From: Acetobacteraceae bacterium
GTDB taxonomy: Bacteria; Pseudomonadota; Alphaproteobacteria; Acetobacterales; Acetobacteraceae
DNA length: 64,000 nt
Assembly: GCA_035509315.1 (NCBI GenBank)
Contig: DATJLS010000060.1
Span: 15,118 to 79,117, forward strand
Direction of reading: 5' to 3'
Shown: positions 1 through 64,000 of the stretch, in pieces
How the letters are laid out: every line of letters begins with the position of its first letter
How positions within the stretch are numbered: the first letter of the stretch is position 1
Notes under the pieces: generated by a model
The model's input: the letters and a program-made list of their open reading frames with translations, nothing else
Told to the model about the DNA's origin: nothing
The model's database searches: none
Position numbers and translations under genes: made by a program

Positions 1-369
1 CTCTTCGCGGCCGGTACGCGGATCGTGCAGGTCAATGTCTGGCGCCCGATCCGCGGCCCGGTGCAGCGCTCGCCACTCGGGCTCGCCGATGCCGCCAGCG
101 TCCGCCCTGCGGACCTCATCGCGACCGACCAGATTTTTCCCGACCGGGTCGGCGAAATCTATCATCTCGCCTACAATCCGACGCAGCTCTGGTATTACGC
201 GCCGGAAATGACCCGCGACGAGGTGCTGCTGATCAAGGGCTGGGACAGCCTCGCCGATGGCCGCGCGCGCTTCACCCCGCACGGCGCCTTCGAGCTGTCG
301 GATACGCCCGAAACCGCCGCGCCGCGCGAGAGCATCGAGGTGCGCACGCTGGCAGTGATCGGGAACTAG
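1..369 (+). CDS. CmcJ/NvfI-family oxidoreductase-like protein, C-terminal part (5' end outside window)
   Basis: Frame is open from base 1 to TAG 367-369. Motifs NVWRPIRGPV, YNPxQxWYYxPxMxxDEVLLIKGWDS and RESIEVR match my memory of CmcJ-like proteins; not searched. Confidence 0.5.
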   Translation, partial: LFAAGTRIVQVNVWRPIRGPVQRSPLGLADAASVRPADLIATDQIFPDRVGEIYHLAYNPTQLWYYAPEMTRDEVLLIKGWDSLADGRARFTPHGAFELSDTPETAAPRESIEVRTLAVIGN

Positions 370-425
370 ATCCATATGGCTTCTGGTGGATCGCGAAGCG
401 AGCTGTCAAAGCCATGAAATAGATC
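369..425. repeat. Repeat family 3, short copy
   Basis: Ends gatccatatggctt / aagccatgaaatagatc are imperfect inverted repeats. Related copies at 8604-8708 and 53430-53525. Confidence 0.55.
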
Positions 426-567
426 GAGAAAATAAGCCTGGAGCGTGGTAATCTGAACTTGTCGCGTTCTTTAGTCGCGCTCTTTTAGAAGAAGCGCCCT
501 GACGCGCGTCCTTGGCCCGGTCCGCTTCCGGCCATAGCATCGGCCGAAATCAGGGAAGGGAGCGGGC

Positions 568-1677
568 ATGCGTTCCGGGCTGTTCATGATGCCGCTGCAT
601 CCGCCGCACCGGCCGCTTGCCGAGACGGTGGGCGAGGACGCCGACAAGATCGTGCTCGCCGAGCAGCTTGGCATGGACGAGGCTTGGGTCGGCGAGCATT
701 TCTCCGCCGGCTCCGAGCCGCTTGCCTCGCCGCTGATGTTCCTCGCCTCGCTCCTGCCGCGCACACGGCGCATCCGTTTCGGTACCGGCGTGATCGGACT
801 CGGCTATCACCATCCGGCGATGGTCGCGGCCGAAGTCGCCCAGTTCGATCATATGAGCCGTGGCCGGCTGATGTTCGGCATCGGTGCCGGCGGGCTCGCG
901 AGCGACGGCGAGCTCTTCGGCCATACGGACCTGAGGCTGCGCGGCGAGCGGATGCGCGAGGCAATCGACATGATCCTCGCCCTCTGGTCCGGCGATCCGC
1001 CTTACAGGCTGGAAGGGAAACACTGGCAGATCCGCCTCGAGAACGCGGTCATGCCCGAATATGGCGTGGGCTTCATCCAGAAACCCTACCAGAAGCCGCA
1101 TCCGCCGATTGCGCTCTCGGTGGTGGGCGCGAATTCCGTGGCGATGAAGGTGGCCGCACTCCGCCGCTGGATCGCCGTCAGCGCCAATTTCATCCCGACC
1201 TGGAGCCTGCAGACTCACTGGCCGACTTATCTCGAAGGCTGCGCCGAGGCGGGTTTTGCGCCGGACCCGGATGCCTGGCGCGTCGCGCGCAACGTGATCG
1301 TCGCGGATTCGGACGCGGAAGCGCGGGACTACGCCTTCGATCCCGAGGGCCCGAGCTGGCACTATTTCGATTATCTCTGGCAGCTCCTGCATCGCAGGGG
1401 CCTCGGCGCCGGAATGAAGCCCGATCCCTCGGTGCCGGACGATGCGGTGACACCCGCCATGCTGATTGCGGAAATGGTCATCCATGGCAGCCCGAAGACG
1501 GTCACGGAGAAGCTCTTGGCGCTCCGTCAGCGCATCGGCCCGTTCAACACGCTGCTGCTCGCCTCGCTCGACGGGTCGGGCCTCAACGCCGCCCGCGAGC
1601 GCCGCTCCCTCACCTTGATGGCGGAGGCGGTGCTGCCGGGCCTTCGCGCCGCGATCGGCGAAGCCGAAGCCGCATGA
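568..1677 (+). CDS. LLM-class (luciferase-like) flavin-dependent oxidoreductase
   Basis: ATG 568 follows GGGAAGGGAG. N-terminus FMMPLHPP...LAEQLGMDEAWVGEHF and 369-aa length fit luciferase-like monooxygenases. Confidence 0.8.
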   Translation: MRSGLFMMPLHPPHRPLAETVGEDADKIVLAEQLGMDEAWVGEHFSAGSEPLASPLMFLASLLPRTRRIRFGTGVIGLGYHHPAMVAAEVAQFDHMSRGRLMFGIGAGGLASDGELFGHTDLRLRGERMREAIDMILALWSGDPPYRLEGKHWQIRLENAVMPEYGVGFIQKPYQKPHPPIALSVVGANSVAMKVAALRRWIAVSANFIPTWSLQTHWPTYLEGCAEAGFAPDPDAWRVARNVIVADSDAEARDYAFDPEGPSWHYFDYLWQLLHRRGLGAGMKPDPSVPDDAVTPAMLIAEMVIHGSPKTVTEKLLALRQRIGPFNTLLLASLDGSGLNAARERRSLTLMAEAVLPGLRAAIGEAEAA

Positions 1678-1686
1678 ATTCAGCCC

Positions 1687-2352
1687 TCAAATCTGGACCA
1701 CCTCGTTGAGCGTCCAGCTCTGGTTCGGCGGGTTCTCGCCGATCCGCACCGTTTTGTCGTTGACGAAATTGTAGGGCGGAACCGGAAGATTGTAGGGCGC
1801 GGGCACGAATTTCCATACGCGCCCGGCAAGGTCGTATTTCGAGCCATGGCAGGGGCAGAGATAGCCGCCCGGCCAGTCCGCCACCGGCGTTGTTTGGCTC
1901 GGATTGGGCCAATAGCCCGGCAGGCAGCCGAGATGGGTGCAGATGCCAACCAGAACCGCATATTCCGGCTTGACCGAGCGGTGCCAGTTCTCCGCATAGG
2001 GCGGCTGCTGGTCGACCTTCGAGTTCGGGTCGCTGAGCCGGTCGATCATTGTCTTGTCCTGCAGCGTCTTGAGTGCTGCCGGCGTGCGGTTGACGATGAG
2101 GACGGGCTTCTCGCGCCACAGAACCACGATCTGCTGCCCGGGCTGGACATGGCTGAGATCCACATCGACCGGCGAGCCGGCCGCGATGGTATCGGCCGCC
2201 GGGTCCATCGAATCGATGAAGGGCCAGGCGACGGCACAGGCGCCGATGGCGGCGGTGGCAAGCGTGACGAGCGTGAGGAAGTCCCGGCGCGGCGGGCCTT
2301 CCGCCGCGTGGCCGCCGACGCCATTCGCCGTCGTTGCTTCCGATGCCGCCAT
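1687..2352 (-). CDS. Rieske iron-sulfur subunit of cytochrome bc1 type (PetA-like), orphan copy
   Basis: RRDFL Tat-type anchor and Rieske boxes CTHLGC and CPCHGSKYD. SD GAGGGA lies before ATG 2350-2352. No petB/petC downstream (convergent LLM gene instead). Confidence 0.85.
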   Translation of the reverse strand: MAASEATTANGVGGHAAEGPPRRDFLTLVTLATAAIGACAVAWPFIDSMDPAADTIAAGSPVDVDLSHVQPGQQIVVLWREKPVLIVNRTPAALKTLQDKTMIDRLSDPNSKVDQQPPYAENWHRSVKPEYAVLVGICTHLGCLPGYWPNPSQTTPVADWPGGYLCPCHGSKYDLAGRVWKFVPAPYNLPVPPYNFVNDKTVRIGENPPNQSWTLNEVVQI

Positions 2353-2484
2353 CGTTTCGTCCCTCTACGATTGAAGGCCCTCGGGCGCATTTCCCCCGGG
2401 GCTCGTTTCCCCGTTATCTAGCGCCCCCGCACGGGCCACACCATCCCCGGAACGCCTCCCGGATGCCCCGGGAACTTGGTCCCG

Positions 2485-2985
2485 TCATTCCAGCACGCGC
2501 TCGAGGCTCACCCACGTTTCCTCCGTGAATCCTTCATGGCAGTGCCTTGTCGTCTCGCGGAACCCGCAGGACGCGAAGAGGCGCCGATTGTCGGTGAGTG
2601 CGAGTCGCGTGCCGAGCTCCACCCGTCTGAGCCCGTGCCGCCGTGCCTCCACCCCGCCGGCCTCGACCAGCGCACGCCCGATCCCGCGCCGGCGCCAGGA
2701 AGGCGAGACCGCCAGCCGCCCGAGATGGAAACTCTCCCCGCGCACGTCCCAGAGAACGGCGCCGACGATCCGTCCCTCCGCTTCGGCGACCGCGCCTCCG
2801 CCCTCGGCAAGCCGGCGCGCCACGCTCTCCGCCGTCTCGCCCAGCGCCGAAGGTGGGGGGATAACGGCAAGCCCCGCAAAGGCGGAGCGGATCAGCACGG
2901 CGATCGCCGATGCGTCCTCGGTTTGCGCTGGCCGCAATCGAAAATCATGCAAGATCGATGGCTTCCCGCGTCTTTCTCGATTCAA
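2485..2985 (-). CDS. GNAT family N-acetyltransferase
   Basis: FRLRPAQTEDASAIAVLI start and acetyl-CoA pocket WRRRGIGRALV. Track start is TTG 2985; alternative TTG at 2952. Confidence 0.8.
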   Translation of the reverse strand: MNRERRGKPSILHDFRLRPAQTEDASAIAVLIRSAFAGLAVIPPPSALGETAESVARRLAEGGGAVAEAEGRIVGAVLWDVRGESFHLGRLAVSPSWRRRGIGRALVEAGGVEARRHGLRRVELGTRLALTDNRRLFASCGFRETTRHCHEGFTEETWVSLERVLE

Positions 2986-2994
2986 ATCTCAAGT

Positions 2995-3408
2995 TCAAAC
3001 CTCGAGCACGACATAATCGGCTTCCACCGTCACCGGGAAGGTCTCGGCCTGATAGGGCCCCTTTACCAGCGCCTCCCCCGGCTCGACCGAGACCGGATAG
3101 GTCCGCACGCGTAGGCGCCGCGGCTCGCACCAGGACTGTCCGGTCCTGATGTCGAACTCCCAGCCATGCCAGGGGCAGCGCAGCATCTCGCCCGGCCGCG
3201 TATAACGATAGACACCCGGCTCTTCCGAAAGCACGAGCCCCACCCGTTCGCCGAGGCAGAGGCTGCCGCCCTGGTGCGGGCAGCGGTTGAGAAGGGCGTA
3301 GAACGCCCCCCCGACATTGAAGACCCCGATCGATCGTCCCCCGACCGCGACGAGCTTGCGTCCGCCCGGCGGAATCTCCCCCACCGAGGCGACGACATGA
3401 CGCGTCAT
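2995..3408 (-). CDS. Small Rieske (2Fe-2S) domain protein
   Basis: Ligand boxes CPHQGG and CPWHGWEF. ATG 3406-3408 overlaps the upstream stop (ATGA). The 370-aa track ORF is an over-extension. Confidence 0.85.
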   Translation of the reverse strand: MTRHVVASVGEIPPGGRKLVAVGGRSIGVFNVGGAFYALLNRCPHQGGSLCLGERVGLVLSEEPGVYRYTRPGEMLRCPWHGWEFDIRTGQSWCEPRRLRVRTYPVSVEPGEALVKGPYQAETFPVTVEADYVVLEV

Positions 3409-4508
3409 GCGAGCCTGTAGGCCGCGCTTGCATTGCCGCGGAACACGGCGCGCGTCTCCGCTTCGTCGAGCGCGATTTTGAAGGCGAGCCGCGGATCGTC
3501 CATGTCCCAGTGGGGATAGTCGCTTGCGAACACCAGCCGGTCCCACCCGATCCAGTCGATCAGCGCGCGCAGGTCGCGCCGCTCCGCCGGCTCCTCGATT
3601 GGCTGCGTGGCGAACCAGACCTGCCTCCGGATATAGTGGGAGGGCGGATGCTTCACATGCGGCACCTCGCTTCGCATCCGCGCCCAATGCTGGTCGAGCC
3701 GCCAGCCGAGCGACGGCGCCCAGCCGAACCCGCCTTCGATCATCGCCACCTTCAGGCCTGGGAACGCCTCGAACACACCTTCGAGCACCAGGCTCGTGAG
3801 CAGCGGCTGCATGGCGAGCGCATCGCCGAAATGGTCCTCGAAATAGAAGGAGGGCCAGCCCGACGGGGTTTTCGCGATCCCGTTGCTGCCGCCGGTATGG
3901 ATGCCGATCGGCAGGCCCTGCCGCTCGGCCTCGGCGAAGATCGGCCAATAGCGCTTGCGCCCGAGCGGCTCGGTGGTGCGGGCGGAGATGAAGACGGAGA
4001 CGAAATCCCTTTGCCCCGCGCAACGCGCGATCTCCGCAACCGACGCCTCGGCGTCCTCGGCGGGGATGATGATCGAGGCCTTGAGCCGCGGCTCGGGCGC
4101 CGTCCATTCCGCCACCTGCCAGTCATTGAGCGCGGCGCAGAGCGCGGCCCCGAACGCCGGGTTGCGTTGGTCCTTCCCGCTTGGGATCAGCACCTGCAGG
4201 ATGCCCGTCTCGATGCCATACGGATCGAGATATTGGGCGCGCATGAAATCGAGGTCGGAGCCGGGCGGCCCGCCCGAAGGCGGCCAGGAATCGCGGCGCG
4301 AGAGCGCCGGCGTCGCCTTGGGCACCGCATAGCTCGCGACGAACGGGTTTCGCGTGCGCAGCCCATTCGTCGTGAGTTCCTCGCGCCAGCGCTGCGAGAG
4401 ATAGGGCAGCAGCGCCGTCTCCGAGCGCAGCATCGGGTGGATGTCGCAATCGACGATGCCGAGCCGCGTTTCGCTCTCCCGCGCACGCTCCAGCACTTGC
4501 TCGCTCAT
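3405..4508 (-). CDS. Amidohydrolase-2 family protein (ACMSD-like metal-dependent hydrolase/decarboxylase)
   Basis: VDCDIHP near the N-terminus and ASDYPHWD near the C-terminus. ATG 4506-4508 overlaps the stop of the upstream paralogue (ATGA). Confidence 0.8.
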   Translation of the reverse strand: MSEQVLERARESETRLGIVDCDIHPMLRSETALLPYLSQRWREELTTNGLRTRNPFVASYAVPKATPALSRRDSWPPSGGPPGSDLDFMRAQYLDPYGIETGILQVLIPSGKDQRNPAFGAALCAALNDWQVAEWTAPEPRLKASIIIPAEDAEASVAEIARCAGQRDFVSVFISARTTEPLGRKRYWPIFAEAERQGLPIGIHTGGSNGIAKTPSGWPSFYFEDHFGDALAMQPLLTSLVLEGVFEAFPGLKVAMIEGGFGWAPSLGWRLDQHWARMRSEVPHVKHPPSHYIRRQVWFATQPIEEPAERRDLRALIDWIGWDRLVFASDYPHWDMDDPRLAFKIALDEAETRAVFRGNASAAYRLA

Positions 4509-5671
4509 GGCGCAAAACCCTCGATCGGAATGGCCGGCGCGCGTGGCGGCACGGCGGGATGTCTGAGCCGGGGAAAGGTCTCCAGCGGGGTCTCGACGGC
4601 GATGCGGGGAAGAAGCCGTGCCGGCAGGCCGGCCGGCAGCACCGCCCCGCCGTCCCACTGCCAATGCGGGAAATCGGTCGAGAAAAGCAGCAGTCTCTCC
4701 GCCCCGATCTGCTCCATCACCCGCGCGAGATCCTCCGGCGCGGGCGGCGCGTCCGTGGGCTGCAATGTCACCCGCACATGCTCGCGCACGATCTCGGCCG
4801 GCGAGCGATCGACCCACGGCACCTCCGAGCGCAGCGCCCGCCATTCCTTGGTGGCGCGCCAGAGGAAGGCAGGCAGCCAGGTGAAGCCCGATTCGATCAG
4901 CACCACCCGCAAATCCGGAAACTTGGTGAAGACCCCTTCACCGATCAGGCTCAGGAGCTGGTGCTGAAAGATCACCGCCTGATCGACATAATCCTCGACC
5001 AGGTAGCTCGGCCAGCCGACATTGGTGATCGGGTTGTGGAAGTCGCTGCCCGCATGGATGCCGATCGGCAGGCGAAGCCGCGCCGCCGCGGCGTAGATCG
5101 GCCAGTGCGCGCGCCGGCCGAGCGGCATTTCGCCCCCGGCCAGCAGCAGCACGGCGACGAAGCGCGGATCGGCCGCGCAGCGCTCGATCTCGGCCACCGC
5201 GAGCTCCGCGCTGCGCGGGCTGACGAGGATCGAGGCGCGCAGAAGCGGCTCGCGGTCGAGCCATTCCGCCGCCACCCAGTCATTGACGGCGCGCGCGAGC
5301 GCCGCGCCCATATCCTCGCTGAACATCGCCGCCGCGCCGTGCAGACAATGGCAGATCGCGAGCCGCGTGTTCCAGGGCGCCAGCGCCTCCCGCCGCAGAA
5401 GATCGAGATCGCCGCCCGGCCTCCCGTCCGCTCCGCGCCACTCCGGCCGCGCCGAAAGCGCCGCGCCGGGCGGATAGCTCGCGAGCCCGAGCCCGTCGAT
5501 CCCGCGCGAGACCATCACCTCATGCCAGTGATCGTCGAGATAAGGGAGCAGCTCCGCCATCACCGGCGTGGGCGGATGAATATCGCAATCGATCGGCTTC
5601 AGCGCACGCAGCCTCGCGGCGCTTTCATCTGCCTGGTCCGAATCGTCCGCGTCTCGCTCCGGCGCGGTCAT
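4505..5671 (-). CDS. Amidohydrolase-2 family protein, paralogue of 3405-4508
   Basis: IDCDIHPP and STDFPHWQWD motifs. Start placed at ATG 5669-5671 (MTAPERD) inside the longer track ORF. Confidence 0.75.
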   Translation of the reverse strand: MTAPERDADDSDQADESAARLRALKPIDCDIHPPTPVMAELLPYLDDHWHEVMVSRGIDGLGLASYPPGAALSARPEWRGADGRPGGDLDLLRREALAPWNTRLAICHCLHGAAAMFSEDMGAALARAVNDWVAAEWLDREPLLRASILVSPRSAELAVAEIERCAADPRFVAVLLLAGGEMPLGRRAHWPIYAAAARLRLPIGIHAGSDFHNPITNVGWPSYLVEDYVDQAVIFQHQLLSLIGEGVFTKFPDLRVVLIESGFTWLPAFLWRATKEWRALRSEVPWVDRSPAEIVREHVRVTLQPTDAPPAPEDLARVMEQIGAERLLLFSTDFPHWQWDGGAVLPAGLPARLLPRIAVETPLETFPRLRHPAVPPRAPAIPIEGFAP

Positions 5672-6478
5672 GGCCGACTGTTTCCCCCAACCGCCCTTTG
5701 CGGGGCGTGAGAAGGAAGGGTGCCCGAGAGTGGGAACGGAGGCAATGGCTGAGGCGCCGGACACCCGGAACCGATTCTTCGGCCGGCTTTATCCCTGGGC
5801 GGGATTCCTCGACGGGATCCGCCGATAGGCCCGAAGCGTCCGGGCGCTCGCCGCCATTTCGGCTCTCCGGTCGCGCTCCGCGCCATTGATTACATTCGGG
5901 GTTGGTGACTGTCTGGGTTGGTGACTGTGCGCACGACCTGAATGTTGCTTCCGCAACATCGATCCCGCACCCTTTCGTCCTGATTCGCGACCGCAAGGCG
6001 CCGGCGAGCGGGCCTTCCGCCTTCTTTCTCCTCTCTTGCTCTTCTCTCGCGAACCGGCACGGATGGCTCCATGCTCCTCCCTTCGAGTATGTTTGCTGCA
6101 ATGAACCCGGGACGATCGCCGCAAGCGTTGCGGCTAGGTGCGCGGCAGGCTCCGCAGCGCCGGCGTCGCGTCTTCACCACCAGCCTGCAGCCGGGACCTG
6201 GAATCCTGCAATGTCCTGGATCGGTTTGGGACTCTATTCTTTTCGCCGAGGCGGCTCAGCTGTTCAAGGCCAGCTCTTGTCGGGATCAATTCGGATGGCG
6301 TTCAGAATGTGCTCGAAGCAAGCGACATTTTGCACGGATGGGTGCTCGCGCCCGGCAATTTCTGCCTCTCCGACAATCCGTTCTTCCTCCTCGCGTGCCG
6401 ATTATTCGCGTGGACGATGCTCGCAATCTATTTCGAGCCGTCTCTGATCTATCTCGTTCTTCTTCGGTGGCGATCACC

Positions 6479-7039
6479 ATGGCCCGGTGCGATGCGACCG
6501 ACACGAGGGCAGGGACAATCGGGCTCGCGGCGTTTGTATTCTTTCTCGGCGCATCAAGTCTCGCCTCGATGGGCGCGGTCGTCTTCGTCGGGGCGCGGCA
6601 TATTGCCGTTCTCACCTTCTGCCTTGTCGCGTGGTTTGCGCTTGGAATGGCGCAGCGGGCCGACACGCGTCGCAGGATGCTGAGATCGGCAGGACTGTAC
6701 ACTGTTTGCGCTCTAATCGTGCCGCTGAGCAACCCGCTGGGAATCTCGGTGTTCCTCTCGCCCACGCTCGCCGGATTGTTCTTCGTCCTCCTGGCGCCGC
6801 AGAGACGCCTCATTCACGCAGGGTCATCGGGCCCCACCCTTGTCGCCTTGGTTGGCGCTCATCTCGGGCTTGGCCTGATCACTGCGTTGGGTGACTTCAT
6901 CACTGTCCATAACCTCCGTTTTCAGTTCGTCAGCGCGGCGGATTTCGGTCGCAGTGTCGTGGGTCCTCTGTTCGGCCTGATCCTTCCCCCGGATCAGGGC
7001 CAGGGGAAACTGGAAATCTTCGGGTTAGGGTCGCGATGA
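6479..7039 (+). CDS. Hypothetical multi-pass membrane protein
   Basis: Several hydrophobic helices (GLAAFVFFLGASSLASMGAVVFV, IAVLTFCLVAWFALGM, GLFFVLLAP, LVALVGAHLGLGLITAL). Lower GC than flanks. ATG 6479 chosen inside a longer ORF. No family recognised. Confidence 0.4.
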   Translation: MARCDATDTRAGTIGLAAFVFFLGASSLASMGAVVFVGARHIAVLTFCLVAWFALGMAQRADTRRRMLRSAGLYTVCALIVPLSNPLGISVFLSPTLAGLFFVLLAPQRRLIHAGSSGPTLVALVGAHLGLGLITALGDFITVHNLRFQFVSAADFGRSVVGPLFGLILPPDQGQGKLEIFGLGSR

Positions 7040-7136
7040 GCGCCAGCGGGAAAGAGAGCTTCGCCGCCCGCTCGGGGAGACCTCTCTCTCTGACAGCCGG
7101 CGGCAAGGGAGCTTCGCCACGCTTCCGGAACGGATT

Positions 7137-8216
7137 ATGAATTTCCCCGCTCCAGTCCACCCCCCTGTGCCGCCTTCTGCTTTTCAGTCACGGGAATCTG
7201 GCGCAAGAAGTGCGTTGATGCCGTTCCGTGTTGCCGTATTGATCCCCTGCTATAACGAGGCCGTCACGATCGGGAAGGTCGTGGCGGATTTCCGCGCCGC
7301 CCTGCCGGAGGCGGCGATTTATGTCTTCGACAACAATTCCCGCGACGGCACGGCGGAAGCGGCGCTTCGTGCCGGTGCCCTGGTGCGGCGCGAGACCCTT
7401 CAGGGCAAGGGCCACGTCGTGCGCCGGATGTTCGCCGATATCGAGGCGGATGCCTATGTGTTGGTGGACGGTGACGGGACCTACGAAGCGGCCGCCTCGC
7501 CCCTTATGCTTCGTCTGCTGGTGGACGAGCGGCTCGACATGGTCACGGGTATGCGCACGGGTGAGGCGGCGGATTCTTTCCGTCGCGGGCATCGCCTGGG
7601 CAACCGGGTCCTGACCGGAATCGTTCGTCTTCTCTTCGGCCGTCGCACGAGCGACATGCTTTCCGGCTACCGTGCATTCTCCCGCCGATTCGTGAAATCC
7701 TTTCCGGCCCTGGTGGGCGGCTTCGAGACCGAGACCGAGTTCACTGTGCATGCCCTGGCACTGCAAATGCCGGTTGGCGAAGTAAAGACCGTCTATCGCG
7801 GGCGGCCCGCGGGATCGCAATCCAAGCTCAGCACCTGGTCCGACGGCGCCCGCATCCTCCGCACCATTCTGCTGCTCGTGAAAGAGGAAAAGCCATTCCT
7901 TCTCTTCTCGGCCATCGCCGCCCTGCTGTTCCTGGCCGGCCTCGCGTTCGGCATTCCCGTGGTGATCGAGTTCTGGGCAACAGGCCTGGTACGGCGCCTG
8001 CCAACCGCGGTGCTTGCTTCCGGGCTGATGGTGCTCGCGTTCCTCTCCTTCGCCTCAGGTGTCATTCTGGATTCGGTCGCCCGCGGCCGGCGCGAGTTCA
8101 AGCGTCTGGCTTACCTCGCCCATCCGGCCGTGACCGTCGACGGGCTGGCTGGCTTGCCGCCGCAGACATGCCGGCGCTCATCGTTTGGAAGCGGGAATGC
8201 ACCACCGCCGGAATAA
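7137..8216 (+). CDS. Glycosyltransferase family 2 protein with C-terminal membrane anchor
   Basis: VLIPCYNEAVTIGKVV, FDNNSRDGT and LVDGDGTY (GT-A fold, DxD), then two hydrophobic helices. Start may instead be ATG 7218 (MPFRV). Confidence 0.8.
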   Translation: MNFPAPVHPPVPPSAFQSRESGARSALMPFRVAVLIPCYNEAVTIGKVVADFRAALPEAAIYVFDNNSRDGTAEAALRAGALVRRETLQGKGHVVRRMFADIEADAYVLVDGDGTYEAAASPLMLRLLVDERLDMVTGMRTGEAADSFRRGHRLGNRVLTGIVRLLFGRRTSDMLSGYRAFSRRFVKSFPALVGGFETETEFTVHALALQMPVGEVKTVYRGRPAGSQSKLSTWSDGARILRTILLLVKEEKPFLLFSAIAALLFLAGLAFGIPVVIEFWATGLVRRLPTAVLASGLMVLAFLSFASGVILDSVARGRREFKRLAYLAHPAVTVDGLAGLPPQTCRRSSFGSGNAPPPE

Positions 8217-8264
8217 CCGCTTGAACGCGCGCGGAGGCTTTTTGGATTTGTTTGACGAGTATCT

Positions 8265-8495
8265 TCACGCCATCAGCCGATTGCGGCCAATCGTGCGGAT
8301 AGTTTTCTTAAGGAAATGAAATCGCTTCCGATTATATCCAAAAATTTGCGATATTTGCATTTGGTTCTGGTAGTTTTCCGTATGTCGAATTTCTGGTGAC
8401 CGAAGATACTGCTCCAAATCATCTGAATTTAAATCCTCTCTTAATTCCTGGATGGCCTCAAAACGCCTTTCCCCAAGAATAGACGGATGCCTCAA
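8265..8495 (-). other. AT-rich orphan ORF tail without usable start, abutting a MITE (possible gene remnant)
   Basis: Open frame ...RFEAIQELREDLNSDDLEQYLRS...GRNRLMA in a visibly AT-rich patch. Its only upstream continuation runs into the MITE at 8499. No SD-linked start seen. Confidence 0.2.
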
Positions 8496-8498
8496 TAA

Positions 8499-8790
8499 GA
8501 GACTGTTTGAGAATGCGCTGTGGTGAGTGGGTTCGTTCCAAGTTGGGGGCGCCGCAGGCGCCGGCCGGCGCGGCTTTCGAGAACCGGAGCGGAGCGGCCT
8601 TGAGATCAATATGGCTTCTGGCGGAGGCGGGGCACCCCACGAACGTGTTCGTGGGGACCCCGAGCGCAGCGATCCGCCAAAGCCCAAGGGGAAGTCATGA
8701 AATTGATCGCCAAAACAAAAGGGCCGTGAGCACCGGAAGCGCAGAAAGACGCGTCGGACGACCACCGCAGTCGCATTCTCAAACAGTCTC
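8499..8790. mobile_element. MITE family 1, copy a (TIR GAGACTGTTTGAGAATGCG, TAA target duplication) carrying a nested family-3 element
   Basis: Perfect terminal inverted repeats gagactgtttgagaatgcg / cgcattctcaaacagtctc flanked by TAA on both sides. Interior matches the 24708-24871 copy except for an insert at about 8602-8720. Confidence 0.85.
8604..8708. repeat. Repeat family 3 copy nested inside MITE 1a
   Basis: gatcaatatggcttc...gaagtcatgaaattgatc inverted ends with internal palindrome ccccacgaacgtgttcgtgggg. Absent from the otherwise collinear MITE copy at 24708-24871. Confidence 0.75.
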
Positions 8791-9241
8791 TAAGCACGTC
8801 TTTGCGGGCCTGCCCGCGGCCTGGTGGATCATCGAATCCTGGCGGGCCAGCGACAACGCCCGCTGCCTGCACACCAGCCTGCGCGGGCTTGCCCCCAACG
8901 CGTTCGCTGCCCGGTCCTGGACGGATCGAAACCAGGACGGATTCTGGTTATGAACGAGGACAAGTCGGGGGCAAGGTCATGATGTTTCACGTGAAACATT
9001 AGCAAAATCAATGACTTGAAAATCAGCTCGAACTCGGGCAAGCTCATCCTCGTGCGCGGGGAAAGCGCGTCGAGTACGGCCGCCCCTTTGAGCTTGCGTG
9101 GCAGGTGGGCGGGTCGCCTCATGCGCCATCTCGATCTCCGGCGTACGCGCCCCGGTTGGCCTGGCCGTTCCGCTATGCCATCCTGGGCACCGCCCATTCT
9201 GCCCGGCCACTCCCGGCTCGGGGCGTCGTCGGGAGGGCCGC

Positions 9242-10222
9242 ATGCCCGTGTTGGTGACTGGCGGAGCCGGCTATATCGGCAGCCACTTCGTCTTGGCACT
9301 CCTCGATCGCGGCGAGGCGGCGGTGGTGCTCGACGATCTCTCGGAAGGGTTCAGGGCCCTGGTGCCGGGGGCTGCGGAGCTTGTTGTCGGCGATGTCGGG
9401 GATCAGGCTCTCCTTGCAGATATCTTCCGCCGCCACCGCATCGAGGCCGTTGCCCATTTCGCCGCGCGCATCGCGCCCTCGGAATCCGTGCGGCGGCCGC
9501 TCTTCTATTATCGCGAGAACACCGCCAAGTCCCTCGCGCTGATCGAGGCTTCCATCGAAGCCGGCGTGCCGCACCTTCTCTTCTCCTCGACCGCCGCCGT
9601 CTATGGCGAGACAGAGCTTGTGCCGATCCCGGAGGAGGCGCCCAAGCAGCCCGTCTCGCCATACGGCGCCTCGAAGCTGATGGTCGAGACGATGCTGGCC
9701 GATGCCGCCGCCGCGCGGGGGCTGCGCTTCGCGGCCCTTCGCTATTTCAACGTCGCCGGCGCCGACCCCGCGCTGCGCTCGGGCGAGGCGAGCAACCATG
9801 CCGGCCATCTCGTCAAGCTCGCCGCCGAGACCGTGATCGGCAAGCGCCCGGAGCTCATCGTCCACGGCATCGACTACCCGACGCCGGACGGCTCCTGCCT
9901 GCGCGATTATGTACATGTGAGCGATGTGGCGGATGCTCATCTCGCCGCGCTCGACTATCTCCGCAATGGCGGAGAGAGCGTCGCGCTCAATATCGGCTAT
10001 GGCCACGGCGCTTCGGTGCTCGAGGTCATTGCGGCCGTGAAGGCGGCCTCGGGCAGGGATTTCCCGGTGCGGATCGGCCCGCGCCGGCCAGGCGACCCGC
10101 CCCGGCTCGTCGCCGCCGCCGCGCGCATCCGCGAGCGGCTCGGCTGGCAGCCGCGCTATGACGATCTTACGACCATCGTCGGCCATGCTCTGGCCTGGGA
10201 GCAGCGCCTCGCCCACGCGTGA
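9242..10222 (+). CDS. galE: UDP-glucose 4-epimerase
   Basis: MPVLVTGGAGYIGSH Rossmann start after SD GGGAGGG. YGASK catalytic motif. About 326 aa. Confidence 0.9.
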   Translation: MPVLVTGGAGYIGSHFVLALLDRGEAAVVLDDLSEGFRALVPGAAELVVGDVGDQALLADIFRRHRIEAVAHFAARIAPSESVRRPLFYYRENTAKSLALIEASIEAGVPHLLFSSTAAVYGETELVPIPEEAPKQPVSPYGASKLMVETMLADAAAARGLRFAALRYFNVAGADPALRSGEASNHAGHLVKLAAETVIGKRPELIVHGIDYPTPDGSCLRDYVHVSDVADAHLAALDYLRNGGESVALNIGYGHGASVLEVIAAVKAASGRDFPVRIGPRRPGDPPRLVAAAARIRERLGWQPRYDDLTTIVGHALAWEQRLAHA

Positions 10223-10324
10223 CGTGTTTCCGCTGACTCAATCCCACGACTTGTTCCCTTTGGCCCGCGATCTGCTCTAGCCTCGGGGGCAACGCCGGGA
10301 CAGCAAGAAGCGGGAGGAAGCACC

Positions 10325-12328
10325 ATGCCGAACGGGCAATCCAGGGAAGCGGGACATGGCCCGCGCGTCGCCGCCCTGATCGGGCCCCTTGGCGCGGGCA
10401 AGACCACCCTCTTCGAGGCGCTGATGGCCGCGACCGGCGCACCGCTGCGCCGCCCGGGCGAAACCCGGGTACGCCAGACCACCACGGAGAGCCGGCTTGC
10501 CCATGCGAGTTATCTCGGCGATTCCTGGTCGCTGCTCGACTGTCCGGGCTCGGTCGAGTTCGCATTCGAGACCGCCGCCGCGCTCGCCGTGAGCGACATC
10601 GCGGTGGTCGTTGCCGAGCCCGTGCCCGCCCGTGCCCCCGCGCTTCGTCCCATCTTCCGCCAGCTCGAGGACGAAGGCATCCCGTTTCTCGTCTTTCTCA
10701 ACAGGATCGACACCCTCGCCGCCCCGCTTGAAGAATGCCTAGCCGCGCTCCAGGCCGAGGCCACGCGCCCGCTCGTGCTTCGCCAGGTGCCGATCCGTGA
10801 GAGCGATCCCCGCCAGGGCACGGACATTGTCACCGGCTATGTCGATCTCGCCTCGGAGCGCGCCTATCGCTATCGCCCGGGCGAGGTCTCGGAGCTGATC
10901 CGCGTTCCGTCCCAGACCGCCGCCGCGGAACGCGAGACATTGCTCGAGACGCTCGCCGATCATGACGACACGCTGCTCGAGAAGGTGCTCGAGGGCATCC
11001 CGCCGAACCCTGGCGAGGTCTATGACCGGCTGCACAAGGACATCGCCGCGGGCGCCATCGCCGGCGTGCTGCTGGGTTCGGCCGAGCGCGGCCACGGCGT
11101 GACGCGGCTCTGGAAGGCGCTCCGCCATGACACGCCCGAGCCCGCGGAAACCGCAACCGCGCGGCTCGCGATCGAACCTGGAGGCCCGCCTCTCCTTCAG
11201 GTGTTCAAGACGAGCTATGCCGGCCATGCGGGAAAGCTCTCCTATGCCCGTGTCTGGCGCGGCGGGGTGCGGGACGGCGCGAGCTTCGAGCAGGGACGGA
11301 TCGGCGGCATCCTTCGTTTTCCGGGCCCGGAGGCGCAAAAGGTCCCCGAGGCCGTGGCCGGCGATCTCGTTGCGCTCGGCCGGCTCGACCAGGTGAGCAC
11401 GGGCACCACGCTCGGCGGAGAGGCGCTGCCCTTCCCCGAGCCGCCGCCGCCCGTCTATGCGCTCGCCATCGCCACTTCCGACCGCAAGGACGAGGTCAAG
11501 CTCTCCGGCGCGCTCGCCCGGCTTTTGGATGAGGATCCTTCGCTCCGCCTCACCCACGAGCCGGAGACCGGGGAAACGGTGCTCGCCGGCCAGGGAGAGA
11601 TCCATCTCAATGCCGCGCTCGAGCGGCTTGCTCGCGGCTCCGGCCTCAAGGTCACCACCGCCAAGCCGCTGGTCCATTTCCGCGAGACCATCCGCAAGCC
11701 GGTCCATCAGCACGCCAGGCTCAAGCGCCAGACCGGCGGGCATGGCCAGTTCGCCGATGTCAAGCTCGATATCGTCCCGCGCTCACCGGGCGAGGGGTTT
11801 CGGTTCATCGACCGGATCGTCGGCGGAGCGGTCCCGCGCCAATATATTCCCGCCGTTGCCGAGGCGGCGGAGGAGGCGACGAAGAAGGGCCCGTTCGGCT
11901 TTCCCGTGGTCGATGTCGGCGTCACGCTGGTGGATGGCGGCTTCCACTCGGTGGACAGCTCCGACATGGCCTTCAAGACCGCGACGCGCATCGGCATGAG
12001 CGAGGGGCTGGCGAAGGCCGACCCGATCCTGCTCGAGCCGATCGACAAGGTGATCGTGAGCGCGCCCAGCCTCCACACCGCCAATGTTCAGCGCGTGCTC
12101 TCCGGCCGGCGGGGGCGGATCCTCGGCTACCATGAGAAGGAGGGATGGCCCGGCTGGGACGAGACGGAGGCTCTGGTGCCCGAGGCCGAGCTGCACGACC
12201 TCATCATCGAGCTTCGCTCCCAGACGATGGGGCTCGGAACGTTCGTGCGCAGCTTCGACCACCTTGCCGAGGCCCATGCCAGGCTGGTCGAGCGCGTGCA
12301 ACGCGAGGCAGCGGCCCACGGGCATTGA
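10325..12328 (+). CDS. Elongation factor G family GTPase paralogue
   Basis: G1 GPLGAGKTT, G3 DCPG and NRID in place of NKxD. 667 aa with an EF-G domain IV/V-like C-terminus (HGQFADV..., GGFHSVDSS). SD GGGAGGAAG before the ATG. Confidence 0.8.
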   Translation: MPNGQSREAGHGPRVAALIGPLGAGKTTLFEALMAATGAPLRRPGETRVRQTTTESRLAHASYLGDSWSLLDCPGSVEFAFETAAALAVSDIAVVVAEPVPARAPALRPIFRQLEDEGIPFLVFLNRIDTLAAPLEECLAALQAEATRPLVLRQVPIRESDPRQGTDIVTGYVDLASERAYRYRPGEVSELIRVPSQTAAAERETLLETLADHDDTLLEKVLEGIPPNPGEVYDRLHKDIAAGAIAGVLLGSAERGHGVTRLWKALRHDTPEPAETATARLAIEPGGPPLLQVFKTSYAGHAGKLSYARVWRGGVRDGASFEQGRIGGILRFPGPEAQKVPEAVAGDLVALGRLDQVSTGTTLGGEALPFPEPPPPVYALAIATSDRKDEVKLSGALARLLDEDPSLRLTHEPETGETVLAGQGEIHLNAALERLARGSGLKVTTAKPLVHFRETIRKPVHQHARLKRQTGGHGQFADVKLDIVPRSPGEGFRFIDRIVGGAVPRQYIPAVAEAAEEATKKGPFGFPVVDVGVTLVDGGFHSVDSSDMAFKTATRIGMSEGLAKADPILLEPIDKVIVSAPSLHTANVQRVLSGRRGRILGYHEKEGWPGWDETEALVPEAELHDLIIELRSQTMGLGTFVRSFDHLAEAHARLVERVQREAAAHGH

Positions 12329-12363
12329 TTCCACGGGGATTGATTGAAGTTCGGCGCCGCGCG

Positions 12364-13185
12364 TCAGAGCGGTGCGCGGTCGTGGCGGCGGCGAATGGCG
12401 GTAATCTCGGCGAGGATCGAGAGCGCGATTTCTTCCGGCGTCACGGCATCGATCGGCAGCCCGGCGGGCGCATGCAGCGCATCGAGACGCGCGGGATCAA
12501 ACCCTTCGGCAACGAGGGAGGCGCGCAGGGCGGCGATCTTCCGCCGCGAGCCGACGAAGCCGACATAAAGGGCGCTCGCCCGGAGCGCGGCGGCGAGCGC
12601 GGCCTGATCGCCGCTCCCTTGCGTCGCCACGACGATATAGCGCTCGGCCGGCGGAAGATCGTCGAAGCGATAGGCGGTGAGGCGGAGATCCGGCGCTTCG
12701 GAGTCCAGCTGCGCGGATTCGGGCGCGGCGAGCAGCGCCTGATAGCCGAAGCGCCGGGCAAGGCCGAGGAGCGCGGCCGCGACCGGGGTCGCGCCGCAGA
12801 CGAGAAGCTCGGGGCGCGGCAGCATCGGCTCGACGAAGACATCGATGCTGCCCTGGCTGGGACAGAGATTCTTCTCGAAATGAATGCCCTCGCGGTCCTC
12901 GCCGGCCACAGCGCCGCCTGCTTGCAAAAGATCGGACGGCTGAACCGAGACGAGGCGCGGCCTTCCGTCCGCGATCGCTGCGCGCGCGGCACGCAGCACG
13001 GCGCCGCGCGCGCAGCCGCCGCCGATCCATCCTGCCTCGATCGTCCCGTCGGCGCGGATCACGGCCTTGGCTCCCGCCTTCGCCGCGGTGAGCGAGACCG
13101 TGCGCACCACGGTCGCAACCGCGAAGCGCGCGCCTTCGGTCTTCAGCGCGCCGATCAGGTCGAAAATTTCGTCGGTCCGAATCAT
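12364..13185 (-). CDS. coxF: XdhC/CoxF-type molybdenum-cofactor insertion accessory protein
   Basis: N-terminus FDLIGALKTEGARFAVATVVRT...GGGC typical of the XdhC/CoxI family. Last gene of the cox string. Confidence 0.75.
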   Translation of the reverse strand: MIRTDEIFDLIGALKTEGARFAVATVVRTVSLTAAKAGAKAVIRADGTIEAGWIGGGCARGAVLRAARAAIADGRPRLVSVQPSDLLQAGGAVAGEDREGIHFEKNLCPSQGSIDVFVEPMLPRPELLVCGATPVAAALLGLARRFGYQALLAAPESAQLDSEAPDLRLTAYRFDDLPPAERYIVVATQGSGDQAALAAALRASALYVGFVGSRRKIAALRASLVAEGFDPARLDALHAPAGLPIDAVTPEEIALSILAEITAIRRRHDRAPL

Positions 13186-13198
13186 GGCGGTGGTTCGA

Positions 13199-14374
13199 TC
13201 AGAGCCGGGCGAAGGGTTCGCTCAGCGCCGCGAGGCTTTCGAGCGTGCCGGCCGCGGCGAAGAGACGGATATGCGGGAGGGCTGCCTGCATGCCGCGCGC
13301 TGCGGGCTCATAGCCCGGTGAGAGGGCGGCCGGATTGAGCCAGACGAGGCGGCGGCAGCGCCTCCGGAGCGCCTCCATCTCGCGGCCGAGAAGGGCGGGA
13401 TCGCCGGTCTCGTACCCATCCGAGACGATGACGCAGACGGCGCGCCCCGCCAGCGCGCGCGCCGCGTGGAACCGGTTGAACTGGGCTAAGCATTCGCCAA
13501 GGCGCGTGCCCCCGCCGACGCCTTTCGAGAGCAGGGTGAGCCGGTCGAGCGCGCGCATCCTGTCGAGATCGCGCATCGCCTCCGCCACCGCGACGAGGCG
13601 CGTATGGACGAGATGGATTTCGGTCCTGACGGCGCCGCGCACGAACCCGAGGGCGAGGCGCAGGAAGAGCGGCGTGTAAGGCGCCATCGAGCCCGAAACA
13701 TCGATGAGCATGGCGATGCGGAGCGGGCGCGGCCGGGGGCGTCGCCAGGCGAGCGCAAAGGGCGTGCCCCCATGGCCGAGGCTCGCGCGGATGGTGCGCC
13801 GGAGATCGAGCCTGCCGTGATGGCGGGCGCGGCGCCTTCGCCGCGGATGGCGGGCAAGGAGCGTGGCGGCAAGATCCTTTGCCACGGCTTCGGTTTCCGC
13901 GAGCATGACAGGATCGGCAAGCGCGCGGAGATCGCGCGCGGCAGCGCTCTCGGAAGCCGAGGCGCCGCCCCGCATGCCGGTTCCTTCGCCCGCGATTTCG
14001 GCGCCTTCCGGGGAAGGTGCGGCTTCTCCCGTTTCCGCGCCTCGCTTCGTGCCGTTGCCGGCGGCGAGCTCGCGCAAGCTCCGTGGCCCGCGCGTGGGCG
14101 GCGTGCCGACGGTGCGCACCGCCTGGCGCAGGCGCTTTTCGAGAAAGGCGGCATCGAAGATCGCGTCGAACTTTTCCCACTCGGCGTGGCTTCCGGCGAA
14201 GAGAGCACGCAATGCCGGGCGCAGGGTCGTTGGGTTCTGCGCAAGCGGGGAGGCGAGAATGCGCGCCGCGTCCTCGCTCTCCTTCAAGCCGGGAACGAAG
14301 CCGGCATCGCGCAGCGTGGCCGAGAAGGTGGCGATGCGTCTTGCGATCAGCTGTTCCGCGCCGGGCGGCATCAT
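13199..14374 (-). CDS. coxE: VWA-domain CO dehydrogenase maturation protein
   Basis: C-terminal von Willebrand A region (IAMLIDVSGSM MIDAS motif). Position between the coxD-like and coxF-like genes. Confidence 0.8.
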   Translation of the reverse strand: MMPPGAEQLIARRIATFSATLRDAGFVPGLKESEDAARILASPLAQNPTTLRPALRALFAGSHAEWEKFDAIFDAAFLEKRLRQAVRTVGTPPTRGPRSLRELAAGNGTKRGAETGEAAPSPEGAEIAGEGTGMRGGASASESAAARDLRALADPVMLAETEAVAKDLAATLLARHPRRRRRARHHGRLDLRRTIRASLGHGGTPFALAWRRPRPRPLRIAMLIDVSGSMAPYTPLFLRLALGFVRGAVRTEIHLVHTRLVAVAEAMRDLDRMRALDRLTLLSKGVGGGTRLGECLAQFNRFHAARALAGRAVCVIVSDGYETGDPALLGREMEALRRRCRRLVWLNPAALSPGYEPAARGMQAALPHIRLFAAAGTLESLAALSEPFARL

Positions 14375-15267
14375 GCGACCTTGGCGACGAGACGCGCGAA
14401 AACCGTGCGGTCGATCTCTGCGCGGTCTTCGTGCGTCTTCAGGACACAGGCGAGGGTTTCGTAAAGCGTCTCGGGGGCTTCGGCGATGTCACGCACGCCG
14501 AGCCCGAGCAGCGCCGCCGCCCAATCGAGGCTTTCGGCCACGCCGGGCACTTTGCGAAGCTGCTCCTTGCGGATGGCGGCGATCAGGCGCGCGACCTGGC
14601 CCGCGAGATCGATCCCGATCGCGGGCAATCGGGCGCGCAGGATCGCCACCTCACGGTCGATCTCCGGGTAATCGAGATAATGATAGAGGCAGCGGCGGCG
14701 AAGCGCGTCCGAAAGCTCGCGTGTCGCGTTGGAAGTGAGCACGACGCGGGGAATGGAGCGCGCGCGGATCGTGCCGAGCTCGGGGATGCTGATCTGGAAA
14801 TCGGCGAGCAGCTCGAGCAAAAACGCCTCGAATTCCTCGTCCGCGCGGTCGATCTCGTCGATCAGCAGGACCGGCGGCCGCGCCTCGCGGATGGCGGCAA
14901 GCAGCGGGCGTTCGAGCAGATAGCGCTCGCTGAAGAGCGCCTCCTCGATCTCCTCGGCACGCCGCGGTCCGTCGCCTTCGCCCTCACGCGCCTTGATGGC
15001 GAGCAATTGGCGCTGATAGTTCCATTCATAGAGCGCGCTCGCCTGATCCAGCCCCTCATAGCATTGCAGGCGAATCAGCTTTGCCTCGTGCACCGAAGCA
15101 AGCGCATAGGCGACGGCGGTCTTGCCGACTCCGGCGGCGCCCTCGATCAGCAAGGGCCGGTCGAGCATCTCCATCAGAAGAAGCGCGGTCGCAAGCTCCG
15201 GGTCGGCGACATAGCCACTGCCGGCCAGCCTGTCCCCGATCTCCTCGCGCGAGAGCGGCGCCTTCAC
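14371..15267 (-). CDS. coxD: MoxR-type AAA+ ATPase, CO dehydrogenase maturation
   Basis: Walker A GAAGVGKT. Start set at GTG 15265-15267 with AAGGAAG 4 nt upstream; the track start 15342 would overlap coxL by 50 nt. Confidence 0.8.
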   Translation of the reverse strand: MKAPLSREEIGDRLAGSGYVADPELATALLLMEMLDRPLLIEGAAGVGKTAVAYALASVHEAKLIRLQCYEGLDQASALYEWNYQRQLLAIKAREGEGDGPRRAEEIEEALFSERYLLERPLLAAIREARPPVLLIDEIDRADEEFEAFLLELLADFQISIPELGTIRARSIPRVVLTSNATRELSDALRRRCLYHYLDYPEIDREVAILRARLPAIGIDLAGQVARLIAAIRKEQLRKVPGVAESLDWAAALLGLGVRDIAEAPETLYETLACVLKTHEDRAEIDRTVFARLVAKVA

Positions 15268-15292
15268 ATCGCTTCCTTCAAGCCGCCCTTCT

Positions 15293-17713
15293 TTAGCCTT
15301 GGGCGCCGAGGGCCTCCGCCGCCTTCCAGATTCGCCAGGCATCGTGCGGCATCTGGATATGCGTGGCGCCCAGGAAGCCGAGCGCGTCGTTCACTGCGTT
15401 GGAGAAGGCCGGCACGCCGCCGACATTCGGGCTTTCGCCCACGCCTTTCGCGCCAATCGGATGATGCGGCGAGGGAGTCACCGTGAAGTCGGTCTCCCAT
15501 TTCGGCGTCTCGACCGCGGTGGGCAGGAAGAAATCCATGAAGGAGGCGCCTTTGACATTGCCGATCTCGTCATAGGCGATCTCCTGGCCCATGGCGATCG
15601 CGAAGGCCTCGGTCAGCCCGCCATGCACCTGCCCCTCGATGATCATCGGGTTGATGCGGGTGCCGCAATCATCGAGCGCATAGAACCTGCGCACCTTCGC
15701 CACCCCGGTATCGAGATCGATATCCATCACGCAAACATAGGCGCCGAACGGATAGGTCATGTTCGGCGGATCGTAATAGCTCACCGCCTCCAACCCGGGC
15801 TCGAGCCCGGGCGGTGGCGCGTTGTAGGCCGTCCATGCAATGTCCTTCATCGTCTTGAACCGCTCCGGCATGCCTTTGACACGGAAGCGGTCGATATCGA
15901 ACTCGACATCGTCGTGATGGACCTCGAGCAGATGGGCGGCGATCATCTGCGCCTTGGCCTTGATCTTGCGGCAGGCCATCGCGGTCGCCGCGGCAGCGGT
16001 CGGGGTGGAGCGCGAGCCATAGGTGCCGAGCCCATAAGGCGCGGTATCGGTATTGCCCTCCTCCACCATCACGTCATCGGCAGGGATGCCGATCTCGGAG
16101 GCGATGATCTGGGCATAGGTGGTCTCATGCCCCTGGCCCTGGCTCTTCGTGCCCATGCGCGCGATCGCGGCCCCCGTGGGGTGGATGCGGATCTCGGCGC
16201 TGTCGAACATGGCGATGCCGAGAATATCGCAATTCTTCGAAGGCCCGGCGCCGACGATCTCGGTGAAGAAGGAAAGCCCGATCCCCATCACCTCGCGCGT
16301 TTCGCCGCGCTTGAAGGCTTCCTGCCTCGCTTTCTGCTCGGCCCGCAGCGCCTGGTACCCGACCGTGTCGAGCGCCTTCTGCATCGCCGTGTGATAATCC
16401 CCGGAATCATATTCCCAGCCGAGAGCGGAATGATACGGGAACTGCTCGCGGCGGATGAAGTTGCGCATCCGGAACTCGGCGGGATCGAGGCCGAGTTTCC
16501 GGGCGAGGATATCCATCGCGCGCTCGATGCAATAGGCCGCCTCGGTGACACGGAAGGAGCAGCGATAGGCGACCCCGCCCGGCGCCTTGTTGGTATAGAC
16601 ACCATCGACAGTGACGTGCGCGGTCGGGAAATCATAGGAGCCGGTCACGATATTGAAGAAGCCGGCCGGCCATTTCGAAGGATCCGCGCAAGCGTCGAAG
16701 GCGCCATGATCGGCGAGCACATGAACGCGCAGCGCCGTGACCTTGCCCGCTTTCGTCGCGGCGATCTCGGTCGTCATGTGATAGTCGCGGGCGAAGGCGG
16801 TGGCGGAGAGATTCTCGATCCGATCCTCGACCCATTTCACCGGCCGTCCGGTGACGATCGAGGCGACGATGGCGCAGACATAGCCGGGATAGACCCCGAC
16901 CTTGTTGCCGAAGCCGCCGCCGATATCGGGCGCGATCACGTGGATCTTGTGCTCGGGGATGCCGGAGAGGATCGCCGCCACCGTGCGCACGACATGGGGG
17001 GCCTGGAAGGTGCCCCAGACGGTGAGTTCGCCCTTGATCTTGTCGAAGGAGGCGACGGACTGGCAGGTCTCGAGCGGACAGGGATGCACGCGCTGATAGG
17101 AGATCATCTCCCTGATCGCGACCTCGGCATCGCGGAAGGCGAGATCGGTCGTTTCGCGATCGCCCACCTCCCAGGTGAAGATATGGTTGGGGTGCTTGCG
17201 TTTGCCGTGCGCGCCCTCGGTCTTGTCCTTGATATCCTCGCGCAGGATGGGGGCGTCGGGGGCCATCGCCTTGAAGGGATCGACGAGCGCGGGCAGCTCC
17301 TCGTATTCAACTTCGACGAGATCGGCCGCGTCGGCGGCGATGTAGCGGTCGGTCGCGACGATGAAGGCGATCTCCTGGCCCTGGAAGAGCACCTTGTCGC
17401 CGGCGAGCACCGCCTGCACATCCCCGGCAAGCGTCGGCATCCAGTCGAGCTTGAGCGGCTTGAGGTCCGCGGCGGTGAGCACGGCGAGTACGCCGGGCAC
17501 CGCTTTCGCCTTGGATGTGTCGATCGATTTCACCCGCGCATGGCCATAGGGCGAGCGGTGGAAATCACCGAAGAGCATGCCCGGCAGCTTGAGATCGTCC
17601 ACATAGCTGCCCTTGCCCTGTGTGAAGCGGATATCCTCGACCCGCTTGCGCTTGCAGCCGAGCCCTTGCAGCCTCGCTTCGCGAGCCTCGCGCGTTTCGC
17701 TGATCTCGTTCAT
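15293..17713 (-). CDS. coxL: Aerobic carbon monoxide dehydrogenase large (Mo-Cu MCD) subunit, form I
   Basis: 806 aa. Contains the form-I active-site loop VAYRCSFR ([13 protein letters not shown]). Start overlaps the coxS stop (ATGA). Confidence 0.9.
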
Positions 17714-18210
17714 TCCGCGGCCTCCTGGAGCGAGTCACCCGCGATCTTCGCGGCGGCGAACTGGATCGCGCGGACGATGTTCTGATAGCCGGTGCAGCGG
17801 CAGATATTGCCGGCCATGCCGGTGCGGATTTCATCTTCCGTGGGCCTCGGGTTCTCCTGCAGCAGCCGATAGGCGCGCATGATCATTCCGGGGGTGCAGA
17901 AGCCGCATTGCAGCCCATGCATCTCGCGGAACCCCTCCTGCAACGGATGGAGCGTGCCGTCCGCGCCGGCCATCCCTTCGATGGTGCGGATCTCGGCGCC
18001 GTCGGCCTGGACCGCGAAGAGCGTGCAGGATTTGACCGAGCGCCCGTCGAGATCGACGGTGCAGGCGCCGCAATGGGTGGTATCGCAGCCGATATGGGTG
18101 CCGGTGAGGCTGAGCTGCTCGCGCAGGAAATGAACGAGCAGTGTGCGCGGCTCGACCAGCGCCTCGACAGTTTCGCCATTGACGGTGAGTGTAATCGGGG
18201 TTTTCGGCAT
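17710..18210 (-). CDS. coxS: CO dehydrogenase small [2Fe-2S] subunit
   Basis: Cys clusters [18 protein letters not shown] and CRCTGY. 166 aa. Confidence 0.9.
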
Positions 18211-18221
18211 GATGTTTCCCC

Positions 18222-19088
18222 CTAAGCCGAAGCGCGCGCGACGGCGCGGGCGAGCGCACGGCGGACCATGACACCCGCCATCTTCGTCCGGTAATCGGCC
18301 GGGCCGCGGCCATCCGGCGTGGGCTCGGTGATCGCCTCCGCGCGGCGCGCGGCCTCGGCGAAGGCGGCTTCCTCGGGCTTCTGGCCGATCAGCGCGGCGG
18401 CAGCGTCCGCGGCGAGCAGCGGCGTCGGCGCGACATTGGTGAGGCCGATCGCGCAGCTGGCGATCCGCCCGCCTACGAGGGTCAGCATCACGGCGGCGGC
18501 CGCGGTCGCGTAATCGCCGATCTTCCGCTTGAGCTTCTCATAGGCATAGCCATGCCCGGCCGAAGGATGGGGGATGACGATGGCGGTGAGGAGCTCGCCG
18601 GGCGTGAGCGACGTGACATAGGCGCCCTGATAGAAATCCCTTGCCTTGACCTCGCGCGTGCCACCGGAACCCGCGAGACGGTAGGTCGCATCCAGGCACA
18701 TCATCAGGGCCGGCATGTCGTTGCCCGGATCGCCGTTCGCGACATTCCCGCCGATCGTGCCGCAGGAACGCACCTGGGGATCGGCGATCTGCAGCGCGGT
18801 CTCGCGTAGGATCGGGATGGCGCGGGCGAGGGCCGCATCCGCGATCAGAGCAGCCTGGGTGGTGGTGGCGCCGATCAGCCAACCCCTTTCCTCCCGGCGC
18901 GCACCCTTGAGCTCGGCAATCGCGCCGAGATCGATCAGGTGATCGGGCGCGGCGAGGCGGAGCTTCATCATCGGCACCAGGCTGTGGCCGCCGGCGAGCG
19001 CGCGGCCGTCTTCGGCGTGGGCGGCACAAAGCGCAACGGCCTCGGCGAGGCTGCGTGGGCGGTGATAGGCAAAGGGGCCTGGGATCAC
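18222..19088 (-). CDS. coxM: CO dehydrogenase medium FAD-binding subunit
   Basis: [13 protein letters not shown] and [15 protein letters not shown]-binding motifs. 288 aa. Directly upstream of coxS. Confidence 0.9.
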
Positions 19089-19232
19089 GGCGATTTCCTC
19101 CCCCCGTTCTTCTTCGGGCCGGAGTATGCGGAGGCGCGCGGGAGAGACCCAAGCGCAAAAGCGCGAGGGCGGGATGACGGCCTCAGATGCCGGTTTCGCG
19201 GCGCGAACGGCGATGTGGATGCACGAAAAGCG

Positions 19233-20378
19233 TCAGCTTAGCTGACCTTCCGCGCGCGCGGCGAGCAGGGTTCGAAGCGATGACAGCCGACTCCTGCTCA
19301 CCGGCACCGGGTTGGCGGCCCCGGCGACCCAGGCGAGCCCGCCATCGCCCGTACGCTCGATGGCGGTGATGGCGTCGAGCGCCACGAGATGGCTGCGATG
19401 GACGCGGAGGAAGTGCCGCGGATCAAGCTTTGCCTCCACGGCACTGATGGAAAGAAGGCAGAGCGCCTCACCCTCCGCATCGGCGAGCGTCGTGTAATGG
19501 CCATTGGCATGGACGGCGCGCAGGCGCTCGACGGGGACATAGACGGTCCGTCCCTGGCGTTCCGCCGGCAGCGCCCGGACGAGACGGGGCGGCGGTGGTT
19601 CCTCGGCTGGCTCCGGCCGTGGCTCCGGCCCGGACTCCGGCATGGAAGCGAGCCAGGGGAAGGGCGCTGGGACGGGAATCGGGATGGGAACCGGGGCGGG
19701 AGCTGCGGGCTTCGCTTCGGCGCGCGCGGGATTGAGCGCGAGCAGGAAGCCGAGCGAGATCGCGAGCGCGACGAACGCCACCACCAAGGCGAAGAGGCGG
19801 GGGGAAAGGCCTGCTTCCGCCGGTGCGGAGGGCAGGCAGAGGATCGTCGTCCCCTCCATCGCCGTATAGTGCATGCCCGAGATCGCGAGCCCGATCAGGG
19901 TCGCGGCGACGACCGGCGGGCGAGGGGGGCTTCCGGTGCGAAAGGCGAGATGAAGCCCGAGCCCGGAGGCGGAGACGCCGATGATCGTGCTGGCGATGAC
20001 GTAGACCGGGTCGTAGCTCAGCAAAAACCCGGCACTGAGCGCGGACATGCCGATGAAATGCATCCCCACGATGCCCCCACCCATGAGAAGGGCGCCGAGA
20101 AGGAAGAACGCCGGCGAGAGCGGGCGGTTGGCGACGAGGGCGATGGCGCCGCCGACCGCGAGGATCGCGACCACGAAGGAGAGCAGCGTGCGCCCGGCGA
20201 GGTAGTGCGCGGGCGCCGGCATGTGCAGCGCCAGCATGCCCACGAAATGCATCGCCCAGATGGAGACGCCGAGCGTGACCGCCGAGGCGCCGAGAAGGGC
20301 GAGGCGGCCGCGCCCGGCCGCTTCATGCATGCGTGTCGCGAGCACAAGGGCGACGAAGGCGCCTTGGATGGCGAGCAA
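19233..20378 (-). CDS. coxC: MHYT-domain membrane sensor fused to LytTR DNA-binding domain (CoxC-like)
   Basis: Three MHYT-type motifs (MHFVGM, MHFIGM, MHYTAM) in TM helices. C-terminal LytTR (FLRVHRSHLV). The conserved N-terminal frame continues upstream of the TTG 20378 start without any canonical start codon. Confidence 0.75.
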   Translation of the reverse strand: MLAIQGAFVALVLATRMHEAAGRGRLALLGASAVTLGVSIWAMHFVGMLALHMPAPAHYLAGRTLLSFVVAILAVGGAIALVANRPLSPAFFLLGALLMGGGIVGMHFIGMSALSAGFLLSYDPVYVIASTIIGVSASGLGLHLAFRTGSPPRPPVVAATLIGLAISGMHYTAMEGTTILCLPSAPAEAGLSPRLFALVVAFVALAISLGFLLALNPARAEAKPAAPAPVPIPIPVPAPFPWLASMPESGPEPRPEPAEEPPPPRLVRALPAERQGRTVYVPVERLRAVHANGHYTTLADAEGEALCLLSISAVEAKLDPRHFLRVHRSHLVALDAITAIERTGDGGLAWVAGAANPVPVSRSRLSSLRTLLAARAEGQLS

Positions 20379-20430
20379 GACCGAGAGGACAACGAGTGAC
20401 GGTGCGTAGTCGATCGGACCCTCGCCGGCA

Positions 20431-20558
20431 TTTCCCCTACTGTCCCGATTCCGAAGTGCGTCGCATGGGAATGCGGACGGAATCGGGACACTGACTCTTT
20501 GTTTTCAGTGGCCTGCTTATCCTCTCCGTTCGTCGCGAAATGCGACGAACTTCGAGGG
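20431..20558. repeat. Repeat family 4, copy a (two-hairpin element)
   Basis: Near-identical to 27244-27398. Hairpins gtcccgatt...aatcgggac and ttcgtcgc-gaaat-gcgacgaa. Confidence 0.8.
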
Positions 20559-20585
20559 CAGGACACTGCGCGGGGATTTCTACCA

Positions 20586-22262
20586 TCAGGCCCGACGCGG
20601 CTCCAACGGCCCGCACATTTTGCCGGCCAGCGCCTCGCCGTTCAGAGAGGCCCGGTAGAGGCCGGAAGCGGTTCCGCCTTCCGCCTCCAGGGAGGCGCGG
20701 ACGCGGGCAAAGCGCGCGCGTGCGCGAACGGGATCGCCGCCCGGCTGGATATCGAGGATGGCGAGCGTGAAGAGCGCATCGCGCCGGATGGGCGTAAGGG
20801 GCATCGCTTCCTCCTGATCGAGCGCCTCGGCGTGGGCGAGCGCGCGGGCGGAGGCGTAATGCCCGGCGTTGACAAGGCCGGTGAGCGCCCGGCGCATGAT
20901 GTCCCGCCTTCGCCCGGCACCCTCTCCCGGCGCCGGAGGAAGCTCGGCAAGGCGCGCGAGCAGGCCAGGAGCGTCGGTCTCGGCATCGCAGAGCAGCGCC
21001 TCGGCCCTGGCGGTCCAGCCGAGAGTCTCCGTCTCCCCATCCTCGAGCATCGCGGCCGCGAGCGCGTGGCGGAGCGCGCCGGCGGCCTCGGCAGCAGCGG
21101 CGAAGAGCGAGCGGATCGCGGTGCGGGGCTCGCCTTCGTGCAGCCGCAGGATCGCCCGGGCGTAGAGAATGGCCGGAAGATTGAGCGGCATGAGAGCGAC
21201 GAGGCCGTCGAGCGAGGCCTGGTGGATCGTTGCCGGCAAGGGCAAGGGTGCATCGATCGCGATGCCGAAGCGCGCCCTGAGACGGCGCTCGAGCATGGGC
21301 ATGACGGCGCGGGCGGTCGCGAGATCGGAATCGTTCACGCTTTCGAGGAGCGCGTGGCCGGCGAAGGCGATCTGCAGCCCGGGATCCTGCGCGAAGCACG
21401 CGGCGCGCTCGCGAAGCCAGCTTCGGTAGCGCGCGCGGGCCTCCGCCCGGTCGGCGCGGAGCGCGAGTGGGGCGCGCGAGGCGAAGGCGATGAGCGAAAA
21501 GGAGTCCTGCTCGATCCGGACATGATCGAAGCCGCATTCCGCGAGCAGGCGGGCAAGGCTCGCCTGGCTTTGCAGGATGAGATGGAGGCCGGGCGAGAGC
21601 AGCGGCACGAGCGCGCCGGAAGAGGTTTGCGGGCGGATCGCGGCCGCATCCGGCGTCGTGAGCACGAGGATGCCATCCGCGGCGAGGGAATGCCGCAGCA
21701 TGAGGAGAAATTCGCGCGGGGAGGGAACATGCTCGATGACCTCGGCGGCCATCAGCACATCGAAGGCTCCGAATGCGGTGCCGCGAAAATAATCGCACGT
21801 GATCGGCAGGGAGAGACGCCTGCGGCCGGCTTCGGCGATCGGCGAGGGATCGTAGCCGCCACCCCGCCAGCCGAGCCCGTGGATCGCGAAATCGAGCCCG
21901 AAGCCGAGGCCGCTTCCAACCTCGAGATAGCGTGTGCCTGGAGGGCGGGGAATGCGGGCGAGGAGGCCAACGCTCTGCCAGAGGCCAGTGCCCTGCTGAA
22001 GATAGAACTCGGTCCGGCCCTGCTCGGCAATATTCGGGTCGGTGTAATCGGGCGGGGTGAGGTCGTCATAGAAGGCGACGCCACAGGCGGGGCAGGTGAG
22101 CACCGCGTTGCATCGGTCCGGATTGTCCCTGGTGTGCCAGCCGACCGTGACGAGAACGGGTTTTTCGCCCTGGTCGCCACATTGCGGGCACGCCATCGGC
22201 CGTGCGAGGCCCGGGCTGGGCCAGCCGAGGCGCGGAAGCCCGTCGGTGGGATCCGAACTCAT
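20586..22262 (-). CDS. Class I SAM-dependent methyltransferase with N-terminal zinc ribbon and long helical C-terminal domain
   Basis: CPQCG...CPACG, then SAM motif I LEVGSGLGFG. ATG 22260-22262 overlaps the MFS stop (ATGA). The 846-aa track ORF is over-extended. Confidence 0.75.
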   Translation of the reverse strand: MSSDPTDGLPRLGWPSPGLARPMACPQCGDQGEKPVLVTVGWHTRDNPDRCNAVLTCPACGVAFYDDLTPPDYTDPNIAEQGRTEFYLQQGTGLWQSVGLLARIPRPPGTRYLEVGSGLGFGLDFAIHGLGWRGGGYDPSPIAEAGRRRLSLPITCDYFRGTAFGAFDVLMAAEVIEHVPSPREFLLMLRHSLAADGILVLTTPDAAAIRPQTSSGALVPLLSPGLHLILQSQASLARLLAECGFDHVRIEQDSFSLIAFASRAPLALRADRAEARARYRSWLRERAACFAQDPGLQIAFAGHALLESVNDSDLATARAVMPMLERRLRARFGIAIDAPLPLPATIHQASLDGLVALMPLNLPAILYARAILRLHEGEPRTAIRSLFAAAAEAAGALRHALAAAMLEDGETETLGWTARAEALLCDAETDAPGLLARLAELPPAPGEGAGRRRDIMRRALTGLVNAGHYASARALAHAEALDQEEAMPLTPIRRDALFTLAILDIQPGGDPVRARARFARVRASLEAEGGTASGLYRASLNGEALAGKMCGPLEPRRA

Positions 22263-23440
22263 GACGGAGAAAGCCTTGCCGCGCGGAGGGGAATGAGGAA
22301 GAGCCCGGCGAGCGAAGCCAGCAGGCCGGCGAGGAGGAAGACGCAAGCTGGCCGCATGATGGCAAGCAGCGGTGCGGCGAGGGTAGGGGCTGCCGCCTGC
22401 GCGAGCAGGACCGGCATGGCAAGCCAGCCGAGGCGCGCCGCGTAGCCCGCGGGACCGAAGATTGCCATCGGCAGGGTGCCGCGATTGATGGTGAGGACGC
22501 CGTTGCTCATCCCGTAAAGGACCGCGAAGGCGGGCGCGGCGTGCGGCCCGCCGAGCAGCAGCAGGGCGATGCCGAGCGGAAGGAGCGCGGCGGCGAGGCG
22601 GGCACGGGCGAGGATGCCGAGCCAACCTGTGAGCGCCCAGTCGAGGATGCGGCCGGCCACCTGGCTCGGCCCGAACAGGGCGGCGGCGAAGACCGCGTGG
22701 GCGCGGGTGAGACCGATGCCCGAGAAGAGCACGAGGACATAGACGGCGATCGCTGAGGTGATGAGCCAGCGCAGCGTGAAATAGACCGCGAGGCAGAAGC
22801 TGCGGAACGATGCGGCCCGTTCGGGCGAACACTGCGCGGCGGGCGGCGCTATTTGATGCGATAAAGAAATAAAATGGGGGACGAAGACGAGGACGAGCGG
22901 GAGGTTCAGCGCAAGCTCGAGCCCGGCATAGAGGAGCAGAAGGTCTCGCCAGCCGATCGCGGTGGCGAGGAAGGTGCCGAGGGGCCAGAAGATCGTACTG
23001 GCGAATCCCGCGATCAGCGTGATGCCGGTGATGACCGGCGCGGCCTCCGCACCGAGCAGGCAGCCGACGGTGGCGAAGGCGGCATCGTAAAGGCCGAGCG
23101 CCATGCCGATGCCGAGAACGGTCCAACCGAGATACCAGAGCGCGAGATCGGGGGAGAGGGCGAGCAGGATGAGGCCGGCGGCGATGACGAGGCTGCCGGC
23201 CGCGAGAACGGGACGGCCGCCGCTGCGGTCGATCCGCCTGCCGATGCGCGGGGCGATGGCGCCGGCGATGAGGAGCGCCCAGGAGATGCCGCCGACGACC
23301 GCGACGCGCGCGGCGCCGAGGCTTTGCGCGGCGGGGGCGGCGATGACGGCCGGGAGGTAGAAGCTCACGCCCCAGGAGACGACCTGGTAGCAGCCGAGCG
23401 CGAGCGCGAGCGGGCGGGGGCGGAGCGGGATTTCCGGCAT
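22259..23440 (-). CDS. MFS transporter
   Basis: About 12 hydrophobic helices with loop motif GRRIDRSGGRP. Start at ATG 23438-23440 (MPEIPL). Confidence 0.8.
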   Translation of the reverse strand: MPEIPLRPRPLALALGCYQVVSWGVSFYLPAVIAAPAAQSLGAARVAVVGGISWALLIAGAIAPRIGRRIDRSGGRPVLAAGSLVIAAGLILLALSPDLALWYLGWTVLGIGMALGLYDAAFATVGCLLGAEAAPVITGITLIAGFASTIFWPLGTFLATAIGWRDLLLLYAGLELALNLPLVLVFVPHFISLSHQIAPPAAQCSPERAASFRSFCLAVYFTLRWLITSAIAVYVLVLFSGIGLTRAHAVFAAALFGPSQVAGRILDWALTGWLGILARARLAAALLPLGIALLLLGGPHAAPAFAVLYGMSNGVLTINRGTLPMAIFGPAGYAARLGWLAMPVLLAQAAAPTLAAPLLAIMRPACVFLLAGLLASLAGLFLIPLRAARLSPS

Positions 23441-23460
23441 CGTCTCGGGGATGGCGCTGC

Positions 23461-24660
23461 TCAGACCGGGAGCGCGGACTCCGTCGCGCGGATATAGTCG
23501 CGCGTGAGCGGCACCGTATCGACGCGACGGGCGAGCTGGAGCTGAAAGACCATCAGCCCGCCATGGCGGAAGCCCATCTCGCTGCCCGCGAGATAGAATT
23601 CCCACATGCGGCAGAACCGCTCGTCGTAGATATCGCGGATCACGGCCCTCTTGGCGAGGAAGCGCTCGCGCCAGTGGCGGAGCGTCTCGGCATAATGCAG
23701 GCGCAGGATCTCGATATCCGTGGCCCAGAGTCCCGCCCGCTCGACATGCGGAAGAACCTCCGAAAGCGCGGGAACATAGCCGCCCGGAAAGATATATTTG
23801 CGTGTCCAGGAATCGGTGAGGCCGGGAACATCCATCCGTCCGATCGAATGGATCAGGGCGACGCCGCCGGGGGCGAGAAGGCGGCGGACCGCGGCGAAGA
23901 AGCCTTCGTAATGCGGCGAGCCGACATGCTCGAACATGCCGACCGAAACGATCCGGTCGTAAGCACCTTCGACCTCGCGATAATCTGTGAGCGAGAAGCA
24001 GACGCGATCGGCGAGGCCCGAAGCTTCGGCGCGGGCGGTGGCGCGAGCATGCTGCTCGGCCGAAAGCGTGACGCCGTCCACGCGGACCTCCTCCATGCGG
24101 GCGAGCGCGAGGGCGAGGCTGCCCCAGCCGCAGCCGATATCGAGCACGCGCTGGCCGGGCGCGAGCAGGAGCTTGGCCGCGATATGGCGCTGCTTGGCGC
24201 GCTGCGCCTCCTCGAGCGAGAGATCGGGCCGCGGAAAATAGGCGCAGGAATAATTGAGATCGGAATCGAGGAAGAGACGGAACAGGGTTTCGGAAAGATC
24301 GTAATGGTGGGCGACGTTGCGCCGCGCGGCGGCGATCGGGTTGTGCTGCTGAAGCCTTCGGGCCAGCGCCCGAAAGGCGCGGGCGAGAGGGCCGCGCCGT
24401 GCGTGCTCGCGGTTGCCGAGATTGCGCCCGACGAGGGCGAAGAGATCGGCGAGCGTGCCCTGCTCGAGCACGAGATCGCCGTTCATATAGGCTTCACCGA
24501 AATGGAGGGCGGGGCGAAGCGCCACCCGCAGGAAGCTCGCGCGGCCGCGGAAACGGATTGTGACATCCGCGACGCCTTCCGCGGGCGCGCCGAAGGAGAG
24601 CGCCCGGCCGCCGGCGGTGAGAACGGTAAGGCGGCCTTCGCGGATGAAGCCGGCGAGCAT
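23461..24660 (-). CDS. cfa: Cyclopropane-fatty-acyl-phospholipid synthase family methyltransferase
   Basis: HYDLSETLFRLFLDSDLNYSCAYF, VLDIGCGWGSLA, MFEHVG and IFPGGYVP. Start at ATG 24658-24660; a TTG at 24672 is also possible. Confidence 0.85.
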   Translation of the reverse strand: MLAGFIREGRLTVLTAGGRALSFGAPAEGVADVTIRFRGRASFLRVALRPALHFGEAYMNGDLVLEQGTLADLFALVGRNLGNREHARRGPLARAFRALARRLQQHNPIAAARRNVAHHYDLSETLFRLFLDSDLNYSCAYFPRPDLSLEEAQRAKQRHIAAKLLLAPGQRVLDIGCGWGSLALALARMEEVRVDGVTLSAEQHARATARAEASGLADRVCFSLTDYREVEGAYDRIVSVGMFEHVGSPHYEGFFAAVRRLLAPGGVALIHSIGRMDVPGLTDSWTRKYIFPGGYVPALSEVLPHVERAGLWATDIEILRLHYAETLRHWRERFLAKRAVIRDIYDERFCRMWEFYLAGSEMGFRHGGLMVFQLQLARRVDTVPLTRDYIRATESALPV

Positions 24661-24707
24661 GCGTTCGAGCAAGATGGCTTCCTCTTGGTTCCTGGCGTTG
24701 GTTCTTA

Positions 24708-24871
24708 GAGCTCGTTTGAAAATGCGGCTTGCGGTTTTGCGGAAGGGCCGCAGGCGCTGGTCCGGCGTGGCTTTCGAGAACCGGAGCGGAGCGGCCTTTG
24801 GGGGCCGTGAGCACCGGAAGCGCAGAAAGGCGGGTCGGGCGACCACCGCAGTCGCATTCTCAAACGAGCTC
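24708..24871. mobile_element. MITE family 1, copy b (variant TIR GAGCTCGTTTGAAAATGCG, TTA target duplication)
   Basis: Inverted ends gagctcgtttgaaaatgcg / cgcattctcaaacgagctc flanked by TTA on both sides. Interior ggctttcgagaaccggagcggagcggcc shared with copies a and d. Confidence 0.8.
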
Positions 24872-24933
24872 TTAGGGGGCCATGGTAGGGTGCCCGAGCC
24901 CTCGAGGGTAGAGCGGATGGGAAGGAGCGGAGA

Positions 24934-25485
24934 ATGAGCCGGCTGGCGCCGATCGAGGTGGAAAAGCTCGATGCAGAGCAGCGGATTGTCTATGACGCGG
25001 TCGTGGCCGGGCCGCGCGGGAGCGTGCGAGGACCGGTGCCGTTCTGGCTGAAGAGCCCCGGCCTTGCGGATCCCGCGCAGCGGTTGGGGGCCTTTCTGCG
25101 TTTCGAGTCCGAGCTGCCGGCGAAGCTCCGGGAACTTGCGATCCTGGTGACGGCGCGCGCGACCACGGCGCAGTTCGAGTGGTACATGCACCGCCCGCTC
25201 GCGGAGAAGGCGGGGCTTCCGCCCGCGATTGCCGATGCGATCGCCGTGCGCGCCGAGCCGGTCTTCGCCGACGAGGACGAGGCGCTGACCTACGCTCTTG
25301 CCCGCGTGCTCTGCCAAAATTACGGGATCGGGGAAGCGCTGTTCGGGCGCGGGCTCGCGCGCTTCGGCGAGAAGGGGATGGTCGAGCTTGTCGGGCTGGT
25401 CGGCTACTACACGATGGTGGCGATGACGCTCAATGCGTTCGGCGCGGCCTTGCCGGAAGGAACGGCGCCGCCGCTCTCTTCGTGA
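24934..25485 (+). CDS. Carboxymuconolactone decarboxylase (AhpD-like) family protein
   Basis: SD GGAGCGGAGA before the ATG. LAILVTARATTAQFEWYMH-type helix pattern of the CMD family. Paralogue at 53571-54131. Confidence 0.7.
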   Translation: MSRLAPIEVEKLDAEQRIVYDAVVAGPRGSVRGPVPFWLKSPGLADPAQRLGAFLRFESELPAKLRELAILVTARATTAQFEWYMHRPLAEKAGLPPAIADAIAVRAEPVFADEDEALTYALARVLCQNYGIGEALFGRGLARFGEKGMVELVGLVGYYTMVAMTLNAFGAALPEGTAPPLSS

Positions 25486-25564
25486 AACGGTTTCTCGCTT
25501 GCCCGGGCTCGGACCTTCCCCTAGCCTTGAGCACGGGAGAGCAAAAAATCCGACGGAGGCGTCG

Positions 25565-27178
25565 ATGGCGATAAAGCGGCGTACCCTTCTGGGGGCGGCG
25601 GGCGGGATGGCTGCGGCCGCTTCCCTGCCCCGGCCGGCGATTTCGGCCGGCGGGACGAGCGTTGGGGCGAGCGTTCTGAAATTCATCCCGCAAGCAAACC
25701 TGACCATTCTCGATCCGATCACCACGACCGCGGCGGTGACGCAGAATCATTGCTATTATGTCTGGGACACGCTCTATGCGGTGGATGAGCATCTCGTGCC
25801 GCATCCGCAAATGGCAGCCGGCCACAGCGTTTCGAGCGACCAGAGGACCTGGACGATCACCCTGCGAGACGGGCTCAAGTTCCATGACGGCGCGCCCGTG
25901 CGTGCGGCCGACTGCATCGCCAGCATCAAGCGCTGGGCGAGCGTCGATCCGTTCGGCGAGGACCTCGCGGAAGCGGTCGACAGCTATGTGGCGAAGAGCG
26001 ACAAATCCTTCGATATAAGACTCAAGACGCCGTTTCCGCTGCTCGATGCCGCGCTGGCCAAGCCGGCCGCGAACGTGCCGGTGATCATGCCGGAGCACAT
26101 CGCGGCGCAACCGGCGGCGAAGGCGATCACGATCGATCAGGTGATCGGTTCGGGCCCGTGCAGGTTCGAGGCGAAGGAGTATGTCTCGGGCAGCCGGGTG
26201 GTCTATTCGAAGTTCGCCGACTATGTGCCGCGTCCGGAGAAGTCGAGCTGGGCCTCGGGCGGCAAGATCGTGAATTTCGACAGGATCGAATGGCATGTCA
26301 TTCCCGATCCCGGAACGGCGGTGGCGGCGCTGCAATCGGGCGAGGTCGATTGGTGGGAGCTCGTGCTGCCCAACCTGATCCCGCTTCTGGCGACGAACAA
26401 GGATATCGTGATCGGAGCCGGCAACCCGACCGGGTATCTGGGCTGCCTGCGGTTCAATTCTCTCTTTCCGCCTTTCGACAATGTCCTGATGCGTCAGGCG
26501 GTGATGATGGCGGTCGATCAATCCGCGTACATGCGCGCGGTGACCGCGAACAATCCCAAGAATTTCGAGATCTGCCACTCTTTCTTCCCGCTCGGCACGA
26601 CCTATGGCATTCCGCCCAACCCCGATCCCATGGCCAAGGGGCCTGACCTCGGGGAAGCGAAGAAGCTGATCGAGGCGGCGAAATATGCGGGGCAGAAGAT
26701 CGTCATCATCAACCCGACCGATTTTCCCTCGATCCAGCCTTTCGGGGAAATCACCTATGCCACACTGAAGAAGCTCGGCCTCAATGTCGATCTGGTCGAG
26801 ACGGACTGGGGCACGGTGGTGCAGCGGCGCGCGAGCAAGGCGCCGGTCGACAAGGGCGGCTGGACGATTTTTCACACCTGGTGGCTCGGGGTCTCGCTCT
26901 ACAATCCTGCCGTCAACCCGATCATTCTCGGCCAGGGCCTCAAGGGCTGGTTCGGATGGTACCAGAGCGACGAGATGATGGCGCTGAACAATGACTGGCT
27001 CACGGCGAACGGCGCCGATGCGCGGCAGGCGGTCGCGGCGAAGATGCAGGCGCTCGCCTTCCATGACGTGCCGACGGTGCCGCTCGGGCAGTTCTATATC
27101 CGCACCGCCTATCGCAGCACGCTCTCCGGCGTGAGCATCGGCGCCTCGCCCTATCCGTGGAATGTACGACGCGCCTGA
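25565..27178 (+). CDS. ABC transporter substrate-binding protein, family 5 (peptide/nickel type)
   Basis: Tat-like signal MAIKRRTLLGAAGGMAAAASLP. About 537 aa. Followed by two permeases and two ATPases. Confidence 0.85.
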   Translation: MAIKRRTLLGAAGGMAAAASLPRPAISAGGTSVGASVLKFIPQANLTILDPITTTAAVTQNHCYYVWDTLYAVDEHLVPHPQMAAGHSVSSDQRTWTITLRDGLKFHDGAPVRAADCIASIKRWASVDPFGEDLAEAVDSYVAKSDKSFDIRLKTPFPLLDAALAKPAANVPVIMPEHIAAQPAAKAITIDQVIGSGPCRFEAKEYVSGSRVVYSKFADYVPRPEKSSWASGGKIVNFDRIEWHVIPDPGTAVAALQSGEVDWWELVLPNLIPLLATNKDIVIGAGNPTGYLGCLRFNSLFPPFDNVLMRQAVMMAVDQSAYMRAVTANNPKNFEICHSFFPLGTTYGIPPNPDPMAKGPDLGEAKKLIEAAKYAGQKIVIINPTDFPSIQPFGEITYATLKKLGLNVDLVETDWGTVVQRRASKAPVDKGGWTIFHTWWLGVSLYNPAVNPIILGQGLKGWFGWYQSDEMMALNNDWLTANGADARQAVAAKMQALAFHDVPTVPLGQFYIRTAYRSTLSGVSIGASPYPWNVRRA

Positions 27179-27243
27179 ACCCTGCGGTTTTCACCGCGCG
27201 GCACGGAAGGGCCAGGTCCAGGCTGCGGAGCCTCTGGTTAGGG

Positions 27244-27398
27244 TTTTCCCAGTGTCCCGATTTCGAAGCCCATCGCATGGGAATGCGGACGGAAGCGGGA
27301 CACTTGCTCTTTATTTTCCGTGGCCTGCCTATCCTCGCCGTTCGTCGCGAAAGGCGACGCACTTCGAGGGCAGGACTCACTTCGAGAGCAGGACACTG
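27244..27398. repeat. Repeat family 4, copy b, intercistronic between SBP and permease genes
   Basis: Matches 20431-20558 with an extra internal duplication of about 19 bp (cttcgagggcaggactca/cttcgagagcaggacactg). Ends 5 nt before the permease ATG. Confidence 0.8.
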
Positions 27399-27403
27399 GG
27401 ACG

Positions 27404-28345
27404 ATGCTGAGCTATGTCGTCCGCCGGGTGCTGGCCACGGTCCCCGTGATGGGGATCGTGGCGCTCACGGTCTTTTCGCTGCTCTATCTCGCCCCCGGCG
27501 ATCCTGCGGCGATCATCGCGGGTGACCAGGCGACGACCGAGCAGATCGCGCATATCCGCGCCTCGCTCGGGCTCGACCAGCCTTTCCTAGTGCGTTTCGC
27601 GCACTGGCTCTGGCAGGTGGTGCATTTCAATCTCGGCACCTCCGTCTTCACCGGCCAGCCGGTCAGCGGAATGATCGGCCAGCGGATCGAGCCGACGCTT
27701 GCGCTGATGATTCTGACCATGCTGATCGCGATCGCGCTCGCGGTTCCGCTCGGCGTGATCGCGGCGTGGAAGCAGGGCACCTGGATCGATCGCGCGATCA
27801 TGGTCTTCGCGGTGCTCGGTTTCTCGGTGCCGGTCTTCGTGATCGGCTATCTTCTCGCCTATGTCTTCGGTCTTACCTTGCGGATCCTTCCGGTGCAGGG
27901 ATTCACGCCGCTGAGCCAGGGATTCTGGCCCTTCCTCGGGAGCCTGATCCTGCCATCGCTGGCACTCGGCGCGATCTATGTGGCCCTGCTCGCGCGCATC
28001 ACGCGGGCGGCGATGCTCGAGGTGCTGGCGCAGGATTATGTGCGCACGGCGCGCGCCAAGGGCGTGGGGCAGGGTGGCGTGCTCTTCGTGCATGCGCTCA
28101 AGAACGCGGCCAACCCGGTGGTGACGGTGGCGGGGCTGGGCGTGGCACTCCTGATCGGCGGGACGGTGGTGACGGAGACGGTGTTCGCGATTCCGGGCCT
28201 CGGCACGCTCACCGCCAATGCGATCCTGCAGCGCGATTATCCGGTGATCCAGGGCGTGGTGCTGCTCTTCAGCTTCGCCTATGTCGTCGTCAACCTGATC
28301 GTCGATCTGCTCTACAGCGTCTTCGATCCGAGGATCCGGCTGTGA
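27404..28345 (+). CDS. ABC transporter permease (DppB/OppB-like)
   Basis: MLSYVVRRVLATVPVMGIV start typical of DppB-type permeases; six hydrophobic segments. Confidence 0.85.
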   Translation: MLSYVVRRVLATVPVMGIVALTVFSLLYLAPGDPAAIIAGDQATTEQIAHIRASLGLDQPFLVRFAHWLWQVVHFNLGTSVFTGQPVSGMIGQRIEPTLALMILTMLIAIALAVPLGVIAAWKQGTWIDRAIMVFAVLGFSVPVFVIGYLLAYVFGLTLRILPVQGFTPLSQGFWPFLGSLILPSLALGAIYVALLARITRAAMLEVLAQDYVRTARAKGVGQGGVLFVHALKNAANPVVTVAGLGVALLIGGTVVTETVFAIPGLGTLTANAILQRDYPVIQGVVLLFSFAYVVVNLIVDLLYSVFDPRIRL

Positions 28346-29241
28346 GCGAGATTTCGTTGCCGGAAGAAGCTTCGGTTCTGCCGGAGATCCTGCCGCCGAT
28401 CCGGATTCATGGTCGCGTCGTGGGCTTCGCGCTGCGCCATCCGGGCATCGCCATCGGCGGCGTGCTGATCGGGCTGATGATCCTTCTCGCGATCGCCGCG
28501 CCCTGGCTCGGGACCGTCGATCCCGAGGCGCTCGATCCGGCGAACATGCTGATCGGGGTTTCCGCCGGCCATTGGTTCGGCACCGACATGCTCGGGCGGG
28601 ACATCTATTCGCGCGTCCTGTACGGAGCGCGTGTCTCGCTCATCGTCGGCTTCGCGGTGGCCGCGCTCGCCTCGGCGGGCGGAATGGCGATCGGGCTCGT
28701 CTCAGGGTTCGTCCGCCCGCTCGATCCGGTGCTGATGCGCATCATGGACGGGGTGATGGCGATCCCCTCGATCCTGCTCGCGATCGCGCTGATGGCGCTG
28801 ACGCAGGGCTCGGTCGGCAATGTCATCATCGCGATCACCGTCTCGCAGGTGCCGCAGGTGGCGCGGCTGGTGCGCGGCATGGTGCTGGGATTGCGCGAGC
28901 AGCCCTTCGTCGAGGCGGCGATCGCCGCGGGCACGCGCACGCCGCGCCTAATCTGGCGGCATATCGTGCCGAACACGCTGGCGCCGGTGATCGTGCAGGC
29001 GACCTATATCTGCGCTTCGGCCATGATCATCGAGGCGATCCTGGATTTCATCGGCGCGGGCACGCCGCCGGTCGTGCCGAGCTGGGGCAATATCATGGCC
29101 GGAGGACGGGCGCTCTGGCAGGTCAAGCCGTTCATCGTGTTCTTTCCTGCCTTCTTTCTTTCGGTGACGGTGCTCGCGGTCAATCTGCTCGGGGATGGGC
29201 TGCGCGATGCGCTCGATCCGCGCGGCGAGGCGCGACGGTGA
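28342..29241 (+). CDS. ABC transporter permease (DppC/OppC-like)
   Basis: GTG 28342 overlaps the upstream stop (GTGA). DppC-like N-terminal anchor and conserved [10 protein letters not shown] motif. Confidence 0.8.
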
Positions 29242-29254
29242 GAAAGGCACGCTG

Positions 29255-30252
<998 letters not shown>

Positions 30253-30256
<4 letters not shown>

Positions 30257-31266
30257 CGAGCGACGCACCGCCCGTGATCGCTGTGACGGGGCTCAGGAAA
30301 TATTTTCCGCTGCCGCGGAGATATCCCGGCCAGCCTGCCCTGCAGGTGCATGCGGTCGATGATGTGAGTTTCACGATCGGCCGCGGCGAGACGCTTTCGC
30401 TGGTGGGGGAGTCGGGCTGCGGCAAATCGACGGTGGGGCGGGCGATCCTGGGCCTTGTCAAGCCCACGGCGGGCGAGGTGCGGCTGGATGGGGAGAGGAT
30501 CGACCATCTTTCCGCCGGCCGCTTGCGGCCGCTTCGGCGGCGGATGCAGGTGGTGTTCCAAGATCCTTTCAGCAGCCTCAATCCACGCCTTCGCGTGCGC
30601 GAGATCCTGGCCGAGCCGATCGCCAACTACAGGCTCGCGCGCACGCGCGCGGAATTCTCGGCGCGGATCGCTTCCCTTCTGGAGAAGGTGCGGCTGCCGG
30701 CGGATGCGGCGGGGCGTTATCCGCACGAATTCTCGGGCGGGCAGAGGCAGAGGATCGGGATTGCGCGGGCGCTCGCGACCGAGCCGGAGGTGATCATTTG
30801 CGACGAGGCGGTCTCGGCGCTCGATGTCTCGGTGAAGGCGCAGATCGTCAATCTGCTCGCCGATTTGCAGGACGCGCTCGGGCTTTCACTGCTTTTCATC
30901 ACCCACGACCTCGCGATCGTCGAGCATCTGACGCATCGCGTGGCGGTGATGTATCTCGGCCGCATCCTCGAGATCGCGGACCGGCGGAGCCTTTTTGCCC
31001 AACCGTTCCATCCCTATACGCAGGCGCTGCTGTCGGCGGTGCCGGTGCCGGAGCCGGGAGCAAGGCACCGGCGGATGATTCTCAAAGGCGATGTGCCGAG
31101 CCCGGTCAATCTGCCCTCGGGCTGCCGCTTCCACACGCGCTGCCCGCATGTCTTCGCGCGCTGCCGGACGGAGGAGCCGCTTCTGAGGACGGTGCCGAAC
31201 GGGGATGGGGCCACGCATTCTGTCGCCTGCCATCTCGAGACGCGGCCGGAAACAGCTGCGGCCTAG
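30253..31266 (+). CDS. ABC transporter ATP-binding protein (DppF-like)
   Basis: GTG 30253 overlaps the upstream stop (GTGA). Walker A GESGCGKS, signature FSGGQRQR. Confidence 0.85.
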
Positions 31267-31362
31267 AGCAGATCGCGATCGGACGGAATCGGCTGATCGC
31301 GTGAAGATGCTCGCAAGACAAATAGATAGAGCGATTTGCGTGAGCCAATGCGAACGCAAACC

Positions 31363-31440
31363 GCTCTAGAGCATGATCGCCGAAGGTGGGAAAACCGGAG
31401 GCGTGAATCACGCGGGAAACAAATGGTAGCGGTGGGCGGA
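31363..31440 (+). repeat. Repeat family 2, copy A
   Basis: gctctagagcatgatcgccgaaggtgggaaaaccggaggcgtgaatcacgcgggaaacaaatgg shared with six other copies. Antisense track ORFs repeat the peptide VIHASG. Confidence 0.75.
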
Positions 31441-31454
31441 CGATTTTGCGCGGT

Positions 31455-32576
31455 TCATTCCCAGGCGAGGGTGCCTCGCCGCGCATGGCGGGCGAGGGCA
31501 TGGGCGATCAGGATGTCCATCAGCGTTTCGGGTTTCATGCCCTCCGCTTCCCAGAGTTTTGGATACATGCTGATCGCGGTGAAGCCGGGGAGCGTATTGA
31601 CCTCGTTGACGAGGACGGTGTCGGGGGTGACGAAGAAATCGACGCGGGCGAGCCCCTCGCAGGCGAGCGCCCGGAACGAATCGAGCGCGAGCGCCCGGAC
31701 GCGCAACGCCAGCGCGGGCGGAAGATCCGCCGGCGCGTAGAGGCGCGCGCCGTCGGGATCGATATATTTCGCATCGTAGGTATAGAATTCGTGGGAGTCC
31801 GAAGGGACGATCTCACCCGGGGGCGAGGCGCGAAGCTCACCGGATGGATATTCGAGCACCGAGCATTCGATCTCCCGCGCTCCGGCCACGCTTCGCTCGA
31901 CGATGAGTTTGATATCGTAACGGAAAGCCTGCGCGCAGGCGCGGCGATATTCTTCTTCCGACCGCGCGCGCGAGACGCCGACCGAGGAGCCCATATTGGC
32001 GGGCTTCACGAAGAGATCCCGCGCGCCGAGCCTTTCGGCCGCCTCGTGATAGCCGGGGAGGGTCTGCGCCGAGGCGACGAGGAATGGCGCGACCGGGACC
32101 CCGCTTTCGCGCAGCAGGCGCTTGGTGATGTCCTTGTCCATGGAGGCGGCCGAGCCCATGACGCCGGAGCCGATGAAGGGGACGCGGGCGAGCTCCAGCG
32201 TGCCCTGGATCGTCCCGTCCTCTCCGTTCGGGCCGTGGAGCACCGGGAAAACGAGATCGAGGCTGAGAGGCTGCGGGGCGCGGGAGTCTCCGCCAAGAAT
32301 CAGCAATGCTCCGCCCCCGCCGGGGATCAGGGCGATTTGCGGCGCGTCCCGCGGGATCTCCAGCGACGAAGCGCCCGTGCCAGCGCCGTTGCCGCGATCG
32401 GCCAGAAGCCAGCGCCCGTCCCTGGTGATGGCAATTGGAACAACATCGTAACGATCAGGATCGAGCGCGCGCAGGATATTGGCGGCGGAGAGGCAGGAGA
32501 CGTCATGCTCGGCGGAGCGTCCGCCGAAGAGAAGGCCGATCCGTTTCCGCGCGCCAGCCATACCCTCGCTTATCAT
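31455..32576 (-). CDS. ddl: D-alanine--D-alanine ligase (long DdlA type)
   Basis: IGLLFGGRSAEHDVS N-terminus and ATP-grasp C-terminus ...EVNTLPGFT. Start may be ATG 32561. Confidence 0.85.
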   Translation of the reverse strand: MISEGMAGARKRIGLLFGGRSAEHDVSCLSAANILRALDPDRYDVVPIAITRDGRWLLADRGNGAGTGASSLEIPRDAPQIALIPGGGGALLILGGDSRAPQPLSLDLVFPVLHGPNGEDGTIQGTLELARVPFIGSGVMGSAASMDKDITKRLLRESGVPVAPFLVASAQTLPGYHEAAERLGARDLFVKPANMGSSVGVSRARSEEEYRRACAQAFRYDIKLIVERSVAGAREIECSVLEYPSGELRASPPGEIVPSDSHEFYTYDAKYIDPDGARLYAPADLPPALALRVRALALDSFRALACEGLARVDFFVTPDTVLVNEVNTLPGFTAISMYPKLWEAEGMKPETLMDILIAHALARHARRGTLAWE

Positions 32577-32713
32577 GGTTCACCCGGATGCGCATCGGAA
32601 GGATGGGACGCACGATAAGGCGCGATCACCGCTCTCGCGCCCACTCCCCCTCTTCGCGGCCCCTTCCCGGCTCGGCATGATATTTCGTCCGGCGGGCAAG
32701 GAGGGGAACGCGG

Positions 32714-33580
32714 ATGCGGTGGCAGGAGCGGCGGGAGCGGCTGCGCACGGTGCTCGCAGGCGAGGAATGCGTGCATCCGGCCTCGGTGTTCGATACCGCC
32801 TCGGCCCGCATCGCCGAATCGCTTGGATTCGAGGCCGGAATGCTTGCGGGCTCGGTCGCCTCGCTCGCGGTACTCGCCGCGCCCGATCTCATCCTTCTCA
32901 CGCTCAGCGAGTTCGCCGCTCTTGCCTATCGGATTTGCCGCGGCGCGGCGCTGCCGCTGATCGTCGATGCCGATCATGGCTATGGCAATGCCCTCAATGT
33001 GCAGCGCGCCATCGAGGAGCTCGAGAATGCCGGAGTGGCGCTGGTCACGATCGAGGATACGAGATTGCCGCGCGGCTTCGGCGAGGCGAAGCCGGAGCTT
33101 GTCTCCCTCGAGGAAGGGGTGGGGAAGGTGCGTGCCGCGCTCGCCGCGCGTGGCGATCCCGCGCTGATCATCGCCGGGCGCACCACCGTCTCGCTTGCCG
33201 GTGTTGCCGGCGCGATCGCCCGTGCGCAGGCCTATCGCGCGGCCGGTGCGGATGCCGTCTTCTTCGCCGGCCTGCGCACCCGCGAGGAGCTTGCCGCGAT
33301 CGCCGCCGCCGTTCCGCCGCCGATCCTGCTTGGCGGCGCACCGCCCGACCTTGCCGATCGCGCAACGCTCGCCGCGCACGGCGTGCGTGTTTCCCTTCAG
33401 CCCCATCTCACGCTCTCGGCCGCGATGTCCGCCGTTCACGCCACTCTCAAGGCGTTGCGCGAGGGCGCGGATCCGCGGTCGCTCGCCTGCGCGGCCTCGC
33501 CTTCGCTGCTCGCCGGAATCGCGCGAGAAAAGGATTACGAGGGCGCGATCGCCCGCTTTCTCACCGCTTCTCCTCATTGA
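32714..33580 (+). CDS. Isocitrate lyase/PEP mutase superfamily enzyme (oxaloacetate decarboxylase / methylisocitrate lyase-like)
   Basis: PLIVDADHGYGNALNV and VTIEDT motifs of the PEP mutase fold. 288 aa. Confidence 0.7.
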   Translation: MRWQERRERLRTVLAGEECVHPASVFDTASARIAESLGFEAGMLAGSVASLAVLAAPDLILLTLSEFAALAYRICRGAALPLIVDADHGYGNALNVQRAIEELENAGVALVTIEDTRLPRGFGEAKPELVSLEEGVGKVRAALAARGDPALIIAGRTTVSLAGVAGAIARAQAYRAAGADAVFFAGLRTREELAAIAAAVPPPILLGGAPPDLADRATLAAHGVRVSLQPHLTLSAAMSAVHATLKALREGADPRSLACAASPSLLAGIAREKDYEGAIARFLTASPH

Positions 33581-36500
33581 ACACCGAGAAGAGGCCGCGC
33601 AGGAAGCCCGGTGTCACCGCGGAGAGCGGGTTGACATGCACGGCGGGATCGTCGAGCGGGCCATGGACCGTGTAGGCGGCGGCGAAGACCCCGCCGCCTT
33701 TCTCGGGGCTGAAGAGACGGCCGATCAAGGGAATATGGCCAAGAAGGGAATTGAAGAAATAGGCGGGCACGATCGTGCCTGAGAGATTCGCGCTGCGGGT
33801 TGCGAGATCGATGCTTCCTGTCATCGTCAGCCCGAGCGAAGGATTGAATGCCCGCGCCTCACCGAACGCCAACTGATCGCCGGCGAGATCGAACGGCGCG
33901 ATCAGCTTCGAAAACCGGAGGCCCGGCCCCTCGATCGTCTCGGCAAGTCCATAAAGGGTCATGGCCTGCAGGACACGGGCGAGGGCAGGCACCCGCAGGA
34001 CACGGAAATCGTCGATCTCGGCATTGCCGGAAAGGGGCGATCCCGTCAGGGTGTCGTCATAGCGCGCGGAGATCGAGAGGGAACCGTCGCGCACGCCTTG
34101 GCTGATATCGGTCGCGGCGAGCAGCGCGCCGGCGTCATCGGTCGTGATCGTGAGCTGGCGGAAGCCGCCTTCGGGCGTGATGGCAATCGTGAGCGGACGT
34201 CCGGAGGCCAGATCGCCGGTCAGCCGGGCCGTGGTGATACGCAGTCCGTTGCTCTCGGCGTGCAGGCGGCAATGGGAAAGCGGCTGGTCCCCGGCGAGCA
34301 GCGCTCGTCCGAACGTGGCATCGAGTGTCCAGGGCAGTCCGCGTGCCGGCTTCGCGGTGACTGTCGGTCTTCGTGCCGCCCCTTTGTGCGCCTGATGGGC
34401 GAAGCGAGCGGACAGATCGAGTGTCGGGCCGGAAAGCACGATCGTCATCGGCTGCCCATCGCTTGGGAAGCGCACCGAGCCTGCCGCCTCCGTCCGGCCG
34501 ATCGTGGCGTGCGCGATCCGCACGAGAATCGGACGGCCGCCGGCGAAGCTCGCCGTGCCGGAGAGCGAGAGGCCGGCCCCCGTCAGGCCGAAGCTCGGGA
34601 TCGCATCGATCCGGTTGGTCGTGAGCGTGATCGTCGCATGAGCCGCGGCGTTGCTTCCCGCCGGCTTGGCCAAGCCGATCGGGGCAAGCGTCAGCGCCGC
34701 GTCCGTGAGCCCGGCCTTCACCGCCGCCGTGCCGGCGCCGTTCCGCGCCTCGGAGAAATCCGCGGTGAGATCGATCGGGCCCGTGAGCACGTCGTCCAAC
34801 CCGCCGATTCCGAGCCCGGCAAGGGCCTTCGCATTTGCCCGCGCCTCCAGCTTTCCCTGTTGCGCGATTCCATTCGCCGGCCCGGCACGAAAATCGAGCG
34901 CGTAGGAAAATTGTGCCGGGATCGCAGCGACCGCACCGCTGCCGGCGATCGTCAGCCCGTCATTGTCGGCGGTCAGGCGGAGCGTTCCGTTATCGAGCGC
35001 GTGCCCGGCGACGACCCCGCCGAGGTGCACCGCGGAGAGCGTGGCATCGGCACGCATCCGCACCTGGTCCATGGTGACCCGGTCATCGAGAGGCAGGGAG
35101 ACGGTGAGCGCCGTCTCGGTGCTGCCTGCCACATCCGTGAACGGCAGCTTGCGGCGCGCGAGGAGATGGAGCCGCTTCTCTTCGAGCAGGGTCAGGACGG
35201 CAGGCAACGGGCCGGCAATCTGCGCCGCGATCGCCCCGTCCTGCTCGCGTGCGGAGAGGCCGGTGAAGCGCACATTCCCGCTCGTGACGGTGAGCGCGCC
35301 TTCCTTCGCGTGCGCGACGGCGATGGTGAGGGAATCCGGGCTGGTGATCGAGAGCGTGGCTGCGCCATCCGTCAGCGGCGGGACCGGGCGCAGCCAATGC
35401 ACGGTCAGCCCGCTTCCTGCGACATGGCCGTCGATATGCGTGATATCGAAATCGCCGCCATCCGCCGCCGCAGTAAAGCCGAGCGCGAGATCGGCCTTGT
35501 CGGCCGTTCCGGCGGTGATGTTGCCGGTGACCCAGGCACGGCCGTCCTTGGAGATCTCGGGGGGCCAGTAGCGGGCGAGATCCGCCATCTTCACGCCCGA
35601 CGTGCCGACCGAGAGAGTGCCGTTCCAGCCGCCAGCTTTCGTCCGCCTGGCCGAGCCGTTCGCCGTCAGCGCCGGGCCCGGCGTGCCGTTGGGTCCGGCC
35701 AGATGGAGCATGAGCGTGTCCAACGCGGCGGCTTCAGGGCTCGCCGTGAGCGCGAGCGCGCCGCCATCGATCGGCACCGTGCCGCCGCCGAACGAAACCT
35801 CTCCCGCGCCCAGCGCGCCGCGGAGCCGGAGCTCGGGCTGCGCGGCTTCGCTCGCCATCGTGAAATCGGCATCGAGCGTCACCGGCGCATTCACGGCCGC
35901 GAGCGGGGCGAGGCTCGGCAGGATCGTCGCGAGCTCGGCCGGGCGGATCGGCGAGAGACTGGCCGCCACCGCGAGCCCGCTCTGCTTGTGCAGGCTCGCC
36001 TGAAGCGAAAGCGCGGCTTGTCTTCCATTGACGGCGACCGTGATCTCGCCATTGCCGGTGAGGCCGCCTTCGGCGCCTCGGAAAAGCGTGAGACTCGCTG
36101 TTGGCGCGTACCAGGTGGCGCCGAGCTTTTGATCGACGACCGAAAGCTCGGCGCCGTGGATCGCCAGGATGCGGAGCTGGCTCAGGGCCGGAAAACGGCG
36201 CGCCGGGGCGCTCGCGCCGCTGTGGAGCGGGCCCCGGGGAGTGCCCGGGGAAATGCCCGGGGAAATGCCCGGGGGAGAATTGAGCGCGGCGACGATTTCC
36301 CGAAGCAGGCTGGTGGTGGCGGAAGAGGGGGCCACGCTTTCGCGGCGCCTTCCGAAGGAGACCGCGAGCCTTCCCTGCGCATTGCGCAGCACCCGCACCT
36401 TGGGGTTCTCGATGATGATCCGGCGGGGGACGATGCGCCCGATCAGGAGCTGCGGCACCGAGAGCGACACCTCCGCGACCGGGATCTCGGCCATGCCCGC

Positions 36501-36797
36501 CCCATTCTCGCCGCGAAGCACGATATCGGCGAAGACGAGATCGAGCGGACTCTCGACCCCGTTGCGGAATCCCTGCCAGCCGAGCGCCGCGGCCCCGATG
36601 GTCAGATGCGGAGAGTCCGGCCCGCCATTGAAGGCGGCCTCCGCGCGCGGGATCAGGAAGGCGAGGTTGATCGGTCCTTCCGCGAGCTTCCAGGCGAGGA
36701 GAGAGCCTGCCGCGACGAGGAGCAGCGCCCCCCCGAGCACGATATCGCAGAGCAGGTGAAGGCAATGGGCCGCGGCTTGACCCGGGCGTCTCAACAC
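33561..36797 (-). CDS. AsmA/YhdP-like large envelope protein
   Basis: N-terminal TM anchor, an Ala/Gly/Thr-rich region of about 1000 aa, and C-terminal YTVHGPLDDPAVHVNPLS-type motif. Start uncertain (only 17 nt from the glnE ATG). Confidence 0.7.
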   Translation of the reverse strand: MLRRPGQAAAHCLHLLCDIVLGGALLLVAAGSLLAWKLAEGPINLAFLIPRAEAAFNGGPDSPHLTIGAAALGWQGFRNGVESPLDLVFADIVLRGENGAGMAEIPVAEVSLSVPQLLIGRIVPRRIIIENPKVRVLRNAQGRLAVSFGRRRESVAPSSATTSLLREIVAALNSPPGISPGISPGTPRGPLHSGASAPARRFPALSQLRILAIHGAELSVVDQKLGATWYAPTASLTLFRGAEGGLTGNGEITVAVNGRQAALSLQASLHKQSGLAVAASLSPIRPAELATILPSLAPLAAVNAPVTLDADFTMASEAAQPELRLRGALGAGEVSFGGGTVPIDGGALALTASPEAAALDTLMLHLAGPNGTPGPALTANGSARRTKAGGWNGTLSVGTSGVKMADLARYWPPEISKDGRAWVTGNITAGTADKADLALGFTAAADGGDFDITHIDGHVAGSGLTVHWLRPVPPLTDGAATLSITSPDSLTIAVAHAKEGALTVTSGNVRFTGLSAREQDGAIAAQIAGPLPAVLTLLEEKRLHLLARRKLPFTDVAGSTETALTVSLPLDDRVTMDQVRMRADATLSAVHLGGVVAGHALDNGTLRLTADNDGLTIAGSGAVAAIPAQFSYALDFRAGPANGIAQQGKLEARANAKALAGLGIGGLDDVLTGPIDLTADFSEARNGAGTAAVKAGLTDAALTLAPIGLAKPAGSNAAAHATITLTTNRIDAIPSFGLTGAGLSLSGTASFAGGRPILVRIAHATIGRTEAAGSVRFPSDGQPMTIVLSGPTLDLSARFAHQAHKGAARRPTVTAKPARGLPWTLDATFGRALLAGDQPLSHCRLHAESNGLRITTARLTGDLASGRPLTIAITPEGGFRQLTITTDDAGALLAATDISQGVRDGSLSISARYDDTLTGSPLSGNAEIDDFRVLRVPALARVLQAMTLYGLAETIEGPGLRFSKLIAPFDLAGDQLAFGEARAFNPSLGLTMTGSIDLATRSANLSGTIVPAYFFNSLLGHIPLIGRLFSPEKGGGVFAAAYTVHGPLDDPAVHVNPLSAVTPGFLRGLFSVFNEEKR

Positions 36798-36814
36798 GGT
36801 GAGCCTCGCCCGTC

Positions 36815-39793
36815 ATGCAGGGTGGTTTTCGCCTGCCGCTGGCCTGGCCGTTCCCGGCAGACAAGGGCGCGGCCGAGCGGCTGATCGAGCGTTTCGCCGC
36901 CCTCGGCCAGGCCGAGGCGCAGCTGGCTGCCCGTCCGGAGGGCGAGGCGCTCTTGCGGGCGCTTGGCGGCAACAGCCCCTATCTCGCGGACCTTGCCGTG
37001 CGCGAGGCGGCGTGCCTGCGCATGCTCGCCGAGACCGGTCCGGAGACCGTCGTCGTCGCCGCACTCGGCCGGCTCACCGCTTCCGATCCAGCCATGGAGC
37101 GGCCGCGGCTTGCTTCCCTGCTGCGACAGGCCAAGCGCGAAGTGGCGCTCGCCACGGCGATCGCGGATGTCGGAGGGCTCTGGCGGCTCGAGCAGGTCAC
37201 GGGCGCGCTCTCCGATCTCGCGGAAGCGGCACTCTCGCTCGCCGCGCGCCATCTCCTGCTCGCCCTGCATCGCGGCGGACAAATCAGGCTGCCGGATCCG
37301 GCGGTGCCCGATCGCGGCTCGGGCTTCGTCGTGCTTGGAATGGGCAAGCTCGGCGCGCGCGAGCTCAACTACTCGAGCGATATTGACCTCGTTCTGCTCT
37401 ACGACCCCGAGGCGGCACGCGGCCCCGACACGACACCCGGCTTCGTTCATGCACGGCTCGCACGCGATCTGGCGACGCTGATGGAAGCGCGCGACGCGAA
37501 CGGCTACGTCTTCCGTATCGATCTTCGCCTCCGTCCCGATCCGGCGGCCACGCCGCCAGCCGTCGCCTTGCCCGCCGCGCTCGCTTATTACGAGAGCATG
37601 GCGCAGAATTGGGAGCGCGCCGCAATGCTCAAAGCGCGCCCGGTGGCCGGGGACCGCATGCTCGGCGCGCAATTCCTCGAAGAGATCCGCCCTTTCGTGT
37701 GGCGTCGGCATCTCGATTTCGCGGCGATCGCCGATATCCACGCGATGCGCCGGCGAATCGATTCGCGCCTCGCGCCGCCGCGCCGGCTGGAAGAGCCTGC
37801 GGAGAGTCTGTTCGCGCGGCTCGCGGGCCATAATCTCAAGCTCGGCGCCGGCGGCATCCGCGAGATCGAGTTCGTCGCCCAGACATTGCAACTCGTCTGG
37901 GGAGGACGCGATCCGAGCCTGCGCGTGCCGGCGACTCTGCCCGCGCTCGCGTCGCTGACGCGCGCCGGCATCCTTGCGCCACGGGCAGCCAAGGAACTTG
38001 CCGCGTCCTATCGCTTCCTCCGCACGGTCGAGCATCGATTGCAGATGGTGGCGGATCGGCAGACGCACAGCCTGCCCGAAACGGAAGAGGGTGTGGCGCG
38101 CTTCCTTCGTTTCATGGGAGGGAAGAATGCGGAGCGCATGGGGCGACGGCTGCTCGGTCATCTGAGGCGGGTCGAGGGACGCTATCGCGAGATGTTCGAA
38201 CCGGTGCGGGAGGTGCAGACGCTGCCGCAGGCGCTCGACCTGCGCGGGGAGGACGAACCGAAACCGGCCGCGCTCGAGGCGCTTCGCGCGCTCGGCTTCG
38301 CCGATCCGGCGCGCGTCGCGGTCGCGGTGCAGGGCTGGCAGACCGGGCGGCCGCGCGCGCTTCGCTCCGAGCGTGCCCGCGAGCTCCTTTTTCGCCTTTT
38401 GCCGCAGCTTCTCTCCGCCCTCGCCCGGCAGCGCGATCCGGACACGGCCCTCACGCGGTTCGACGAGTTCCTTGCCCGCCTTCCGGCCGGCGTGCAGATC
38501 CTTTCGCTTTTTCAGCGTCATCCGGCGCTGCTTGGGCGGATCGCCGGCGTGTTCGGTGCCGCGGCGCCGCTTGCCGATTATCTCGCCCGCCACCCGGCCG
38601 GACTGGAGGGGCTGCTCGCCCCGGAAAGCACGGGGCCGAGCGACACGCTCAGTTTGGGGCTCACGGCGCGGCTCGCTCCGGTCCAGGGGCTGGAAGAGGC
38701 GCTCACCGAGATCCGGAGCTTCGTCCAGACGGAAGGGTTCCGCATTTCGGTCGCCACACTGGAGGGGCGGGCAAATGCCGATGAAGCCGGCCTCGCCCGC
38801 ACCGCGCTGGCCGATGTCACCCTGCAGGCGTTGCTGCCGCGCCTGCTCGCCGATTTCGCCCGCCGCTATGGCCGCGTGAAGCGGGGGCGGATGGCGGTGA
38901 TGATGCTCGGCAAGGGAGGCGGGCGCGAGATGATGGCGGGCTCCGACCTCGACCTGATGCTGATCTATGATCATCCGGCGGAGGTGAGCGAGAGCCGCGG
39001 CGCGCGCCGGCTGCCGGCGAGCGAATGGTTCATCCGCGCGGTTCATGCCTTCATCGCAGCGCTCTCCGCGCCGGGCGCGGAGGGGCCCGCCTTCGCGGTG
39101 GACATGCGGCTCCGCCCTTCGGGCAATAAGGGGCCTGTCGCCGTCTCGCTCGCCAGTTTTCGCCGCTATCATGCGAGCGATGCCTGGACCTGGGAGCGGA
39201 TGGCGCTGACGCGGGCCCGCGTGGTCGCAGGGTCGCGCGAATTCCGCACCGAGGTTGCGGCGGCGATCCGGAAGGCGCTCGAAGAGGCGGGCCCGCCGGA
39301 GCGGATCCGCGCCGATGCGGCCGCGATGCGGGCGCGCGTGGCGCGCGAGCTGCCTGCGGCGAGCCCGTGGGACCTGAAGCTCCGGCCGGGCGGACTGATG
39401 GAGGTGGAGTTCATCGCCCAGGTGCTGCAGCTCATTCATGCGCCGACGCGGCCGCACCTCTGGAACACGACAACGCGCCTTGCGCTTGCCGGGCTCGAGA
39501 CGGCCGGTGTGCTGAGCCGCGAGGAGGCGGCGCTGCTTTTGCGCGCGGAACTTCTCTATCGCACCGTGGTGGGTCTCCTGCGCGTTGCGGTCGGCCGCGC
39601 GCCACCGCCGCCGGCGCTGCCCGAGGCGGTGGCGACGGCTCTTCTCCATGCCGTGCGGGCGAGCGGAGAAGCGGTGCTTGACGTGGCCGGGCTGCTGGCC
39701 ACCCTGGAGGAGCAGGGCCGCGCCGTGCGCCTTCTGTTCGAGCGGCATGTGGGGCCGGTCACCGAGAGTTCGATTGAGGAGCGAAACACATGA
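36815..39793 (+). CDS. glnE: Bifunctional glutamine synthetase adenylyltransferase/adenylyl-removing enzyme
   Basis: Two nucleotidyltransferase halves (GMGKLGARELNYSSDIDLVLLY and MLGKGGGREMMAGSDLDLMLIY). 992 aa. Confidence 0.9.
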   Translation: MQGGFRLPLAWPFPADKGAAERLIERFAALGQAEAQLAARPEGEALLRALGGNSPYLADLAVREAACLRMLAETGPETVVVAALGRLTASDPAMERPRLASLLRQAKREVALATAIADVGGLWRLEQVTGALSDLAEAALSLAARHLLLALHRGGQIRLPDPAVPDRGSGFVVLGMGKLGARELNYSSDIDLVLLYDPEAARGPDTTPGFVHARLARDLATLMEARDANGYVFRIDLRLRPDPAATPPAVALPAALAYYESMAQNWERAAMLKARPVAGDRMLGAQFLEEIRPFVWRRHLDFAAIADIHAMRRRIDSRLAPPRRLEEPAESLFARLAGHNLKLGAGGIREIEFVAQTLQLVWGGRDPSLRVPATLPALASLTRAGILAPRAAKELAASYRFLRTVEHRLQMVADRQTHSLPETEEGVARFLRFMGGKNAERMGRRLLGHLRRVEGRYREMFEPVREVQTLPQALDLRGEDEPKPAALEALRALGFADPARVAVAVQGWQTGRPRALRSERARELLFRLLPQLLSALARQRDPDTALTRFDEFLARLPAGVQILSLFQRHPALLGRIAGVFGAAAPLADYLARHPAGLEGLLAPESTGPSDTLSLGLTARLAPVQGLEEALTEIRSFVQTEGFRISVATLEGRANADEAGLARTALADVTLQALLPRLLADFARRYGRVKRGRMAVMMLGKGGGREMMAGSDLDLMLIYDHPAEVSESRGARRLPASEWFIRAVHAFIAALSAPGAEGPAFAVDMRLRPSGNKGPVAVSLASFRRYHASDAWTWERMALTRARVVAGSREFRTEVAAAIRKALEEAGPPERIRADAAAMRARVARELPAASPWDLKLRPGGLMEVEFIAQVLQLIHAPTRPHLWNTTTRLALAGLETAGVLSREEAALLLRAELLYRTVVGLLRVAVGRAPPPPALPEAVATALLHAVRASGEAVLDVAGLLATLEEQGRAVRLLFERHVGPVTESSIEERNT

Positions 39794-40254
39794 GCCTTGG
39801 CGAAGGGGATCGGGCGCCCGATTTCACGCTGCCCGCGAGCGGCGGACGAAACGTGAGCCTCGGCGCCATGAAGGGCAAGCCGTTCGTTCTTTATTTCTAT
39901 CCGAAAGCGGACACACCCGGCTGCACGCGCGAGGCCTGCGCCTTCGAGGAAGCCCTGCCGGCGCTCGGCAAGATCGGGATTGCGGTGATCGGCGTCTCGC
40001 GCGACCCGATGAAGCCGATCGAGGCCTTCGCCGCGAAATACAAGCTCAGCTTTCCGCTGGCCTCCGATGTCGAGGGCAAGGCGGCGGAAGCCTATGGCGC
40101 CTGGGTCGAGAAATCGATGTATGGCCGCAAATACATGGGAATCGAGCGGAGCACGTTCCTAATCGACCGTGACGGGCGGATCGCGCGGGTATGGCGGAAG
40201 GTCAAGGTGGACGGCCATGCCGCCGAGATCATGGCGGCCGCGAAGTCGCTTTGA
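39790..40254 (+). CDS. bcp: Thioredoxin-dependent thiol peroxidase (Bcp peroxiredoxin)
   Basis: YFYPKADTPGCTREAC active site. ATG overlaps the glnE stop (ATGA). Confidence 0.9.
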   Translation: MSLGEGDRAPDFTLPASGGRNVSLGAMKGKPFVLYFYPKADTPGCTREACAFEEALPALGKIGIAVIGVSRDPMKPIEAFAAKYKLSFPLASDVEGKAAEAYGAWVEKSMYGRKYMGIERSTFLIDRDGRIARVWRKVKVDGHAAEIMAAAKSL

Positions 40255-40345
40255 TGGCGTGAGGGAAATCGTGAATGCGGCCGGTTGACGGCGGGCCGAA
40301 GCTGGGCCTCTACTCTCGGCCAAAACTTGGGGGGAGAAACGTCGG

Positions 40346-41098
40346 GTGGCAGCCCTTCTGGAAGTGGAAGGACTGGTCAAGAGTTTCGGGCCCGTGGATG
40401 TGCTCCACGGGGTCGATCTCGCGCTCAGCGCAGGCGAGGTCCTGGCGGTGGTGGGCGACAATGGGGCGGGCAAATCCACCCTGATCAAGCATATTGCCGG
40501 GGTCTATCGCCCGGATGCCGGGGAAATCCGGCTGGAAGGACGGCCGGTCCGGCTTGAGACCCCTGGCAAGGCACGCGAGCTCGGGGTCGAGACCGTCTAT
40601 CAGGATCTCGCGCTCGCCGATGAGCTTTCGGTGGGCGCCAATATCTTTCTCGGCCGCGAGCCGGTGCGGCGGTTCCTCGGCCTCATTCCGGTGATCGACA
40701 AGACACGCATCAAGAACGAGACGGACGCGCTGCTCGCGCGGATCGAGAGCCGCATTCCGCGCAAGGCGCGGACCGTCTCGCGGCTTTCGGGGGGGCAGCG
40801 GCAGGCGGTCTCGATCGCCCGCGCGCTCTACTGGCAGGCCAAGGTCGTGATCATGGACGAGCCGACCGCCGCGCTCGCGGTGATGGAGCGCGAGCACGTG
40901 ATCGGGCTTGCCCGCCGCCTCGCCGCCGAAGGGGCCGGAGTGATCTATATCGGCCACAACCTGATCGAGATTCTCGAGGTCGCGGACCGGGTCTCGGTGA
41001 TGTATCGGGGACGGATCGTTCACGTTACCAATGCCAAGGAGACGACACAGCAGGAGCTGATCAAATACATGACAGGGTTCACGGAAGCCGCCAATTGA
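40346..41098 (+). CDS. Sugar ABC transporter ATP-binding protein (single NBD)
   Basis: GTG start. Walker A GDNGAGKST, signature LSGGQRQ. 250 aa. Confidence 0.8.
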   Translation: MAALLEVEGLVKSFGPVDVLHGVDLALSAGEVLAVVGDNGAGKSTLIKHIAGVYRPDAGEIRLEGRPVRLETPGKARELGVETVYQDLALADELSVGANIFLGREPVRRFLGLIPVIDKTRIKNETDALLARIESRIPRKARTVSRLSGGQRQAVSIARALYWQAKVVIMDEPTAALAVMEREHVIGLARRLAAEGAGVIYIGHNLIEILEVADRVSVMYRGRIVHVTNAKETTQQELIKYMTGFTEAAN

Positions 41099-41161
41099 GC
41101 AGCGGCCGCCGGACGGGTTTCACAGCCGGCCGGAGCGGCCAGGCAAAGGAGGGAGGTACAG

Positions 41162-42166
41162 ATGAGAAAAATCCTGCTGATCGCGGCTGCCGCGTTCGGC
41201 TGCACGATGGCCCAGGCGGGGATGCAGGCCAGGGCCCAGGATTTCTCGAAAACAAAAATCGACGTGATCGTCAAGGCGACGACGTCGCAATATTGGGCGA
41301 CGGTGTTCGACGGCGCGCGCGCGGCCGCCAAGGTGCTTGGCGTGCAGATCGCCACGCTCGGCGCGCCGAGCGAGCTCGATGCGGCGGGCGAGGTCTCGAT
41401 CATGGAGAACGCGATCTCGGCCAAGCCCGCCGGCATCGTGATCGCGGCGACCAATGCCCAGGCGCTCGCCGAGCCGATCGCCGCGGCGACCAAGGCGGGA
41501 ATCCCCGTGATCGTGATCGATTCCAACGCCAATACCGACCAGTACGTGACCTTCCTCGCCACCAACAACGAGACCGGCGGACAGAAGGCGGCCGACGAGA
41601 TCGCGCGCTGCGTCAAGGCGCGGACGGGGAGCGCTTCGGGCAAGGTGGCCTATCTCACGGCACTGGCCGGCGCGCAGTCCCTGAACGACCGCGACAAGGG
41701 GTTCGTCGAGGAGCTCAAGAAATATCCAGGCCTCACGATCGTCGAGCATCGCGTCGGCAACAACATGGCCGACCGGGCGCTTGCGGACTCGGAGGATCTC
41801 TTGACGCGGCATCCCGATCTCGTCGCGATGTTCGCCGACAACGAGCTCGAGGGTGACGGCGCGGGCACGGCGCTCTCCGAGAAAGGGCTCGGCGGCAAGG
41901 TATGCCTGGTTGCGTTCGACACCTCCGATACGGAGATCAAGTTCGTGCGCACCGGCATCATCGACGCGCTGATCGTTCAGAACCCGTACATGATGGGCTA
42001 TGCCGGCGTTTGGTACGCGCTTGCCGCCGCGCACGGCGTCGTCTTTCCGAAATATGTCGATAGCGGAGTGAGCGTGGTCACCAAGGACAATATGGACAGC
42101 CCGCAAATGGTGGGCCTGCTCGATCCGGGCAAATACGTGCTGTCGCCGTTCCTCGGCGCCCAGTAG
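41162..42166 (+). CDS. Sugar ABC transporter periplasmic binding protein (RbsB-like)
   Basis: SD GGAGGGAGG before the ATG. Signal peptide MRKILLIAAAAFGCTMAQA. PBP type-I fold length. Confidence 0.8.
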   Translation: MRKILLIAAAAFGCTMAQAGMQARAQDFSKTKIDVIVKATTSQYWATVFDGARAAAKVLGVQIATLGAPSELDAAGEVSIMENAISAKPAGIVIAATNAQALAEPIAAATKAGIPVIVIDSNANTDQYVTFLATNNETGGQKAADEIARCVKARTGSASGKVAYLTALAGAQSLNDRDKGFVEELKKYPGLTIVEHRVGNNMADRALADSEDLLTRHPDLVAMFADNELEGDGAGTALSEKGLGGKVCLVAFDTSDTEIKFVRTGIIDALIVQNPYMMGYAGVWYALAAAHGVVFPKYVDSGVSVVTKDNMDSPQMVGLLDPGKYVLSPFLGAQ

Positions 42167-42279
42167 GACATGCAGTAGGACATAAGATCAGCGCTGGCGA
42201 CGCGGGAGCGGGTGGGGCCCGTTCCCGCGCGCGGCAAGCGGGGATCGGATGTGAAGCTTCCTGCGGAGATGAACGAGGG

Positions 42280-43287
42280 ATGAGCCAGGGCACCTTGACG
42301 AGACCGGTGGAGGAAGAGGCTCAAGGAACGTTCCTGGCCGAGCTCAGGCATCGGCTGCCGCTCGAGACCTATGTGCTTGCGCTGACGGTTCTGGTCTGGG
42401 TGCTGCTTGCGATCGTGTCGCCCTATTTCTGGACCGAGGGCAATATCATCAACATCCTGCGCCAGGTCTCGATCGACGCGATCCTCGCTTTCGGCTCTCT
42501 CTTCCCGATCATCCTTGCCGGGATCGATCTTTCGGTGGGCTCGGTCGCCGGGCTGAGCGGCGTCGTCTTCAGCATGCTGATCGCGAATGCGGGACAGGGC
42601 TTGCTGGTAGCCTTCGTCCTGACCCTGGTGATGGGGATCGTGATCGGAATCGTCAATGGTTGGGCGATCGACCGGCTCGGCATTCCGCCCTTCATCGTCA
42701 CGCTCGCCGGCCTGCAGGGTTATCGGGGCCTGGCGCTGCTGCTTTCCGGAGGGATGACGATTTCGGGAATGCCTGCAGGACTGCAAGCCTTCTCGCTCTC
42801 TTCCGTGGCGCATGTGCCGACGCTCTTCCTGCTGATGGCCGTGATCGGGATTTGCGCGCACTTCCTGCTCGCCTATACGCGGCTCGGACGATACATGTAC
42901 GCGATCGGCAGCAATGCCGAGGCGGCGCGGCGAGTCGGGATTCGGGTGATCCATGTGACGACGATCGCCTATGCGCTGGCGGCCTTGTTCGCGACCATCT
43001 CCGGCCTGCTGCTTGTTGCCCGGCTCTCGATGGGCAGCCCGACGGCCGCAACCGGCTCGGAGCTGCAGGCGATCGCCGCGGCCGTGGTCGGCGGGGCGAG
43101 CCTGTTCGGCGGCCGAGGGACGATTCTGGGCTGCTTCATCGGCTCGCTGCTTTTCACGACCATCGGCAACGGGGCCAATCTGCTCGGGATCAATTCCTTC
43201 TGGCAGATGGTGATCGAAGGGCTGCTGATCGCCTTCGTGGTCTATTTCGACAATCTCCAGAAACGGCGTCAGGCGGGCATGGGCTAA
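42280..43287 (+). CDS. Sugar ABC transporter permease (RbsC-like)
   Basis: About 10 hydrophobic segments. AAVVGGASLFGGRGT motif typical of RbsC/AraH-type permeases. Confidence 0.8.
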   Translation: MSQGTLTRPVEEEAQGTFLAELRHRLPLETYVLALTVLVWVLLAIVSPYFWTEGNIINILRQVSIDAILAFGSLFPIILAGIDLSVGSVAGLSGVVFSMLIANAGQGLLVAFVLTLVMGIVIGIVNGWAIDRLGIPPFIVTLAGLQGYRGLALLLSGGMTISGMPAGLQAFSLSSVAHVPTLFLLMAVIGICAHFLLAYTRLGRYMYAIGSNAEAARRVGIRVIHVTTIAYALAALFATISGLLLVARLSMGSPTAATGSELQAIAAAVVGGASLFGGRGTILGCFIGSLLFTTIGNGANLLGINSFWQMVIEGLLIAFVVYFDNLQKRRQAGMG

Positions 43288-43349
43288 CCGGGATCGGTCG
43301 CTCCGGCGACCTTGCCGCCGGCCGGGGCATCGGCTAGACCCCGCCGCTG

Positions 43350-43426
43350 GCGCCCGTAGCTCAATTGGATAGAGCACCAGACTACGGATCTGGGGGTTGG
43401 GAGTTCGAATCTCTCCGGGCGCGCCA
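43350..43426 (+). tRNA. tRNA-Arg (anticodon ACG)
   Basis: Hand-folded cloverleaf: acceptor GCGCCCG/CGGGCGC, D arm GCTC-AATTGGATA-GAGC, anticodon arm CCAGA-CTACGGA-TCTGG, T arm GGGAG-TTCGAAT-CTCTC, encoded CCA. Confidence 0.9.
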
Positions 43427-43623
43427 ATCAAATCAATATCTTAGCCCCAAGACCAGTCATCCCAAATTTGATATTCTCAGCACTGTGTCAGCAAACTAAA
43501 CGCAGAATCCGTCTAACGAGTGAGGCATCGGAGTCATTTTCGCCCTTTCCTGGGTTGGTGGCGAGCGCACGCTTATTGCACAAAGTTCTTGATTTGTTCC
43601 TATCCGATCGGCACACTCTCCGC

Positions 43624-43857
43624 ATGCAAAACGATCTGGAACATCTCAAGCCCGCGACCCCGCAGGAGTTCGCCTATAGCCTCGCCTATGGTCTCAGGCG
43701 GGATAGCCGACGTCTTTTTCACCACGCCGATGAGCTGATGGCTCAGATCACGGCTGAGCATCTGGTGCGCTATCTCGATAGCGTCCGGCTTTGTGCTGAT
43801 GCGCAAGCCGCCGGTGCCCGAACCCGGCCTGATGCTGGCTCAGTCCAAGCCGGATAG
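43624..43857 (+). CDS. Hypothetical small protein (possibly frameshifted near its 3' end)
   Basis: MQNDLEHLKPATPQEFAYSLAYGLRRDSRRLFHHADELMAQITAEHLVRYLDS. A more conserved-looking tail, SGFVLMRKPP, is in the +1 frame from about 43783. Confidence 0.4.
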   Translation: MQNDLEHLKPATPQEFAYSLAYGLRRDSRRLFHHADELMAQITAEHLVRYLDSVRLCADAQAAGARTRPDAGSVQAG

Positions 43858-43895
43858 GACGTAAGCGGGTCAGCCAGGATTGGATGGGATGAGGC

Positions 43896-44057
43896 TCAAG
43901 AAAGGATGTGGAAGTCTTCGACCTCTTTAATCCATCCACGCACTTGCTCTGAAAAGCGATCTTGGCCCCTTTCTTTTTCTAGTTGCTCAGCCAGTGCTTT
44001 CCATTCTTCAACTTTACGTTTCAACCATTCATTAAATTCTTTCTGAGTTGTAAACAT
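43896..44057 (-). CDS. Hypothetical 53-aa protein in AT-rich patch
   Basis: ATG 44055-44057 is preceded by GGAGGGAAAG. Charged helical sequence MFTTQKEFNEWLKRKVEEWKALAEQLEKERG. Confidence 0.45.
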   Translation of the reverse strand: MFTTQKEFNEWLKRKVEEWKALAEQLEKERGQDRFSEQVRGWIKEVEDFHILS

Positions 44058-44733
44058 AGACTTTCCCTCCAAAGAGGCAGCACGAATTACAAAGAGCCCG
44101 ACTGCCTCTTTCGGAACAAAACCTTGCGGAACGATTTGAGTCAACGCAGCTCAGATTCAGATTTCATTGAATTAACAACAAATCAATAGAATGTTGCTGG
44201 TCAAGGAGTAGGTGGTTAATGAGCGCTCTGCACCCAAACGCTGAACCAATTCGGTCCGCCATACGCCTGATAGCGGGATAGCTCTAGGGCCGCCGCCTCA
44301 TGGCAGCTTCCCCCACTCTGACGATTGGTCGATCAGCCGCCGGAGGGCGGTCCCCCTCGGCAGTTGGCCCCAGGGTCCATTCCGGCCGCGGCGATACCCC
44401 CGATTTTCATGGCGGCATTGCGCATTGCATTCGCCGCGAAAGCGAGAGCGTGCCGCTCGATTTTCTGGTCCTGCGACAGCACATCCAAAGTTTCGGCGAG
44501 GCCGTGCAGTACGGTCACCCGCTTGCAGAGCTGCGTGGTGTCTCCGTCATGCTGGCACGGGTTGATCGGGAACTGGCCACTCGGCACCCGGGTCAATGGT
44601 CCGCTTGGAAACGTTACGGATAAACACCGATATCTCGGCGATCGCTCGCAGCCCAAGATGTCAAAGAGCTGCATTTCCCCGGCCGCAGCGCGCTCATGCG
44701 CTGACTGCGGGTAGCCCCGGACGATCTTTGCCT

Positions 44734-45618
44734 TCAGCCGGATTTCGGCCAGCGCCGGTGCAACCAAAGCCAGGATTCAGGATTCGCCCAGATCCAACGT
44801 TCCAATGCCGCATTCACCGCGCGCATCAATGCGGCAATATCAGCATGCCGGTCGCCGCTGTCGGGGAGTGTAAGCGGCTCCTCGCAGACGATGCGCAGCC
44901 GTGCCGAGCCCACGCGCTGTGCATAGAACGGGATCACGGGGCAGCGGAACCGCAATGCCAGCGCGGCCAGCGCCGGAGCCGTCATCGCCTTCCGACCGAA
45001 GAAATCCACGGCGATCCCGTCGTTCTGCTTCTGGTCAACCACGAGGCCCAGGCAGCCGCCACGACCAAGATGCGCCAGCGCGCTACGTGCCCCGGCCGCG
45101 CCTTTGGTGAACATTGGAATGCTGTCGCCCAATGCTTTTCGGCGCAAATCGCAGATGATGCGATCGACCGCCGGATTGGACGCCGGCCTGTACATCGGCG
45201 CGACGGGCACGCCCAGCGCAGCCGCGACCGCCGGTGCGATTTCCCAGTTTCCAAGATGGCCGGTGAAGAAAATTGCCGGGCCACCCCGCACTGTCTGAGC
45301 GTGCAAAATGTGCTCGCCCTCGATCTCCCACCCGGGTCCGCAAGGGGTGCGGTTCAGCACCGGCAGGTGCGGCAGCTCCCCCACGACGCGGCCGAGATTT
45401 TCCCACACGCCGCGGATGATCCGGCGGCGCGCAGCGGCATCCAGTTCCGGCATCGCGCGGCGCAGGTTGGCGTCGGCGACACGCGAGACAGCCAGCAATG
45501 GCCCGAATGCCCGTGTCACCCCGCCGCCGAAATCGGATGCCATCGCGGGGCCAAGTTTCCGCAATATTCCAAAGCCAGCACGAACGGCGGCCGTCTCAGC
45601 CCTTCGGGCCAGCGACAT
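44734..45618 (-). CDS. Lysophospholipid/lipid A (LpxL-like) acyltransferase family protein
   Basis: HX4E box FFTGHLGNWE, DQKQNDGIAVDFFG and C-terminal NPESWLWLHRRW typical of lauroyl/myristoyl acyltransferases. Confidence 0.75.
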   Translation of the reverse strand: MSLARRAETAAVRAGFGILRKLGPAMASDFGGGVTRAFGPLLAVSRVADANLRRAMPELDAAARRRIIRGVWENLGRVVGELPHLPVLNRTPCGPGWEIEGEHILHAQTVRGGPAIFFTGHLGNWEIAPAVAAALGVPVAPMYRPASNPAVDRIICDLRRKALGDSIPMFTKGAAGARSALAHLGRGGCLGLVVDQKQNDGIAVDFFGRKAMTAPALAALALRFRCPVIPFYAQRVGSARLRIVCEEPLTLPDSGDRHADIAALMRAVNAALERWIWANPESWLWLHRRWPKSG

Positions 45619-45917
45619 CGTGGACGATTCCTTCCCGTGCCGAAAAGAAGTATGAGCCGTTGTTGAGAAGTGCGCTATCGGGAATTGCGACCCAGAATGG
45701 GCCTCGGCACCGATCGGGCGCCCGACTTGCGGCCGACGCGGCGCTTGCGTGTGAAGGGCTGGAGCGTCAGCGACGAACCGGGTTGAGCGGCTATCGGGCG
45801 GTTGGCCGGGGACAGTCGGACCGAAGGCGAAATTTCACCATCGGGATCATGGTGCCGATCTTGGACGAGATGTTCTTGCTGGCGCCTCGTTGCCAGCCAT
45901 GCCATCGCGCCTGCGGC

Positions 45918-46124
45918 TCAAGCGGTTTTGAGGTTGGTTGCCGCGAGCTTGCCCTGCTGGCCGCGCTCGACATCGAAGCTGATCTTCTGGCCCTCGGTAA
46001 GGGTGCCGAGTCCGGCGCGCTCGACCGCCGAGATGTGGACGAAGACATCCTTCGAGCCGTCATCCGGCTGGATGAAGCCCTAGCCCTTCACGGGATTGAA
46101 CCATTTGACCGTGCCTTGCACCAT
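45918..46124 (-). pseudogene. Cold-shock protein (CspA family) gene with in-frame TAG at codon 15
   Basis: Reads [73 protein letters not shown]. The stop (46080-46082) replaces the conserved aromatic residue of KG[YF]GFI. Confidence 0.85.
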
Positions 46125-47432
46125 CGCATGTCTCCATGCGCCCGGCAGCCCGCGACATGCGAGCCGAAATGCTTTCCAAAGTGAGGACGCGCCGGAGGCG
46201 ACAGTGTCGCGGGAACAAGTACAAGCTACCCAGCCCGAAAAGTGCCGGTTCGCGACCATGCTATTTTTGGCGTCGGATTGCAAACGCAATGTCCGAGAAA
46301 AGAGAGGCCGCCTTTCTCGGAGCGCCCGTGCTGCCCTGGGGATCGGCCTGGAGCTGAGTCGGATCAGGGTTCCGCAGCGATCGGCAATGCCGAGGAGCCC
46401 GTTCCCGCCAAAGCGGGCCCACGCGCCCCTCGCCGGCGAAGGCTGCGAACGCCAGGGGGGCGCCCGCAGCCGGGGGTGGAAGGGCGTGGATCCACGGCCG
46501 CACACCCTGATGCCGGAGCTCCATAAGCTGCATCGAAGTGCTTCCCAGGCACGACCCAAGCCGCCTCAGCGGTTGAGAAGGACGTGCGCCGCAGGCTGCG
46601 AGGGACAGCTGCGATGGTCGAGAAACGGAGAGTGCGACAGGCGCTGGGCCGGGGAACGACCTGCGGCGCGTGTCAGTCCCTTACGAACAAAATCGGAACC
46701 ATTTCGATATCGTATAGTATAGAATTTTTGAGAGCCGATCAGCGTAGAGTCGGCCAGTCCAGTTTCCGACTTGTCGCACTTCTTCAGGATGGGCCTGGGC
46801 GCGGACTGCTTGTGTGGCAGCACGCACACGGTCTTCTCCTTCCGCTCAGGGCTGCAAAGAGTCTTTGGGCATCGCTTTCACCGGCTTCTTGCGGCGGTTG
46901 CCCCGCCTCCGATAGGGCTCATTTTTCCGGGAAAAAGCGGCGACCACCGCGGATCGCACGTGCACGAAAAGAAAGCGACGAGTCTAGAAAATCATCAATG
47001 CGCTGGCCTCTGCCATTGGCTCTAAGCCTGAGATCAGCCTTCCATGCCCGGCGCAATTGTCGGCCACAGAGCGGCAATGTTCCGGCAGCACGATTCCAGA
47101 ACCCTCATTCTCTGAGCTGTTGCGTTTGCATCGGGCCACACTTTGCGGGCACCGCCATCGACCGGGAAGCAAAGAAAATCCGGAGGCGTTCCTTGCTCCC
47201 GGAGAAAACCCCAGCCCCACTCTTGCAGGGTTGCCGGCACACAAGCGGCCGAATCTTCATCCGGGGAAAAGGAATTTTATAGCATCCACAAGGGTTTGGC
47301 CGGCTCGATCACGTTTCTGCAATAAAACTTCTGGTGGCACGCAGATCCCTTTCAGCGCAGGGATCCAGGGGTACTGACATTCTCCTGGTCGATCAGGCCC
47401 CGGGGTGTCGCCAACCTGCCGGGGCCGTTCCT

Positions 47433-47633
47433 TCATGCTTCAGAGACGAAACGACGTTCCTGAATGGTCAGGCGCCCGGTGCCTTTCTCCCACCGCCGAG
47501 GATTGCTGCAGCCTGGGCAACTGCATACTTTCGGCTGCTCCCGGAATCGCGCCATCGCCTTCGGATCATGCCAGCAGGGGCAGCCCAGATCGCCGTAGTG
47601 CTGGTTGCGGTCTTCGCTCAGCCGCCTGACCAT
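47433..47633 (-). CDS. Hypothetical Cys-rich small protein (CPC...CSCPGC)
   Basis: MVRRLSEDRNQHYGDLGCPCWHDPKAMARFREQPKVCSCPGCSNPRRWEKGTGRLTIQERR. Resembles small phage/island proteins from memory. Start uncertain (the track ORF extends to 47735). Confidence 0.4.
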   Translation of the reverse strand: MVRRLSEDRNQHYGDLGCPCWHDPKAMARFREQPKVCSCPGCSNPRRWEKGTGRLTIQERRFVSEA

Positions 47634-47682
47634 GTGGCGTGTCGCCTGGTGCCGGCGATAAGAACGCGGTCTCAAAGACTGC

Positions 47683-47850
47683 TCACTCCTCGACCCCCTG
47701 TTCTCGCTTGCCGGGCGCAAGGTCTTGCCGTGCATGGCGGCGGTAGCTTCCGGGACCCTTCTGTGCCTTCACGATGCGCTGGCGGTAGCGCGGATCGCGC
47801 AATGCTTTGGCGAGGGGGTTGCGGGGCCTGAGCACGGGTGATTTGGGCAT
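47683..47850 (-). CDS. ArfA-like alternative ribosome-rescue factor homologue
   Basis: RNPLAKALRDPRYRQRIVKAQKGPGSYRR aligns by eye with E. coli ArfA [30 protein letters not shown]. The ATG lies 2 nt after the higA stop. Confidence 0.55.
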   Translation of the reverse strand: MPKSPVLRPRNPLAKALRDPRYRQRIVKAQKGPGSYRRHARQDLAPGKREQGVEE

Positions 47851-47852
47851 GG

Positions 47853-48221
47853 TCAGAGTGCTTTCTGGTAAGCCGACGAGCCGCACGCCGAGTCTGCTGG
47901 CGATGCGATCTGATCTGTCGAGCGCCGGACGTTCCGCGGGTGCACGTCACGCGTGATCTCCGGGCCGCGTGCAGCCAGTGTGACCGAAAGGTCGCAGGCG
48001 GCCTGGAGGTTGAGCCAGAACTCGGGCGTGGTGCCGAAATAGCGGCCAAGCCGGATCGCGGTATCGGCCGATACGGCGCGCGGCTTCTCGGCGCAGAGGA
48101 TGTTCCCGATCCGGGTGGCTGGCACATGCAGCGCCAGGGCCAACGCATTGGCGCTGAGCCCGAGCGGCTTGATGAACTCCTCACGGAGTACCTCGCCGGG
48201 GTGAGTATGAAAGCGCGGCAT
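47853..48221 (-). CDS. higA: HigA-family antitoxin (XRE HTH)
   Basis: HPGEVLREEFIKPLGLSANALALALHVPATRIGNI...AIRLGRYFGTTPEFWLNLQAACDL. ATG 48219-48221 overlaps the stop of the higB remnant. Confidence 0.8.
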   Translation of the reverse strand: MPRFHTHPGEVLREEFIKPLGLSANALALALHVPATRIGNILCAEKPRAVSADTAIRLGRYFGTTPEFWLNLQAACDLSVTLAARGPEITRDVHPRNVRRSTDQIASPADSACGSSAYQKAL

Positions 48222-48343
48222 CACGGTCTCCTCAGTGAGGGTCGACATATCTCCACCTCATGGGCGCCTTCGTTCCACACAAAGCAGATACGCCACAGGT
48301 CGTCGATCCGGACACTATGCTGGTTCGCGCGGTCGCCCATTGC
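48221..48343 (-). pseudogene. higB toxin remnant (C-terminal ~40 codons only, with a 1-nt insertion near the end)
   Basis: GDRANQHSVRIDDLWRICFVWNEGAHEVEI matches the HigB/RelE C-terminus. Deleting one A in gagatAtgtcgac gives EIVDPH-TGA, followed by GGAGA 6 nt before the higA ATG. Confidence 0.7.
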
Positions 48344-49375
48344 CTGATGAGCCGTGGCGAGCGCCTCCCGCCGCGCATTGAGAACTTCCAGCGCCAAGGC
48401 GCGCAGGTGCAGCCGGCGGGGCTCACGGTTCTTCGTCATCTGGCGCGGCTGGCGCCACTCAGCCGCTGTCAAATCCAGGTGAGACCGCTCAAGCCGAACG
48501 GCATCGCCTCGCCGGCATGGGACGGCAATCAGGAATCGGGCGAGATCGCACCAGATTGGCTCAGCCTTGGCGTCCACCTTCCAGAGCCGCGCGAGCGCGG
48601 GCAATGTCAGATAGTGCGCGCATTGGGGAGGGGTCTTTGGCCTGCGGGCTCGGAAAATCTGGGCGCAAGGATTGGCCGGGACGTCGCCTGCGTCGTGACA
48701 CCAATCAAAAAAGCGTGATAGCGTTCCCAATCGGGTCCGCAGGTTGCTGACCCCGTGCATCGAGCGCGGCCGGCGAATGTCGGCTTCTCCGAGATCTCCG
48801 GCCGCCTTTTCCGTCGCATTGATGGCAGCGAGCGTGAGTCGCACCTGGACTGCTTCTTGGGCCCCATAGCGGGCTGAGAGACTGTTTGAGAATGCGCTGT
48901 GATGAGTCGGTTCGTTCCAAGTTGGGGGCGCCGCAGGCGCCGGACGACCACCACAGTCGCATTCTCAAACAGTCTCTGAGAGCGTGCCGGCGCCACCGCG
49001 CAGTCTGGGCCGGCGCTCAAGTGTCTTCTCGCAGTCCTGGACAAGCCGGTCGAGAATCGCCCTCTTCTTCCGTTCAGCCTTGGCTTCCTTCTCCGCCGCG
49101 AGGTCCTTGCCGCCTCTCACGTCCCCCCCCTTGAGGCACCTGGCCTCGGTACGGGCATCGCGGGCGAATGGCTCGCAGGCGCGCCAATTATCACCGTGCG
49201 ACTCGACCGGCGCTTTTTTCGTCCGCGGATCAATCCCGCGCGGGCGATCGTCGAAGACCCAGGCCATGCCGGTCGGGTTCACGATCGGCGCGAGCCCGAG
49301 GCAGTCTTTGTCGCGGTTGACATGACGCTGACCAGCAGCGCGTTGCCGCCATGCCGATTCCACAGTGCTCTTCAT
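48344..49375 (-). pseudogene. Tyrosine integrase, interrupted by a MITE and truncated within the catalytic domain
   Basis: N-terminal arm-type segment (48980-49375) and core/box-I segment (LIAVPCRRGDAVRLE...TKNREPRRLHL) are separated by the MITE at 48878-48976. The frame then runs straight into higB sequence. Confidence 0.75.
48878..48976. mobile_element. MITE family 1, copy c (99 bp, TGA target duplication) inside the integrase gene
   Basis: TIRs gagactgtttgagaatgcg / cgcattctcaaacagtctc are flanked by TGA. Removing 102 bp (element plus one TGA) rejoins ...GAGTLS to ARYGAQEAVQVRLTL... in frame. Confidence 0.9.
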
Positions 49376-49628
49376 GATCTTGACCGGCGGTTTGGTGATA
49401 GCCTGATTGTTGCATCAACCCGATGACGGAGCCGTTAACTCATTGATGCAGCGGTCACATCCGGGTGCCACGACGACAACGTCCTGTCGGCAACCCAGAA
49501 CAGGACATTGACAGGGCAAAAGATGCGTAGGCGAGCGGAAGCGGAATGCAGGCTCAAGGCTTGATTTACAACCCTTTTACGGAGCTGTGCGGAGGGCAGC
49601 GGAAACAGACGGAGATGGTGCCTCTGGG

Positions 49629-49674
49629 ACCACGGATCCGAGGGTCGGGAACGCGAATCTTCCCGGACGCGCCA
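49629..49674 (+). repeat. attR-like degenerate copy of the tRNA-Arg 3' half
   Basis: accacggatccgagggtcgggaacgcgaatcttcccggacgcgcca versus tRNA 43381-43426: about 37 of 46 positions identical by hand alignment. The T-arm pairing GGGAA/TTCCC is preserved. Confidence 0.7.
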
Positions 49675-49772
49675 TGAAATCAAAGACTTAGCAAAAATCA
49701 AGAACGGATCCCGGAAATCGGCTCTCGTTCGATCCTGCCCTTTCCGGGATAGCGAAGGGAAGGGAAACATCC

Positions 49773-49844
49773 ATGGCTTATCTCGTGATCGGCTTGATCG
49801 TCTTCATCGCGATCGGAACGTGGTTCAAGAAACTCGGCGTCTAA
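49773..49844 (+). CDS. Candidate 23-aa hydrophobic micro-protein
   Basis: ATG after AGGGAAGGGAAACATCC. Encodes MAYLVIGLIVFIAIGTWFKKLGV then TAA. Below the ORF-track length cut-off. Confidence 0.3.
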   Translation: MAYLVIGLIVFIAIGTWFKKLGV

Positions 49845-49847
49845 AAC

Positions 49848-49945
49848 GCGATCGCCAAAGGTGGCGTCGCCGGAGGCGTGAATCACGCGGGCAAACAAAT
49901 GGCGAGAGCGGGATGCGCTCCTTCACGCTTACCCATTCCGCTCTC
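49848..49945 (+). repeat. Repeat family 2, copy B
   Basis: gcgatcgccaaaggtggcgtcgccggaggcgtgaatcacgcgggcaaacaaatggcgagagcggg... shared core with the other copies. Confidence 0.75.
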
Positions 49946-50097
49946 GGACTTCTGACGATCGCGCGGGGGGACGGCACTGGACCGAACCCGCAAGCACTGT
50001 CAGGATAGCCGCGATACCATCCGAGACTCTTTCGTCCGACTTGGAAAGCAGACGGGCGTAAGCCGCGTCTGTGGCGGTCCCGCAGTGGAGGCCAAGC

Positions 50098-50880
50098 ATG
50101 CACGGGGGCTGGAAGAGCGCCACCGTCGAGCAGGACATCGCTCGCATCACAAAAGAAATCGATCAGCGTGGGTACGGCGCGATCGAGAATTATCTTTCCG
50201 ATGAGGAGCTTGCGTCACTTCGTGCGTTCGCGGAATTCCGGGTGCGCGCGGCGGGCGGAGAATATGTCGGGCTCGCGGGCGCGGATGCCGTACGTGGGAC
50301 TGTGCTGAGCGAGCTTCCGCGTTCGGCCGAGTTCAGGAGCCTCTGCCGGCGGATCTATGAGCTGGGGACGGGCAGACGCGCACCGCAGCCGGATTTCTAT
50401 CAGGTGCTGAGATGTCTCCACGGTTTGAGCGGACAGCGTCATTCCAACCGGTTCCACTACGATTCGTATATCCTGACCGCGCTTATTCCCATCGCGATTC
50501 CGGAAACGGGGATGTCGGGAGATCTCGTCCTTCTGCCCAATGCGAGGGCGATACGATCCTCGTATCTTGGGAACATGCTGGACAAGATCGCGATTGACAA
50601 CCCGTTTTCTCAAGCATTCCTCCGCGCGGCCGCGCGAAGAAACCGCTTTGGCATGGTGCGGATCAGGTTGCGGCCGGGAAGCATTTATTTCTTCTGGGGC
50701 TATCGGTCGATCCACGCCAACGAGGCCTGCGACCGCGACAGGTTGCGCGCAACGGCCCTCTTTCATTACGTGGACCCGCATCAGCAGAGCTGGGCGCGCG
50801 GGGTGATCAGGGCGGCAAAGGCACGCATGGGGCGCGGCCCGCTCGAGACGACAAAGGGCCAGGCTGCGCAGAACCTCTGA
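50098..50880 (+). CDS. Hypothetical protein, possibly Fe(II)/2-oxoglutarate-dependent oxygenase-like
   Basis: SD GGAGG 8 nt before ATG 50098. FHYDSY (HxD) and a later RSIHANE give an HxD...H pattern. The functional call is tentative. Confidence 0.5.
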   Translation: MHGGWKSATVEQDIARITKEIDQRGYGAIENYLSDEELASLRAFAEFRVRAAGGEYVGLAGADAVRGTVLSELPRSAEFRSLCRRIYELGTGRRAPQPDFYQVLRCLHGLSGQRHSNRFHYDSYILTALIPIAIPETGMSGDLVLLPNARAIRSSYLGNMLDKIAIDNPFSQAFLRAAARRNRFGMVRIRLRPGSIYFFWGYRSIHANEACDRDRLRATALFHYVDPHQQSWARGVIRAAKARMGRGPLETTKGQAAQNL

Positions 50881-50886
50881 GTGTCC

Positions 50887-51042
50887 TCACGGCGTTGGAG
50901 TTTCGTTTCCGTCGGCGCAGGGGGTCTTCTCATCCAGGAGAGGCTTGACGATGGCGCTCACTGCGCCCCACCAGAGCGCCACGGCCAGAGAGGGCCAGAC
51001 GATTCCGAGTACCGGGGCGGCAAGGAGATATTCACTCGGCAT
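50887..51042 (-). CDS. Candidate 51-aa single-pass membrane protein
   Basis: Hand-translated: MPSEYLLAAPVLGIVWPSLAVALWWGAVSAIVKPLLDEKTPCADGNETPTP. Weak SD. Below the track cut-off. Confidence 0.2.
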   Translation of the reverse strand: MPSEYLLAAPVLGIVWPSLAVALWWGAVSAIVKPLLDEKTPCADGNETPTP

Positions 51043-51101
51043 GGCCGATCTTGACTTTCATTCGGCGCCGTACACTCTACTCAATTGTTCAATTTGCGAC
51101 G

Positions 51102-51127
51102 GAATTCGAAAAAGAACGAATTTTTTC
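51102..51127 (+). terminator. Candidate Rho-independent terminator (weak AT-rich stem)
   Basis: gaattcg-aaaaagaa-cgaattt followed by tttt. Lies between convergent genes. Confidence 0.3.
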
Positions 51128-51158
51128 GTCCGCTGGTCGGCCGGCGCCGGCGCAGTGC

Positions 51159-51458
51159 TCATCCACCCACGAGCTGAAGGCATTTTCCCGCCGCGACCGC
51201 CGATTGGCGGGCGCTGCCGCGATTGATGGTGCCGGCCATGGCGAGCTTTCGGGTATTGGCTGTCACCAGCGAGCGCAGGTCGGCATTCGCCGTGAGCTGG
51301 GGAAGGGTCGCATCGAAGATCGCCTGCGCATCCTTCGGCAACTGCGCCGCGCAGGCATTGGCGGCCGCTTCATCGGCGCGCGCGCCACCCGCCCCGATGA
51401 CAATCGGCAGAGAGAGAACCATGGCAAGGGCTGCAGATGCCGTGAGCCGGACAATCAT
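51159..51458 (-). CDS. Small secreted hypothetical protein
   Basis: SD GGAGAGGAG before ATG 51456-51458. Signal peptide MIVRLTASAALAMVLSLPIVIGAGGARA. 99 aa with two Cys. Confidence 0.6.
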   Translation of the reverse strand: MIVRLTASAALAMVLSLPIVIGAGGARADEAAANACAAQLPKDAQAIFDATLPQLTANADLRSLVTANTRKLAMAGTINRGSARQSAVAAGKCLQLVGG

Positions 51459-51738
51459 CGATCTTGCTCCTCTCCGTATCGATCCAGTCTCGAGAGACTG
51501 GAACGCGAGACGATGCCTATGCGCCCGCCACCGGATGGCGCAAATTTCCCATATGGCGCCCCGCACGATGCCAAGGCAAATCACCCGGATTGCACCACCT
51601 CCGCAGGCTTTCTCATGCCGGCGTGGTGTGGCACCGTCAAGGCCGGGCGGCACCAGCGGGTGGATCGTGAATATCCTTTGGATCCTGTATTGATTTAGGC
51701 TTGCGGATTCAAATGCGACACTTGTCCGCAGGGCGTTC

Positions 51739-53430
51739 ATGAGGCGTAACATCCTTCACCTGCTGGCCGCTTCGATCCTCGCCTGGCTTGCCGTGCCCGG
51801 GCCTGCGAGAGCCGCCGATCGAGCGAAGGACCAGCCGTTCCTGCTCTCCATGCCGGATCTCTCGAGCCCGCGCGCAACGATCGCCGCGTTGCGCACCAAC
51901 ACCGAGAGCGCCTTCAAGGATCTCTTGGCGCACGGCCTGACCTGGAAGCAGCGCCCCGCCGTGCTCAGAATGATCGCGACATTCGACATCGGGAACTTGC
52001 CGTCACCGCGCCAGACCATGGCAGCCGTGACCTCTGCCGCCGAGCTGGCCTTCGTGCTCGAGAAACTTCCGCAGGGCAGATTGGCCAACGCGCCTGGCCT
52101 CGCCGAGGTCCGGCGAGACCATATCGCCCAGTGGCGCGTGCCAGGAACGCCGATCGTCCTCATGAAGATCCCGAGCGGGCCACGCGCCGGTGATTTCGTC
52201 TTCTCGAACGGAACGGAAGGGATGGCCGGCAGGCTTTACCAGGCCACGAAGCAGGAGATCGGCCATGGCGGCGAATATCTCACGCCTGTCGACGCATGGA
52301 GCTATTCTCCCGGACCGCTCATTCCCCGATCGCTGATCCGGGCGCTTCCGCCTCCCTTGTTGCAGCCGGTGCTGGGCCAGGCCGTCTGGCAGTGGATCGG
52401 GCTTGTCCTGCTCGCGCTCGTCTCGCTCGCCGTCATGGTCCGGATCGCGCTCTGGGGGATTCGTCATGACAATCGTGAAACCCGGGTGATCCGGCGCTAC
52501 GGCCAGATCCTCGCGCCCGTCGCGACCTGCGCGATCGGCGCCGTGATGCTCCTTCTCTCCTTCTACGGCCTGAAAATCTGGGGCGACACGCTGGAAACCC
52601 TGATCACGCTTGTGAACCTGGTATTCTACGTCAGCATCGCCTGGCTCGCGGTCGCGGCGATCCGCCGCGCCCAGGATGGGATGATCGCGTCCCTGGGCGT
52701 GCGCAGCACCAGCATCGACGGCCAGCTCATCAATGTCGTCGGAACTCTGATCAATATCGCCGTCGTCCTCTTCGCGATGTTCTTCATTGCCGATTTCATC
52801 GGCGTTCCCCTCGGTCCGCTGCTCGCCGGCCTCGGAATCGGCGGCCTCGCGGTCGCGCTCGCGGTGCGCCCCACCCTGGAGAACCTGATTGGCGGGCTGA
52901 CGCTGTTCGCCGACCGTCCCGTCCATGTCGGCGATTATTGCCAGATCGGCGAGGAGATGGGGGCGGTGGAGGAGATCGGCCTCAGAACGACCAAGATCCG
53001 TCGCGTCGATGACGTGCTGGTCACCATCCCGAATGCCGAGATGGCTCAGATCCGGATCATCAACGTCGCCCGCCGCCGCAAGTTCCTGTTCAATCCGATC
53101 CTCGGATTCCGCTACGAGACGACCGCACGGCAGCTCAAGGAGATCGAGGCCGGCATTCTCGGGATGCTCGCCCGCCATCCCCGGGTGATCGATGAGGGGG
53201 GTCGGGTGCGTCTTGTGGGATTCGGCGATTTTTCCGTCAATCTCGAGATCTTCGCCTATCTCGATGTGACACGGGTTGCCGATTTCGCGGAGGTGCGCGA
53301 GGAGCTCAACTTCCTGATCCTGGAGATCGTGAAGGCGGCCGGCGTTTCCTTTGCGTTCCCGTCACAAACAAACTATCTCGCGCGTGACACACTTCCGGAC
53401 GGACCGGGCATGGCAGAAGGCAAGGGCTAG
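51739..53430 (+). CDS. Mechanosensitive ion channel (MscS family) with large N-terminal periplasmic domain
   Basis: Signal peptide and TM helices, then LENLIGGLTLFADRPVHVGDYCQIG...GAVEEIGLRTTKIRRVDDVLVTIPN, the MscS beta-domain signature. Confidence 0.85.
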   Translation: MRRNILHLLAASILAWLAVPGPARAADRAKDQPFLLSMPDLSSPRATIAALRTNTESAFKDLLAHGLTWKQRPAVLRMIATFDIGNLPSPRQTMAAVTSAAELAFVLEKLPQGRLANAPGLAEVRRDHIAQWRVPGTPIVLMKIPSGPRAGDFVFSNGTEGMAGRLYQATKQEIGHGGEYLTPVDAWSYSPGPLIPRSLIRALPPPLLQPVLGQAVWQWIGLVLLALVSLAVMVRIALWGIRHDNRETRVIRRYGQILAPVATCAIGAVMLLLSFYGLKIWGDTLETLITLVNLVFYVSIAWLAVAAIRRAQDGMIASLGVRSTSIDGQLINVVGTLINIAVVLFAMFFIADFIGVPLGPLLAGLGIGGLAVALAVRPTLENLIGGLTLFADRPVHVGDYCQIGEEMGAVEEIGLRTTKIRRVDDVLVTIPNAEMAQIRIINVARRRKFLFNPILGFRYETTARQLKEIEAGILGMLARHPRVIDEGGRVRLVGFGDFSVNLEIFAYLDVTRVADFAEVREELNFLILEIVKAAGVSFAFPSQTNYLARDTLPDGPGMAEGKG

Positions 53431-53525
53431 ATCAATATGGCTTCTGGGGAATCGGGGTGCCCCGAACATGTTCGCGGGAACCCCGGCGCGGAGCGGTCCG
53501 CAAAGCCCCGGGGGGAAGCCCAAAG
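53430..53525. repeat. Repeat family 3, partial copy (left end only)
   Basis: gatcaatatggcttctgg...cccgaacatgttcgcggg...ggggaag parallels 8604-8690. The right inverted end is missing. Starts on the last base of the MscS stop codon. Confidence 0.6.
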
Positions 53526-53570
53526 GGAAGCGCCGCGGTGGCGCCGTCCCGCCACCTTGCGGAGGTTCCC

Positions 53571-54131
53571 ATGCGTCTGCCGCTCATTCCGCCCGCCGCG
53601 CTCACCGAAGAGCAGCGCCCCTTGTACGAAGACATGCGCAAGGGCATCGAGCAGAATTTCCGAGGCTTCAAGGCGATCGCGCCGGACGGCGCGCTGATCG
53701 GCCCATGGAACCCCTGGCTGCGCTGGCCGAAGCTCGGCGGCCCGGTCTGGGAGCTGGTAAAGGCGCTCTCCTTCTCGCCCACATTGCCGCGCGCCGTGCG
53801 CGAGGTGGCGATCCTGGTGACAGGGACGAAATTCCATGCGGCCTACGAGCTTTACGCGCATGTCCTTGCCGCCGAGCTGCGTGGCCTGCCGGACGATACG
53901 ATCGCGACCATCGTCGCGGGACAGCGGCCGAGCGATCTGACGCGCGAGCAGGCGATCGCCTATGATATCGCGTCTGCCCTGGTGGACGGCGGCGGCCTGA
54001 CCGAGCTGAGCTGGCGCCAGGCGGTGGCGACTTTCGGCGAGGCAAGCGCGGCCGAGCTGATCTATCTGGTCGGACTCTATTGCCTCGTCTCCGTGACCTT
54101 GAACGGATTTGACGTGCCGGTTCCGGAATAG
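53571..54131 (+). CDS. Carboxymuconolactone decarboxylase (AhpD-like) family protein
   Basis: SD GGAGG before ATG 53571. VAILVTGTKFHAAYELYAH pattern parallel to the paralogue at 24934. Confidence 0.7.
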   Translation: MRLPLIPPAALTEEQRPLYEDMRKGIEQNFRGFKAIAPDGALIGPWNPWLRWPKLGGPVWELVKALSFSPTLPRAVREVAILVTGTKFHAAYELYAHVLAAELRGLPDDTIATIVAGQRPSDLTREQAIAYDIASALVDGGGLTELSWRQAVATFGEASAAELIYLVGLYCLVSVTLNGFDVPVPE

Positions 54132-54171
54132 CAGGGAGGCGTCCCGGCCAACCCCACCGGCCCGGATGCCC

Positions 54172-54230
54172 CGTCACGCGCGCGATTCACGCCCTCGGTG
54201 ATTTCATCTTCGGCCATGGCGGAAATCGCG
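54172..54230 (-). repeat. Repeat family 2, partial copy F
   Basis: Reverse complement reads ggccgaagatgaaatcaccgagggcgtgaatcgcgcgcgtgacg, matching the first hairpin of the family. Confidence 0.55.
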
Positions 54231-54292
54231 ACCGGACGCGCCGCAGTGCTGCCTGGATCGTACAGGCATCGGCGAAGAGAGGCTTCATTTTG

Positions 54293-54985
54293 TCATTTTG
54301 AATGCGTTCCGAGCGGAACGGGGGACTGGCCGTTCAGGTAGGTGCTCAGACGTTCCTGCAGCATCTGCCTTGCCAGCTGGATTCGCTTGCGCGCGTTCGC
54401 CTGGGTGATCTGCAACGATTGGGCAATCTGCGCGTAGGACTCATCATTTCTGAGCCGCATGATCGCCGGATGGCGCAGCGCCGGCGGAAGTTCCGCAAGC
54501 GCGCGCTCGATCATCTGACCAAGCTCGGCATTGAGCATCAGATCCTCGCCGGACGGCTGGGTCTGCGCGCGCGCTTCACCGCTTCCCTGCTCGTGGTCCT
54601 CGGAACTGTGGAGGGGATGCTCCCGAGAATGGCTGCGGTGACGATCCATGCAGCGATTGTGCAGGATGCGCGTCAACCAGGCGCGTTCGTTGACCAGATC
54701 GATCTTTGCAAAAGCAAGTTTGACACTGGCCTTGTAGATAACGTCGGCCACGGCGTCTTCGGCTTCCGCGATATTTCCTCGCAGCCATCTTAGGCTCAAA
54801 GCGTTCAGATAATCGCGATGTGTGTTCCAAATATGAGTCGCGATGATATGAATGCGACTGAGTCGTTCGTGCTCAAAGAGCAGGGCATTGTCTTCTTTGT
54901 TGGATCGTTCGGCGGGAACAAGCGATTCGGCCAAAGGCCGGAATTCTGCGTCGGGCATTGGCCGGCGCATGGCGGACGCGCTCAA
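54293..54985 (-). CDS. ECF-type RNA polymerase sigma-70 family factor
   Basis: Region 2 (AEDAVADVIYKA...ERAWLTRILHNRCMDRHR) and region 4 HTH (SYAQIAQSLQITQANARKRIQLARQML). Track start is TTG 54985; ATG 54970 is possible. Confidence 0.8.
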   Translation of the reverse strand: MSASAMRRPMPDAEFRPLAESLVPAERSNKEDNALLFEHERLSRIHIIATHIWNTHRDYLNALSLRWLRGNIAEAEDAVADVIYKASVKLAFAKIDLVNERAWLTRILHNRCMDRHRSHSREHPLHSSEDHEQGSGEARAQTQPSGEDLMLNAELGQMIERALAELPPALRHPAIMRLRNDESYAQIAQSLQITQANARKRIQLARQMLQERLSTYLNGQSPVPLGTHSK

Positions 54986-55308
54986 GAGGGTTTCCTTCCC
55001 GCTGTCCCAATCGCCGGCGACCGCCCGCCGCAGGAGCGCGCCATCCCGACGCTAAGAGACGGCGGCGCAGATCAATTGTGATGATGCAGAGAACGGCATC
55101 GCACGATATCGGGTGCGGCTCTCACCGAAGATGCGAGCATCCATCGAGAGTATTGTGCGTGTAATTCCCTCAGGACCTCTCAATACGATCAATCAAGGTG
55201 AGTCTTCGATATGAGAGAATCCGCAACGAAATAGTTATTTACTTGAAAATTTCGTATGTCTATTCTCCTTTCACGATAGATTTCTTCTTGCTGAAGGAGC
55301 TGAACGCG

Positions 55309-55620
55309 ATGGGTGCGAACGACAACGGAGATCAAATATCAAATCCGCCCGCAAACTCACGGGTTCGTGACCGGTTTGGTTCCGCTTTGGATGATCTGTC
55401 GCTCAGCGGCGCATCAACGAGCGTCGCGATCGGCATGCTCTATGTGGATGCGGCGCACTCGCTTTCGTTGGCGATGCAGAATGCAGTTGTCGAGCAGCAG
55501 AATGGATGGGCGATCCATCGCTCCGTCATGTTCAAGGCGGTGGAGCAGTTCTTGAAGAACGATGCTGGCGAGCGCGCGATCGACATACTGCTTGGCGCGC
55601 TTGCCAAACCGCAGTCCTGA
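55309..55620 (+). CDS. Divergent RebB-family (R-body) protein, paralogue 1
   Basis: Perfect SD AAGGAG 8 nt before the ATG. Core AIGMLYVDAAHSLSLAMQNAVVEQQ matches the Reb core shared by the seven downstream paralogues. AT-rich leader. Confidence 0.6.
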   Translation: MGANDNGDQISNPPANSRVRDRFGSALDDLSLSGASTSVAIGMLYVDAAHSLSLAMQNAVVEQQNGWAIHRSVMFKAVEQFLKNDAGERAIDILLGALAKPQS

Positions 55621-55903
55621 GAAGCGGTTTGGGACTCTGCCGCGGTGACGAGATCATCATGGTTTCTGCTGGAATCGCCTTGCGTTCCGCCAGGGCTCAA
55701 AGGAAATTAAGGGGAAAGCCCAAGGGAAGGGCGGGATATCGATCAGGACGACAGGGCAAGGGCGTGACGAGCTGGGGGCGCCACGCTCGAGGAAACAGAG
55801 CTGGCACGGTGTGGCGCAGGCTGCGGAGATCGGGTGCCCAGAGCGGCGTTCAGAAGGAAATTGCCCTGGTCGCTCCATCGCCGTCTTGCCAATGGGTCTC
55901 TGA

Positions 55904-55994
55904 GAGACTGTTTGAGAATGCGCCGCGATGAGTGGGAGGCGCCGCAGGCGCCGGCCGGCGCGGCTTTCGAGAACCGGAGCAGAGTGGCCTTTGG
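55904..55994. mobile_element. MITE family 1, copy d, right half missing
   Basis: TGA plus left TIR gagactgtttgagaatgcg and interior ggctttcgagaaccggagc. Breaks off at about 55994, 13 nt before family-2 copy E. Confidence 0.7.
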
Positions 55995-56007
55995 AACGCA
56001 CATCCCC

Positions 56008-56114
56008 AGAGCGGGATGAGATCGCCTGCGCTCATCCATCCCGCCCCCGGTCTTTGTTTTCCCGCGTGATTCAGGCCAACGGTTGCGTCCACCTTCGGCC
56101 GTCACGCTCTAGAG
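56008..56114 (-). repeat. Repeat family 2, copy E
   Basis: Reverse complement: ctctagagcgtgacggccgaaggtgg...cctgaatcacgcgggaaaacaaag...gcgggatggatgagcgcaggcgatctcatcccgctct. Its end supplies part of the SD of the next gene. Confidence 0.75.
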
Positions 56115-56118
56115 GAGA

Positions 56119-56667
56119 ATGGGAATCATGCCTTCGCCGGAAATCGTTCAGGCGGTCTCGGACAACAATCTCAAGACGATTGGCGAGGCGCCGGCTTCCG
56201 CCATGGCGCTTGTCATGCAGTTCGCGGCGCAATCCTCGGCTCTCGCGATGGAGAATGCCGTGGTCGCCAACAACATGATCAACAAGATGGCCGTCACGAG
56301 CAACGACGCGATGATGCAGCAGGTCGCGGCCAACGCGAATGCCCTCTCGGCGCTGACGACCGCGCTCGGGCAGAACTCGAGCGTGCTCGCGCACACGATC
56401 TCGTCCGGCCAGTCCGCGGTGAGCGGCGCTGTCGGGATGGGGCAGGCCGCGGTCACGGGCGCGACGTCCGCCGGCCAGAGCGCGGTGGCGGGCGCGGTGG
56501 GGAGCGGCTTGACGGCGGTGAGCGGAGCGGCGGGCAGCGGGCAGGCAGCCGTCACGGGACTTGGCACGAGCGGGCAGGCGGCGGCGACGGCGGTCGGCAC
56601 GGTCGGGCTCACGGCCGATGTCACCGCCGTGATTGCCCAGATCATCGCGCAGATCGCCAAGGGGTGA
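56119..56667 (+). CDS. RebB-family protein, paralogue 2, with C-terminal 11-residue tandem repeats
   Basis: EIVQAVSDNNLKTIGEAPASAMALVMQFAAQSSALAMENAV Reb core, then six SGQ[SA]AV[ST]GA.G-like units. Start may be ATG 56128. Confidence 0.7.
   Translation: MGIMPSPEIVQAVSDNNLKTIGEAPASAMALVMQFAAQSSALAMENAVVANNMINKMAVTSNDAMMQQVAANANALSALTTALGQNSSVLAHTISSGQSAVSGAVGMGQAAVTGATSAGQSAVAGAVGSGLTAVSGAAGSGQAAVTGLGTSGQAAATAVGTVGLTADVTAVIAQIIAQIAKG
56404..56634 (+). repeat. In-frame 33-bp tandem repeat array (6 good units plus 1 degenerate)
   Basis: Units start at 56404, 56437, 56470, 56503, 56536 and 56569, with a degenerate unit at 56602. They encode SGQSAVSGAVG / MGQAAVTGATS / AGQSAVAGAVG / SGLTAVSGAAG / SGQAAVTGLGT / SGQAAATAVGT. 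Confidence 0.85.
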
Positions 56668-56957
56668 AAGACAAGTCTCTTCAATTTCGCATTTGGCGCC
56701 ATTGTTCGGCGCCCGTCGTATCCATTGGACGTCGCATCCATTGGAATGAGTAGGATGGTGTAAGCCGAGACCGGCAAGGGCGGTCCTCGAGGTCAGCCCT
56801 TCAAACCGTGATGCCGTGCTTCCCTGGGCCGTCGCTCCGACGTTCCGGCACCTCCGAGAATCGCGCCGTCGGCCATTCACAAACGCGAAGGGTTCTCCGT
56901 CCTGTTGGTGCAAGCGGTGGAAAGCCGCTTGACGGAACCAAGGCGATGGAACCCTCC

Positions 56958-57287
56958 ATGGCATATCCAACCCGGGTCAAAGGTCAGATTACCGACGCGG
57001 TATCGCAGACTGGCGCGACGCTGCTCGGGAATTCGGCCGCCCATGCCATGGCGGCGGTCTACCAGGTGATGGCGCATTCCGTCGGCTTGTCGATGCAGAA
57101 TGCGGTCGCCAACCAGCAGCGGATGAATACCCTCAGCAATGGCGTCACCGCGCGCAGCGTCGATCTTCTCTATGCCCAACCGACAGCGGTCGATGCACGT
57201 GCCGTCCAGACCGTCGCGGCCAGCAACCAACTTGCGAAGCTGATCGCAGAGCTGAAGGCGCTGCGGGAAGCCATGACCAAAGCGTGA
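56958..57287 (+). CDS. RebB-family protein, paralogue 3
   Basis: MAYPTRVKGQITDAVSQTGATLLGNSAAHAMAAVYQVMAHSVGLSMQNAVANQQ. Start chosen by alignment with the paralogues. The TGA stop lies inside family-2 copy C. Confidence 0.75.
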   Translation: MAYPTRVKGQITDAVSQTGATLLGNSAAHAMAAVYQVMAHSVGLSMQNAVANQQRMNTLSNGVTARSVDLLYAQPTAVDARAVQTVAASNQLAKLIAELKALREAMTKA

Positions 57288-57380
57288 CCGCCGAAGGTAG
57301 GAAAACCGGAGGCGTGAATCACTCGGAAAAACAAATGGTAGAGAGCGGGATACGTGAGCGCAGGCGAACGCATCCCGCTC
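57282..57380 (+). repeat. Repeat family 2, copy C
   Basis: gcgtgaccgccgaaggtaggaaaaccggaggcgtgaatcactcggaaaaacaaatggtagagagcgggatacgtgagcgcaggcgaacgcatcccgctc; two hairpins. Confidence 0.8.
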
Positions 57381-57464
57381 CAAGAGCTAGCGCCTTCGGA
57401 GAGAAGCCGTTCCACAGGAACGCGAAGCCTGCACGCCAAAATATCCTACGAGAGGAGAAAACCA

Positions 57465-57818
57465 ATGGCTGATCCCACCCTTGTCAATGGCCAGATCACC
57501 GACAGCGTCACCCAGGCCAATGTGAAAGTGCTGGCCGACGCCCCGGCCCAGGCGCTTGCGACCGTGTATCAGGTCTCCGGAAGCACTGCCGGCCTCTCGA
57601 TGCAGAACGCGGTGGCGAATCAGCAGAGCAAGTCGCTGCTCGGCACCGCCACCACGACCCAGGCCGTCAATCTGCTCTATAGCATGCCGGTGGCGGCGGA
57701 TGCCCGCGGCACCAATGAAATCTTCTCGGGCAACGCATTGGCCGAGGCATTGGCGCAATTGAAGACGGTGTTGCGCGCGTTCCCGACTCCGGCGCCGCGC
57801 ATCACCGGCGCGGGCTAG
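57465..57818 (+). CDS. RebB-family protein, paralogue 4
   Basis: SD GAGGAGA. MADPTLVNGQITDSVTQANVKVLADAPAQALATVYQ...GLSMQNAVANQQ...NLLYSMPVAADARGTNEIFSGNALAE. Confidence 0.8.
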   Translation: MADPTLVNGQITDSVTQANVKVLADAPAQALATVYQVSGSTAGLSMQNAVANQQSKSLLGTATTTQAVNLLYSMPVAADARGTNEIFSGNALAEALAQLKTVLRAFPTPAPRITGAG

Positions 57819-57833
57819 CCGGCCAGAGGCAGC

Positions 57834-57856
57834 GAGCCGGCCGCGATGGCCGGCTC
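57834..57856 (+). other. GC-rich intergenic hairpin (9-bp stem)
   Basis: gagccggcc-gcgat-ggccggctc, 16 nt after the paralogue-4 stop. No U-tract. Confidence 0.5.
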
Positions 57857-57890
57857 CTTCCCCCGTTCATGATCTGAGTCCGGGAAAGCC

Positions 57891-58697
57891 ATGTCGCACG
57901 CGAGACTCGCAAATGGCCAGATTGCCGATGCCGTCGCCGAGACGGGGGTCTCGGTGCTGGGCGACGCTGCGTCACTGGGCATGGCGAGCCAGTATCTGGC
58001 CGGAGCCCATGCTTCCGGCCTCTCGATCCAGAACGCAACGGCGCAGCAACGCCAGGGAAATACGCTGGGAAGGGCCACCACGGCGCAGGCGGCCGTGCGG
58101 CTTCTCACACTTGGCCCGGCGCAGGCTGCGAGAGCCTCGAAAGAGACTCTCGGCCGCCACTCGCTTTTGACTGAGATCGCCGCTCTCATGGCGATCGCGC
58201 GCCGCTTCCAGCGCGCGGAATCCCGGCCGGGCGCAGGGCAGGCGAGAATAGCGAGCCCGATGTCCTTGCCGGGCCGCGCTGCTCAGGAGCCGCAGGGGGC
58301 CGCTCCGGGCCTGGGAACGCTCGCCGCAGCGACCGAGGGCTTGGCGAAGGAAGCAGGAACATTGGCAGGCCATTGGCAGGAGGGCCGCATCATGGGCGAG
58401 AATATGTCCTCTGGTGGTGGGAACGAGGCGATCGACCGGTTCCGGGCCGCGCTCGATCAGCTTGGCGCCGCGCTCGAGGAAGTGGCAGGCCAGTTCAGGG
58501 ATTCCGCGGATTCCGATCTCCGCCGGCGCCTGCTGGCTGCCATACAGGATCTCAGAAGCGCGGCCGGCCAGTTTCGGCCTGCCGCCCCATCCGGCACGCT
58601 TCCGGCCGGTGCGACGCACCCAGGCGTAGTCATTGTTGGATCCGGCAATGTGTCGGCAACGCTTCCGACACGAAGAATCGTCGGAGCCAGCTGGTGA
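57891..58697 (+). CDS. RebB-like N-terminal domain fused to a ~180-aa C-terminal extension, paralogue 5
   Basis: MSHARLANGQIADAVAETGVSVLGDAASLGMASQYLAGAHASGLSIQNATAQQ, then an unrelated Ala/Gly/Arg-rich helical tail (IDRFRAALDQLGAALEEVAGQFRDS...). Confidence 0.65.
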   Translation: MSHARLANGQIADAVAETGVSVLGDAASLGMASQYLAGAHASGLSIQNATAQQRQGNTLGRATTAQAAVRLLTLGPAQAARASKETLGRHSLLTEIAALMAIARRFQRAESRPGAGQARIASPMSLPGRAAQEPQGAAPGLGTLAAATEGLAKEAGTLAGHWQEGRIMGENMSSGGGNEAIDRFRAALDQLGAALEEVAGQFRDSADSDLRRRLLAAIQDLRSAAGQFRPAAPSGTLPAGATHPGVVIVGSGNVSATLPTRRIVGASW

Positions 58698-58778
58698 GAC
58701 CGGCCGATGCGCAGAAGCCATCGGGTCGGGAGACGTCTCGCAACAGCCGCGACCGAGAAGAGCCGGCTGCGCGGACGG

Positions 58779-64000: not shown

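Follow-up and report, generated by a model that had tools for sequence, protein, structure and literature searches.

An ArfA-family gene of 55 codons was found directly behind the antitoxin gene higA on the minus strand of the window, i.e. the whole 64,000-nt stretch of Acetobacteraceae DNA that was analysed and to whose positions all coordinates refer. With about even confidence, this gene is regarded as a selectively kept ArfA member on mobile DNA, which forms the last cistron of type II, mRNA-cleaving toxin-antitoxin (TA) operons and is translationally coupled to the antitoxin. The linkage recurs at other loci, which suggests a toxin-antitoxin-rescue module in one genus, with a function that is predicted from the sequences. 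An earlier note on this DNA had remarked that its author had not seen such a system described; likewise, the full-text literature searched yielded no report of a TA operon that includes an ArfA gene.

The ArfA-family gene is located at 47683..47850 on the minus strand and has no Shine-Dalgarno sequence of its own. The earlier note had aligned its product with E. coli ArfA by eye and proposed an HMM search with the Pfam ArfA profile (PF03889). The protein passed this search with 32.9 bits (gathering score 25.5, E 4.4e-8), and its residues 11-42 covered positions 12-43 of the 44 in the profile. The gathering score was also exceeded by a paralogue in the same genome (28.3 bits) and by a copy in a congener (32.1 bits). 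In the BLASTP comparison with enterobacterial ArfA, 14 of the 28 core residues were identical (50%, E 5e-9), including DP, RQR, K, KG, GSY and R; the proposed KGKGSY-type motif is kept as KGxGSY, together with DP and RQR. A profile of the alphaproteobacterial homologues also matched the E. coli ArfA chains in the ribosome-ArfA-RF2 structures 5U4I and 5MDV (E 1e-10, ArfA residues ~12-49).

ArfA is disordered off the ribosome. In the E. coli protein, the proline of the Asp-Pro pair packs against A1492/A1493, and RF2 activation is blocked when Ala18 is changed to Thr (A18T); the 55-aa protein has Lys at the aligned position, which counts against the proposed reading. The 55-aa protein contains the conserved ArfA core (Asp-Pro, FRQR and KGxGSY) and a basic tail (K28, K31, R37, R38, H39, R41, K48 and R49), which passes the equivalent of Asn47. 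The shortest active E. coli ArfA ends at Asn47, and this residue is needed for activity (PMC5378476). At NCBI, the name 'alternative ribosome rescue factor ArfA, partial' is already given to a subclade member, and therefore it is the placement of the gene that is new and not its identity. The 55-aa protein is thus a genuine member of the ArfA family, for which a function in ribosome rescue is predicted. Moreover, dN/dS was 0.12 at dS 0.70 between the window copy and the paralogue of the same genome, and 0.33 against the congener copy (dS 0.6-0.8 over the comparisons). These values indicate that the ORF is a protein-coding gene, which has long been kept by selection in both TA contexts.

The ORF map and the sequence of the minus strand between 47433 and 48844 showed the gene series that the earlier note had given: a HigB remnant, an intact HigA, the 55-aa ORF and a Cys-rich small ORF, all four at the stated place. 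The higA gene (47853..48221, minus strand) encodes 122 aa and is preceded by the Shine-Dalgarno sequence GGAG. Its product scored 95.5 bits with the TIGR02607 equivalog (cut-off 47.7, E 1.2e-27). The closest relatives of the window HigBA are encoded as HigBA pairs on plasmids of Azospirillum, Rhodovastum and Methylobacterium. The HigA shares 69% identity with a plasmid HigA of Azospirillum lipoferum, whose end comes 24 residues earlier; the window protein thus carries a C-terminal extension of 24 aa relative to its closest plasmid relative. A six-frame scan of the whole genome found HigA as a single copy, with neither a second HigA nor any other HigB, and therefore the antitoxin of the window is a true orphan. 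The higA gene had been called toxin-less, and this is correct: what is left of HigB is a frameshifted C-terminal third.

The earlier note had also suggested a survey of whether ArfA-like genes recur downstream of intact higBA pairs. Such a linkage was found in a congener, where an intact HigB (PF05015, 69.5 bits) is followed by HigA and, 2 nt later, by an ArfA-like gene of 76 aa; a HicAB pair adjoins. A further TA pair is involved in the genome of the window itself. The paralogue on contig C7, with 84% protein identity to the window copy, starts 2 nt past the stop of an MqsA-like/HTH antitoxin, which itself lies 3' of a BrnT toxin (PF04365, 75.4 bits). The arrangement of BrnT, MqsA-like and ArfA-like genes was found again in three metagenome samples. 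A fourth subclade member, in the third ArfA-like-positive congener, has lost its upstream part at a contig end, and a pattern search for the junction found no contig with this part. All three loci with known upstream sequence have the ArfA-like gene as a co-operonic third gene directly 3' of the antitoxin (3/3), with a TGA-NN-ATG junction and a 2-nt gap. In the window, the ATG lies 2 nt after the TGA of higA, exactly as proposed, and the claim that the two genes are co-operonic is supported.

The antitoxins at the three loci are not orthologous: the window HigA shares only 44% identity with the congener HigA, and the third antitoxin is from another family. Even the Azospirillum plasmid HigA, with its 69% identity to the window protein, has no ArfA gene downstream. 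In their DNA, the three loci resemble one another only over the ORF and the ~15 nt before it (z 2.9-4.8), a stretch that takes in the last antitoxin codons, the TGA and the two spacer bases. Wider synteny was considered and rejected, since the distal upstream and downstream flanks and the wider contexts are unrelated. The common junction may represent a single ancestral fusion, followed by recombination upstream. The HigA proteins linked to an ArfA-like gene have C-terminal extensions (24 residues in the window and ~14 in the congener), which are absent from their non-linked relatives. A convincing Shine-Dalgarno sequence is absent at all three ArfA-like starts, and is present for higA (GGAG) and for the Cys-rich gene (GAGGAG) of the window. 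The lack at all three starts points to termination-reinitiation.

The TA-linked subclade is small, with only four distinct proteins, all from one genus of uncultured wetland Acetobacteraceae. No further member was found in the plasmid collection (tblastn), the phage collection or the viral contigs; the scans of genome and metagenome contigs returned only the known subclade loci and distant stand-alone genes. PF03889 matches were rare in the class and occurred in 10 of 401 sampled Alphaproteobacteria, 3 of 401 Acetobacteraceae, and 3 of the 12 genomes of the genus. The ArfA-family loci used as controls included ten sites in other Alphaproteobacteria and one more in the family, the closest metagenomic relatives, one Bauldia gene, three further relatives, and 30 canonical loci of Gamma- and Betaproteobacteria. 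An antitoxin gene lay upstream in none of the ~47 loci examined; for 3/3 versus 0/~47 the Fisher test gave p = 5e-5, a value that ignores kinship among the three.

The closest ArfA-like genes outside the TA-linked subclade are stand-alone chromosomal genes. For example, those of the closest metagenomic relatives lie between pckA-like and folC/accD/trpA genes, and the Bauldia gene lies between def-fmt and rmuC. At the 30 canonical arfA loci, the preceding gene is zntR-like or arsC-like and lies some 50 nt or more away; the products of these loci mostly have hydrophobic tails. Some other ArfA-like genes belong to phages or phage-like arrays of small genes, where TA genes are not nearby. A match in Roseobacter phage CRP-212 falls within a large protein annotated as virion-type and was set aside.

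The toxin of the window copy is dead. The chimeric ORF 48844..48221 on the minus strand begins with an integrase fragment (48365..48844), whose C-terminal end is cut off; residues 31-160 of the ORF matched integrases (phrog_1, E 4.7e-15, profile positions 225-355 of 611), and a weak XerC match was found as well. This fragment is fused in frame to the C-terminal third of a HigB toxin (48221..48355). Residues 164-199 correspond to the C-terminal part of RelE/HigB (phrog_3066, positions 52-88 of 94, E 8e-7), and about 54 N-terminal residues are missing in the alignment with intact HigB proteins. A frameshift in the last codons has given the end EICRPSLRRP where intact HigB has EIVD(Y/P)H; no intact HigB thus lies upstream of the antitoxin in the window. 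The 1-nt overlap between the higB remnant and higA that the earlier note reported is present; it is a by-product of this late frameshift, and the original layout was a stop, GGAG and the higA ATG.

The module lies in a decayed island. A tRNA-Arg(ACG) gene at 43350..43426 on the plus strand (ARAGORN; Rfam RF00005, 67 bits) is the integration site and left border. A degenerate direct repeat of its 3' half at 49629..49674 on the plus strand marks the right border, with ~80% identity to 43375-43430 over ~46 nt in the pairwise alignment. The GC content falls right past the tRNA-Arg and is patchy over the island. In the window, the module is a relic in this tRNA-Arg island. Through a deletion, the integrase gene was fused to what remained of higB, its last third, by which the toxin was killed and the operon's own upstream region removed; higA, the ArfA-like gene and the neighbouring prophage gene survived this event intact. 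The promoter was probably lost along with the 5' part of the toxin gene, and the promoter and terminator scans of the window locus gave no promoter-like site. The sequencing runs that contain the region are wetland DNA metagenomes only, none of them RNA-seq. Since its toxin is dead and its upstream region destroyed, the window copy is unable to act as a recovery arm for its own toxin; at best it is a leftover or a free-standing backup.

The Cys-rich gene is a prophage-type accessory gene at 47433..47675 on the minus strand, whose product of ~80 aa matched phrog_4499 (E 1.3e-6). Its start is most likely the TTG at 47675 with GAGGAG before it, which gives 80 aa, and not the ATG inside the ArfA-like gene. 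The protein has a CPC...CSCPGC motif and 35 close metagenomic relatives of 76-91 aa (59-84% identity); homologues also occur in Rhizobium and Ochrobactrum phages. The relatives that were examined belong to early regions of prophage type; MT-A70, ParB-like and replication genes are found there, but neither HigA nor ArfA. Moreover, the gene is absent from the other two ArfA-like loci. The earlier note had grouped this protein with higA and the ArfA-like gene; as part of the module it was rejected, and it should be considered a neighbour and not a partner. None of the three proteins matched the PADLOC defence models.

The rescue repertoire of the genome includes a two-piece tmRNA and two full-length RF-1-domain genes, which are RF1 and RF2; no RF-1-domain gene of the size of ArfB was found in the genome. 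A survey of 15,000 genomes reported arfA in none of 2,376 Alphaproteobacteria genomes (PMC11633108), and ArfA was described in a review as confined to some Beta- and Gammaproteobacteria (PMC8874680). The present data show that the class and its phages do have ArfA-family genes, for the most part where ArfB is lacking. The gene arfB was found in 85% of Alphaproteobacteria in the former survey (PMC11633108). Here, ArfB was present in 1 of 13 ArfA-like-positive alphaproteobacterial genomes versus 13 of 28 sampled negative ones (Fisher p = 0.015). This near mutual exclusion indirectly supports a working rescue function of the small genes. Neither an ArfA-like gene nor ArfB is present in six of the 12 genomes of the genus, and therefore a backup rescue factor is dispensable.

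A possible mechanism can be outlined. BrnT is an RNase that is not known to depend on the ribosome. HigB-type toxins cleave mRNA at the A-site codon, which leads to non-stop complexes (PMC8874680, PMC8012679). After cleavage by HigB or BrnT, ribosomes would remain at the 3' ends of messages that lack a stop codon. The ArfA-like protein might then enter the empty mRNA channel and recruit RF2, and the peptide would be released as with E. coli ArfA. Since its gene lacks a separate ribosome-binding site, the ArfA-like protein would be made only when the antitoxin is translated. Consumption of the antitoxin de-represses the operon, and the supply of the ArfA-like protein would then rise while free toxin cuts mRNA. 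The coupling to the antitoxin might thus stand in for the tmRNA-sensing hairpin and non-stop control of E. coli arfA.

Taken together, these steps would make a three-part module of an mRNA-cleaving toxin, an antitoxin and a dedicated ArfA-type rescue factor, which is slaved to antitoxin translation through the TGA-NN-ATG junction. This proposal is tentative and is held with less than even confidence. If it is true, one operon encodes both what stalls ribosomes and what frees them. A still bolder idea is that the toxin, by cutting the mRNA of its own operon, could play the role that RNase III has for E. coli arfA. ArfA-like products cut past about codon 44 should then still be active, to judge from E. 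coli ArfA truncated at Asn47. The earlier note had proposed a built-in recovery arm for the toxin. The idea draws partial support from the recurrent linkage; however, this is confined to one genus, and the toxin of the window copy is dead.

The main rival explanation is that the gene provides cell-wide non-stop rescue in place of the missing ArfB, with the TA operon as a mere expression platform and no specific link to the toxin. Autoregulated TA operons on mobile islands could give a steady low expression to a gene that lacks a promoter and ribosome-binding site. This explanation would account for the absence of ArfB from the genome, for the near exclusion between ArfA-like genes and ArfB in Alphaproteobacteria, and for the intact state of the window copy without a toxin; most ArfA-like genes are also stand-alone housekeeping genes. 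It is nevertheless considered rather unlikely. Any operon would serve for such a purpose, but the three contexts known are without exception mRNA-cleaving TA operons, in which the antitoxins are non-orthologous and the 2-nt junction is the same; such loci are few in the genome (one HigA and two BrnT). Selection on the copies also bears on the thought that the 55-aa ORF is a decaying or non-functional frame, surviving by chance in a dying island. The broken genes of the island include the integrase and higB, and a 55-codon ORF can last by luck; this conflicts with the strong purifying selection across the copies (dN/dS 0.12-0.33 at dS 0.6-0.8) and with the presence of the same protein beside intact partners in several metagenome samples, and we find it scarcely credible.

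Two other explanations are less likely than that of a cell-wide backup. The gene might serve the self-interest of a mobile element or phage, as cargo that keeps ribosomes working against the RNase toxins of the host or of rival elements, such as those of abortive infection and of addiction modules, and together with the orphan antitoxin it would form an anti-addiction kit. In this regard, an ArfA gene is annotated in Citromicrobium phage vB_CbaS-RXM, where it adjoins the anti-restriction gene ardA, and other ArfA-family genes lie in phage-like arrays of small genes. The window copy itself has a phage-type small protein as its neighbour and an integrase-bearing island as its setting, and HigA is an orphan here. 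However, two of the three TA-linked copies have their own intact toxins, which better fits a self-contained module, and the phage, plasmid and viral-contig collections held no member of the subclade; the explanation is therefore judged improbable. It is still more doubtful, and indeed very improbable, that the small basic protein is a partner of the antitoxin, which binds the C-terminal extension and controls stability or DNA binding and does not act on ribosomes. Both linked HigA proteins do have extensions that the non-linked relatives lack, and the order of toxin, antitoxin and third gene resembles the HigBA-chaperone systems. But the MqsA-like antitoxin of the third locus has no obvious extension; the small protein itself has no similarity to SecB and keeps the core motifs through which ArfA contacts the ribosome and RF2 (PMC5378476).

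A module of toxin, antitoxin and dedicated rescue factor would be of some general interest. HigB, RelE and other ribosome-dependent toxins stall ribosomes on the messages that they cut, and recovery presumably uses the general rescue systems of the cell. If the proposal is true, rescue factors in TA operons would form a third functional class among the TA accessory genes, beside chaperones and regulators. Such a factor would also offer a direct handle on the exit of cells from toxin-induced arrest. So far the linked form is known only from a few uncultured wetland bacteria, which limits its practical weight.

Among the known systems, E. coli ArfA (YhdL) shares with the 55-aa protein the signature N-x-[LI]-x3-L-x-DP-x-[FY]-RQR-x-x-K-x2-KG-x-GSY-x-R, and RF2 is likewise available in the genome that carries the 55-aa gene. 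The two differ in context, since the 55-aa gene is coupled to an antitoxin gene and not stand-alone, and its host is an alphaproteobacterium. They also differ at the end of the protein: the 55-aa ORF has an ordinary stop and an acidic end (...GVEE), with no hydrophobic C-terminal extension. An arfA-type hairpin was searched for in the 3' part of the gene and its flank (47600-47790), where the fold was no better than shuffles (z -0.57). The 55-aa gene thus shows none of the hairpin, non-stop mRNA and hydrophobic extension of the E. coli type of control. Such RNase III/non-stop/tmRNA control is typical of E. coli arfA, not of every family member. The only visible control of the 55-aa gene would be its coupling to the antitoxin.

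A phage gene offers another comparison. Like the window copy, gp10 of Citromicrobium phage vB_CbaS-RXM is a short ArfA-family form with an ordinary stop on alphaproteobacterial mobile DNA; however, no TA genes are annotated beside it, and the core identity is only ~50%. The locus also follows the type II HigBA modules in having the toxin first and an HTH antitoxin second. It departs from the plasmid HigBA pairs in its dead toxin, the 24-residue tail of HigA, and a third gene 2 nt on. Three-gene TA-chaperone systems are known as well, such as the HigB-HigA-SecB-like chaperone system of Mycobacterium tuberculosis. The third gene lies directly 3' of the antitoxin in both cases, and the antitoxin has a C-terminal extension. 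Here the third gene belongs to the ArfA family only, with no similarity to SecB, and its predicted target is not the antitoxin; it would be the stalled ribosomes, which are the product of the toxin.

ArfB and ArfA-family genes are nearly mutually exclusive in the Alphaproteobacteria. Only one of the 13 genomes positive for an ArfA-like gene (the source genome of the window and 12 other Alphaproteobacteria) also contains an RF-1-domain gene of ArfB size. No ArfA is given in the literature for this class.

The HigA encoded directly before the ArfA-like gene in the window has a C-terminal extension of 24 residues, VRRSTDQIASPADSACGSSAYQKAL (47853-47925). This extension is absent from a relative in Azospirillum, which is 69% identical to the window HigA; an extra tail is also found on the ArfA-linked HigA of the congener, the genome of the same genus with an intact HigB-HigA-ArfA-like arrangement. 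The second ArfA-like copy of the source genome is located in a dense toxin-antitoxin island (locus L028, 770-8543, the same region as contig C7 of that genome), which includes two BrnT pairs, one TumE/HTH pair, and one ParE-like/HTH pair. The gene immediately before this island showed a weak match to PhageMin_Tail (phage tape-measure). Elsewhere in the window, an ORF ends with ...MVQGTVKWFNPVKG at position 46080, as would be expected of a cspA-type gene (45918-46124) that a single stop codon has inactivated.

The Cys-rich protein next to the ArfA-like gene in the window has a homologue in Rhizobium phage RHph_TM30 (locus L043, 1474-1755), which lies within the phage tRNA gene cluster and is flanked on either side by endonuclease genes. 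The pattern C...CxCxxC-[GS]NPRR...TIQERRF is conserved. ArfA-family genes themselves are also carried by phages and phage-like small-gene arrays (loci L033 and L084-L088). For example, the gene of Citromicrobium phage vB_CbaS-RXM (L033, 2486-2668) is preceded about 800 nt upstream by the anti-restriction gene ardA. The presence of ArfA-family genes in phages, together with the nearby ardA, hints at a part in phage-host conflict. In Roseobacter phage CRP-212 (L032, 2501-2608), 36 residues resemble ArfA (56% identity, E 6e-5); they fall within the C-terminal part of gp38, a large annotated hypothetical protein encoded beside structural genes.

In two genomes of one alphaproteobacterial genus (L011 and L015), an ArfA-like gene stands alone, directly 3' of a gene for a multi-pass membrane protein of about 390 residues, which we take by eye to be a putative MscS-type channel. 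An MscS-family gene is also located in the window (51739-53430), just beyond the island that houses the ArfA-like gene. To us, the order of putative channel and ArfA-like gene in L011 and L015 is reminiscent of E. coli, where mscL and arfA are neighbours.
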